From Octopus sinensis (taxonomy: Eukaryota), in NCBI RefSeq assembly GCF_006345805.1, contig NC_043005.1, positions 90,272,001-90,336,000 on the forward strand: 64,000 nucleotides of DNA. The letters are read 5' to 3'. Position 1 is the first letter of the stretch. Each line of letters opens with the position of its first letter. Below the pieces are notes generated by a model. That model was not told the origin of the DNA. It did not search any database and saw only the letters and a list, made by a program, of their open reading frames with translations. This document shows, piece after piece, positions 1 to 64,000 of this stretch. Both the position numbers and the translations under genes were made by a program.

Positions 1-606
1 CTCCCCTCCCCCCCCCCAAATGAACAAAAACGGGATGGGCGTGATTGGATTGTCACTGATTAATTGTCTACTCAAACCTAGGGTCAAACCCTAACAAACA
101 GCCATCTACTCCTGTCTAATTTACTTTCCCCCACTGCAATGTGTGGGAGGGAAACATAACAAACTCCAAATCTAAAAATCATTGTCGTGTTTGTTTTCTT
201 TCAATTAGGTTCTCAAAGTTGAAGCTTTGGATAATTGTTTGCATCCCCCCACCCTCCCGCCCCACATATCCATCTATCCACCTATGTATGTTGTTGATGT
301 TGATGCTGTTTGTAGCAAACTACAGCCATCAATAAGTTGGGTTGTAATTGAAAGAAACTTTTTGTTTTGGTGCCAAATCGCTAGAGTGGGGATTACAAAA
401 GCAAAATACAGGGAAAAAAAACCCATCACTCCTACACAAAAAAATAAAAAATAAAATATAAACACCCACACACACAGACTCACAAATACATGCACATACA
501 CACATATGTACACACACACGCACACACATTACTTAGCTACTTTTGAACACATCAGTCTCAACTAATTATCTATCTGTGTGTATGTGTATGTGTGTGCATG
601 TGCACA

Positions 607-660
<54 letters not shown>

Positions 661-3182
661 CCATAATATTTTCACCAGTTGTAATTGAGTTTGGCCAAAT
701 TATATCTGTATATGTATGTGTGCGTACTTCGGAATATCCACACTTACATACACACACACACACCAATAATTAATTGATTCTGATGATGAGTTTGGGAGTG
801 GAAATTTCTATGGTTTCTCATATATGTGGAATCTCAATGACAGCCTCCCCCATGTCCGCCCACCCGACCCCACCCCATACACCTTCTGGTATCCTGTAAT
901 GTTAAATGATATCTCGTTGGGCGGATCAGAGCCTTCTAACGAGAAAAAAAATGTCTGGTCAATATAACTTAATGAGATTTTTTGTAAGGGAAGAGGCTCT
1001 TGTTGTTTAGGTCTACTAAAAAGGGTATCAAATTTTAGTACAAGGCCAGCAGTTTTAGGGGTGGGAAGAAGTCAATTACATTACCCCCCCCCCCCCCAGT
1101 GTGTAACTGGTACTTATTTTATCAACCCCGAAAGGCCGAAAGGCAAAGCTGACCTTGATGAAATCTGAACTCAGAACATGAAGACAGATGGAATGCCACT
1201 AAGTGTTTTCTCTGGTGTGCTAACCAATTCTGTCAACTTGCTGTCTTCAGGTCTACAAGCAATGGTTTCACATTTTGGGCACAAGGCTGCAATTTCAGCG
1301 GAAGGGGTTAGCCAATTACATTGACTCCTGTGGACAACTGGTATTTTATTGACCCCCAAAATTCAACCTGAATGGCATTTGAAATCAGAATGCAAGGATG
1401 GACAAAATGCCGCTATGCATTTTGTCTTGCATGCCAATAATTCTGCCAGCCTGCCACCTTACTTCAGGTCTACAGATAATAAAATGATAAATTCATTCAT
1501 TTTACACCTGTTTTTCCTTGCTAGCATGGGTTAGGTGAATATATTACTGAGTCACTATTTTACAGCTGGATGCTCTTCCTGTTGCTAACCCTTACTCATT
1601 TTCAAGTATGGGATATCTTCTTTCTCAGGTTTCAAACTGAGCAGGTAATCTAGTCAGACAAAATGCCAACAGAATGGTGAAATTTCTGTCTCACTATTGG
1701 CTAAAAATACCCAGTTTTTTCAATTTTTAAACCTCTGTAACTTTTTCCTCCGAGTTTTTTTCTCCACAACATCATACCTTCATAGCAATGAGACTTATTA
1801 TAGCCAATTTTCAGATTTTTACTGTCTTCTGCAAAAAGCATATTTTGCGAATGAAAAAAATCAGATCCTGGCTTTGTGCCAAAATTTGAAACTAATATTA
1901 CTTTGGTAAGAAACATGTGAAGGTTAGCAACAGGAATGGTGTCCGTCTGACCCATGCAAGCATGGAAAAGGGGGCATTAGATTATGATGATGAGTAAGAT
2001 GAAAGTTTAAAAAATAAAGAAGGAGTTTAATATTGAAGTTGATAGAAATATGGTCAGAAAAAGGTTAAATAGCCGAAACTCGTTTACAGTTGAAAAGACC
2101 AGAAAAATTTAAAATAAAGTGTTTTGCTCAAGAACACAATACACTGCCAAGTCTGGGAATTGAAACCAAGCTCTTACAATCATGAGTGCAACACCATAAT
2201 CACTAGGTCACATGCCTTCACTTTTCCAGAAGACACGAGGGGTGGGGGAGCGTTAAAAAGCAAAAAAGAATTTTAAAAACATGAAAAGAAAATATCTCCA
2301 AAACAGGCAAAGAGATAAAAAAAATAGCAACTGGTGAGTTTGACAGCTTATGATCTTGTCATTAAGGAGTAACAAAACAAATCTTGTGTTTCTTTGACTG
2401 GACCCTGGTGTGTGTGTGTGTGTAGTGGGGACAAGGAGAAACAGAAGGGAGTGTCAGTGATTTAACTAAATCACACTATATTATCAGAGACCCCAATGTT
2501 GTTGACATAACCAGATGGAGGTGTTGCTTCCAAGCAGAGCTCTTTGTTTTACTTTACCCTACTCTCTCTCTAAGGGGTAGGGCCCACCAAAATGAGGGAA
2601 CAGTAAGCTGTCCACAAATTTCCTTGAGACACCCTAAGAAAACTTTGCAACTGGTATTGGTTGGGGTGGCAGAGATAAAGAAGAGGTTAAGATAGAGGTC
2701 ATCAGATTGGTTTCATATTAGAGATTCCTTGCTCCTTTCATGGGGTCCAGCTGTGTGATATATGGTTTCTTCACCCTCTACTGCAGCAGGAGCATGATAA
2801 ATATGGACTACAGTCCCTATTTATATATGTCTGCATTTCTACCTATTTATTAATATACATATATATATATATAACTATTAATATATATATATTTATGTAT
2901 TTATATATAATTATATGTTTATAAATATTTACTTTATATATATATATATATATATAATTTATATAATTATCAGTATATACATATTTATCTATATACACAC
3001 GTGTGTATGTGTTTTGTTTTTGTGAAGGGTATTTATTAACCAATATATTTTTTATCTATCAACTCACATTTTGTAGGAATGCACACAGCAAGGTGTCTTA
3101 TCTCATTCATAGTTTTCCCTTACCTTATTCCTAACTAAACGAGCGGAGGTGAAAAAGCCACAACTATGATTCATCCTCATTA

Positions 3183-3220
<38 letters not shown>

Positions 3221-4306
3221 TTTCATAACTAACCTTTGGATAAAGTGCAAATAAACATTACTAGTTTGTGTTTAACCAGCTGAGTGTTTTAGCTTAGTCT
3301 TGTTTCTCTCCTTTTGCCATATCTTAAATAGAAATATGGCTGTAATAAATAAATAGATAAATAAATAAAGATAAAAAAAAAGGCCATAATTAGGCATCAT
3401 GCTTTATGTCTCTGCTCTGTGATGTGTGTTTCCATTCTGTGTTTATGGTGTTTATGGCGTGTGTATTCATGCCGTGATTATGTTATAAGCAGATTATGAA
3501 TGTGTTGAAAAGTCGGTTTCCAAATGGCTGATTTCTCACTCAACACTAAGGTTACTTTTAGAAAATTTTTCAGTATCTTATGGCACTGTAAAGACTCTTC
3601 AGATTTGCAACATGACAAGCTACAGGGAGACAAGAGTTTAAATCAAAAAATTATATATAAAAACACAGACACACACAAGGAGAAAACACTAAGCTTTGAT
3701 GAACCATTGAGGATCTCTTTTAGCCCTTTGAATGCCAACCCACCTTAGACCACCCCTGGTTATATGATATAAACTTCTTGTTTCAAAGTGATTTAAATTA
3801 ATTTTTACCATTGAAATTTTGTTAATTTATGTTTCAAGGATTTGCTGTGTGGTTAAGAAACTTGCTTTGCAATCTTGTAGTTTTGGGTTCACGCCTAGTA
3901 TGTAGCACCTTGGGCAAGTGTCTTCTACAACAGCTCTGGGTCAACCAGTGCCTTGTGAATGAATTTGGTACACAGAAATTGGGTGGAAGCCAAGCCCATG
4001 GTATGTGTGTGTGTGTTAGTGTCTGTTCTCACACAGCTTCATAACTGATATTGGTTTGTTTACATCTCTGTTACTTAGCAGTCCAGCAAAAGAGACTGAT
4101 AGAATAGGTGCTAGGCTTATTGATTTGCTCAACTACACTCTTTAAACAGTATCCTCACATGACTGTGATCCAATGACTGAAAGAAGTAAAAGAGTAAACA
4201 TCAACTTAATAAGGGATTATTTTACTAAATTTACTAATAGACAAGTAAATAATTACATACATACGTATATACGTAGGTACACACATATGTACATACATAC
4301 ATACCA

Positions 4307-4675
4307 GTGAAGACCTCAATAAAATGTAGGCACAACAGACCCGATATAATGATTTGGGATAGAGAAGGGAAACTGTGTACGGTTGTGGAAATTAGTTGCC
4401 CAGCAGATGTTAACATAACGCTGAAGATCAGTGAGAAAGAGAACACCTATGTTGAACTATTGAGAAATCTGCAGTTGCTCTATCCAGATTACAAGTTCAG
4501 GTTTGTACCTGTAATTATTGGGGCCCTGGGATATGTAATACACTGCCAAAATACCGATCTTGAGAAATTAGACTTCCCAAAACCAGAGAGAAGAAAGCTA
4601 ATTCGAAGATTACAGATCCAATCCATTACTGGAACTGTAAAAGTCTGTGAAACTTTCCTGAAGTTTATCATTTAA
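4307..4675 (+). mobile_element. 3' fragment of a non-LTR retrotransposon with a restriction-like endonuclease (RLE, PD-(D/E)xK) domain; R4/NeSL/HERO-type
   Basis: The ORF peptide NRPDIMIWD...VVEISCP...K.SEKENTY.EL...VPVIIGALG matches the RPD...D/E.S.P...K..KY..L...PIVIGALG C-terminal motif of RLE LINEs (established knowledge). It ends in a stop followed by a 3' UTR and (TACA)n; no RT domain upstream, so it is 5'-truncated. Confidence 0.85.
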
Positions 4676-4913
4676 ATATATATGAGCATGTCTAGATATG
4701 CAACTATATGCATGGGAATACATACATAAAACAAAACATACAAATATGCACTTATACATATATACATATATACCTACATACATACATACATACATACAAA
4801 CAAAAGTATCCTGTTGTTGATGTTGAAATTCCAATGATGGAGTCTTGGATCTAGGTTAGAAACCGGTTTTTTCTCTATTGGCAAGAAATCTTGAAATAAA
4901 CTGAATGACATAT

Positions 4914-5079
4914 AGGCGCAGGAGTGGCTGTGTGGTAAGTAGCTTGCTAACCAACCACATGGTTCTGGGTTCAGTCCCACTGCGTGGCATCTTGGGCAAG
5001 TGTCTTCTGCTATAGCTCCAGGCCGACCAATGCCTTGTGAGTGGATTTGGTAGACGGAAGCTGAAAGAAGCCTGTCGTA

Positions 5080-5116
<37 letters not shown>

Positions 5117-5330
5117 GTGTGTGTTTGTGTGACTGTGTTTGTCCCCCTAGCATTGCTTGACAACCGATGCTGGTGTGTTTACGTCCCCGTCACTTAACGG
5201 TTCGGCAAAAAGAGACCGATAGAATAAGTACTGGGCTTACAAAGAATAAGTCCCGGGGTCGATTTGCTCGACTAAAGGCGGTGCTCCAGCATGGCCGCAA
5301 TCAAATGACTGAAACAAGTAACAGAAAGAA
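4914..5330 (+). mobile_element. tRNA-derived SINE family A (CORE-like), well-preserved copy
   Basis: A-box-like TGGCTGTGTGGTAAG, B-box-like GGTTCAGTCCCA, CORE-like CTTGGGCAAGTGTC, internal (TA)(TG) tract, 3' end GACTGAAACAAGTAA. More than 12 diverged copies in the window (e.g. 3838, 6026, 17880, 40170, 52345, 53886, 58860). Confidence 0.85.
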
Positions 5331-6491
5331 AGAAAGAAAGAAATATATGCATCCATTTATATACATGTATGAATAAATGATTGAGTCCATTAAAGAGCTC
5401 TGGGATCCAAAACCAGCTGGAGCTAAACAGGAACATTGCCATTGAGAGGGACATGGTGTTTCTGTTGTTGAGTGTAATTTTTTTTGGATTTATATTTATT
5501 TATTTATTGCTACATGGATTCAATTATACAATTGTAATCAGAATCAGTTTATGAGGCGGCGTTTAAAGAGAATTAACCATTTCATGAGAGGAACAACAAA
5601 GCAAAGACCAGCTTTTAGAGTAGTTCCTGTGAGGTCTTGTACACGCATAAAAACATACATGCATACACACGCACACATACATGTGTGTGTGCACGCGCGC
5701 GTGTGTGTGTGGTGGATATATTAGGAACAGATGTCTAGTAGAAGTTTAAAAGAGTTGAACTGTTTCTCAGTATGCTTGAAGGAATAAATAAAGAAAAAGA
5801 AACATACTTAATGTATGTATATATATATGTATATATATGTGTGTGTGTGTGTGTGTGTTATATATGATATATATATATATATGTATGTATATATATATGT
5901 ATATAAAATAATTTATTTGTATATTCCTTTGAAGTTTCAGTTTCTAGAATGTCTTTCAAAGTGGTGTGTGTGTGTGTGTGTGTGTCTCTCTCTCCCTATA
6001 TATATATATATATATATATATAAGCTTGGCTGTGTGGTTAAGAAGTTTGCTTTGCGACCACAAGTTTTTAGTCAGGTTCAGTTCCATTTCAGGGCACCTT
6101 GGGTTAGAGACTTTTTGTACAACACTGAACCAACCAATGCCTTGCAAGTGAATTTTATAGACAAAAACTATATAAAAGCCTGTTATGTATATATGTGCAC
6201 ACACACACACACACACACGCACACACACGCACACACACGCATAGCCTGTATGTGTGACTGTAAGCATGGATATATTGTTGAGATGGAATGATAGATAAAT
6301 CTTTCCTTAAGATATAAACTTGCGGTTTTTATTAAACATCAAAATGAGTAAGCTGGGCCACAGCACAGTCAAAGAGATCTTCAGGGAAATTAACAGCCTA
6401 AGTTTTAGCAAACCAAAGTTTACATTATATATCTGGTCATTATAAGCATGCTAGGTGTAACATTAAGTATGTTTATGTGAGAACACTTTTG

Positions 6492-6530
<39 letters not shown>

Positions 6531-6680
6531 ATATATTACAAATAAGAAAATGAGAGAAACAGATTTAGTTTGTTCATCAACTTTCGGATATTAGAAAGTT
6601 GGATTATTTATTCATTTAGCAAAATGAGAACCGATAAATACTATCCCATAGTAGGTTAACCCATAGCTCCTATCTTACTT

Positions 6681-6760
<80 letters not shown>

Positions 6761-7533
6761 TATATATAGTATGTATGTATGTATGTATGTATGTATGTAT
6801 GTATGTATGTTGTATGTATTATATATATATACAAATCTTATATATATAGCTTTGTATATTTTTGTGTGTTTGTTAGTAAGAGGCAGAATGAAACCTCGTG
6901 GGACTGAGGTGGAGATGGCGAAGCTGATGGTGCCCTCTGTTGCAGTCTTGACTGCAGTGGCAAAGGAGGTCATTGTTTGCCTGATTTGACATTAGGGTGT
7001 TACCTCTGCTAGAGTGTTCATATCTCAAACACCAGACATCAACTGGAAAATAACCGCTCTTATAATGGTCACTAGAAAGGTGAGTCACATAATGGAAGGG
7101 TCAAGTGCTCTTGATCATTGAAGCGGATGTTGAGTTTTAGTAATATTCTGTGTGGTGTCCAGACTTTTTCTTATTATTTCTTTTGGCACTTTTCATTGGC
7201 TTATTCTGGGGTCTTAAAATTTGACTGCAACATGTCCTGGTAGATAAATACCGTCACAAAATAAAGGAGCCAACCATCATTCATGGACAAATAAGGCTTG
7301 GTGGTAACATGGACCACATTTATGAGAATTTTAGGTACCTATGTGGCTACAGGTAGATATAGATACTCTCTTGACTCTCCAGCTCTTATATCCAGCAGCA
7401 CAGGTAGAATGGACAGTCAGAGAGGGATGGGGAGAGAGATACAGAGAGGGATGGGGAGAGAGGGTATGTAAGTATGTATATAATATATATATATGTATAT
7501 ATATATATGTATATTATATATATATATATATAT

Positions 7534-7575
<42 letters not shown>

Positions 7576-7720
7576 TTGGCCAAAAGTCACCTGGCAGTAA
7601 ATCAAAACCAATTAATTCCAAAGTTTATTAAGTTTAACACACTGAATGAATTTAATAAAAGCATCTAAATCTGTTATATATTATATATATTATATATATA
7701 TATATTATATATATATATAT

Positions 7721-8074
7721 AATAATAAATCTCTAAGCGAGGTATAAACAGTAACTGCTCTGTAATATAAGCGGGACCAGCCATCTGAATGTGGCTAGGG
7801 ACAGGGCGGGGTGGTGGGGGTGTTACTGATGCATTTAGCCCCAGGCGACTATAGACGTCACCAGGAGAGCCGACACCATCACGGTGTCCTTGCTAGCCTG
7901 TAAAGGGAGATCAGCCTCCCCGAAGATACGGATGCTACACACGGACCGGTTTCGAGGTGGTCGCCTCTCGTCAGCGCATGGCAAGCACCGTTCTTCGTTG
8001 AGGGACTTCCTCTACAGGCTAGAATATATAGATTTTCACAGTAAACACAGTCACTGGCGTCGAAAATCTGTCGA
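7721..8074 (-). mobile_element. Inverted full monomer of ~360-nt hammerhead-containing repeat (element E); retrozyme / Penelope-like pLTR type
   Basis: Reverse complement of the plus-strand sequence at 8298-8587 joined to 8077-8288; flanked on the left by (TA)n; carries a hammerhead core. Confidence 0.8.
7938..7980 (-). ncRNA. Type I hammerhead ribozyme (minimal helix III)
   Basis: Minus strand reads CAUGCG-CUGACGA-GAGG(cgacca)CCUC-GAAA-CCGG-UC-CGUGUG. All core nucleotides are canonical; helix I has 6 pairs (2 G-U), helix II 4 bp, helix III is palindromic ACCGGU. Predicted cleavage after the C at 7944. Confidence 0.85.
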
Positions 8075-8076
8075 AA

Positions 8077-8587
8077 ATCCGTATCTTCGGGGAGGCTGAT
8101 CTCCCTTTACAGGCTAGCAAGGACACCGTGATGGTGTCGGCTCTCCTGGTGACGTCTATAGTCGCCTGGGGCTAAATGCATCAGTAACACCCCCACCACC
8201 CCGCCCTGTCCTAGCCACATTCAGATGGCTGGTCCCGCTTATATTACAGAGCAGTTACTGTTTATACCTCGCTTAGAGATTTATTATTGTTATCGAACAG
8301 ATTTTCGACGCCAGTGACTGTGTTTACAGTGAAAATCTATATATTTCTAGCCAGTAGAGAAGTCCCTCAACGAAGAACGGTGCTTGCCATGCGCTGACGA
8401 GAGGCGACCACCTCGAAACCGGTCCATGTGTAGCATCCGTATCTTCGGGGAGGCTGATCTCCCTTTACAGGCTAGCAAGGACACCGTGATGGTGTCGGCT
8501 CTCCTGGTGACGTCTATAGTCGCCTGGGGCTAAATGCATCAGTAACACCCCCACCACCCCGCCCTGTCCCTAGCCACATTCAGATGG
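8077..8587 (+). mobile_element. Head-to-tail tandem (~1.4 monomers, period 358 nt) of element E
   Basis: ATCCGTATCTTCGG... recurs at 8077 and 8435; monomer junction ...AGAGATTTATTATT|GTTATCGAACAG at 8288/8289. Confidence 0.85.
8388..8430 (+). ncRNA. Type I hammerhead ribozyme (minimal helix III), plus-strand copy
   Basis: CATGCG-CTGACGA(8394-8400)-GAGG..CCTC-GAAA(8415-8418)-CCGG-TC(8423-8424)-CATGTG. Canonical core; one C-A mismatch in helix I compared with the minus-strand copy. Confidence 0.8.
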
Positions 8588-8713
8588 TTAGTTGCCCGTT
8601 TTCAGTTTCAATTTTCCTGTAACAAGCGGATATAAGTGGATAAAACAGTGTATTTGGCTTTAGAATAACCCTCTTTAGCCCTTAATATATGATATATATA
8701 TATATATATATAT

Positions 8714-8892
8714 AGTTGGAATTTACAAAAAAAAAAAACAACGAAAGACTAAGATGGGTGTGTAAGCAACAAATATATTAGTTTAACACTCGGGAAGTGA
8801 GGAAGGCTTTTACCTTTCGAGCCTACGCTCTTCAACAGAAAGGGACACAGAAATAAACAGAGAGAAAATAGAAGGTTTAGTGGCTAGTGATC
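8714..8892 (-). mobile_element. (TA)n-flanked element F carrying a variant hammerhead-like motif
   Basis: Homologous to 10051-10228 (-) and 20596-20775 (+). Minus strand contains CUUU-CUGUUGA-A-GAGC(guag)GCUC-GAAA-GG-UA-AAAG. Confidence 0.65.
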
Positions 8893-8904
8893 AATCATAT
8901 TGAA

Positions 8905-8975
<71 letters not shown>

Positions 8976-8992
8976 ATATATAGATATGTGTG

Positions 8993-9054
<62 letters not shown>

Positions 9055-9055
<1 letters not shown>

Positions 9056-9409
9056 ATAATAAATCTCTAAGCGAGGTATAAACAGTAACTGCTCTGTAAT
9101 ATAAGCGGGACCAGCCATCTGAATGTGGCTAGGGACAGGGCGGGGTGGTGGGGGTGTTACTGATGCATTTAGCCCCAGGCGACTATAGACGTCACCAGGA
9201 GAGCCGACACCATCACGGTGTCCTTGCTAGCCTGTAAAGGGAGATCAGCCTCCCCGAAGATACGGATGCTACACACGGACCGGTTTCGAGGTGGTCGCCT
9301 CTCGTCAGCGCATGGCAAGCACCGTTCTTCGTTGAGGGACTTCCTCTACAGGCTAGAAATATATAGATTTTCACTGTAAACACAGTCACTGGCGTCGAAA
9401 ATCTGTCGA
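9055..9409 (-). mobile_element. Inverted monomer of element E, second cassette
   Basis: Near-identical to 7721-8074. Confidence 0.8.
9272..9314 (-). ncRNA. Type I hammerhead ribozyme, second cassette, minus strand
   Basis: Identical core and helices to 7938-7980. Confidence 0.85.
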
Positions 9410-9411
9410 AA

Positions 9412-9924
9412 ATCCGTATCTTCGGGGAGGCTGATCTCCCTTTACAGGCTAGCAAGGACACCGTGATGGTGTCGGCTCTCCTGGTGACGTCTATAGTCGC
9501 CTGGGGCTAAATGCATCAGTAACACCCCCACCACCCCGCCCTGTCCCTAGCCACATTCAGATGGCTGGTCCCGCTTATATTACAGAGCAGTTACTGTTTA
9601 TACCTCGCTTAGAGATTTATTATTGTTATCGAACAGATTTTCGACGCCAGTGACTGTGTTTACAGTGAAAATCTATATATTTCTAGCCAGTAGAGGAAGT
9701 CCCTCAACGAAGAACGGTGCTTGCCATGCGCTGACGAGAGGCGACCACCTCGAAACCGGTCCATGTGTAGCATCCGTATCTTCGGGGAGGCTGATCTCCC
9801 TTTACAGGCTAGCAAGGACACCGTGATGGTGTCGGCTCTCCTGGTGACGTCTATAGTCGCCTGGGGCTAAATGCATCAGTAACACCCCCACCACCCCGCC
9901 CTGTCCCTAGCCACATTCAGATGG
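9412..9924 (+). mobile_element. Head-to-tail tandem of element E (period 360 nt), second cassette
   Basis: ATCCGTATC recurs at 9412 and 9772. Confidence 0.85.
9725..9767 (+). ncRNA. Type I hammerhead ribozyme, second cassette, plus strand
   Basis: CATGCG-CTGACGA(9731-9737)-GAGG..CCTC-GAAA(9752-9755)-CCGG-TC-CATGTG. Confidence 0.8.
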
Positions 9925-10050
9925 TTAGTTGCCCGTTTTCAGTTTCAATTTTCCTGTAACAAGCGGATTATAAGTGGATAAAACAGTGTATTTGGCTTTA
10001 GAATAACCCTCTTTAGCCCTTAATTATATGATATATATATATATATATAT

Positions 10051-10228
10051 AGTTGGAATTTACAAAAAAAAAACAACGAAAGACTAAGATGGGTGTGTAA
10101 GCAACAAATATATTAGTTTAACACTCGGGAAGTGAGGAAGGCTTTTACCTTTCGAGCCTACGCTCTTCAACAGAAAGGGACACAGAAATAAACAGAGAGA
10201 AAATAGAAAGGTTTAGTGGCTAGTGATC
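10051..10228 (-). mobile_element. Element F, second cassette
   Basis: Near-identical to 8714-8892. Confidence 0.65.
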
Positions 10229-10240
10229 AATCATATTGAA

Positions 10241-10315
<75 letters not shown>

Positions 10316-10332
10316 ATATATAGATATGTGTG

Positions 10333-10392
<60 letters not shown>

Positions 10393-11770
10393 TATATATA
10401 TGTATGTATATATGTATGTCTACCTGTTCCATTATGTTATCAATTATAGATGTCAGTAGTACATGGTAGCTTAAAGAGAGCTAATCAGTGTGGAGGTATG
10501 AAACTAGAACTGATAACGAGTGAGATAGAGGTTGGTGGTGGTGGTGGTGAGAGAGAATTTAAAATGAAATCTCTTGTTTTCCCAATGCTGATGCAAACAC
10601 ACACACACAGGTATGCACAGGTGTGCATACCACACACACACACATGTACTCACTTGCACACACGCACATTCACACAAACACACTCACATACACACAGATA
10701 CACACATAGTCCCCCTTCCTCGTACATCCTCACTCACACTTCACAGACAATATTTTACCCAAGTCCTTCCTGGTCCAGCAGATTTATGATCAAAAATGTT
10801 CCATCCCATCCCCTTTTTTTATGTCAAGGACAACAACATCTAATATATCCTTCATTATTTAAGATGGTAGGGTGTGATTTGGCTGCTATTTTTTAACAAG
10901 GCAAGTGACTGCTGATTATGCTTGGTGCAATAAAAGATATATAAAATAAAAAGCTGTGATTTGTATATTGTTAGAGTCTACTGAATGGCTTCCTAGAGTT
11001 CTAAATATGGCATCTTTACAAACAAAAACATTTGATTGCAGTCTTTCGGTTCTTTTACTGCTTGTGAAACACTTTATTGTTGACTAGCACTATGACCCGG
11101 CGTTGCCGGGTCATAGTGCTAGTGCATGCATATACAGCAGCGTGTGTGCGCACATACACGCGAGTACTGTCCAAATCTCTGACCAATCACATACAGCTAG
11201 CTGGTATTCAATTGGCGTATCAAGTTTCGGGCATTTTGATTGGGTTTTGGATAGAAAATTCACAAAAAGGTCACTTCTATTGATTTTTTAATGGCTTTGT
11301 GGGGTGACTAGGGAAATGTAAAGATGTGCACGACCATCCTTGGACGGTTTTGAATGACCATAGAAAGTGCGAGCCCTCTAACTGAAGGATTGTGGATTTG
11401 TATAAAGGACACACACATACACAGACAGACAGACATTTTGCCGTTTATATATAGAGATGAAGTGTGAATCATACAATTGATTTGTGACAGAGGTTGGTAG
11501 CACGTAAAAGATACCCATGCCCGTGACATGTAAAAGGCACCCATGATACTCTGTAAAGTGTTGGTGTTAGGGAGGGCATCCAGCTGTAGCACCCAAGCAA
11601 AAACAGATAATTGGAGCCTGGTGCCAGCTCCAGTCAAACCATCTAACCCATGCCAACAGGGAAAACAAACATTAAAGAATGTTAGTCATTAAACAAAATC
11701 TGCCAATTCAAGCTGCTTGCCTCCGCTGTGTATGATGGTAGGAGAACATACAAGTGATATATATATATAT

Positions 11771-12164
11771 ACTAGCAGTATCGCCCGGCGTTGCTCGGGT
11801 TTGTAAGGGAAATAATTATATAAGCATTTTTAGAGATGTAAAGTATAATAGCCATCTCAATATGGCTAACCACAAAGGGGGAGGGGTGTTACTGTAGCTT
11901 TTTACGTTCTGAGATTTAATAATAAATTTTAGAGAGTTACTTCCCTTATATATGTCAAAAATGGATTAAAAATAGGAAAAATTGATGGTAAATTTTTTTT
12001 TAGATCGTAGACTCATCGTAGACGCGCGCTAATACCCAGACGGTCTCGATATGAATCACGACTATAAGATACCCGGTTTTGGTTAAACTGCACCGCAAAA
12101 TGTGGGAGTAAGGAATCTAAATCGTAGGAGACAGACACACAACCTCACTTTTATATATAAAGAT
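11771..12164 (+). mobile_element. Non-autonomous Helentron/Helitron2-associated element (HINE, DINE-1-like)
   Basis: 5' ACTAG...CCCGGCGTTGCTCGGG subterminal palindrome and 3' CTTTTATATATAAAGAT hairpin end, inserted in (TA)n. A second copy is at 41396-41779. Family assignment rests on established HINE end structure. Confidence 0.7.
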
Positions 12165-12329
12165 TTCCTCTATTTACATAATATTGAGGTCTCTTTCTTT
12201 CTTTTGTTATCTTACTGTTTTTACCAATATACATATATATATATATATATATAAATATATATATAGTTACAGAGATGTACTTGCATAGCAAGTGACTTGA
12301 TCTGAGATCGTGTGCTGGAACGAAAACAG

Positions 12330-12588
12330 TTGCAGCGTTGAAGGTGTTTATAAGCCATTTAAGAAACACACAAAAACCGTTAGATTCACTTCAACATTTA
12401 AATTTAATTTGTCAAAATATTTTCGTCGCTTTGAGACCGCGACCTGTTAGCACGATATTTTTGTCAGTGAACAGGTCGCGGTCTCAAAGCGAGGAAAATA
12501 TTTTGGCAAATTAAATTTAAATGTTGAAGTGAATCTAACGGTTTTTGTGTGTTTCTTAAATGGCTTACAAACACCTTCCACGCTGCAA
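12330..12588. repeat. Fold-back inverted repeat, 119-bp arms, 21-nt loop
   Basis: 12330-12448 is the reverse complement of 12470-12588 with a few mismatches; (TA)n on both sides of the host cassette. Confidence 0.95.
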
Positions 12589-12958
12589 TATATATATACA
12601 CACATATATATATATGTATGTATGTATGTATGTGTGTATATGTGTATGCATGTATGTGTGTATGTGTGCGTGTCTGTGCTTGTGATTGTCCTCCACCACT
12701 GCTTGACAACGAATGTTGGTTTGTTTACATCCCTGTCACCTAGTGGTTTGACAAAGGAAACAGATAGAATAAGTACAATGCTTACAAAAATAAAACTGGA
12801 GTTGATTCATTAAACTACAATTCTTCAAGGCATTGCCCCAGCATGGCCACAGACCAATGGCTGGAAAAAGCAGAAGAATAAAAGAATACATTCTCTGCTT
12901 TGGTCTTATGTTCAAGGCATGAGAAAGCTTGAGTTTACATGAGAAGGCCTAACAGACC

Positions 12959-13216
12959 TGGTAGAAACAGCAGCCAAATCTCCCTCAAATCACACCTTAC
13001 TGTCTTATGTATGTATATATATATGAGCCAATGAGGGGGACCTCTACATGGTAGCTAGAGCTGGTAGAAATAGCAGCCAAATTTCCCCCAAATCACACCT
13101 TACTGTCTTATCTATGTATATATGTATGTATGAGCCTATGAGGAAGACCCCTACATGGCAGCTAGACATGGTAGAAATAGCAGCCAAATCTCCCTCAAAT
13201 CACACCTTACTGTCTA
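12959..13216 (+). repeat. Three tandem copies (period 103-107 bp) of a dispersed SINE-like segment GTAGAAATAGCAGCCAAATCTCCCTCAAATCACACC
   Basis: Units start at 12959, 13062 and 13169; the same motif is dispersed at about 10870, 29095, 38880, 43310, 51080 and 63740. Confidence 0.85.
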
Positions 13217-13559
13217 ATGTATGTATATATATATATATACAAGCCACTACGGTTATTTAATGTAAAGTCTTCTTCAAATCACTCTCTCTATTTACTCTCT
13301 TCCAAGAACATTTTCACTCACTCTTATCTCTTAGCTTGCCATACATTTTACTCATGTATCTATCAGCGTGATAGACAGAAACAAATATTACATCGCCATC
13401 GCCATCGCATTCTATTGTCTACCTGTCAACACACGCACAGTGAATTACTTTCATTTTATTCGTTGCACACTGTGCGTGTGCGTGTGGTGTAAACCACATT
13501 AAGAAAAGCATTTGACATACACACCAGAATGTGAGTTTTCTATAAATTTTGCTTAATTG

Positions 13560-13710
13560 GAGTTTAAATTTTAAAAACTGGACCTGGCATGACCCGATGC
13601 ATTCTACTCTTAAAAATGCTAGGTAAATTGTAATTGAAGAAATCCTATATCGTAGATTTCTATAAGTGACAAAGGGAGGCAGATAAAATCTGCCTTTTAT
13701 AATAAGAGAT
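13560..13710 (+). mobile_element. 3' end of a second HINE-like family
   Basis: Hairpin AGGCAGATAAAATCTGCCT followed by TTTTATAATAAGAGAT and then (TA)n; the 5' boundary is not resolved. Confidence 0.45.
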
Positions 13711-13768
13711 ATATATAATATATATATATATATTATATATATATATATAATATATATTATAAATATAT

Positions 13769-13838
<70 letters not shown>

Positions 13839-14014
13839 ATATATATAGACATACATATAGGAGGAGGTGAGTATAAGGATAACAAACTTCTATATTTGAG
13901 CTTCATTTAAACCCTAGAAAAGTTTTTTTCCCCCATAATACCATGATCCAGACTGAACCAATAAATTTAATATTTCCATTTTACAAACCTGTGACTATGA
14001 ACTGTGCTGTAGAC

Positions 14015-14318
14015 CAGTGCTACTCAGACTGGTGGTCTGCAGACTGGTGCCAGTCCACGAGCCATCGGCTGCCGGTACGCAGCAAGTTTCCAGAAAAGAA
14101 AGAAGCATTATAAAATGCTTATAAAAGGTTTATGTAATATTGTATTATTTGGTTACAAAATAAATATAAGATAAAAAGAATTGTCAACTTTTATTATATT
14201 CATTGTACATATTATTTCCGGTATAAATTAATATTACTAAGAAATATTACCGGTCCTTGGCACATGGGGAAAAAAAAAAACTGCCGGTATGCCACATTAA
14301 ATAGTTTGAGAAGCTCTG
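14015..14318 (+). mobile_element. hAT (Charlie-like) MITE
   Basis: TIRs CAGTGCTACTCAGACT / AGTTTGAGAAGCTCTG; exact 8-bp TSD CTGTAGAC at 14007-14014 and 14319-14326. Confidence 0.9.
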
Positions 14319-16418
14319 CTGTAGACTCTTCCGTTTATCAGCTAATTACAATGTCTTAAAAGATAAATGTAGCCTGACTTTTTCCTACTCCTCTACTGAT
14401 TAGTTTTACAGACAGTCACATTTCAGTAAATTGCTTGCACATTGCGTTGTATGGGGTGCGACAATAAAAACTTCTCCTATTCACCACTCTCGATAAATGT
14501 TTCAACAGAAAACACACAATATCTACCAGTCCAACCATGATAATAACTGGAAAAAAAAGAAGAAACAAAATGATGAAGCATTAGCTACATGGAAACACTA
14601 TTACCACCTGCCTAGCTTTATTAGTGCCAGACTGATGGCTATGTAAAACATGGGAGGTTTTCCTGCTGCACCCAGTATTTTCTACACAGTTTTTGGTACA
14701 TTGGCCTGACATTATGAGGCTGTTAAACACAATACTTTATAATCTGATTATTATAATAAACACTATTTGGGTGAGCACTTGCTTCTACTAATTAAAAGGA
14801 ACTAATAAGTGTGATATTAGCTTCATAATTATCATTTCAATTACTTAATTCAATTCTTTCCTAACCCCTTCAATACCAATTCCATTCTCTTACCATCATA
14901 CACAACAGTCCCAGGTTCTATGATATTAATTTTCTGTTTTTAAACCGACCATATTTGGTCAAAATATTCTGCTTGTTTTATGTTTAAACTGATCAGATTC
15001 AGCCTCTCACACCTACCCTACAATGTCATTCTAAAAGTCAACAATCACATCATTGAAATCTCAAAGCTACAAGGTAATGCCAAGATTAATTCAAAACATT
15101 GTAGATGAAGAAGCATTACATTTGACAGAATAATTTGAGTGCTAAGGGGTCAGTAATAACAAAGTTATTTAACTAAATTCATTATAATGAATATGATACC
15201 CTGAATCTAATAATATGATATATTATAATGAATATAATATAATAATGATGAATATTACACCCTGGGATTCAGTCTGTCAACTATAGTCTTCGCTAACAAA
15301 TTTCTGGTTGCTTATTATTTATTTATCTATTTATAGTATTTGAGAAATTATAGAGTCATTAATTACAGGTTTTCATGGGCCAATCATTGGTTCATTTCAT
15401 TTCCACTGGTGAAATATATACACAATAATAATAATAATGGTTTCTGATTTAGGCACAAGGCCAACAGGTTTTAGGGGAGGTTATTACTTGATTCTATCAA
15501 CCTCAGCAAATAACTGGTACTTTATTTTATTGACCCCTGAAGGGATGAAAGGAAAAGTTGGCCTCAGTGGGATTTGAACTCAGAACATAAAGGCTCAGAA
15601 GAAATACTGCAAAGCATTTATTCTGATACTCTAATGATTCTGCATACTTGCCATGTTCTTAATAAATGATATTAATGATTTCAAATTTTGGTCAGGGCCT
15701 GAAGTTTTTGAGGGAAGGGGAAATTCAATTACATTGACGCCAGTGCTCAGCAGGTTTTTATTTCATTGACCTCGAAAGGATTCTAGGCAAAGTCAACCTC
15801 AGCAGAATTTGAACTCAAAATGTGAAGAGCCAGAAGAAATGTTGGTACTTTATTGATAACACGGCAGGTCAAAAGGTTAGCTTCAGTGGAATTTGAACTC
15901 AGAAGAATGGATCTAAATTCTGTTTGGAATACAGCTCTGCTCTCAACAGTTTCTGTCCCCCACCTATCAGGGTGTCTTCTGCTGCAAAATAATAATAACT
16001 TATTATATTGCTACATGGTTAGGAAGTTTGTTTCACAACCACATGGTTCTTGGTTCATTCCCACTACATGGTACTTGAAGTAAATGTCTTCATTGCTTTG
16101 GGCTGATCAATATGTTGCAAGTGAAATTTACTGGACAGAAATTGTGTAGAAACACACCATATTATTGTTGTTGTTGTTATTATGAACGTGGCAAGCTGGC
16201 AGAATCATTAGCACACTGGGCAAAATACTTAGCAGCATTTTGTCTGTCTTTACATTCTGAGTTCAAATTCCACTGTTGTATATCAGTTGTATACTGAGAT
16301 CAATGTGTTTGACTAACCCCTCCCCTTAAAGTTGCTGGCCTTGTGTTAAAAGTAGAAAAAATGATTATCCTTATTAAGGCAGCAAGTTGGCTGCATTTAG
16401 CAGCATTTTTTCTGGTTA

Positions 16419-16615
16419 CTCTTTTACTTGTTTCAGCCATTTGACTGCGGCCATGCTGGAGTACCGCCTTTAGTCGAGCAAATTGACCCCAGGACTTATT
16501 CTTTGTAAGCCTAGTAATTATTCTATCAGATTCTTTTGCCAAACTGCTAAGTTACGGGAACATAAACACACCATGTTGGGGTGACAAACACAGACATGAA
16601 AACACACCACACACA

Positions 16616-16704
<89 letters not shown>

Positions 16705-16871
16705 TACAACGGGCTTCTTTTAGTTTCTGTCTACCAAATCCACTCACAAGGCTTTGGTCGGCCTGAGGCTATAGTAGAAGACACTTGCCCAAAGTGCCAC
16801 GCAGTGGGAATGAACCTGGAACCATGTGGTTGGTAAGCAAGCTACTTATCACACAGCCACTCCTGCACCTA
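16419..16871 (-). mobile_element. SINE family A copy, antisense
   Basis: Reverse complement of the 4914-5330 consensus, including the internal (CA)(TA) tract. Confidence 0.85.
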
Positions 16872-17049
16872 TTCTTTATATACTGAGTTCAAATCCTGCT
16901 GAGGTCAACTTTACCCTTCATCCTTTCAGGACTGATAAAATAGGGTGCCAGTTAAGTACTGGGGATCCTGTAATTAACCCGATTCAACTGACCTGTTGTC
17001 AAAGATATTTTATTTTACTTATTTATTTCATCTTTCATGCAGTGGACTC

Positions 17050-17322
17050 CCCTTTAGCATTTAATCCAGCCATTTGAGACCCAAATATTCCACCTGTTTC
17101 ATGATCAAACCAGCTAGAGTTGGCCTCTCACATCTAACCTATAATGTCATTCTAACAATAAAGAATCTTATCATTGAAATCTCCACAATGAGATCGTACA
17201 GAAAGGCGCCGAGATATCAGGTGATTGCTGAATAGTCCAGCTACAAGGTCATGCATGATTAATTCAAAATAATGGGAATGAATATGCATTACACTTGATA
17301 AAGTAATTTGAATGCTAAAGGG
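17050..17322 (+). mobile_element. piggyBac-like MITE
   Basis: TIR CCCTTTAGCATT / AATGCTAAAGGG followed by TTAA; related copies at about 14935-15150 and 26234-26735. Confidence 0.65.
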
Positions 17323-18854
17323 TTAAGATAATAAGATAGGATTTGAGCGAGGTCTGGCTGCTGTTTCTTGCGGGTTGAGCTACCACATACACACTTCCTC
17401 GTCTGCCTTTCCAGTAAATGATATTAAGATATATGGTGATATATTCATATAATAAAATGATGAAATTAAAATCTGCAATGGGATGTGGGAGGGGCTTTTC
17501 CTGCTATCAAAGGTTACGTGTCAACTAGTATGATGAGGAGCATTTTAAAATAAACAACACCATTTTATACGATATTGTGTACGTGGAGGCGAAACCTGTC
17601 TGTTATAGAATGATGGCAGGAAGGCAAGCTTAACGTACGCAGAGGCAGGAAGTAGCATGCACCTCTCTAAGATTTGCAGATGCTCTACTGACATGTAAAC
17701 ATCAAAATGCTATGTAAGTTTATTCTTCCGTGACTCTCTGTAAATTTTGACTGATGCTTCTATGGCAGCCTTGCAAGAAATCATGTTGTTTAGCCCCTTG
17801 ATCCAGCAGGTTATGGATCAAATCATTCAAATGGCGGCAGCCTTCCGATTTTTCTTTTTTCTAATGGGCACAGTCATGGAAGTGTGGTGAAGAAGCTTGC
17901 TTTGTACCCATGTGGTTTCAGCTTCAGTCCCACCATGGGCCAACCAATGCCTTGTGAGTTTATCTGTTAGATGGAAGTTATTTGGAAGCTAATATATGTA
18001 TATGTGAATGTATGTCTGAGTTTGTGTTTGTCCCCCACCACTGATTGAATAACGATGTTGGTTTGTTTACATCCCTGTTACTTAAGAGTTCAGCAAAAGA
18101 GAATGATAGGGTCATTTTGTGTGACTAAGCCCTTCAGGCAGTGCCCCAGCATGGCCACAGTAGTATGAGCAAAACAAGTAAAACAAATAAAAGATTACAG
18201 AGTAGCGTTTTTAAAAGGCAACAATGTGATTCAATGGTGATTTGACTGCTATTTCAAGCTATTCACGTAAGTAGATAGAGGTGCTATTGTTTAGCCCATG
18301 GTCAGCACTGGTCAGATTACCATAATCAAAAGCATTCCTGCCATGTTGCCCTCCGCACCATCTTATTAGACATCTTATTTTCTCAGACTACAGCAGCCAT
18401 TGTATTCTTCATTTTTCTTAAAGATGCTTAGACACAGGCATGGATGCATGGTTAAATAGCTTGCTTCCCAATCACATGGTTTCAGGTTCAGTCCTACTGT
18501 GTGGTACATTGAAAAAGCGTTTACTGCAAATAGCCCCGGGTCAACCAATGCTGCACGAGAGGACTTGGCAGATGGAAACTGAAAGAAGTCCATCATGTGT
18601 GTGTGTGTCAGAGTATTGGAGAAAATGTGATGTGGTATTTTGTTACGTTACTTTACATTCTGAGTTCAAATCTCAGTTGGGTAAAAATTTACTTTTCTCT
18701 TTCATAGTTAATAAAATAAGTCTCAGAGTAGATATAACTGAGTAAAACCCATCAAGGTAGTGCTCCAGCATGGCCGTGGCTCAGGAACTTAAACTAGTAA
18801 GAATATAAAGCAAATGCATAAATCATACATAATATTCACATATTCAATATATAC

Positions 18855-19190
18855 TGTGAAGGTGCGTGGCTAAATGGTTAGGGGTATTCAGCTCAAGATT
18901 GTCAGGTCGTGAGTTCAATTCTTGGCAACGCATTGTGTTCTTGAACAAGACACTTTATTTCTTGTTGCTCCAGTTCACTCAGCTGGCAAAAATGAGTTGT
19001 ACCTGTATTTCAAAGGGCCAGCCTTGTCACATCCGATGTCATACTGAATCATTCCTGAGAACTGCATTAAGAATATGTAAGTCTACTCAGTCACTTGTCC
19101 CTCAATTTCATGAGCTGGCTGTTCCATAGATTGGATCTTCTAGAATGCTCACCGCCATAACTGACGGAGTGCCAGTTATATATTCATGCA
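18855..19190 (+). mobile_element. tRNA-derived SINE family C
   Basis: tRNA-like head GTGGCTAAATGGTTAGGG...GTGAGTTCAATTC followed by CTTGAACAAGACACTTTATTT...CTCAGCTGGCAAAAATGAGT; related copy at about 23630-23905. Confidence 0.6.
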
Positions 19191-20595
19191 TTCACTACAT
19201 GCATGAATTCACCCTGCATCACATATGTTTTATATTTTAAACTCATCTAATTACCATACACCTGCATTGAACACTTACTTCTCGTCTATCTGATAAAATA
19301 AATAAATAAATAAAGCTGAGCCAAGTAAAACCACTATTAAGATGATTAAACTATAAAACAGCAATACGAAAAAAGATAGGTGTAAATATACACCAGATGT
19401 TAGTGGGGAAAAAACCCTGAGGTGTGTAATATGGTACATGGGTTAGCAGTTCTTATTCATTGCTCCAGCTACTGAGTTAAGAGGAAACCACATCTTGCTT
19501 CTTCACATTATTAATTATATATATATAAGCAATAAAAAATGTGTGGTTATTGCTTACTTACCGTCAATCTTCATAAATTATTATTTATATATAATTTTAT
19601 ATATACATATATCTATTTATACATACATACACATACATATATACTCACTCACATACACACATATGTAACTTTATATATATATATATACAGTTTGTCTGAA
19701 CCTAGTGCAGTTCTCTGGCTTACCAGTTCCAGTCAAGCCATCTAACCCATACTAGCATGGAAAGTGGACGTTAAATTAGGATGATGATGATATATGTGTG
19801 TGTGCGTGCATGTGTGTGTGTCTATATCTCCCTCTTGTAAAAGTTTATAAATGTGTCCCCTCCTAAAAAGTATTGAGTAATTCTTTGGTCTAAAAGGCAT
19901 AGTGACCAGTGATGTATAACATCCAATAGTCTGGTTGATCATGTGATACATGTGTGAGTTTTTTTTTTGTTTAGTTAGTTGGAGAAGCAGTGCTCATGAC
20001 ATGTTACAGGGTCTCTAAGACCAGTGGAAGCAAGATGTGAAGAAAAGTATCTTCAATCTGGACACCTGTCCCCTATGCTTGCAACATATGGTAGACTTTG
20101 CTAAATCTACCCAAGGTGCCAAGTGGTGCTGTTAAACTGGACAAAGGATGAGGTCTAATACCCAAGTAGGCTTTGGTGGTATTTGAACCCAGGATGGAAA
20201 GATCTATGCACATATATATATATATATATTCCCATATATGAGAGATCTGTGAAGCCTTTGTGGATATGAAACCATTGGTCAGTCTATGACTGGACATAGA
20301 CTTAATTATATATATACATATACCCACACACACATATATATAGACACATATGTTGGATATGGTACTGATGAAAGGAGAATGATCCTTAAAATATGCATAT
20401 ACTCTCATTAACTTCTTTTTTGTCTTCAATCATATTGTTTGCATAGACATATTTGTTTATGAAATGTGACTGGCTCAGAATTCTGTGGAAAAATCTATGC
20501 AGATAATATTAATATATATATCATCATCATCATCATCGTTTAACGTCCGTTTTCCGCGCTAGCACGGGTTGGACATATTTATACATATATATATA

Positions 20596-20775
20596 GATTG
20601 CTAACCACTAAACTTTTTCTATTTTCTCTCCCTGTTTATTTCTGTGTTCCTTTCTGTTGAAGAGCATAGGCTTGAAACGTAAAAGACTTTCTCACTTCCT
20701 GAGCGTTAAATTAATACATCTGTTTGTTGTTTACACACCTGTCTTCGTCTTTTGTTTTTTGAAAATTTTCACTAT
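20596..20775 (+). mobile_element. Element F, dispersed copy with hammerhead-like motif at 20650-20685
   Basis: CTTT-CTGTTGA-A-GAGC(atag)GCTT-GAAA-CG-TA-AAAG; flanked by (TA)n and (TATC)n. Confidence 0.65.
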
Positions 20776-20794
20776 CTATCTATCTATCTATCTA

Positions 20795-20835
<41 letters not shown>

Positions 20836-20906
20836 AAGGAAATGAAGAAAATGCTGACAAAATAATTTAAGTAATTTAAGTAATTTAATTAGGTGAAAGT
20901 TCTTTT

Positions 20907-20960
20907 AAAAATATGGAACGCTTCACGAATTTGCATGTCATCCTTGCGCAGGGACCATGC
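20907..20960 (-). pseudogene. U6: U6 snRNA 3' fragment (54 nt)
   Basis: Minus strand GCATGGTCCCTGCGCAAGGATGACATGCAAATTCGTGAAGCGTTCCATATTTTT matches the conserved metazoan U6 3' half with 2 substitutions; the 5' stem-loop and ACAGAGA box are absent. Confidence 0.92.
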
Positions 20961-21001
20961 GCAAGGATGACACGCAAATTCGTGAAGCGTTCCATATTTT
21001 T
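20958..21001 (+). pseudogene. U6: U6 snRNA 3' fragment (44 nt), inverted partner
   Basis: TGCGCAAGGATGACACGCAAATTCGTGAAGCGTTCCATATTTTT matches the U6 3' end, including the terminal U tract. Confidence 0.92.
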
Positions 21002-21111
21002 AAAAGAACTATCACTTAATTAAATTACTTAAATTACTTAAATTATTTTGTCAGCATTTTCTTCATTTCCTTTTTATATATCACAACTCGTGTTCCACAT
21101 CTCCTTTTTTA

Positions 21112-21160
<49 letters not shown>

Positions 21161-21284
21161 ATTAGAGGATATGTTAACCTTGTGAAGGGTTGGTTGCATC
21201 CAAGGAAATACTGGTTCAATACCTAGTATTGTTAGGGAATGAAATTCCCTTAAAACAATAGGTATACATTAAGCATATAGTTTG

Positions 21285-21539
21285 TATCCAGTTAAAAGAA
21301 GAAGAAAATGGAGATAAGGAAGTTAGCAATTATTTATTATTAACAAATTGGTCATCTTTGCTTCTTACAGCCATTTCAATTAATACTAAATCATTTAATT
21401 ACAAATTTAATGTAGAAATTTGTAATTAAATGATTTAGTATTAATTGAAATGGCTGTAAGAAGCAAAGATGACCAATTTGTTAATAATAAATAATTGCTA
21501 ACTTCCTTATCTCCATTTTCTTCTTCTTTTAACTGGATA
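21285..21539. repeat. Perfect fold-back inverted repeat, 124-bp arms, 7-nt loop (AATGTAG)
   Basis: 21285-21408 is the reverse complement of 21416-21539. Confidence 0.95.
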
Positions 21540-21817
21540 TATATATTTACACATATATACACAGTTACACATCAGGTTTCATTTAGTTTTTGTCAGCGTT
21601 ATCCAATCGTGAGGCTTTGGTTGGAGAAGAGTAGCATAGAAGACATTTGCCCCAGTTCAAGGCATGTGGTTGCAACATGAACAGCTTCGCTGCACAACCA
21701 TAGCCACCACCCATATATTGTTGGTGTTCAACCCAATGATTACATGCTGTTATTTATGGTTTCATGCACTTGAGGAATGAATTACATGCATATCTATATC
21801 TATATCTATGTATCTGT

Positions 21818-21866
<49 letters not shown>

Positions 21867-22044
21867 ACCCCTGAGATATGCTGTGACTGTGAAGACCTGA
21901 CAAATGAAGTGAGTTCATGGCTCGCAGGACGGCCTGCTGTGCTAACCTTGGATCGTAGAGTGATCCTGCTGTTCTTGAGGAGACCTATTGAGTCAAGTAC
22001 GTCAACACAAACATCAAAATAAAAATCAAATGGAAATTATAGTT

Positions 22045-22354
22045 AAGATACCCGTGCTGGCAACACATAAAAAGCACCATCTGAACGTGACTGATGCCAG
22101 CGCTGCCTGACTGGCATCTGTGTTAGTGACACGTAAAAGCACCAACCGATCATGGTTGTTGCCAGCCTCCTCTGGCACCTGTGCCGGTGGCACATAAAAA
22201 GCACCCACTACACTCACGGAGTGGGTGGCATTAGGAAGGGCATCCAGCTGTAGAAACACTGCCAGATCAGACTGGAGCCTGGTGCAGCCTCCTGGCTTCC
22301 CAGACCCTGGTCGAACTGTCCAACCCATGCTAGCATGGAAAACGGACGTTAAAC

Positions 22355-22399
<45 letters not shown>

Positions 22400-22400
22400 G
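22045..22400 (+). mobile_element. (GAT)n-tailed retroposon family B (SINE-like; RTE-type partner LINE inferred)
   Basis: ...AAAAGCACCCACTACACTC..GGAAGGGCATCCAGCTGTAGAAA...GGACGTTAAAC(GAT)n; further copies at about 11500, 26341, 33120 (-), 39800 (-) and 44283. Confidence 0.75.
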
Positions 22401-25400
22401 ATGATGCCCCCCCCCACACATAATCCTACTTATCCACAATTTGTTTTATCATTTGGGTGTAATTAAGTGCTTTGAACCATAAGAACAACAGGTTTGAGGG
22501 TGAAGTGGTTACAGAGATGGTATAGCAGCTTCCATTTCGGTGTTGTCGGTCTAAGATTGTTAAAGATAGAATAACATTTTCATTTTTTTTTTTATAAACA
22601 CTTCTGTTTGTCTGTGAGAGGATATAGAATTACTAGTGGGATAGGAAATAACAGTAACAACGCCAAATTCTGAAGTCTCTGAGATTATTATTTTTACTAG
22701 TTTTGGCAATTCTTGGTAATGGTGGTCAGACTTGTTTTGTATTTGGTTCTGTTTATTTGTGTGTGAGTAAGTGTATATCTATATGTGGATGTATGTGCAT
22801 GTGTAGGTGTATATATACATGTATGGGTTTATCAAAGTGTGCTGATGACCTACATTGCTAGAAATAAGAGTTAAAATACTCTTAATGCTGTAGGAAGAGC
22901 ACAGATGTATGCACACATGCTGACGAGGGAGGTAGCCACCCCATGACTGACTCAAAAATCCCTGTCACGCTTAGTGACGATGGAATTTTTCCTTTATGGT
23001 ATTACATTGCACCTAACTCTTTATATTAATTTCATGTATGGGTATATGTACATGTGTGTGTATATATTTATTATTTCTTTATGGTCCACAAGGGGCTGAA
23101 CACAAAGGGGACAAACAAGAACAGACAAAGGGATTAAGTTGATTACATCAACTCCAGTGCATAACTGGTACTTAATTTATCGACCCCGAAAGGATGAAAG
23201 GCAAAGTCGACCTCGGCGGAATTTGAACTCAGAATGTAACGGAAGACGAAATACTGCTAATGATTCTGCCAGCTCGCCACCTTCTGCAGCTCGCCCATGT
23301 AGGTATATATTGATATTGCCCCACCATCACTTGACAACCGATGTTGGTGTGTTTATGTCCCCGTATCTTAGTGGTTCAGCAAAAGGAACTGATAGAGTAA
23401 GTACTAGGCTTACAAAAAATAAGTCATGGGGTTGATTTGTTCAACTAAAAGGCAATATATATATAATCTAATGACTGAAACAAGTAAAAGAAAGATATCA
23501 CATCCATGACCTTTGACTGGGCTACAGTAGGATTTGAACTCAGAATGCAAAGAGCTAAAACAAACACTACAAGGTACCCTGTCCAACATTCTTACACTTT
23601 TACCAATCCACTACCTTGGATTGGTACCCCTTTAAGGGTTAGGGCATGCAGCTCACAACTGTAAGGTCGTGAGTTCAATTCCTGGTGGTGCATTCTGTTC
23701 TTGAGCAAGACACTTTATTTCACATTGCTCCAATACACTCAGCTGGCAATAAATGAGTTGTACTTGCAATACAAAGGGTTGTTCTTGTCACATACTGAGA
23801 ACTCCATTAAAGGCATGCATGTCTGTGGAGCGCTCAGCCACCTGCACATTAATTTCACAAGCAAGCTGTTCTGGTGACTGGATCAACCATACCCCTGTTG
23901 TTGTAACCGATAGAGAGTCAGTATACTGACCCTGGAAATTTGAAAGGCAAAGTTGACCTAAGCAGGAGTTGAACTCAGACAATGACAGTCACAACAAATA
24001 CTAAAAGACATTTGGTCTGACGTTTTACGGTTCTGCCAATCCATTGCTCTGGGTGAGTACTTTTTTTTAATCAACCTGCTAAAGAATATTAGGTAAGGTG
24101 AACCTTGGCAGCATTTGAACCCAGAACACCTTGTGTCGCAACAACTACTGTGAGGTGTTCTAGCCAATTCTTCAACAACTCCGCCAATTCACTGCCTTAT
24201 ATTTGTAGCCCAGAACCATTGGCACATGTAGGCTTTTTAGGCAAAGGAAAAGACTGTTTCATGCATAACCTTTGTAATTTCAGTTCATAGGTAAATGAAA
24301 CATTGAAAATATGTAAGACTTTTCTAAGATATAGCATCAAACACTTTACTGTTTTTATTATCTGAATGCAAATGATGGGGCCCTGTTAATTAGAAACCTG
24401 CACCAGGGAAATTTAAAAGAATTAAAAAAGGAAGGGATCACACATACTCTCTTGTACATACACACATCATGCATCTATTGTTGTTTATACACATATCCAT
24501 TGAATTGGCCAAAACACATTCATGAAGGAAGTGTGTTGAATGTGTTATGCATGTTTATAGGTAAATATAGAATGAAATTCATACCATGGTTTCACACGGA
24601 TACTAGTAATATTCAGTGGGTAAGATACTGTGTACACACAGCCATGCATGCACACACACACACACACACACTCTCTCTGTCTCTCTCTCATACACATTCA
24701 CACGCACATACCATGTGTGTTAATTTGTATACACAAACATTGACTTGCCCAAAATACATTCATAAAGGAAGTGTGATGAGCCTGTTATGCATGTTTTGCA
24801 TTGTATACACTTATCTATCCATCCATACACACACACACATACACACACACACACACACATGTGCGCTCACACACACACACACATGCACGTGCGCGCACAC
24901 ACAAAAATGGTATCATATTTGTCAAGAAGCATTCAGAACATAACGATTATTCTATGGGTTCTTGGGTTGCTGGTGAATTATTGTTTAATAGAAAACTGAA
25001 GGAGAAATATTCAACATACCAACCAAAAACATGGTTATGGATGGAACTGAATCCTGAAAAATGAAGAATGGTGCCACAGTTGATTGATAGGTGTTTAATT
25101 TTATTGCTTTATCATATCATATTTTGAAGGTTACAGTCCAACAATCTCTAAGGTACCGAAATAGTGACAAAAGAAGTTCAGAATACAAGAGAATTAAAAA
25201 AAACAAAGATAGTCAAGTCCTTAGTTGTAACTGAAAATGCTGATTGTACAGTTTTTATGGATGATGATGGTGGTGGTGGTGGTTGTGGTGGAGATGGTGG
25301 TGGAGGTGGTGGTGGTGGTGGTGGTGGTGGTGGTGCTTATGCAGGTGCACGATCTCTATCTGTTCCCAAAATGGTATTAAGGTATTACCTTCCTAAAGCA

Positions 25401-25699
25401 GCTGATTGCCAAAATCATCAGAGCGTCAAATTACTTTGCAGCAATTGTTCCAGCTCTCCATGTTCTGAGTTCAAATCCATCCTAGGTCAACTTTACTTTT
25501 CATTGTTTACAAGTCAATAATTAAAATACTAGTTATCTCACTATAAATTAACATGTTTTTTAATAATTGGCATACTTAACCATACTTTTTGGGGTCAAAG
25601 TAAAAACAACCAAATAATTTGTTTTTTGCAAATTCAGTCAATGAAATCTTTTAAAAATTCCAATATGTAACTCCACATGGTGATTACTATTAATGATAG

Positions 25700-26085
25700 A
25701 GATCTTTTTTTTAATAGTTTTGTTAATGAGAGAGCTGTTAATAACAACTTTGTTAAAGATTGATTTTTGTTCATAACAGGGTTTTGATAAAAGGAGAACT
25801 CTGTTATCAAAGCATTTTGTTAATGTCAGAGCATTATTGGTTATAGAGTTTTGTTAATGAGATATCTTTAATAATGAGAGAGCTCCATTAATGATAGAAT
25901 TTTGTTTATGACAGTTTTGTTAATGAGAGAGCTCAATTAATGATAGAGTTTTGTTAATGGCAGAGTTTTGTTAATTTCATTAATAAGAGAGCTCTGTTAA
26001 TGAGAATTGTATCAATGAGAGAGCTCGATCGATGAAAGAGCTCCGTAAGTGAGAGAGCTCTGTTAATAATAGAACCTTACAAATG
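25700..26085 (+). repeat. Degenerate ~17-20-nt minisatellite (TAATGAGAGAGCTCTGT / TAATGATAGAGTTTTGT)
   Basis: Repeated TAATGA(G/T)AGAG motifs seen directly. Confidence 0.75.
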
Positions 26086-26233
26086 ATAGCTTTGTTTTTT
26101 TTTTATGTCTTAGGCAGAAGGGAAGACAGCAACCATAAGTTTATTTCTCCAAGACTTGTGCAGAAAAAGAAACTAGAACCTCATAGGTTGGTGCAGACAA
26201 AAGCAGAACAACTCCAAACAGCGCTGTCCTTAA

Positions 26234-26735
26234 CTCTTTAGAATTTAAACCAGTCATATCCAGCCTAAATATTCCGCCTCTTTTATGTTCAAGATGGCCA
26301 GATCCAACCTTTCACATCTACCCTACAATGTCATTCTAAAAAGCACCATCTGATCATGGCCATTTGCCAGCCTCCCCTGGCACCTGTGCCGGTGGCATGT
26401 AAAAAGCACCCACTACACTCACGGAGTGGTTGGCATTAGGAAGGGCATCCAGCCGTAGAAACACTGCCAGATCAGACTGGGCCTGGTACAGCCTTCTGGC
26501 TTCCCAGACCCCAGTTGAACCGTCCAACCCATGCTAGTATGGAGAGCGGATGTTAAATGGGCTTCCCAGACCCCAGTTGAACCGTCCAACCCATGCTAGT
26601 ATGGAGAGCGGATGTTAAATGATGATGATGATGTCATTGAAATCTTGAAGCTACAAGATAATAATGCATGATTAATTCAAAATAACACGAATAACTAAGC
26701 ATTATATTTGACTGTGTAATCAGAACAGTAAAGGG
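26234..26735 (+). mobile_element. piggyBac-like MITE with a nested family-B SINE (26341-26633)
   Basis: TTAA on both sides (26230-26233, 26736-26739); host matches 17050-17322 and is interrupted by a (GAT)n-tailed SINE. Confidence 0.7.
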
Positions 26736-27029
26736 TTAAACAGCAGGGATGCGTTTAGTTGAAAATTAAAGTGTTGAGTCAAACGGTGGGTGGGCTGAAG
26801 GAGGAAATGGATATGGCTGGGACACTGACCATTGGCCTGCTTTATCAAAGCTGTCTTGGCTAAACCACAAAATGTTTCCAGTGACGTATGAACGATGAGT
26901 GGGTTGCATTCATGTCTGACACATTTCTTGCTTTACTGTCTGTTAAGTTCTGACAGACATTCTTTTATTTGGCTTGAACCACCTCCGGGCATTCATGTTC
27001 AAATATTCTAGTAATATAGAGTGTACTAC

Positions 27030-27063
<34 letters not shown>

Positions 27064-27366
27064 TTGTGTATGCTCTTCTGGTTTTATTTTTCAAAGAGCC
27101 TGTCTCCAACCTAGAAACATTGGAATTTAGGCATCATCTACTTGGTAGTCATGCATGTGTGTGTGTGTGTGTGTGCATGTAGTACACACCCACAGACAAC
27201 GCACACACACACACACACATGCATGCATATATGTGTGTGTAACACTATCCAGTCAAGGTTAAAGCTTTACTTCGTGCTGCTCTTAGTTTCTTCAGCATGA
27301 CAAAATGTCCTCGCATTGGTGTATACAAATGAATATGAGTCTGTGTGTGCATCTATGTGTGTGTGC

Positions 27367-27407
<41 letters not shown>

Positions 27408-27705
27408 CATATATATAAAACAATATTTGAAGAAGACTGTAAACTGGTTGCCCATTCCTTTCAACGTGGCATTGCCTGAAAGCCAAAACTGAAATTAATT
27501 CTAGCAGAAAGGATGTTATTTTTCATTATTTATGCACAAAAGACTTTCACAATGAACACATCACATAAGCAAAACAAGGGGAGCCTCTCTATAGTCATTC
27601 AGTCTGCTAAAAATAGCAACCAGGTCTCCTTCATATCGCATCCTAGTCCTCTCTTACTCCTTTCATTACCATATTTCTATTGAAATGCACTGCTGTTGTT
27701 TCAAT

Positions 27706-28100
27706 GTGGCTGTGTGGTAAGAAGCTTGCTTACCAACCACATGGTTCCAAGTTCTGTCCTACTGCATGGCACCTTGAGCAAGTGTTTTCTACTATAGCCT
27801 CAGGCTGACCAAAGCCTTGTGAGTGGATTTGGTAAACGGAAACTGAAAGAAGCCCATCGTATATATATATGTGTGTTTGTGTGTGTGTGTGTGTGTGTTT
27901 ATATGTGTATATGTTTCTCCTCCTACCATTGCTTGACAACCAATGTTGGTGTGTTTACATCCCCGTAACTTAGTGGTTTGGCAAAAGAGACCAATAGAAT
28001 AAGTACTAGGCTTAGAAAGAATAAGTCCTGGGGTTGATTTGTTCGACTAAAGGCGGTGCTCCAGCATGGCCACAGTGAAATGACTGAAACAAGTAAAAGA
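27706..28100 (+). mobile_element. SINE family A copy
   Basis: Full match to the 4914-5330 consensus. Confidence 0.85.
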
Positions 28101-29430
28101 AAAGAATAAAAGTTTATTAGAATGATTTTGTCATTATTCAGCTGATGTTTAGAACAGAAATTATTATGGAAATTTCAATGGAAGGTTTTTAAGGAAGGTT
28201 TTACTTTAGATCATTTTAAAATGTGAAGTTTGTATTTTAGAATCAGGGACAACTTCAAGTATTAAAAAGGTTAAATGCCCCTGTACCATCATTGAATGAT
28301 GTAGTCTGTGACTTACTGGGATTAAATACAAATTGGTTGTGGCTGGGTTCTTTCTGAAAATATGTCTGCTTAAGCTTTGTGAACACACAACCTTGTTTCA
28401 GTTGTTTTTCAAAAATAATGAAGAATTTAGTAAAATAACCTCATCATTATTGAACTAGTGTCTGGAACTGATATCAATTGGAAATCTTTATGGAAGATTT
28501 TAGTTTAGATCACTTTGAAAAAGGGAATTTGTTTTAAATAAGTAGGGGTGGTCTCAAATGGGTTGGTATCTAAAAGGCTAGAGGCCTATTTAACCATTCA
28601 TATTTTTTTACATAAAGTTTGAAAATTTTAAAAAGAAAGTTGTTTTTATTTAGCCCAAGTTCAGCCTTGACCCAGCAGATCTATGATGAATGGCACTCCA
28701 GCCATGACCCATCCATCTGTTTAGAACTAAGATTACATCATTTATTGTGTCCTGTCCATATATAAGAAGGTAGGCTAATACAGGTATGCCAAATACCATA
28801 CAACATGAATTCTTGATTTATTAAAATTATCTCCACTTCTAGACAATGTATCATAATTGCCAAATGGTAATTAAGACTAATTCCATAGGATTCGTAGAAA
28901 CAATCTGAAGAATTCTCTGATGTTGACATGCCATTAAGGAAAAGCACAGGCTTATTGTTTGGGGACAAGAGGACAGTTGTGGGTACATGTTTCTGCCTCA
29001 ATATATGTCATCAACAGGACACTCTCTTACCTTATCTCCAGCAGCCAAAGGACACAGAAATGTAGACTGGATTAGTATCAGTCTGGTGCATTTTGAGGAG
29101 ATTTGGCTGTTATTTCTAACAGGTTGAATGACTACAACTACATAAAGACCCCCTTATTGGCTTGTGAAGTAATTTATGGAAAATCAAAGGAAGGGAGCAA
29201 CTAAAGAAGTTATAGTTTTCTGAGGTTGTCATTAGAAATTAGAAGCAATGTGGGTGGCAGACAGATGTCCATCCTTGTTTATGGAGAATGCCTGTCTGTA
29301 TATTATGACTAGCTTTGAAACTGGGAACTAAAGAAATGTCTAATGTCTTGTTTGACCAGAGATCAGAGTACTCTGTTCAGGACAATGTTTATAAAGTAAT
29401 TATATATTTTTGTATCTGTTTGTTTGGATA

Positions 29431-29462
<32 letters not shown>

Positions 29463-31462
29463 GCTCTCTCTCTCCTACCCTCTATGTCTTTCTGTCACAA
29501 TATTTCCATGTCTGTCTTCTCCCTTCCTTTCTCTGACTGCCTATGTGTCTTGTCTTAGACTCTGTGTGCATGTGTGTATCTCTCTACATATCTTGCGGGT
29601 GTGTGTGTCTTTCTCTTTATGTGTGTATGTTTGCAAAGCATATTTTCACTAGTGTGGTTCTGTGTACCCAATGGGTAGGGATGGAGGAATTTCATGTTTT
29701 TTTTTTTGTTTTTTTTTTTTAAATTCTTATTTTCTGAATTTTGACAAGTTTGTATGATGAGAGTTTGAAGGAGTGTCTAGTTGTTTATAAGCTTAACAAT
29801 GAAGCATGGTACATTTCTCTCTAGATAGATGGCCCAATTATTTACCCAAACATCTAAATTAGGTACCATTTACAATATAGATGCAGGCACAAACACACAC
29901 GTGTGTGTGTGTATATATATGTATATATATATATACTCACATATGTATATATATCATCGTTTAACATCCGTTTTCCATGCTAGCAAGGGATATATATATA
30001 TATACATGTATAAATATACACATAGACACACATATGACATATATTTATATACATACACGCATACATATACTTATATATACTAATATATATATATATCGTT
30101 TAGCGTCCGCTTTAAATGATATATATATATTAGTATATATAAGTATATGTATGCGTGTATGTATGTATATATATATACACACACACATGCATACTATCAT
30201 ATACACATATACTAATGTTAACACACATACACAGATGTGTGCACACATGCTTGTATAAACATTCCTGATGAAACAATGTTAACATTAATTACTAATTAGG
30301 CTGTGTAGAAAATTGTGGCTAATTGATTGAAGAGGTAGGTACATATAGATCCATGCAGGCATGCAGTCATACATAAATACATATGTACACACAGACACAC
30401 ACATTTATATATAAATACATACATGCAATATGCATATGAATATATTCTCATGCACACATACATGAACATAAGGACATAAATAGACACACACACACGCACA
30501 CATAGATATGCATACACGCAAACATGAAGACACACGCGTGAAGTAAAATTTGCCATTCTATACTAACATAACAATGAAAAATGGTTAGCATCCCTAGGAA
30601 ATTGCAGGATCAAAGACAAGAGCAACAATAACAACAACAATCAGTGCCTATAATGTAAAAAACAAAACCTGCGGAAACTAGTGGGGTTCTGTGTCAGCTA
30701 AACTTGTAGAGGGAAGTTAATTATTCGGATAAGTTTGTATGCCATGGGGAGAAGAGTCGGTCGTTTGGTGATTGACCTGTTAAGTGGAAAGAAAGGGAAG
30801 ATCTATGGAGGCAGAGGAAAGAGTGTGGAGTGTTTTACAGGATTGGATCGAGTTTTGGTCTTCCAATATTTTGGCTTCAAATCCTAACAGAATATATTTC
30901 TACTTTCTCTCTCTGTATGGTCCATAAGTACCAGTAATATGTTTGCATGTATAAGACGGCAAGCTGGCAGAAACGTTAGCATGCTGGGCGAAATATTTAG
31001 TGGTATTTCGTCTGTCTTTATTTTTAAAAAATTTCTTTATTGCTCACAGGGGGCTAAACATAGAGGGAACAAACAGGGACAGACAAAGGAATTAAGTCGA
31101 TTACATCGACTCCAGTGCATAACTGGTACTTAATTAATCGACCCCGAAAGGATGAAAAGCAAAGTTGACCTTAGCGGAGTTTGAGCTCAGAACATAACGG
31201 CAGACGAAATACCACTAAGCACTTCGCCCGGCGTGCTAACGATTCTGCTAGTTCGCTGCCCTTCATCTGTCTTTATGTTCTGAGTTCAAATTCCGCCGAG
31301 GTTGACTATGCCTTTCATCCTTTCAGGGTTGATAAATTAAGTACCAGTTGCATACTGGTGTCGATCTAATCAACTGGCCCCGTCCCCCAAAATTTCGGGC
31401 CTTCTGCCTAGGGTAGAAAAGAATATGTTTGCATGTATATCAACATGAATGGAAGAGTAAAC

Positions 31463-31557
<95 letters not shown>

Positions 31558-32132
31558 CATGTATGTACACACACACACACACTTTATCTTCATCATTGTT
31601 TAACATCTATTTCTCCATGCTTGAATAGATCAGATGGAATTTGTTGAGGTAGATTTTTCTATAGCCAGACAGCCTTCCTTCCACCAATCTTTATCTGCCT
31701 CCAAATAAGATAATACAGCCCCAAGTTCTTCAAATACAAACAGGCAAATTGGCCAGACATGTTTTCATGGAGACTTGCGAACAAATGACCCTGCTTGTAT
31801 AATTGTAATATTTGTTTACACTCAGTGTGGAATATCAAGACTCAGGGACATGAACACCCATGCTTACAGCTGCACATGCAAACACATACTTTGAAGGAGA
31901 TTTGGCTCCTATTTCTAGCAGGTGCATCTACAATACAGAGGCTCTTTCTCTCTCTCTCTCTCTCTCTCCCCTCCCTGCTCTCTTTTTCCCATTCTGTTGA
32001 AAGTATTGAATTGTTTAGAGAATAGAATGACAACCAAAATATGTTCGGCATATTTTCCCCCTCAGTCTTCTTTGGAATTGATTGAAGATGCTGGTGGTGG
32101 CCATAGCTAAGACAAGTTAAGAAGGAAGCTAC

Positions 32133-32387
32133 CTCATAGTCAAATCTTCCTGAAATACCACCTCTTCTCTTTGTTTCCAAAGTAGCAACCACAGTCTAGA
32201 AAACCAGAGCTGATTATGGAAACAAGCGATAGGGTATTGATTAGAATTTTTCTTGCTTTTTCCGTTATTTAAATTTCTGCATTTGCTGTAGATTATTGGC
32301 ATGCCTTTCAATGTAAACAAACTTGAGACAGAAGAACATTTACTTTTATCACATTTAGCCACAAGGTTTAAGGAAACATTCATAAAT
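32133..32387 (-). CDS. Candidate internal coding exon (255 nt, phase 2-2), uncharacterised protein
   Basis: Acceptor CTATTTCAG, open frame FMNVSL...YPIACFHNQLWFSRLWLLLWKQREEVVFQEDLTM, donor AG|GTAGCT (weak). Non-repetitive; no recognised family. Confidence 0.35.
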
Positions 32388-32692
32388 CTGAAATAGTTTT
32401 ATTTTCTCCACAAGGGAACTAAAACTGTGAGGAAACAAACTGGAGCTTTTTGATGTTAAATTTTCAACTGTCTTTTCATAGCAGTGTTTCACTGAGATAA
32501 GGGTTGGTATATAAAGACTAACTTATTGATGTCCATTAATACTTTCTCCTCTTAATAATATCCCATTTGAATTAAGTGGTTGCTAATTTGTCTCAAAAGT
32601 TCATTAGGTTCACACTGAAAGGTCAGTTTGTTACCATATGTGTGTGTGTACTCACACACACACATGAAATATAATTATGGTGGAGTGTATAT

Positions 32693-32745
<53 letters not shown>

Positions 32746-33041
32746 ATATATATGTGTGTGTATATATATATATATATATATAATATATATATATATACAC
32801 AGACACACACATACAATGCACTCACAAGATATATATATATGATGAGAGTGTGTATGTATACATACATACACATACATTTATATATCATAACCATTTTCAT
32901 CATCACCATTTTAATGTCTAATTTTCCATGCTTGAATGAGTCATATGGAAGTACTTTAGAATTTTCTCTGGCTAGATGTACTTAGGCCTTTCTGATCCAA
33001 CCCCACCACCACCTGTTTACATATATATATATATTACAAAT

Positions 33042-33081
<40 letters not shown>

Positions 33082-33119
33082 ATATGTATATATAAATGAC
33101 TATAGATGTGTCATCATCA

Positions 33120-33600
33120 TCATCATCATCATAGTTTAATGTCCACTCTCCATGCTGGCATGGGTTGGACAGTTTGACTGGGGACTGGTGAGCCAGATGG
33201 CTGCACCAGGCTCCAATCTGATCTGGCAGAGTTTCTACAGCTGGATGCCCTTCCTAATCCCAACAACTCTGAGAATGTAGTGGGTGCTTTTATGTGCCAT
33301 CGGCACCAGGGCCAGCCTGGCGGTACTGGCAACGGCCGCGCTCAAATAGTGTTTTTACATGTCACCTGCATGGGAGCTAGTCCAGTGGCACTGGCAACGA
33401 CCATGCTTGAACGTTGTTTTTCACATACTACTGGCACAAGTGCCAGTAAGGCAACGCTGTAACGATCATGGTCGAATGGTGCTTTTTACGTGCCATTGGC
33501 ACGGGGGCCAGTCAGCATCTCTGGCAATGATCACGCTCAGATGGTGCTCTTGGCGTTTCACTAGCACGGATGCCAGTCATGCGGTGCTGTCATCGAATGT
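33120..33600 (-). mobile_element. Family-B (GAT)n-tailed element, antisense, with several hairpin monomers
   Basis: Starts with (CAT)n; reverse complement of 44283-44812 type sequence. Confidence 0.7.
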
Positions 33601-35207
33601 ATATAAACACATCATCATCATCATCGTCGTTTATATACATATATACATATACACACACATACACACATATATATATATATAAGCATACATATACGTATGT
33701 ATGTATAAATATATATATATTAATATTTAGCAATTGTTTCTGCTATATATTTACACTCACACACACACACACACATATGATATACATACATATGCATACA
33801 TACAAGGCCCTCCCACACACACATATTTGGAAAACGTTCCCAATTTTTCTCTTTTTTGTTGTTGTTGTTGTTGTTGCATCCGACTCAGGCTTGGTAACCT
33901 AATACTTCGCTACTTAATGATTTGTGTTACTTCTTAAATCATTAATATTTTGTCTGTGAGTGGATAGCATGGAATGGTGTCAATTGCAGCTATTGTAATT
34001 GTAGTCACAATGACTGTGTAGAGGTGTGTGTATCCTTTGAAGATATCAAAGAGTGTTTTGGGTGGGGTTTCTAAGTAGGGTAGTGATTGAATGTTGTAGC
34101 TGGTATCTATGTTGGAATTGGGAAAGAGAATGAGTAATTTTGTGATGTCAGAGATGAGACTTCTTAGAAATTTTTGAGGGTGATAGGTACGAAGCTGTTA
34201 TTTTGGAATAAGAATAGCTCCCTAAACTCCCTTAAACTACATACTATTCATATAACTCTTTTTTGTTACTTTGTTGTTGCTTTTTCTTTCTTGAGCCATG
34301 CCTGGCTCATAATGGCTGGTTTCCCGGTTTCATTGGTACATAGGTTCCCCACCTGGATGGAACATCAGTTCATTGCAGGTGAGCTGCTAAATGCAGGAGG
34401 AAAGAGCGAAAGTTGTGGCAAAAGAGTCAGCAGAAGTTCACCATTACCTTCTGCTGGAACAAATAACAAAGAATTTACTAAAATAACCGTCATTACCAGT
34501 TTAATGTTAAGGTGGTGAGCTGGCAGAATTGTTAGCACACCAGCAAAATGCTCAGTGGCATTTCATCCCTCTTTGTTCTGAGTTCAAATTCCATTAAGCT
34601 TCATTTCGGGGTCGATAAAATAAGTACCAGTTGAATACTGGGGTCAATGTAATCAACTTACCCAGCCCCTGAAATTGATGGCCGTGTGCCAAAAATTGAA
34701 ATCATTATTATTCCAATGTTAAGGCAGTGAGCTGGCAGAATTGTTAGCATGCCGGATAAAATGCTTAACGGCATTTCATCCGTGTTTATGTTCCAAGTTC
34801 AAATTCTGTCAAGGTCGACTTTGCCTTTCATTCTTTCAGGGTCAATAAAATAAATACCATTCAAACAATCTAATCAATTTACCCCTCTCCCAAAACTGCT
34901 GGCCTTGTGCTAAAATTTGAAACCAATATTATTCTGATGTTTAGACTATAAACTAACATGGAAGTCTGCTGGAAGGATTTAATTTAAATCACTTTGAAAC
35001 TGAGAGTTTGTATCATAAAACCAGGGGCAGTCTGGGTTGGAATCGAAAGGGTTAAAGAGAAGGAAATACAGAGAAAGATTTGTTCTTTGAAAACAATTTC
35101 CCGTCAAAGCTGGGATGGTCATAGCTTGGACAATAAAAAGAATTCTACATAGAGCAGTCAATGTACTATGGTTTTCAATATATATATATATATATACACA
35201 TGCATAC

Positions 35208-35255
<48 letters not shown>

Positions 35256-36149
35256 GGGAAACCGCTATGTGGACACCCTCTAATATGTACATAATAGAAT
35301 TTTACTGAACCTTCAGTTTTTTATATGCTAAATCACTGGTTTGAAATTGATGTTAATTAAATTAATATCTAATTTCTCACCCTCATTTTAAATATATATA
35401 TATATAAATGCTGTTTCAACTATAACTATAACATTTATATATTTTTAAATTCATTTACACATTAATATCATAATTTCCAGAAATATCAAATTCACTTTTA
35501 ATTTGCTAAATTTTGTCAAATAACTAAATATATTTAACATTTGCTTTACATTGTTTTTGTCTTCAAGTGAAACATATGTTCTATAATTCAAACATGTTCA
35601 CATTTACTATTTTATAGTATTTGTTTTCACCTGTTTTTGTTTGTTTTTAAACTATATATTTCTTTATTCAGTTTGGTTTAGAGACATGCTTTATCTACAT
35701 ATTCTTTTAGAGCATTTTGTGAAGTCTATGGTAATTTCCTTCTTTCTTCTCACCCACACTTTGATAAAACTGAAGAGCAGTATAACTTCCTGGAAGTAAA
35801 TTACTGCCAAACAGGATGTTACATCCAGCCATAGGAGAGGATTTAGAAAGCTTTCCTGATGTGGACCACCTGCCAGAATATATAAAAACAGTGTGAAAAC
35901 AGCATCAGTAACAGCCCTGAAAATCGTGTGGAGCAGGCCTCTAACAAATCTTCCATTTCAATTTATGAGACTACCGCTTCCTGTCAATCTTTGCTTTGCC
36001 ATATTTATTAAGAAATGTCAAGGCCAATCTCTTAAAGTAGTTTGAACACTGCAATACCCTGTTTCTGTCATGCTTAAATCTCTGTAGTTTTTTCAACAGA
36101 AGGCTGTGGGAATAAGCTGCATAAATTAACCACTAAAATAGGATTAACT

Positions 36150-36540
36150 GAAATTGTTGTTTATAGCGAAGGATTATAATTAAAGCTTTAGTAATATTTG
36201 TCTAAAACATAGCCGCCAGACATCATACAAATCCAATTAAATTGCTATGTAATCATAGCTATAGAATTCAACCTTTCTTTTCTAATATTTGGTCTTATAA
36301 ACTTTCCAAATTCTTGCGGATTGATCCACATCCTTCTGGTTTTACAATTGTTGTTTATAGCAAAAGATAATGACAAAAGATTTAGTAATTTTTTTTCCTG
36401 AAATATACCCGCCAGAGGGTATACAGATCCAATTAAATTGCTGCTTAATCACAGCTATAGAATTCAACCATACTTTTCTAATATTTGGTTTCATGAATTT
36501 ACTAAATTCTACCAACAAAATTTCTGTGAAATGGTCCATA
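36150..36540. repeat. Two diverged tandem units with 195-bp period inside ~1.1 kb of non-microsatellite, possibly decayed coding sequence
   Basis: AATTGTTGTTTATAGC at 36151/36346 and ATAC..ATCCAATTAAATTGCT...ATAGAATTCAACC at 36226/36421. Confidence 0.75.
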
Positions 36541-37384
36541 TCCTTCAGGGTCTACAATTGCAACTGGGAACAATATATCAAACCAGCAGAGTTAATCATC
36601 TGTAATAAATTTTCACTGAACTTGCTTTACAATAGAGTTAAAGACCTTACCATTTCCTTTTGTTCCTTGGAATTTAGTCAAGGATAACATTGCTCTGCTC
36701 TGAGAGCAGTTGGGTTTATGATTAGAAATGTGAGCCGTTTCTTTTCTTTTATTCTTTCTTTTGTTTATTTATTCTATCTTACTTTTAGTGTCCATTGCAA
36801 AGCTTCACTTAGCATCTGTTCTTGCCACTAGTGTCATGTGATTGGTTGATTTCCTTGCTATCCACTGACAGTTTTGGCCTCTTTAAATGTCCATACTCAC
36901 ATATCATACATGCTTCCCTCTTGTCAGTCCAATTATATATTTCTCAGGAAAAGTGATTTATATGGATGAGAACCTAAGAGTTAAATACCACTGTAAGATT
37001 TTAACCTATGATTTAATGCATATTTTGAAGTGAGTAACGCTGATGTTTTTGACAGATAGGATTTTGTCTTAGCAAAATACAGAATACTGAAAGGGGAGGA
37101 CATGAAAGCAAAATAGAAAACTGGTTGGCATTCATTCTGTGGTCAAAGCTCTTAGCCCTCAATGGTCTAATACACTTAACCTATAACACCTACATAGTCA
37201 ATACACACACACACACACATGCACGCACACACACACACACACACAATAGAAATGTACTTATCGATATTTTTCACATTGTTTAATAGGAAGGTGTATACTT
37301 AATGTTAAAAAATTAGGTTTTCTTTATATATGTATATGTGTATATGTGTGTGTGTGTGTGTGTATATGTATATACATATATACC

Positions 37385-37630
37385 CAGTGGCGGACTGGGT
37401 CTAAAAATATTGGTTGCCAGTAAACTAAAGGGGCCCACCCGCAACTACAGTGCTATCATTTAATTTCTTTTTTTTGTTAAAAGTATTCTTTCCAACTGTC
37501 TACAAACACAGCCAGGCTGAAATAATGTATTCTTCCAGGAGTGAATATATGGGTCCCCATATATGGATTTTAATGGTGCAGGGTCCCACTTGCCATCGGG
37601 CAAGCTGGCAACCTGATCAGTCTGCCACTG
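37385..37630 (+). mobile_element. hAT-type MITE
   Basis: TIRs CAGTGGCGGACTG / CAGTCTGCCACTG; flanks TATATACC / TATATATC (7 of 8 match, likely TSD). Confidence 0.7.
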
Positions 37631-37689
37631 TATATATCTCATCACTTCCACACACACACATTTGTAGTACATAGGCACACACATTATGA

Positions 37690-38030
37690 ATGTGTTTTGG
37701 GGGGATGTGATGAGCAGGGGAACCAAGAAGAGTGATGAATATTGTAGCCAGTGAGGACAATGGCTTCAGAGATGACCTCAACGCTGGGAAAGACATGGCT
37801 GAAAACTGTTGTTGATATCTGGATGAGTCTGGAGAATGAGAGATGAAAGAGATGTAGTTGAAAGCCTGAGGAAAGTGGAAACTGAGTCAGAGTCAATGAA
37901 AGTTTTTGTTGCTGATATCCAAGTGAAAGGGATGAGTAATGGAAGAGTGAAATTATATATATGTACAGAGACCATCTTGATGAGTGAGGTCTGAGTCGAG
38001 TGCAGACTGGACAATAGAGATAGGCTATAA
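37690..38030 (-). mobile_element. Decayed apurinic-endonuclease (APE) domain fragment of a LINE
   Basis: Frameshifted peptide ...SVEVISEAIVLTGYNIHHSSWF resembles the APE motif ..AEI..LGDFNVHH..W; recognition by memory, not by alignment. Confidence 0.4.
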
Positions 38031-38202
38031 GGGGTGAGACATTTATTCCTTAGAGTGGATTAGGAAGTATGGCATACGTAATTGTTGTTGTTTAATCCTA
38101 AATCTGTTCTGATAAAGCAGATGAATCATAGCAGGATCAAAGATGATCCTTCTATGACCAAGTCACCCTGTCTAAATATACTGTATCTAGGATATATTTT
38201 CT

Positions 38203-39248
38203 GGGATCCAGACAAACCCCATCTAGGACAAAACCCTCCTGGGACAAAACCCTCCTCAGACAAAACCTCCCTAGTTAAAGTGGGAAAGCAGTCTAAACAC
38301 CATCAATTATATTTTTGGGTTATATTTCAATTTTTCTTATTTTCTTACTTGTTTCAATCATTAGACTGTGGCCATGCTGGGGCACTGCCTTGAGGAATTT
38401 TTAGTTGACTGTATCGACCCCAGAATTTTAAAATTTTCATTAGACTGTGGCCATGCTGGGGCACCGTCTTGAAGAATTTTTAGTCGTAGAAAAATCAGCA
38501 TTTTAAAATTTACGTTTAAAGTCTTGTTTTCTTCTCTCTGCACTTAGAGATTAATTAGAATGAGTTGACCTTTTGAACTTTCTCTGGCTGATGAAGGTCT
38601 AATAGAATTATGGCACCGAAGGCTAGTCATTCAAACATATCTCCTATCGTTTCTATCTTTCTACACATTTTTTGAAGAAATGCTGTTCCTTTCGTTAGAA
38701 TTCAGACAATACATACATTGAGTAGTAAAGAGTCTTGTGTTCTGTTATTCTATTCTACTTATTTATTTTTGATTGAATATATTTTTATTTATTTAAAAAT
38801 TTAAATTTTGGTAAAATTAAATTTTTTTTACAACTGCGATTTCCATTTTTGTTTATGTGAAATTATGAAAAAAGAATTCAAGAGATTTGGCTGTTATTTC
38901 TAGCATGTGGAGAGACCTTCTAGGTTTGATTTCATGCGTTGGTTGAAAATCACCTAAAAAAATTCTGGGGTCGATACATTCAACTAAAAATTCTTCAAGG
39001 TGGTGCCACAGCATGGCCGCAGTCTAATAACTACAATAAGTAAAAACAAAAAAAAAAATTCTGGAGTCAATACATTCAGCTACAAATTTTTCAAGGCAGT
39101 TCCCCAGCATGGCCACAGTCTCTAAATCACTGAAACAAGCAAAAGAGAAAAAAAAATGAAAAAGAATGGAAAAATATAACCAAGGGGGTTTTGTCCACTT
39201 TCACACTTTAACTAAGGGGGTTTTGTCCTAGGTGGGTTTTGTCATACA
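38203..39248. mobile_element. MITE-like element with subterminal GGACAAAACCC repeats in inverted arms
   Basis: Left arm 38203-38288 (4 x GACAAAACC, then TAGTTAAAGTGGGAAAG); right arm about 39183-39248 is its reverse complement (CTTTCACACTTTAACTA, GGGGTTTTGTCC repeats). Confidence 0.55.
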
Positions 39249-41395
39249 CTCATATTTTCTAGTATGTACTCCCACTTTCAAGATGGTAGGGTTTGACTCG
39301 AAGGAGCTCAAGCTAGAAATAACAGTTAAATGTGGAGGATCGACATTCACGGCTATTTGAGAAGAGGAGACAGAAATGTCCAATATATTCTTTTACTCAT
39401 CCACCCCCTCACACATCCAACCCCTCAGATCCTTTCGCTAATCCACTTTCTCCTTCAATTCTCTGCTCATTCCTGTCCTCACACTTTCATTCATCTACTT
39501 CCTCATAGTTTTGCATTGATCCATTGCCTTTCACTTGTCCACTCCTCTATACTCGCCTTTTTTTCATTTTTAAAAATTTTCATTGCTTAATCAGAAAAGG
39601 GATGGGCAGTGCACACGGCCAGATTAAGCTCTGTGGAGATGGGGAAAAGAATTTCCTGCAGTTGGCTGTGACAAGTTTTGAGAGCTGTTTATGCTTTTGC
39701 GTTTGTCATGTACGTAGAATAAATGAATCAGTTTCTCAAGATAGGGTACTATGCGATTTTGTGGGAGATGGGACTTTAGAATGGAGTATAATCATCAACA
39801 TCATTGTTTAACGTCCATTTTCCATGCTGGCATGGGTTGGACGATTTGACTGAGGACTGGCAAGCCAGGAGGCCTCACCAGGCTTCAATCTAATCTGGCA
39901 ATGTTCTACAACTTGATGCCCCTCCTTAATGCCAACCACTCCATGAGTGTAGTAGGTGTTTTTTACGATCTGATGAGTTTGCCAAACTACTGTTCAATAT
40001 ATATATATATATACATACATATATATATATATGTATATATTTTTTTTTTCTAGTGAAGGTTGGTTTATAGGATTACTCTGGGTTTTAATCCCATAAACCA
40101 GCCTTCCCCAGAAAAAATATAAACTGCTCTACATCTTAGAATGTGCTTCTTCTCTGGATTTATGTTTTCTACAAATGGTGGCATGGTAAGAAGTTTGCCT
40201 CCCAACCACATGGTCCTGGGTTCAGCCCCGTTGCGTGGCATCTTGGGCAAGTGTCCCCTTCTATAGCCTTGTGAGTGAATTTGGTAGATGGAAACTGAAA
40301 GAAGCCTGTCATATGTATATATGAGTGTATGTATGTTTTTATGCCTGTGATTGTACCCCATCACCACTTGAGAACCAGTATTGATGTATTTTACGTCCCT
40401 ATAGCTTAGAGGTTCAGCAAAAGGGACCAACTGAAAAGATACCAGGCTTAAAAAGAAAAACAAAAAAGAACTGGAATCAATTCATTTATCTAAAATTCCT
40501 CAAGGTGGTGTTCCAGCATGGCCACTCAAGTGACTGAAACAGTTAAAAGATGTATATGTATGCATGCATGTATGTATCAAAAGGATGTGTTATAATACTA
40601 TTCCACAGCCATACCAACAATCCAATATACCTCCATCATCAGCTGCCCCACAGATATCATTATGGTTTTGACACCTGGGCAGTACCATTCAATCCGGCAA
40701 TGTATGTATGTATGTATGTAATATATGTATGTAATATATGTATGTATGTAATATATGTATGTATGTATGCATGCATGCAAATCCACCCACTTTTTCCAAT
40801 CCTCACTCTGTATTCTCTCTTATACCTACCTTCCTCTATCTTGAGAGTATGCCCTGACATCTCATCACCCCTATCATAGTCTTCTTTCCAGCTACTCCCA
40901 CCCTTATATAATACAGGGTAGTCATGTATTTTCTTCTATAGCAAGACACCTGTCCTGCTCACTCTACCATGCTTTAGCCTCTCAACACCTGGCATGAAGC
41001 CACTTTCTTCTCTACTACAACCCCATTCAGTCCAGGGCTCTGTTTCTTTGTCTTGTGAGTTGGTGACATCACTAAAAAACCACCCAGTAAACTCTGTAAA
41101 GTGGTTGGCAGTGAGATTGAACCTGAGACTATATGATTGAGAGGTAAATTTTTCAAACACACAGCCATGTCTGCACCTTAAATTTTTAGATTGTGACCAT
41201 GCTGGGGCAACATCTTGAAGAAATTTAGCCAAACAACTTGACCCCCAGGACTTATATTTTTAAAACCTGATACTTATTCTAGCAGTGTATTATGCCAAAC
41301 CACTAAGTTACAGGGATGTAAACAATCTAACACTGGTTGTTAAGCAGTGCAGAGAGACAACACACACACACAGATATATGTATATATATATATAT

Positions 41396-41779
41396 ACTAA
41401 CAGTATCACCCGGCGTTGCTCGGGTTTGTAAGGGAAATAACTATATAAGCATTTTTAGAGAGTTATAGCCAAAAAATAGCAAAAAATGCATTAAAAATGG
41501 AAAAAAAATTATGGTAATTTTTTTTTTAAATCGTTGACTCATCGTAGACATTTTTAGAGAGTTACTTCCCTTATATAATAACGAAAAATGCATTAAAATG
41601 GAAAAAAATTATGGTAAATTTTTTTTTAAATCGTAGACTCATCGTAGACGCGCGCTAATACCCAGAAGGGCTCGATATGAATCACGACTATAAGTTAAAC
41701 TGCACCGCAAAATGTGGGAGTAGTTAGGAATCTAAATTGTAGGAGACAGACACACAACTTCACTTTTATATATAAAGAT
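41396..41779 (+). mobile_element. HINE copy (same family as 11771-12164) with an internal ~110-bp duplication
   Basis: Same ends (ACTA..CCCGGCGTTGCTCGGG; CTTTTATATATAAAGAT); AGAGAGTTA...ACTCATCGTAGAC occurs twice. Confidence 0.7.
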
Positions 41780-42150
41780 ATATATATATATAAAGGTAGA
41801 TAAGGCCGGTCTATGAGATTACCCTGGGTTCACACCCATAAAACAATTAGCTTTACAGCGTATCATCAGACCCCAAAGCACATGGGTAACCCAATCGTCA
41901 GGATTCCTCTCTTGACCTTGTAGTTCAAAGGAATGCAGAGCATTACGTTTGGCACCAGCTTGGTTGCAGGAGCTGGCAGAAGAGTGTTGAGTTGAACACT
42001 AAACCGCCTACGGAGCTCCACTCCAGATTTCTTTGAAGGTTGTCTCCTTTCTGTAACCGGGTACTGTCAGCCGGAGCCAGCTGAGCCCGAGACTTGTGTC
42101 AGGCAGGGTCGTCAGTCCCTGAAGTAGTGAAGAAAATTGCTATCCACTAC

Positions 42151-42205
<55 letters not shown>

Positions 42206-44282
42206 ATATATATATGACAAAGGAATAACGATTACCTTAAGAACTTCATTTGTTTAGAGATAAAGTTATCATCTATATATATGACAGGATTCTTTTAGTT
42301 TCCATCTGCCAAATCCATTCACAAGGCTTTGGTTAGCCCAAGGCTTTAGTAGAAAGCACTTGCCCAAGGTGCCACACAGTGGGACTGAACCCAGAACTAT
42401 GTGGTTGGGAAAGCAAACTTTTTAATCATACAACCATGTCTGCACCTTAATTATGTAAATTTGTTCAGCTACCAATAACTTTTTTCATTCATATTCATTT
42501 ACATTCATTCAATCACATTCACTTGTACTCATTCACTCGAATATATAGTCACCCCTTGCTCACTTGCACCCATTCACTTTTGCATCCTCCTTTACTGACT
42601 TGTACTCACTCACTCATTCACGTCCATCCCTCACACCCAGACTCCAGCTCTTTTGCATTAAAATTCCTTATAGCAGTCCATTTCCTTGCACTATAATATG
42701 ATAGACCTTTTAGCTCCCGGCATGATAACATGGTATGGTGACTTGTTAAAACGTTTGACTGTATTTATAGTTTCTTAATCATTTAATGCTCATTGAACGT
42801 TTGTCAACAGGTAGTGGTGTGATGTGTAATGTGTGTGTTTGTGTGATATGTACTTGGAAATTGCTGGCTCAAATTAGCAGTGGAAAATTCATTCTGAAAT
42901 TAGAATTAATTTACTTGTCTAATTTTTTTGTTATTTAGCTCCAGGTTAGGGTGAGAGATTAGTAGAAGGATTGGTTAGAGCATTGGACAAAAATGTCTTG
43001 CAGTATTTTGTTTTGGATTGTTACCTTTTGTATTCAAATCTTGTCGAATTCAACCTTGCCTTTCAGTTTTTACCAGGGTCAATGGAATAACTTGTTAATC
43101 AAACGCTGGAGTTAATTAAATCAATTACCCAACACTAAAATTTGTTTGGTCTTGTACCTATGAAAGTAATCATTATTTAACTATTGTTCTGATCATGGTT
43201 AAAGACATTCCATACATGACTGTCCTGTCCTTCTCTTGGATATTACACACAAAAGACTAAATGAGCCAAGGAGCATATCCCATTGCCTGACGGTTGGGTT
43301 TAATTTGAGGGAGATTTGGCTGCTATTTCTAGCATGTGGATCAATCATATTGATACTCCATCATTAATTCATTGTACAAGTTATTGTTGTTGTTTAACCC
43401 CCAGATCAATCCTGATCAAGGAGACTTACATCAAAATCATGGCCACCTTGTTTTATCTTTCAGACATAATGTTCATATTAAATTACTAGTTGTTTGTGTG
43501 TAGCAGGGATTTGAAATTGAATCTCTGAATAACTAGTCGGTCATCACGACCAGGCCACAATAGTCTCGTGATCGGTCTATAATGCAACCAACCAGCATCA
43601 AGCTATCGCATGATTCAATCTTCTAGAATCTTCTTGTGCACTATAAAAGACCACTTTTGGTGGTAATTAATTGCAGAATGTTGAGGCGGCAGTCAAGTGA
43701 CGTGGCTCCATCACCATGAATAAAAGACAGTTGTTTCCAGTTATGTTGGGCAAGCCACATGTTGCCGTATCAATAGCTTGCTGTAAACTCCAAGCAGTAC
43801 ATTCCTCCCAGTATGTAGTCGTCTTTATGTGCAATAACCGAATTATCTGTTAAAGTGTTTGTGAGCTTTGTTCAGTTACTTCTTCACGCAGCCCAACAAA
43901 CAACATTATCAACCAGCTATCACAGCTCACAGCCATAACAGCAACTCCCAAGCCTCAGATGTTTTCTTTCATGGCTACACAATGCACCACGGAACATACG
44001 TATAGGAATTTGTGGGGTGCGGGGTGTTTAACCAACATTGTGTGTTAAGACAAGAGTTAAAGAAGGAACAGCTATGCACCCATTTCGATTCTTGTTGGAA
44101 CTGTTATCAGTAACTATAAACCATCTTCACCAATTCGCAAACAGATTGCTTATCACACCCATTCATATTGTGTGTAAGAGTGAACAGGGTAGACCAATTT
44201 TAACTCTCTTCTGTTCGATCAAACATTAAATTATTGGTGTTGTGATAATGTTTTATTTCATTGCTATAATGCATTATAGAAC

Positions 44283-44812
44283 ATGGCGTCCGTGCTAGCG
44301 GGGTGCAAAGAGCACCATACGAGTGTGATCGTTGACAGAGCGGCTAACTGGCTTCCGTGCCAGGGGCACATAAAAGGGCATCATTCGAGTGTGATCGTTA
44401 CCAGCGTCACCTTACTGGTACTTGTGCCCGTGCTAGTAGGGTGCCAAGAGCACCATCTGAGTGTGACCTTTGCCAGAGCAGCTATCTGCCTTTCGTGCCG
44501 GTGGCACGTAAAAGGGCACCATTCGAGCGTGATCGTTACCAACGGCACCTTACTGGCACCTGTGCCGGTGGCATTTGTAAAGAAATTCGAGCAAGGTCAT
44601 TACCAGTACCGTCTGACTGACCCTCGTGCCTGTGGGACGTAAAAAGCACCCACTACACTCTCGGAGTGGTTGGCATTAGGAAGGGCATCCAGCTGTAGAA
44701 ACTGTGCCAGATCAAGATTGAAGCCTGGTGCAGCCATCTGGTTCGCCAGCCCTCAGTCAAAATCGTCCAAGCCATGCTAGCATGGAAAGCGGACGTTAAA
44801 CGATGATGATGA
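44283..44812 (+). mobile_element. Family-B element with a 5' array of ~65-70-nt monomers (138-bp higher-order period)
   Basis: GTGCTAG..GGGTGC.AAGAGCACC at 44292 and 44430; 3' end GGACGTTAAAC(GAT)n. Confidence 0.8.
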
Positions 44813-45589
44813 TATATATTGGGTTTGTTTCAGCTAATTGTGTGTTGTGATGATTGTAAAGGCACAATGTTGACTAAAACAACCTATAGATGTGTTCTAT
44901 GATACATTATATCGTTCATATAGCTGAGACTGAATCATACAATGTGTTCTTGGTGTTTTTTTAAAAAGATGTTAGGATGTGGTTCAAGTGAGCTTTTGCT
45001 GCTATTTTTAGCATATCAAGTGACCACATAGAGGCTCTTCGCTTTGATTTGGTTTTTACTGGGCAGCTTACATAATGAAAGCTACTGCTTTAGAAAGAAA
45101 GAAAGAAAGAAAGGAAGGAAGGAATTTTCTCAGTTGATTTCTCTCTTGCTGGATTACATATGTTTGTCTCAAATAATCTCTCGGTTAATTAACAATCAAT
45201 TACTCATTGACCAATTAAACGGTGCTTATGTTGCAGCATGAAAGATAAAAATGCACGAAACAAAACAACAAAAATGCCGGTTCCTTAGTCTAAAAAAACG
45301 CTGTGTTATAACTTGTGTTTTCTGTATGAGAATTAATTGAAGGCGAGAACAACTATTTGTCCAGAAACGAGAATAGATTTACGCCAGACACGTACTTATG
45401 TGTATTTCTATGCGTTTGTTCATGTGTGTACATTATGTAAATAAATGCGTGCATTAACAATTTTCTTTTGCTATGAGTTCTACGTCTATTTGTGGTGTCC
45501 TGTACTCACGTATATATATTTATATATACATGTAGATGTAGGTACGTACATATATGTATGCATATATTTTATTTATTACACTATATATA

Positions 45590-45637
<48 letters not shown>

Positions 45638-45644
45638 CTGTCTG

Positions 45645-45845
45645 CAAGCCTCTCTGCTTTTCCCCCCTCTCTCCCTCTCCCAACTATTTCTCTCTCTTTC
45701 TTGTCTCTTTCTATTTTTTCTGTTTTTCTTCTGTCTGTCTGTCCCTCTTTTTCTTTCTCCCCTTCTCTCTTTATGTCTGTCTCTCTCTTTCTCTCTCTAC
45801 TTTTCTCATATCTATTTATTAATCTCTTTCTCCGCTTGACGATCT

Positions 45846-45883
<38 letters not shown>

Positions 45884-46085
45884 TTGTCTTTCTCTCTATC
45901 TCTGCTTGACGATCTCTCTACTCTCTCTCTTACTCTCTTATTTGTCTTTCTATCTGCTATTTATTTTCCTCATATCTCTCAGACTGTCTCTATCTCCGTT
46001 GTACTTCTCTCTCTCTCTTTCTTTCTTTCTCTCTCTTTCTTTCTTTCTCTCTCTTCTTTCTTTCTCTCTCTTTCTAATATTCATC
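45645..46085 (+). repeat. ~440-bp polypyrimidine (CT-rich) low-complexity tract
   Basis: Seen directly; includes two copies of GCTTGACGATCTCTCTACTCTCTC (about 45834 and 45905). Confidence 0.9.
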
Positions 46086-46474
46086 TTACCTCCTCCTACT
46101 CCCCCTCACACCTCTTGACTTAAAACAGGTGTTGTCCATAAAAGTCCATAATGGCCTTATAAATTAATCTTAGATAATTAGGCACTGCTAATTATTATTA
46201 TTCGTTCAGTGTAATTTCATGGCGTAATATTAAACAGCAAACAGTGCAACATGTACCCCCTCATACACATTCTCGTTTTATGATAGATTGCATTAAAAGA
46301 ACCTTGACTAATATTATCACAACGGTTTTATATTATTAATAACGACTCCCTTAAACCAGTCAACTGGAAAAAAAAAGTAAAAAAAAAATCAGTTATTTGG
46401 GTTAAGTCAGTACGGAAATGTAAATGGTAGTTCGTTTATTTATTTATACCTTGTATTTGTTTCAGTCATTAGAC

Positions 46475-46674
46475 CAGTGGTTTTCAACCTAGTTCCGCCA
46501 GTACAGTCCAGGGGTTCCGCAAGAAGTTACAAAACTGCTAAAGTCGACAGTAATTTTTAATTCTCCTGTGCAGATATGTGTGCATAGGACAATTAAATTA
46601 TTGCACAGGGGTTCCTCGAGCCAGTGAAATGTTTTCTTGGGGTTCTGCTCCAGCAAAAAGTTTGAAAAGCACTG
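46475..46674 (+). mobile_element. hAT (Charlie-like) MITE, 200 bp
   Basis: TIRs CAGTGGTTTTCAACCT / AGTTTGAAAAGCACTG; exact 8-bp TSD CATTAGAC at 46467-46474 and 46675-46682. Confidence 0.92.
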
Positions 46675-48339
46675 CATTAGACTGTTGCCATGCTGGGGCA
46701 CCAATATTTACTTAAGCCTTGTATTGATTATTTTGTTGAACCACCAAGTTTCGGGGGTGTAAAGAAACTAATATGCGTTATCAAGCAGTGATAGGGAACA
46801 ATCACACACACACACACACACAACAGGCTTCTTTCAGTTTCCGTCTACCAAATCCCCTCATAAGGCTTTCGTCTGCCAAAAGCTGTAGTAGAAAGCACTT
46901 TCCCAAAATGTTACGCAGTGGGATGAACTCGGAACTGTGTGGTTGGGAAGCGAACTTCCCACCACACACCCACACTTGTGCCATATTTATCTAATTGATG
47001 TTTTGCCTTAGACCTGTCCTGATTAAAGAGACCAACAATCGAAGGTATTCTAGTCATGACCATCTCAACTTTTTCATGCATTGTGTATCTTGAACAGCAC
47101 TGTGCACAGTGTTTTTTGTGGGTGGGAGGGAAGATTGTTAAGCGGTATTATACAATATAATTTGAGGGTGATTTGGTAGTTATTTCTATCATGAGCAGCC
47201 ATGTAGGAACTTATTTCATTGACCTTTAATGTATGTCTAAAGTCTCCCTTAATTTTATTAAAAGAATCATGTATATCATTATACAATATATGTTGCATGT
47301 TCATTTGTGGAAGTAACAAAAGAAACAAACTTTAAAATAACAGTGAGACTTTATTCCTTCATGAAATGGTTCAGTGGATCCAAAGCAAGAAACATTGTGG
47401 ATTCTGGTGGTTGTTCATCTGTCATTTGGATAATTCAGCTTGGGTCGTCGTTGGTTGCATGGGGTCCATTATATTAACTCTCTTCTGTAAAACACCGGGT
47501 TTTATGTAACTCACCCTGTTGAAAAACTCTCACCCCTCTGACTTGTAAAAAATTTGTTGAACAATTTATGGGAAAAAGGAGGCTCCAAAACACATATGGA
47601 TTAGTTGTTTGAAAATATATTACATGCAACATGATTGGACCTTTGATCCAATTCCCACGCAACACTCAACCAATCACAACACAGAACTCAACAAATGTCC
47701 AAACACTCACATGATAGCTATGTTGACCAGTCACTATAGATTAACCTGGGAACAACATTATTGTCTGTGTCTGGCTATTAACATTCTTGCCTGGTGTTAG
47801 CCATTTATCATCTGTTTTATCCATATGTCGTTGGTTATTATCCACCTGTTGCATGCTTCATGTTTGCAGCCAAGATTTTTGGGAAACCATATTTATTTGC
47901 TTTTGTCTTAAATATAAAATTGTTATTTCGTTTTTGGATTTGGTTTGCAAGATTCTTTATGTGAGTTTGTGTGTTAAAGCATTTTCTGTTGTGTCTGGGG
48001 AGAGTCATTTTCTTTTTGTGCCTTATAATGTAGCACACTCACCGGTAAAATTTCCACTTATTTCTTATTTTTATTTTCCTTAAGTTTTCTTGACTATTGA
48101 AAGGGTTGCAAGATGCAATGAAAATTTTAGGAAAATAAAAATAAGAAATAAGTGGAAAATTTTACCAGTGAGTTTGTTAAATTATAAGGCATGAAAAGAA
48201 AATGACTCTCCCCAGACAAAATTGTTAGTCTTTTCTTTAAATATAGAATGAGCTCTTCAACATTGAATTTTGTGAATTTGTCAGAAAGTATTAATGTGGG
48301 GAAATACGCAGCGAAGTTGTTTGTTTTTTTCAAGAGAAG

Positions 48340-48990
48340 GATGTTATACCTAAGAAGATGTATAGGAGGGGAACATTTTATGAACTTGAAACTAAACACC
48401 ATGGCTGTGTTTATTGGAGGAGTAGTAAATGTCCTGAGTCTGTCTCTGTGAGAAAAAGCACATGGTTGGAAGAGGGCGACTCTTCTTCTTAAGAACTACA
48501 GCTCTGTTTTTTGTATTTCTTGGTGAAAGAACTGACCACAATTTATTTTTGTGTGGAAGAGTTAGGAATCAGCAGTGTTTGACTTTAATTACAGCAATTA
48601 TTTACGAAGCATGTGCAGAGGATTGGTGGTCCTGACCAGACTGTCAATATTGACAAGATGATGTTTCCCAGGCAGAAATACACCCAAGGAAGAATGCTGT
48701 CTGAACAGCGAGTCTTCAGCAATATGTGCCATGAGACACAAGAGGCATCTCTTTATGTTGTGTCTACTTGGAATTGTGGCACATTAGAAGAGTGCATTTG
48801 ACAATCAGTTCTACTGGGAAAATCTTTCAAAGGCTTCTCACAGAAAATTAATGTGGTTTTCATTATGATTATGCAAAAACTATAATCAACATAGAAAATT
48901 TGAAACTCCTCTCACAAGTCTGACAGTGTCAACATACTGAACGATCAGTGGAGGTGATTTAACATTTTGCTTGAAACAATCAGAACTGTG
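48340..48990 (+). mobile_element. Decayed Merlin / IS1016-like (ISXO2) DDE transposase
   Basis: Frameshifted peptides YWRSSKCPESVSVRKSTWLE and IGGPDQTVNIDKMMFPRQKYTQGRMLSEQRVF...TLEECI match the Merlin motifs WRC..C...SIR.GTWFE and IGG.G..VEIDES.F.KRKY.RGR...WVFG (established family motifs). Confidence 0.8.
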
Positions 48991-50419
48991 CTCACTGCAA
49001 AGACATTCACTCAGCACTTGGATGTAATTCACTATAAATATCAGGAATAGTAAAGTTTTTCGTAAAGACAGTAGAAGGATTTTAAAAAGAGTCAATCAAC
49101 TTCATAATCTATTAAAATATTTGCAATTATTTTGTCTGCTTTACAAGCAAATTAGCTGTACTAGCCTTGATTTTTAAATTGTTAATTGCACTGAAATGCT
49201 TTAAGTGCTTGGTGAGTGTCTTTGCTATGAGCATTGCGCAGTTCTGGTTGTTTTAAACAAAATGTTAGCCCCACTTCATTTGGCTCGTAGGCTGACACTA
49301 TTAAATTTCAATTGCGTTATTATAAACCATTGAAATACTTGTCAGCTTACACAGTCTTGTTACAAGAGATGAACATCACCTACTCATGTTACTTATTTAA
49401 ATTGCTTGTTGTACTGGAGAGTCCTAACGAGTGGAGGATACTGATGAGAAAAGGAAAGCTAATGACTTTTTGGCTGATACTCCCCTCCATGTTCTATCAA
49501 CCCCGTGGCATTACCAGAAGACAGAAGTTCTTTTGGTGAGTTTTAGAATAGCTATCTCTACCTCATAGGGAAAGAAAGTGACAAGGAATGGGAGGGACTT
49601 TTTTTTTATCTTTAGTATTCCTGTATTTCACTGCTGTTGTTTTAACATCCACTTTTCCTTGCCAGCATGGATCAGACAGGATTTGTTGAATCAGATTTTC
49701 TTCCTCTCACCAATCTTCACCTGTTTTCAAGTCAGGTAATATTTCCCCATGGTCAGATGTTTTCACAGAAGATTAGAAACAAAGCGCCCTGCTTTCATAA
49801 GAGTGACACTTGTTTACAACTATTATGTAATGTTAAGACAAGGAAACACTCTCTCCTTCTCTCTCTCTCTCTCCCCCCTCTCTCTCTCTCTCTCTTTCAC
49901 TCACACACACATGTAGATATACATATATGATGAGCTTCTTTGAGTTGCTCTCTATCAAGTCTATTCACAAGGGCTGTAGTAGAAGGTGCTTGCCCAAGGT
50001 GCCATGCAGTGAGACTGAACCAGAAACCATGTGGTTGGGAAGCAAGCTTCTTATCCCACACAGCCACACTTACAGTTCTAAATTTTTTTCATAGAATTTC
50101 AATTTTTTTCTCATATTTTGTCCCCCAATTCTGTGCTTTTTCCCCTTCCTCATGAGGTACTGATAGCCATTCCAAAGCCAACCCTTCTTTAACTCAATTT
50201 AAGAGAATGATTTTAAGCTTTGCTCTAAAACAGTTTTGAGTTTATAACCCCCAGAAGAGTGGCCCCAAAAGAATGTGCTGGGGTACATTAGTGTGCAACA
50301 AAATGTAACTAGGTACACTATGAAAACAATTAAATTATATTTTTGAAAATTTGAAAAACACAAACTGAAATTTCAAATATAATTCTGATAACTAACCATG
50401 CTATTTTTTTACTTCTTAC

Positions 50420-50545
50420 TGAGTCAAGTTGAAAAGATTTGATAATTTTCTGCAGTTCAGTCTCCTCCTCTTCTGCATCGTCATCATCATCTTCATCTTC
50501 ATCATCATCCTCATCACCATTGTTATTTTACATCCAACTTCCAAT
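50420..50545 (-). CDS. Candidate coding exon with acidic tract (NNNGDEDDDEDEDDDDDAEEEETELQKIIKSFQLDS); as assembled it contains an in-frame TAA
   Basis: Acceptor CTATTTTAG, donor TCA|GTAAGA; 126 nt. TAA at 50530-50528 lies in the acidic frame; removing one base of the T4 run (50526-50529) gives a clean phase 1-0 exon. Confidence 0.5.
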
Positions 50546-50760
50546 CTAAAATAGCTGATGTACATTAACAAATTTAAGTCACACATTTAAAAAGAAAAAA
50601 ATCTAAATAACCACAGTTTAATTATAAAATTAATTATAATCAATAATAATAAAATATTTTCTTTAATTAATAAATCTACTTGAATTTCAGAATGTTGAAA
50701 CAATAATAATAATGATAATAATAATAATAATAATAATAATAGTAGTAGTAGTAGTAGTAA

Positions 50761-50800
<40 letters not shown>

Positions 50801-51321
50801 TTTTGTTTGTTTAAATTACTAAACAGCAGGGTAAAAGCTGAGAATTTTAATTTGATTTTTTTTAAAAATTTTATCTTGAAATCTTTATATACAAAGAATT
50901 CAGAGCAATTGTTGTTGGTTGTTGTTTAGATCTAGGTCAGCCCTGATTGAACAGACTTAACCAAACTATAATAAAAAAAATATACCAACTGCAACTATCC
51001 TGTCGTTTCCCTATAAGCAGGAAACCAAGGAATGCATAATCCAGTATGTTCCTTTCCAATATGACAGGGTGGTAATATTTGAAGGAGATTTGGCTATCAT
51101 TTCTAATAGGTTGAGCAACCACATAGATTGGCCTTCATTGAAAGCAATTTGTTCCTATTCAAAGCACCCAGTATAGTTTGGTCATACACTCTATATAAGA
51201 TTAGTGTCACTTTATTAAATATGTTTATGCCATTATTAGGGTCTTCTGAAAAGCTTTACTCTCTACTCTCCCTCAACAACAAGAAAAAAGGGACAGTAAG
51301 ACTTCACACACACTCACACCT

Positions 51322-51360
<39 letters not shown>

Positions 51361-53115
51361 TACATATTCATGCACTTATTCTTGTGACCTATCCTTTATC
51401 AATATGTTTTAACTATCCTATTGTTTGTAGAAACAAGCCATTTCCTTCCTGTAAATTCCATAAGTTCTTTTTCAAAGCTTTTAATAGTTTAAAATGTAAT
51501 TTCTCATTCTAAATAAACTCTGTAATACTGACTTGGCTGTGTGGTTAAGAAGCTTGCTTACCAACTCTATGGCTGTGAGTTCAGTTCCTACTATGTAGCA
51601 CCTTGAACAAATGTCTTCTGTGACAGCATCTGGGCTAACAAAAGCCTTGTAAGTGGATTTGCTAAATGGAAACTGAAAGAAGACTGCTGAGCCTGGTTTT
51701 ATATATGTGTATTTGTTTGCTTGTGTGTGTGTGTGTGTGTATTTGTTTGCTTGTGTGTGTGTGTGTGCGTGTATTTGTTTGCTGTGTGTGTGTGTGTGTG
51801 TGTGTATTTGTTTGCTTGTGTGTGTGTGTGTGACTCCTTCTCTTTGCATTGTATTATAGCTGTAAAAGAGTGCCACCATCATGCAAGCAGTGTTTAATTT
51901 CTAGTCTTCTGTGAAAACATGTCTGGCCATGGAGAAATATTATTGTCCTTGGGAATAGATGAAGAATGGTAACAGGAACGGCATCTAGCCATAAGCATCA
52001 GTCTCAATGAACTCTCTCCAACCCATGCTAGCATTGAAAAGTGGATATTAAATCAAAGACAATGGATGCTGAATTCCAACATTGATATTATAACACAAAT
52101 ACATTTTAAAGAGGAGCATCCAGCCACAGGAACCAAACAAATGTAGACATTGGCTTGCTAGTTCCTGTTAAACTGTCTAACCCATGCCAGCATGGAAAAC
52201 TGATGTTAAATAATGAGGATAATATATACAATTGAATGAAATGATAATCCAGTATATTACCGGTACATGTTTTTTGACTCTAAACAAATGAAAAGCAAAG
52301 TGGTAAGATTTGAACTGAGAACATTGAGGTAGGTGCAAGCGTGGTTGTGTGGTAAGTTTGCTTCACATGATTCTGGGTTCAGTCCCACTGGGCAAGTGTT
52401 CTCTATTATAGTCTCAGGCCACTTGTGAGTGAATTTGGTAGATGGAAAATGATAGAAGCCTGTTGTGTGTGTGTCTTTGTGTCAGCCTTTGTTCCCCACC
52501 ACTGCTTGACAACCAGTGTTGGTTTGTGCATGACTCAGCACTGTTTCTACCATTCTCAATTTCTTGCCATTTTCTATATGAGTATATTAAAGTGAAACAA
52601 GTACTTTCTTGGGTAAATATATTTATCTTTATACAAACCACTGGCAACTAAGTCACCATGACTTAGTGGTTCAACAAAAGAGAACCAATAGAATAAGTAC
52701 CAGGCTTTAAAAAATATATAAGTATTGGGGTTGATTCATATGATTGAAAATTCTTCAAAGCCATGCCCCAGCATGGCCACAGTCTAATGACTGAAACACG
52801 TAAAAGATAAAAAATAAAAAGATATTTCTTTGGATACAACAAGGAATTTTGTGGTATTTAGTGTTTAAGTCTTTGAGTTTTCACCAAAATTAGATTGGAT
52901 TTGCTTGTGCCTCATCCAAAATCTGTTAATTTTTTTCTAATTTTTATCTAATCTTTTGTTAGGCCTTGCTTGTATTTGTTGCTGTTCTTTGCATCCTGAG
53001 TTCAAACTGTGCTAAAGTCAGTTCTGTGTTTCATGAGAGGTCGATAATGAATGAAGTATCAGTCAAGTGCTGGGGTACAACCCTCACCTCCACCCTCTTT
53101 CTCACCATTTATCAC

Positions 53116-53182
53116 CTTGGATACTCCACTGGGTGGTAGGGTCGAGAGGGAGGTCAGTGCTTGCTCTGAAGAACATTAGTAC
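53116..53182 (-). CDS. Candidate internal coding exon (VLMFFRASTDLPLDPTTQWSIQ)
   Basis: Strong acceptor TCTTTCCCTAATCTTTTTCAG; phase-0 start fits the exon at 57276-57459. Donor either AAG|GTGATA (53116) or ATG|GTGAGA (53106). Confidence 0.45.
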
Positions 53183-53322
53183 CTGAAAAAGATTAGGGAA
53201 AGACATCTTGCATGCTGTGCTGATACCAAATCATGGTTGGCTGCCAGTGGCTGCCATATTTTGTTAAGCCTTATCTTACTTTTATATATATACACATATA
53301 TATCTATATGTATGTATCTATC

Positions 53323-53355
<33 letters not shown>

Positions 53356-53735
53356 ATGGGTGTGTGAATGTAAATGGTTCATTTTATGTGAGATAAACAA
53401 GAATTACATACCTGGGTTAGTATTTTATTTGATTGGTCTTATGCTCAGCTTGTTAAAAAAAACAAGGTCTGGGAATGTAATCCTGGTTTATCTCATATAT
53501 AAAGAAACTCACACACACACACTCACACATACATATGCATCTATCTATGTATGTGTGCATGTGTACGTGTGTGTGTTTGTGTGTATATATACACCTACAC
53601 ACACACACAAACATACACACACATTTATGAATATACATGTGTATATATTTGTGTATATGTGTATGTATGTATATATATATATATATGTATGTGTGTGTAT
53701 AAATGTGTATGTGTGTGTATAAATGTGTATATGTA

Positions 53736-53812
<77 letters not shown>

Positions 53813-54272
53813 TGTATATATATGTATATATATATGTATATATATATATATGTATGTATATATATGTATATATATATATATATATCTGTGTGGTAAGAAG
53901 CTTCCTTCCCAACCACATGGTTCTGGGTTCAGTCCCACTGTATGGCACCTTGGGCCGACCAAAGCCTTGTGAGTGGATTTAGTAGACGGAAACTGAAAGA
54001 AGCCCATTGTATATATGTAAATATATGTACATGATTATGAGTATGTGTGTCTGTGTTTATCGCCCTGCCATCACTTGATAACCGATGTTAGTGTGTTTAC
54101 ATTCTTGTAACTTAGCAGTTTGGCAATAAAGACTGAGAGAATAAGTACTAGGCTTACAAAGTATAAGTCCTGGGGTTGATATGTTCAACTAAAACCCTTT
54201 AAGGTGGTGCCCCAGCATAGCTGCAGTCAAATGACTGAAACAAGTAAAAGAATAAAAGAATATATATATATA

Positions 54273-54670
54273 CAAGGTGACCCCCAAAAAAGACAAAACC
54301 CACAACTCTTTGAATAAAATGATGCAGAGGGGATAGATCAAAATGAAGAATGGTTCCAGCAAGACGGGGCCACTACTCACACATCAAATGACTCTCTAGC
54401 CTGTCTGAGAGCATGATTTCAGGAGAGACTGACCAGCAGAAAGTATGACGTTGAGTGGGCACCACATTCACTGGACTTGAACCCCCAGATTTTTATCCAT
54501 TGGGGTATCTTAGGGATAATGTTTACCAGAACAACCCTCAAACGATTGGTGAACTGAAGGCAGCAATCACAACAGAAATCAAGGAAATCCCCAAAGAGGA
54601 ATTTGTTTGAGTAATTGACAATTTTGCGTGACACATGCGAGTGTTTGCCTGGCATATGCCATTTGGAGCC
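54273..54670 (+). mobile_element. Internally deleted Tc1/mariner element with C-terminal DDE fragment
   Basis: TA followed by TIR-like CAAGGTGACCCCCAAAAAA; peptide WFQQDGATTHT...WAPHSLDLNP.DFY..GYLRDNVY.NNPQTIGELKAAI, typical of Tc1/mariner transposases. Confidence 0.88.
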
Positions 54671-56241
54671 TAAAATATATATATCTTATATATATATTTT
54701 TTTCTGGTGAAGGCCAGTTTATGATGTTACCCTGGGTTTCTCATCCATATATAAACATATCTAAATTGAGGGAGTGGAGCAGATAAAATTCAGGCTACAA
54801 GTTGCTAGTCGTGAACTGTAAAACAATTTTTCAGCTTATTGAATGTCAATATGGGAAAAGCCTACAACCCTCGCCAATACATTAATATTGTTCCTCAACA
54901 TTGTTTTTTATGCCTACCACAGACTACTTACAAACTTCCTACACTTAGATCTTTGGATCTTATAATTACATATATGTGTATAATTATAATTACATGTGTG
55001 TGTGCGCGTGTGTGTGTGTGTGTGTGTATCAAATAGTTCTTTCATTTGATTAGGCAGAAGTTCGATAATTTGGGAGATTGGTGTATTGTAATCAATTGAA
55101 TTGGTACTGGTTTATTACAGGTATTTAATATTTAATTCACCTAAGGTGGCAAGATGGCTGAATTGTTAGCATGCAAGGCAAAATGCTTGGCAGTATTTCT
55201 TCTGTCTTTATGTCGTGAGTTCAAATTCTGCTGAGGTTGGCATTGCCTTTCAATCTTTCAGGGTCGATAAAACAAGTACCAGTTGAACACTGAGGTCAGT
55301 GTAATCGACTTAAGCCCTTCCCCACAAAGGCTGGCCTTGTGCTAAACTTTGAAACCAATATCTAATTCACCCACAAGCAGTTGAAAGGCAAAGTTGCCCC
55401 TTTATAAGATTCTGTCTCCTACATCATCATCATCATCATCATCATCACCATCACTTTGTATCTATTTTCCCATGTTTACATTGGTTTGACAAGTCTTCTG
55501 TAACCTCACATCGTGTCACTGGTGAGTCTGAATCATTTCCTTCACGATGTCCTCTTCTAAGATATAAAATACTAAATGTTGCAAGTACTTTAGTATGACT
55601 CAGAACCATTCCTACCATTCTCAATTTCTTGCCTTTTTCTATATAAATATATTAAAGTGAAACAAATACTTTCTTGGGTAAATATATTTATCTTTATACA
55701 AACCACTGGCAACTTTATTTTTTTTTTATATTAGCCTTCACAGTTATTTTGTTTTCTTTTTAGCTTGCCACTCTTAACTGGTCTTTTTTATTTTTCTATG
55801 CTACATGGCAACATGTTTATATACACTTTCTCGTGTTACGTAACTTATGAAAGCTATTTTTCATAAGTAATTTTGTTTAATTAGATTTTAGATATTCGTT
55901 ATCTGAAATCTGTTTGTAAACTTAGGACTTAACTTATAAAAGAAACAAAAAAGAAAACCCACACAAAACGGTTAGGTTTCATGAGATTGTTTTCAGATTC
56001 TGTCTTTTATTGTCTGTTATTGTGACCCACCCCTCCCTGTTTACTCCCTCTTTACCCTATCCTTACGCTTTTTCTAAGCAAATTCACTATTTGTATATTA
56101 CAAGAATTTTGAAAATAATCAAGAATTTGGAAGTATTTAGTAAATTAAGTGACATTCACATTGTTAGCATGATGATATTTGAAACATAACATAACAAGGG
56201 TTTTTGCATATATTTGTCCATGCTACACAGTTATATATATA

Positions 56242-56285
<44 letters not shown>

Positions 56286-57275
56286 TCACACCAACAGATA
56301 TGCAATCTCTCACTCATATGCATGAATATATACACACATTTAAAGGTTTGACACTACTTAGCAACATGTAAACAAGACTGAACTTTTGCAAGAGTTCGCT
56401 ATAATACTCACATGACAAGGTTCGAGAGATGAAATGAAATTGTTCTGAGATTGAAATAATGTAAACATTCAACAATAAAAAATAATAAAAAAGACTGAAA
56501 AATATGAAGGAACAGCTTGTGTATTTAACCAATAGATGGCACTGCAGAGTACAGGAAGATTTAAATAAATAACCCTTTCTAATATAGGCACAAGGCCTGA
56601 AATTTCAACGGAGGGGGCAAGTTGATTACATTGACCCCAGTGTGAAACTGGTATTTATTTCATCCTTTCGGGGTCGATAAATTAAGTACCAGTTACGCAC
56701 TGGGGTCGATATAATCGACTTAATCCGTTTGTCTGTCCTTGTTTGGCCCCTTGTGGGTAGTAAAGAAATAGGTATTTATTTCATCAATTCCAAAAGAATG
56801 AAAGGCAAAGTTGACCTTGGTGGCATTTGAACTCAGAACGTAAAGAGAGAGATGAGATGCCACTAAGCATTTCGTCCAGTATGCTAACAATTCTGCCAAC
56901 TTGCTGCCTTGGTTTAAAAAGAAATAAAAGAGTCTTACGTAAAAATCTATGAAGGAAAGTTTTAAATTTAAATATGGAATTAGGGATTTTGTAATATAAA
57001 ATCATAGGTGGGTTGGTATGAAAAGGGGTTTTAAATTATAAGTAATGTTTGTTGCCAGTTTAAATAGTAAAGAGTAGGAAAAGTTCTTTCCTCTGTGTTT
57101 GCATGAGTGTGTATGTGTGTGCATACATGTTTGTCTGAGTGGGTTCATGTGTCCCTTCTTCACATATATTCACTATAAACAACAGGACATGTGGCATTTT
57201 TTTTTTCAGTTCAATTTTTATTGGCTCAAAAAGCAAAAGCAAGGCCATATAGGGGGACAGGGAGGGTGGTCATAC

Positions 57276-57459
57276 AAAGAGTTCAGGCCATTTCTGGTCA
57301 AGAGAGACTTTGAACCGAGCGGTCGTCGGCATCTTCACTATCTCGTCACTGCAGTCAACCACATAGAGCATGTTCTGGTTTCTTGACATATCTTGACATG
57401 TCGCACTGTCTTCGTAAACAAAAGACTCCTTCATATGGTGTTCTTTATTTCCAGTTAAC
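57276..57459 (-). CDS. Candidate internal coding exon (184 nt, phase 2-0), uncharacterised protein
   Basis: Acceptor GGTTTTGTAG, donor TTT|GTATGA; 61 open codons LTGNKEHHMKESFVYEDSATCQDMSRNQNMLYVVDCSDEIVKMPTTARFKVSLDQKWPELF; non-repetitive and more GC-rich than its flanks. Family not recognised. Confidence 0.6.
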
Positions 57460-58996
57460 CTACAAAACCATATCCACATTATTTGTTGTTTGATAGACTC
57501 AGTGAAGTCGTTTCTTTGCTTGGAAACAGGTGAGGGTTAGTGACAGGAAGGGCATCTCAAAGCAGAAAACCTCCCTCCATCAATTCCATCTGACATATGC
57601 AGACACGGAAAACTGCTGAATGCCAAAACAACTACACCGATTATGTACATGAAGGGCGTTTACGTGATGTAAAAATACTGCAATGACACTTTTATGTATT
57701 CTCAAATGAATTTAGATCAAGCTAACCAAAGATATTCCAGTTGTGACCATCCTATCTTTTTTTTTTTCCTAAACAAAATGCAACTGGATATTCATTATTG
57801 AATGTTTCCGAATTTTTTTTCTAAGCTGACAGAGTGTAATTTGAGGCGACCAGAACTGCTAATTTTAGCAAGTTGAGTATTGACTCGGAAGGTGTTAACA
57901 CTGTATTGTATAAAGAAGACACAACATTGTGTGTAAAATACTGGGTCAATGCTGTTGTTGTATTTCAGAGAGTAATATAGATATTGTGAAAGGAATTCAA
58001 TATGTGTATGCAAGCATTAAGTTTCAGAGCAGAGTTTGCACAAATGTGCACTGAGAATTTATTTTTTATTTATATGTGCTTCGTTTGGAGTGAAAACAGT
58101 GTTCATGACCTGTTATTGGGTCTCTGAGATTAGCAGGAGAGAGGGAGGTACTTTCAAACCAGAAAATTTAACCTAAATACTTTCAACAGATTGGATGCTA
58201 CTAAAGGCACCAAAGATGCTAGCTGCTGGTGTTTTAAACCAAGCAATGGCATATGTCTACTATCCATGTAGGCCATGGCAGGATCTGAACTCAGAACCCC
58301 AAGAGCTTGAACAAATACTACAAAGCATCTGGTGCAATGTTCTTACAGTTCTACCAATCCATTGCTCTGGATTGGTACTTTTTTATTGTCCCTCTAAAGG
58401 ATGAAAGTCAAAGTGGACCCTTGTGGGATTTGAACTCTGAGTGTCAAGTGTCAGAGCTAAAGCGATGCTCTAATGACTCTACCAATCTACAATATGAAGT
58501 CTACTATATCATACCCTAAAATCCAAAGATTATTTCCATAACTAACAACAGGAAAAAGATGGGGACTATAATGTTGAAGGGTTAAAGATGCTGTAATCTC
58601 CATCATGTGTTAAGGATTATCAGCCAAACTTCATGGGGATCAGTTTCACTCAATTAAACCCCCAAAATTTTATTGGTGAATTATTTTATTTTATTTTTTA
58701 CTTTTTCCGTTCCAGGGGCTTAAATTTCTTTTATTTGTTTTTTAATATATTTATTTCTTAATATTAGATTTTTGAGGGAATTTTTTTGTTTGTAGTTATT
58801 TCTTTTAAGAATTAACTTATTTCTTAGTTAAATGTTGATGTGCCTATATCTAGGCCCAGGCATGGCTATGTGGTTAAGAAGTGCATTTCCCAACCACATG
58901 GTTTCTGGTTCAACCCCACTGTGTGGTACTTTGGGTAAACATCTTTTACTATAACCCTAGGCCAACTTTGTGATTTGGTTGACAGAAAAAAGAAGC

Positions 58997-59071
<75 letters not shown>

Positions 59072-59433
59072 GTTGTGCTTGTTGAATGAGTTTATATCTC
59101 CAAGGCATGTGTGTTCAGTGATTGTAAACAAAGGTCCCACTTCCCACAGATGATGTCATTTACTTACACTACACCATGAGAACTTTTTCAGGCCCCTTGA
59201 CATGTCTTGATTCGTTGCATGATCTTTGTAATCAAAAGGCTCATTCAAACACTGCTATCTGTTTCTAATTCTCTGGGCTGTTGTTCTACCTCACCTGGTC
59301 CCTGGGAAATCTTGACACCAGAGAAATCTCTATTCCAGCATACTCTTGACTGACCCATTCGAGCATCAATAGGCAGATGCTAGAATGATGATGATGTTAA
59401 ATTTGCATTTCTCATAGCTGCTTCTTGAATACC

Positions 59434-59665
59434 TATTTCTTTACTACCCACAAGGGGCTAAACATAGAGGGGACAAACAAGGACAGACAAAGGTATTAAG
59501 TCGATAAAATCGACCCCAGTGCGTAACTGGTACTTAATTTATCGACCCCGAAAGGATGAAAGGCAAAGTCGACCTTGGCGGAATTTGAACTCAGAACGTA
59601 GCGTCAGACGAAATACCGCAACGCATTTTGCCCGGCGTGCTAACATTTCAGCCAGCTCGCCGCCC
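59434..59665 (-). mobile_element. Young tRNA-derived SINE family D copy with 16-bp TSD
   Basis: A-box-like TGGCTGAAATGTTAG and B-box-like GAGTTCAAATTCC on the minus strand; central CCTTTCATCCTTTCGGGGTCGATAAATTAAGTACC domain; exact TSD CTGCTTCTTGAATACC at 59418-59433 and 59666-59681. Many older copies (about 1.1, 15.5, 23.1, 31.0, 34.5, 55.1, 56.6 and 60.4 kb). Confidence 0.92.
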
Positions 59666-60323
59666 CTGCTTCTTGAATACCATCAATAGGGATCCACAGA
59701 TACCTCTAACTGTCTTCCTGTACAAATGTCATGAAACACTGACAAATTTCTCATTGATTAATAATCTTATGGGTTACCTTGGTATGTTTCAGTGACCAGA
59801 ACAGTGGCATGGATGGAGGAAGAATTTTTAAGCAATAATATTGCAGTTGTTAGAGCTTTGAATAAAATATATCTTGCAGTATATATTCCAGCTGTTCTTG
59901 GCTCCTTTTCCTACGTTTGCTTCTTTACACCTGGCACAAAGCCACCCCCTTCAGTCTTGCAATCCCACTCTGTCTAGGGGTATTGTCTTGTTCGTTATTT
60001 GGTGACCTCATGAGTTGGTGCTGGAACCATGAGAAAAAGCAACTAGTATACTCTTTCGAGGGGTTGGAATTATGAAGGGTATCCAGCAGTAGAAATCTCA
60101 CCAAAGCAAACATTGCGCTATCCTTGCTGTATCCTGTTGAACCATCCAACCCATGCCAACAAGGAAGTCAAATGATGCCAGTGTTCTGAGTTCAAATCCT
60201 TCTGTGGTTAACTTTACTTTTTATCACTTTGTGGGTTGATAAATTAAAGTATCAGTCAAGGTCAATTTAATTAACTAATTCTGCCCCTTCCAGATTTCCA
60301 GCTTTGTGCTTATTATGTAAGAA

Positions 60324-60382
<59 letters not shown>

Positions 60383-61057
60383 GGTAAGCTGGCAGAATCA
60401 TTAAAATGCCTGGCAAAATGCTTAGCGGTATTTCATCTGCCACTATGTTCTGAGTTCAAATTCTGCCAAGGTTGACTTTGCCTTTCATACTTTTGGGGTT
60501 GATAAAATAAGTACCAGTTGAGCACTGGGGGTGATGTAATTGACTCATCTCCTACTCCAAAACTGCTGCCCTTGTCACAAAATTTAAGATCATCATCATC
60601 ATCATCATCATTATTATTAAGGCGATGAGCTGGCAGAGTCGTTTGCATGCCAGACAAAATGTTTAGTGGCATTTGCTTTCTGAGCTCAACTTTGCCCTTC
60701 GTCCTTTCAGGGTCAACAAAACGAGTACCAGTCAAGCACTGGGGTTGATGTAATCAACCAGTCCCCTCCCACCAAATTTCTGGCCTTGTGCCTTTGGTGG
60801 AAAGGATTATCATTAATAACATTAATATTATTAAAAGCAAATATTTGTTATTACTGCTGTTTCTTTGGATATTGTTGTTTCTTCAAGTCTGTTTTTCTCA
60901 CTTAATTCTCTGTTAACTCCCACTGTTAACCTAACTCTGTCCTTGTCATGTTCCTTCATAATCTCCCTTGTGGCAAATAAAGACATTTATCAATATTAAC
61001 AATAAATACATATTATTATTATTATATTATTATTATTACCCTTGTTAGATGGATAAT

Positions 61058-61121
<64 letters not shown>

Positions 61122-61902
61122 TCAAGAATATTTAGATGTAGAAATGTATGCCATTTTTAGCAATAACAGCTGTTCGTTCTCTCCAGGCGTAAGTTAAACC
61201 ATGTAGGATTAAAATGACATTTTTGTTTATGTTTAGAATAAGGAAATAGGTTGCCAGCCTTTCCTAGCCTCTTTACAATGGGAATATTGTCCTGAAATTT
61301 AGGATTTTTTTGTTTTTCTTCTTTTCTAAATTGCTTATTAAGAGGAACTGAGGCAAGAAACACACTTGACTCTTTTATAGAGAAAATGAAGGGAGAATGT
61401 TCTCCACAGACTGGAGGCTTGGCCTTCAGTGTTTGGACAGAGTGGACACTGATAAAATACCCAATGTCCAGACAGTGGAGTTAAACTGTCCCATGGATGA
61501 CATGTGCTACTCATTATTATTGTCTTAATTTTTAGGACAATATTAACACTTTCACGGCTATATTTCTAATGAAGATCACTGAAGTTTTTTTTTGCTTTGT
61601 CCCAATTAAATTTGAATATAGTTATGACTTTTAAGGGGTTTAATAAAATAGCTGTAACTTTAATATCATTATCATCGTCTTTATTTTTATGTCTAATTTT
61701 TCTTGCTTGCATGGGTTAGACAAAAATCATTGAGGCAGATTTTCTATGGCCTCAGGATGTTCTTACCCTCACCAACCCTCATATATATAGTATACTTTAT
61801 ATCACGCACACATACACGTGTGTATGTGCACACATATATATATATATATATGTTTTGAATGTGTACACACACACACACACACAAACACACATGCACATGC
61901 AT

Positions 61903-61938
<36 letters not shown>

Positions 61939-62899
61939 TGGTAGGTGATAGTAGATTATGCATGAAATAAAAAATACCTTGTGGTATTTATGATACATTT
62001 ATGTCCCTTTAAATCAGGTCAACTTTGCCTTTTATTCTCTCTGAAATCAATAAAACAAGTCTGAAAGAAAGTACTGGAATCAATATTATTAACAGAAACA
62101 AATTCTCTGAAGGCTGTGCTACAGCATGGCCGTAACCCAATGAATGTAACTTAATGCAAAAAAATTATCAAATATATTTTTTAAAAATAGAAACAGCATT
62201 ACAGCTTTTTATTTGTGTTGAAGTTATTTATAAAACTGATGTTAACAACAGCTTAATGATTTGTTAATTAGGCATGAAAAGTGGTGGGGGGAGCAAAATT
62301 AGATGAGGATGGGTAAGAGGGTGGGAAGGAGGGAAAAATTGCTGGATTCATGTTCTGTTAACTCACCTCCATCACCCCAAGAGACTTTTTAGAGCACAAT
62401 ATATAGAAGCTGTATATTTCAATTGCTTATAGAACAAGCCAACAAAAGGGAGCTAGAATTTTAAGGGAGTGGAACTGCAAGCATATAAGAACCCACGGGA
62501 GCATATCTATGCTTCAGAAAATAGTAATGAGTTCATAATTTTATAAATTCAGAGCCATGCAACTGCCATTAAATTGCTGTTCTGGTTTTTGTGGCTGAAA
62601 CTTGTTTTCGCTTTTTTTATCCTTTTGCATATGAGTTTTAAAGAGCATTCGAGCGTGGTTTCAAATTTCATTGTTGGGAAGGTGTTCCCCCACCCCTACT
62701 CTACATATTCTCTCGATCTGCTAAAAATAGCAGCAGCCAAATTTCCCCTTAAACCATCACCACCACCATCACCATCGCCATCATCTTTGTTTTATATGTG
62801 CACATTTTTACCGTTGCATGAGTCAAGGAAGATTATGTTGGTGCAGTGTTTTTTATGCTCTCCTTCCTGTTGTTAACCTCTACTTGTTTCCAGGTGGAA

Positions 62900-63390
62900 T
62901 ACTAGTCTCCCAGTCTGCTGAACAGCAAACAAGCTGGACATGTTTATTTGGAGAACTAGAAACAAATGACACCATTGCAACAAGTCTATGAAGAGGTTTT
63001 ATCTCAGACAATTCCACAACATCGTGCCATAAAGAGTAAGCTACAAACCGTCATTTGCACCACATTCTCAGGATCTGGTGCCTGGACAAAATTTCAAACA
63101 GAAGTCTGTAAGACAGAACAAGCCAAGAAATTCTGAAGAGGAAATGGGACTCGATTGGTCACACTCTAAGGAAACTTCCAAGCAGCATTACAAGACAAGA
63201 GTTAGACTGGCAACCAGAAGGAAGGAGGAAGGTTCCTGGAGGAGCTAAGAAGACTTGGAAAGGATGCATGGAAGATGAGGCGGAAACAGTCAGTCTCTCT
63301 TGATTGGAAATCCAAGAAGTAGCCCAAGATTGCATTCACTGGCATGAAATAGTCATGGCTCTATGCTCCTTAAGGAGTAATATGAACCAA
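62900..63390 (+). mobile_element. Decayed 3' end of an RTE-clade LINE ORF
   Basis: Peptide HILRIWCLDKISN...EILKRKWDSIGHTLRK...ITRQELDWQPEGRRK..G.KKTW...E..E..AQD..HWHEIVMALCS matches the RTE C-terminal motif RRWRWIGHTLR...W.P.G.R..GRP..TW. Confidence 0.85.
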
Positions 63391-64000
63391 CTAATGCCGT
63401 AAAATGGTCGTGTATACACTTGAGTGTGATACACAGTTGGTAAGACAATATCATTTTCATTGCTGTTTAGGTTTTAATGCTTATCATCATCATCATTGTT
63501 CGACCGTGGTCGAGACTTTCAGTCTTTTCAAATGGCTAATAATGTGTGCGCGCGCCACTACTACACACATAATGCTTAACCACAATGACAGCTTAAATGA
63601 CAGAGACAGGAGGTCATTTAAACAGATAAAGAACCATAAAGAATGAATATATAGATTATGTCGGTTATTCATATATACTGTAAGTAAAACTACTGCATTA
63701 TCTAATGTGTCTGATCATGTTTTTAAAATGGTAGGAGTGTAATTTGAGAGGGGTTTGACTGTTATTTCTAGCACAGTGTGTGACTGTGTAGATATACTTG
63801 TGATACTGTAACAGGCAAAAATGAATGGTCCTGATTGGGAAAATTTATGAACTAAGCTAAGTGTGGGAAATTTAGCTTTGAATCACATCCAATAAGGGTG
63901 GGGGAAGGGGATTTAATCAATCTAAGGTGTTTAACTCGGCTGGCAAATTGCCGATAAAAACAAACTTTACCAAAATATTTTTTATTAGATAATAGACTGA

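What the first reader, a model, noticed from the sequence alone, without database searches (positions are those of the whole stretch)
20835..21073. U6 snRNA 3' half captured in a ~116-bp fold-back palindrome
Seen: both arms contain the U6 3' end plus ~70 nt of sequence beyond the U-tract terminator (AAAAGAACT.TCAC.TAATTAAATTACTTAAATTAC...). The turn occurs at the self-complementary TGCGCA in U6, leaving a 7-nt loop. Established: U6 retrocopies normally stop at the oligo-U tail or are U6-LINE chimeras with the U6 5' end. Inference: inclusion of downstream flank and loss of the U6 5' half suggest snap-back copying of a read-through transcript, of genomic U6 DNA, or of a U6-containing mobile element. 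A transcript would be a hairpin dsRNA complementary to U6.
Basis: partly seen in the sequence, partly recalled or inferred. Interest (0 to 1): 0.7.

Follow-up and report, generated by a model that had tools for sequence, protein, structure and literature searches.

The report
U6 fragment inside a Penelope-like retroelement fold-back
The palindrome is real, but it is a typical head-to-head insertion of a Penelope-like retrotransposon that picked up the last 54 bases of U6 RNA while it was being copied; this is a minor curiosity, not a new kind of element.

Summary
Arms 20828-20953 and 20955-21080 are 96% complementary around a 7-nt loop, and each arm holds the U6 3' end followed by 79 nt.

The 79 nt is not a U6 gene flank, because true U6 genes in this genome have a different flank. 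[quoted passage not shown]

The family shows four published PLE hallmarks:
- variable 5' truncation;
- an adjacent inverted 5'-truncated copy (about 29 of 40 loci);
- a 30-33-nt "tail" on one side only;
- insertion into (TA)n.

The U6-PLE junction is unique in the genome and identical in both arms. It lies exactly at the 3' end of the U6 RNA.

Most likely the PLE reverse transcriptase copied about 110 nt of its own RNA and then jumped to the 3' end of a U6 snRNA. It copied U6 down to nt 54. The cDNA then primed on itself through a 3-nt match (TGC/GCA) and copied itself back.

So this is a U6 chimeric retrocopy of the kind known from LINE-1, made here by a PLE, with the self-priming already proposed for PLEs. 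Interest is low to moderate.

The parts
20773..20827 (.). Left target flank: (CTAT)n followed by (TA)n microsatellite
   Evidence: Sequence. Every copy of the family lies in (TA)n.
20828..20906 (-). Inverted copy of the 3'-terminal 79 nt of the Penelope-like element (antisense on the + strand). It begins at the element's internal TATATA and has no tail.
   Evidence: 96% identical to the right arm; 78 of 79 nt identical to the linear copy L018.
20907..20960 (-). Antisense U6 snRNA nt 107 down to 54, running through the loop. This is taken to be the first-made cDNA.
   Evidence: 52 of 54 nt match a U6 gene of the tandem array, and both differences are transitions; the loop matches antisense U6 at 6 of 7 positions and sense U6 at 4 of 7.
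20951..20957 (.). 7-nt hairpin loop GGGACCA, flanked by the 3-nt self-priming match GCA (20948-20950) and TGC (20958-20960)
20958..21001 (+). Sense U6 nt 64-107, ending in the natural TTTTT 3' end. This is the copy-back of the left arm.
   Evidence: 44 of 44 nt identical to U6.
21002..21080 (+). Sense copy of the 3'-terminal 79 nt of the Penelope-like element
   Evidence: 63 or more genomic matches at 89-100%. (aligns to L018 and continues into the tail). (this end is colinear with the RT/GIY-YIG ORF at 40 or more loci).
21081..21113 (+). PLE 'tail' TCACAACTCGTGTTCCACATCTCCTTTTTTAA, present on this side only
   Evidence: the same 30-33 nt lies on exactly one side in nearly all of the 40 loci. 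Published as a PLE hallmark (PMC8557442, PMC3846280).
21117..21157 (.). Right target flank: (TA)n microsatellite

Best explanation
The locus is a single 5'-truncated, head-to-head (fold-back) insertion of a Penelope-like retrotransposon (PLE) into a (TA)n microsatellite. It carries a captured piece of U6 snRNA at the turn.

Inferred course of events:
1. The PLE reverse transcriptase, primed at the nicked (TA)n target, copied about 80-110 nt of the 3' end of a sense PLE RNA.
2. It then jumped end-to-end, without homology, onto the 3' end of a mature U6 snRNA and copied it from nt 107 down to nt 54.
3. The 3'-terminal TGC of the nascent cDNA paired with GCA ten bases back in the same strand, leaving a 7-nt loop.
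4. The cDNA was extended along itself, which reproduced U6 nt 64-107 and the 79 PLE bases in the opposite sense.
5. The product was joined to the target at the element's internal TATATA, which matches the (TA)n target. As a result only one side keeps the 33-nt PLE tail.

What is shown: the anatomy, the family membership of the flank, the uniqueness and identity of the junction in both arms, and the end of the U6 part exactly at the RNA's 3' end.

What is inferred: the order of events, self-priming as opposed to some other kind of copy-back, and which arm was made first.

The locus is most likely an inert retrocopy about 3-4% diverged between its arms. No function is indicated.
For: 1. The flank is a repeat and not a U6 flank. 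The 79 nt matches 63 or more places at 89-100% identity. True U6 genes have another flank.

2. The repeat is the 3' end of a PLE.
- Linear copies with variable 5' ends exist.
- At 40 or more loci the arm is colinear with 1.5 kb of 3' UTR and ORF end.
- The ORF pieces align at 48-49% identity to residues 16-261 and 306-658 of a 659-aa protein that Pfam reads as RVT_1 plus GIY-YIG.
- GIY-YIG is also seen in this copy itself (E = 4e-4).
- The DKG, YLDD and CX4CxxC motifs can be read.
- Homologues occur in Octopus, Argonauta and oysters.

3. PLE hallmarks as published (PMC8557442, PMC3846280):
- an inverted 5'-truncated partner at about 29 of 40 loci;
- the tail on one side only;
- (TA)n targets.

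4. The 27-nt U6-PLE junction occurs only in these two arms in 2.7 Gb. The two arms therefore descend from one synthesis event and not from two independent cDNAs.

5. U6 ends at its natural TTTTT, directly against the PLE sequence and in the same polarity. This is the signature of a template jump to an RNA 3' end.

6. The loop continues the antisense arm at 6 of 7 positions. In the 9 fold-backs with loops of 2 nt or more that could be scored (this locus among them), the loop likewise continues the tail-less antisense arm.

7. Full-length U6 copies fused at the T-tract to SINE-like sequence are common in this genome, so U6 appears to be a habitual jump partner here.
Against: - No hammerhead ribozyme, usual in canonical endonuclease-bearing (EN+) PLEs, was found in the 3' kilobase or ORF of the parent copy.
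- The GIY-YIG hit in the parent copy itself is just under Pfam's cut-off (21.1 against 22.6 bits), and the parent ORF is frameshifted.
- A target-site duplication cannot be seen because the target is a microsatellite.
- Which arm was made first rests on two discriminating loop bases at this locus. Six family members with a 1-nt centre point the other way, or carry an untemplated A.
- Raw reads and orthologous loci could not be examined.
- I found no published case of a PLE-U6 chimera, so the template jump is inferred by analogy with LINE-1.
Confidence: 0.85

Rival explanations
1. One reading: snap-back copying of a read-through U6 transcript, or of genomic U6 DNA, so that the 70-80 nt beyond the U-tract is the true downstream flank of a U6 gene.
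For: The sequence beyond the TTTTT is identical in both arms.
Against: In the 30 of the 48 full-length U6 matches whose flanks were read, none is followed by this sequence. The tandem array genes continue with TCTTACTCTTTCTAC.... The 79 nt occurs at 63 or more places without U6. It is the 3' end of an element encoding RT and GIY-YIG endonuclease.
Confidence: 0.02
2. A linear U6-PLE chimeric retrocopy was inserted first. It became a palindrome later by a DNA-level event, such as template switching at a replication fork or hairpin-mediated break repair, unrelated to retrotransposition.
For: Such mechanisms make short inverted duplications with microhomology at the turn. The 3-nt TGC/GCA match fits them as well.
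Against: About 70% of sampled copies of this family have the same head-to-head layout, always with the tail on one side and the outer end at the internal TATATA. The inversion is therefore tied to insertion. It is also a published PLE property.
Confidence: 0.07
3. A DNA fold-back transposon or MITE with long terminal inverted repeats that captured U6 DNA between its arms.
For: The copies are palindromic, short (200-370 bp), numerous and inserted at TA.
Against: The length and the centre vary from copy to copy. There are linear copies with graded 5' truncation. There is a one-sided tail. The arm is colinear with the 3' end of a retroelement ORF at 40 or more loci. The U6 piece is itself duplicated in the arms and ends at the RNA's 3' end.
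Confidence: 0.04
4. Assembly artefact: a chimeric or fold-back read was assembled into the contig.
For: Palindromes are a known artefact of some library types. Two other near-perfect palindromes lie in the same window.
Against: The arms differ at 4 stem positions, which are transitions or single substitutions as expected from age. The same architecture recurs at dozens of loci, each with its own centre. The structure has the one-sided tail typical of the family.
Confidence: 0.02

Closest known systems
[quoted passage not shown] 2013, PMC3846280; Craig et al. 2021, PMC8557442)
   Same: The parent has RT plus a C-terminal GIY-YIG endonuclease. The copies show 5' truncation and an adjacent inverted 5'-truncated copy with a palindromic junction. 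A 30-40-nt tail lies at one end only. The target is (TA)n. Capture of foreign sequence has been described for PLEs. Self-priming has already been proposed for the palindromic junctions.
   Different: The captured sequence here is a small nuclear RNA, joined exactly at its 3' end. No hammerhead ribozyme was found. The copy is very short, with 79 nt of PLE per arm.
U6/LINE-1 chimeric retrocopies made by template switching (Buzdin et al. 2002; Garcia-Perez et al. 2007; Doucet et al. 2015, PMC4476161)
   Same: The 3' U-tract of U6 is fused directly, in the same polarity, to a 5'-truncated 3' part of a retroelement. No homology is needed at the junction.
   Different: The partner is a PLE and not a LINE. 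The element ends in (TA)n and not poly(A). U6 is not full-length (nt 54-107 only), because the cDNA turned back. The whole chimera is duplicated as a palindrome.
LINE-1 5' inversions by twin priming (Ostertag and Kazazian 2001)
   Same: The 5' part of a retrotransposon insertion is inverted, with microhomology at the junction.
   Different: Twin priming inverts a different, adjacent segment of the RNA. Here both arms are the same segment and share a unique chimeric junction, which two independent primings would not reproduce.
Hairpin (snap-back) self-priming of first-strand cDNA by reverse transcriptases. This is the classical route to second-strand cDNA, and snap-back products of non-LTR reverse transcriptases are discussed in PMC11371274.
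   Same: The 3' end of the cDNA folds back on a few complementary bases and is extended along itself, leaving a short loop.
   Different: Here the hairpin product ended up integrated in the genome as a full duplex palindrome.
Fold-back (FB) elements and palindromic MITEs
   Same: Short, numerous, fully palindromic copies at TA sites.
   Different: This family is the truncated 3' end of a retroelement. It has variable centres, linear relatives and a one-sided tail.

Membership tests
Penelope-like element (EN+ PLE) insertion | The parent element encodes a reverse transcriptase with PLE motifs and a GIY-YIG endonuclease | tested here: met
   In L071 the ORF pieces align colinearly to a 659-aa protein that is RVT_1 plus GIY-YIG. 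GIY-YIG is found in this copy at E = 4e-4, 21.1 bits against a cut-off of 22.6. The motifs DKG, YLDD, CNRPNCGIC and CSGC within GIY..YIG can be read. The ORF of this copy is frameshifted.
Penelope-like element (EN+ PLE) insertion | The repeat in the window is physically part of that element | tested here: met
   At 40 or more loci the sequence is colinear over the ORF end, the 3' UTR and the start of the arm, at 88-96% identity.
Penelope-like element (EN+ PLE) insertion | Variable 5' truncation of copies | tested here: met
   Linear copies start at different depths, directly after (TA)n or other flank sequence.
Penelope-like element (EN+ PLE) insertion | An adjacent inverted 5'-truncated copy, forming a head-to-head inverted repeat | tested here: met
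   There are 23 head-to-head pairs in the hit list, plus 6 more diverged partners, among 40 loci. The window copy has the same layout.
Penelope-like element (EN+ PLE) insertion | A 30-40-bp tail at one end only | tested here: met
   The 30-33-nt tail lies on exactly one side in nearly all loci. In the window it is at 21081-21113.
Penelope-like element (EN+ PLE) insertion | Insertion bias for (TA)n, linked to the CX2-5CxxC linker | tested here: met
   All 25 inspected copies are flanked by (TA)n. The linker CNRPNCGIC is present.
Penelope-like element (EN+ PLE) insertion | A hammerhead ribozyme in the pseudo-LTR, usual in canonical EN+ clades | tested here: not met
   No hammerhead family was found at E <= 1 in L071, L018 or L037, and none at gathering score in 10 further loci. 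The 5' pseudo-LTR of a full-length copy was not available. Naiad-type PLEs also lack this ribozyme.
Penelope-like element (EN+ PLE) insertion | Target-site duplication | not testable with these tools
   The target is a microsatellite, so any duplication cannot be seen.
U6 chimeric retrocopy (template-switch type) | The U6 3' end with its U-tract is fused directly, in the same polarity, to the 3' part of a retroelement | tested here: met
   ...GTTCCATATTTTT|AAAAGAACT... appears in both arms. The junction is unique in the genome.
U6 chimeric retrocopy (template-switch type) | Full-length U6 at the 5' end of the chimera | tested here: not met
   Only nt 54-107 and nt 64-107 are present.
U6 chimeric retrocopy (template-switch type) | A LINE partner with a poly(A) end | tested here: not met
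   The partner is a PLE that ends in its tail plus (TA)n.
Functional U6 snRNA gene | A complete U6 (5' stem-loop, ACAGAGA box, AGC triad) with an upstream Pol III promoter | tested here: not met
   Nt 1-53 are absent. The Rfam full-length alignments are padded with PLE sequence. There is no array-type promoter or flank.
Hairpin-RNA / endo-siRNA or miRNA locus | Transcription of the hairpin and processing into small RNAs | not testable with these tools
   No expression data were available. The only Rfam match at gathering score is U6.

The most novel reading that the evidence does not exclude
The locus acts as a natural barcode for how Penelope-like elements make their head-to-head inverted repeats. 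U6 exists only as a sense RNA, and its unique junction with the PLE is present in both arms. It follows that one antisense cDNA was made on a sense PLE RNA, jumped to U6, and was then copied back on itself. This argues against both independent twin priming and the antisense-template self-priming considered in PMC3846280. It would also be the first described U6 chimera made by a PLE reverse transcriptase. A further-out reading that is not excluded is that the 123-bp hairpin is transcribed and yields small RNAs antisense to U6. I put that at about 3%.
Probability: 0.45. Interest if true: 0.4.

Novelty: new member of a known kind. Interest (0 to 1): 0.27.

Why it matters
On its own this is one decayed retrocopy in a repeat-rich cephalopod-type genome. 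Its small value is mechanistic. The transposition cycle of Penelope-like elements is still undefined, and nobody has shown how their inverted repeats form.

A foreign RNA of known polarity, trapped at the turn and duplicated in both arms, shows that the two arms come from one synthesis event that began on a sense template. It also shows that a PLE reverse transcriptase can jump to the 3' end of another RNA, as LINE-1 does.

A genome-wide census of such trapped RNAs could turn this single case into a test of the PLE mechanism.

The locus is also a warning for annotation. Rfam calls two overlapping "U6 genes" here above its gathering score, and neither is a gene.

Tried and rejected
1. True U6 flank. 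I compared the flanks of 30 U6 loci, and none carries the 79 nt.

2. A U6-bearing mobile family. A search for the 27-nt junction with up to 3 mismatches found only the two arms, plus two unrelated U6 copies followed by A-runs.

3. Hammerhead ribozymes or any other structured RNA in the parent element, in 10 family loci, and in the complex repeat at 7600-10100. I found only sub-threshold hits to generic AT-rich hairpin 'miRNA' models.

4. Pfam on the N-terminal ORF piece alone gave nothing. The RT assignment had to come from a colinear homologue.

5. A cheap-gap alignment meant to decide which arm runs deeper was too noisy. I replaced it with an explicit comparison of each loop against the continuation of each arm.

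6. Pseudo-LTRs or an inverted partner around the ORF-bearing copy L071. Only microsatellite repeats were found, and the copy starts directly after a (TA)n/(CATA)n tract, so it is itself slightly 5'-truncated.

The census is therefore limited to 40 loci.

8. The literature search found no paper that combines PLEs with U6 chimeras.

Full report
**Observation**

The sequence and the repeat finder confirm a near-perfect palindrome. The arms are 20828-20953 and 20955-21080, 126 nt each and 96% complementary. As a single strand it folds into one hairpin with a 7-nt loop. The energy is -179 kcal/mol against -39 +/- 4 for shuffles, z = -31.6.

Rfam's U6 model matches both strands above its gathering score, but these "full-length" alignments are padded. 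A direct alignment to a U6 gene of this genome gives the true content:
- The left arm is antisense U6 nt 54-107 (52 of 54 nt match).
- The right arm is sense U6 nt 64-107 (44 of 44 nt match).
- There is no 5' stem-loop and no ACAGAGA box.

The turn reads ...CCTTGC[GCA]GGGACCA[TGC]GCAAGG... Each arm continues for 79 nt past the U-tract. One feature was missed: a further roughly 33 nt on the right side only (21081-21113). Both sides are flanked by (TA)n.

**What the "flank" is**

The genome is 2.72 Gb in 13,516 contigs, and the window is C9:90,272,001-90,336,000. A search with the right arm found 63 or more matches to the 79-nt part alone, at 89-100% identity and without U6.

In the 30 of the 48 full-length U6 matches whose flanks I read, including part of a tandem array on C1 at about 141.9 Mb, none is followed by this sequence. 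The array genes continue with TCTTACTCTTTCTAC.... So the 79 nt is not a U6 gene flank.

Most genomic matches come as inverted pairs 45-185 nt apart. Read in full, these are fold-backs whose arms share a longer consensus of up to about 170 nt. Their centres differ from copy to copy.

Nearly all copies carry the same 30-33-nt extension on exactly one side, and all lie in (TA)n.

Linear copies with one arm and graded 5' ends also exist, and a few copies run much further upstream.

One such copy (L071) has, about 900 nt upstream of the arm, two overlapping reading frames on the same strand. The second frame ends in a GIY-YIG domain. The two pieces align colinearly, at 48-49% identity, to residues 16-261 and 306-658 of a 659-aa protein that Pfam reads as RVT_1 plus GIY-YIG. 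The motifs DKG, YLDD, CNRPNCGIC and a CxxC inside the GIY..YIG core can be read in the translations. Relatives are annotated in Octopus, Argonauta and oysters.

A 1.5-kb query spanning the ORF end, the 3' UTR and the start of the arm matched 40 or more loci colinearly at 88-96% identity. Several of these have abutting inverted partial copies. The arm is therefore the 3' end of that element.

**Identification**

A reverse transcriptase with a C-terminal GIY-YIG endonuclease defines the endonuclease-bearing Penelope-like elements (PLEs). The published description of PLE insertions lists these features:
- heavy 5' truncation;
[quoted passage not shown] - (TA)n as preferred target in clades with the CX2-5CxxC linker (PMC8557442).

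Arkhipova et al. [quoted passage not shown] Every one of these features is present in this family and in the window copy.

The one expected feature not found is a hammerhead ribozyme. No complete 5' pseudo-LTR was available to search.

**Where U6 comes in**

In the window copy the inner part of the PLE arm is replaced by U6 at ...GTTCTTTT|AAAAATATGGAAC... On the other strand this reads ...CCATATTTTT|AAAAGAAC...

The U6 part ends exactly at the natural oligo-U 3' end of the RNA. It has the same polarity as the PLE. No bases are shared at the junction.

The 27-nt junction occurs nowhere else in the genome, only in the two arms.

This is the architecture of U6/LINE-1 chimeric retrocopies made by template switching (PMC4476161). 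Here the partner is a PLE.

Dispersed full-length U6 copies in this genome are also fused directly at the T-tract to SINE-like sequence. This suggests that U6 is often picked up this way here.

**Mechanism (inferred)**

A one-off junction present in both arms means the arms were copied from one another. They were not made from two RNA molecules.

U6 exists as a sense RNA only. The strand made first must therefore be the antisense one: antisense PLE followed by antisense U6. That is a cDNA made on a sense PLE RNA, which then jumped to U6.

The loop continues the antisense (left, tail-less) arm at 6 of 7 positions, against 4 of 7 for the other arm. The 9 fold-backs with loops of 2 nt or more that could be scored (this locus among them) all show the same polarity.

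The terminal TGC of that cDNA can pair with GCA ten bases upstream, leaving the 7-nt loop. Extension from there reproduces the right arm.

The tail-less arm begins at the element's internal TATATA, which matches the (TA)n target. Priming or joining at that microhomology would explain why only one side keeps the tail.

How the tail-bearing side is completed is not settled by these data. Six copies with a 1-nt centre (CTTATC-A-GATAAG) either have the opposite polarity or carry an untemplated A.

**Rivals**

- A read-through U6 transcript or U6 genomic DNA is excluded by the flank comparison.
- A fold-back DNA transposon does not fit the graded linear copies, the one-sided tail and the colinearity with a retroelement ORF.
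- Later palindromisation of a linear chimera at the DNA level is possible but unnecessary, since about 70% of sampled copies have the same layout.
- An assembly artefact is unlikely. The arms differ at four stem positions, and dozens of loci show the same architecture with individual centres. Reads could not be checked.

**Verdict**

This is an ordinary PLE fold-back insertion that trapped the 3' half of U6 by a template jump. It is a new example of known processes.

It has modest value as a natural marker of strand polarity and of single-event origin in the still unresolved PLE insertion mechanism. It is also a cautionary case for automated U6 annotation.

No function is indicated. The hairpin-dsRNA idea remains untested.

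Noticed in passing
window 21160-21539: About 200 bp downstream lies a second fold-back of an unrelated repeat family. A 249-nt unit (21160-21408) has 40 or more mostly linear genomic copies at 88-94% identity. Here its last 124 nt are followed by a 100% identical inverted copy (21416-21539) across a 7-nt loop. A few other loci of that family also have inverted partners.
   Followed up: partly
window 12330-12588: A palindromic element with 119-nt arms at 97% and a 21-nt loop. The 161-nt query 12300-12460 has 40 or more copies in the genome at 100% identity, each with a short inverted match next to it. This looks like a very young, probably active, MITE-like or fold-back family. A related copy sits next to a PLE copy in L023.
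   Followed up: partly
window 7776-9929: A complex block of tandem and inverted repeats, with arms of 135-297 nt at 99-100%. The whole block of about 1.35 kb is duplicated, and it is bounded by (TA)n and (CTAT)n. The layout resembles the tandem/inverted structures of PLE-type insertions. No hammerhead or other Rfam family was found there at E <= 0.1.
   Followed up: partly
L041-L070 (e.g. L043, L045, L048, L069, L070): Dispersed full-length U6 copies lack the promoter and flank of the tandem array and are joined directly at the T-tract to SINE-like sequences. Some partners recur (L043/L045, and L048/L069/L070). They look like U6 chimeric retrocopies. A tandem array of more than 25 U6 genes lies at C1:141.83-141.95 Mb.
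   Followed up: partly
L004, L010, L027, L028, L030, L036 and others (PLE family copies): Many fold-backs of the PLE family turn at the same place, about 167-170 nt from the 3' end, right after a GTC (sense ...AAAGTC|AGATAAGAGG...). This might mark the 5' end of a processed or subgenomic template RNA. No ribozyme was detected there.
   Followed up: partly
L009/L016, L015/L027, L026, L030, L036 (PLE family copies): Internal deletions relative to the long consensus are present identically in both arms of a copy. Some are shared between different loci, so deleted variants have themselves propagated, or the arms are always templated from one molecule.
   Followed up: partly
L033 (C6:30898225-30899861) and L032 (C9:38461105-38462458): Whole PLE fold-backs together with their flanks are repeated in tandem, three times with a 649-bp period and twice with a 1061-bp period. 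This suggests local tandem duplication after insertion.
   Followed up: no
L018 (C1:72062685-72062921): One locus has the opposite, tail-to-tail arrangement. Two copies face each other with their tails across a short (TA)n. It is the only such case among 40 loci.
   Followed up: no
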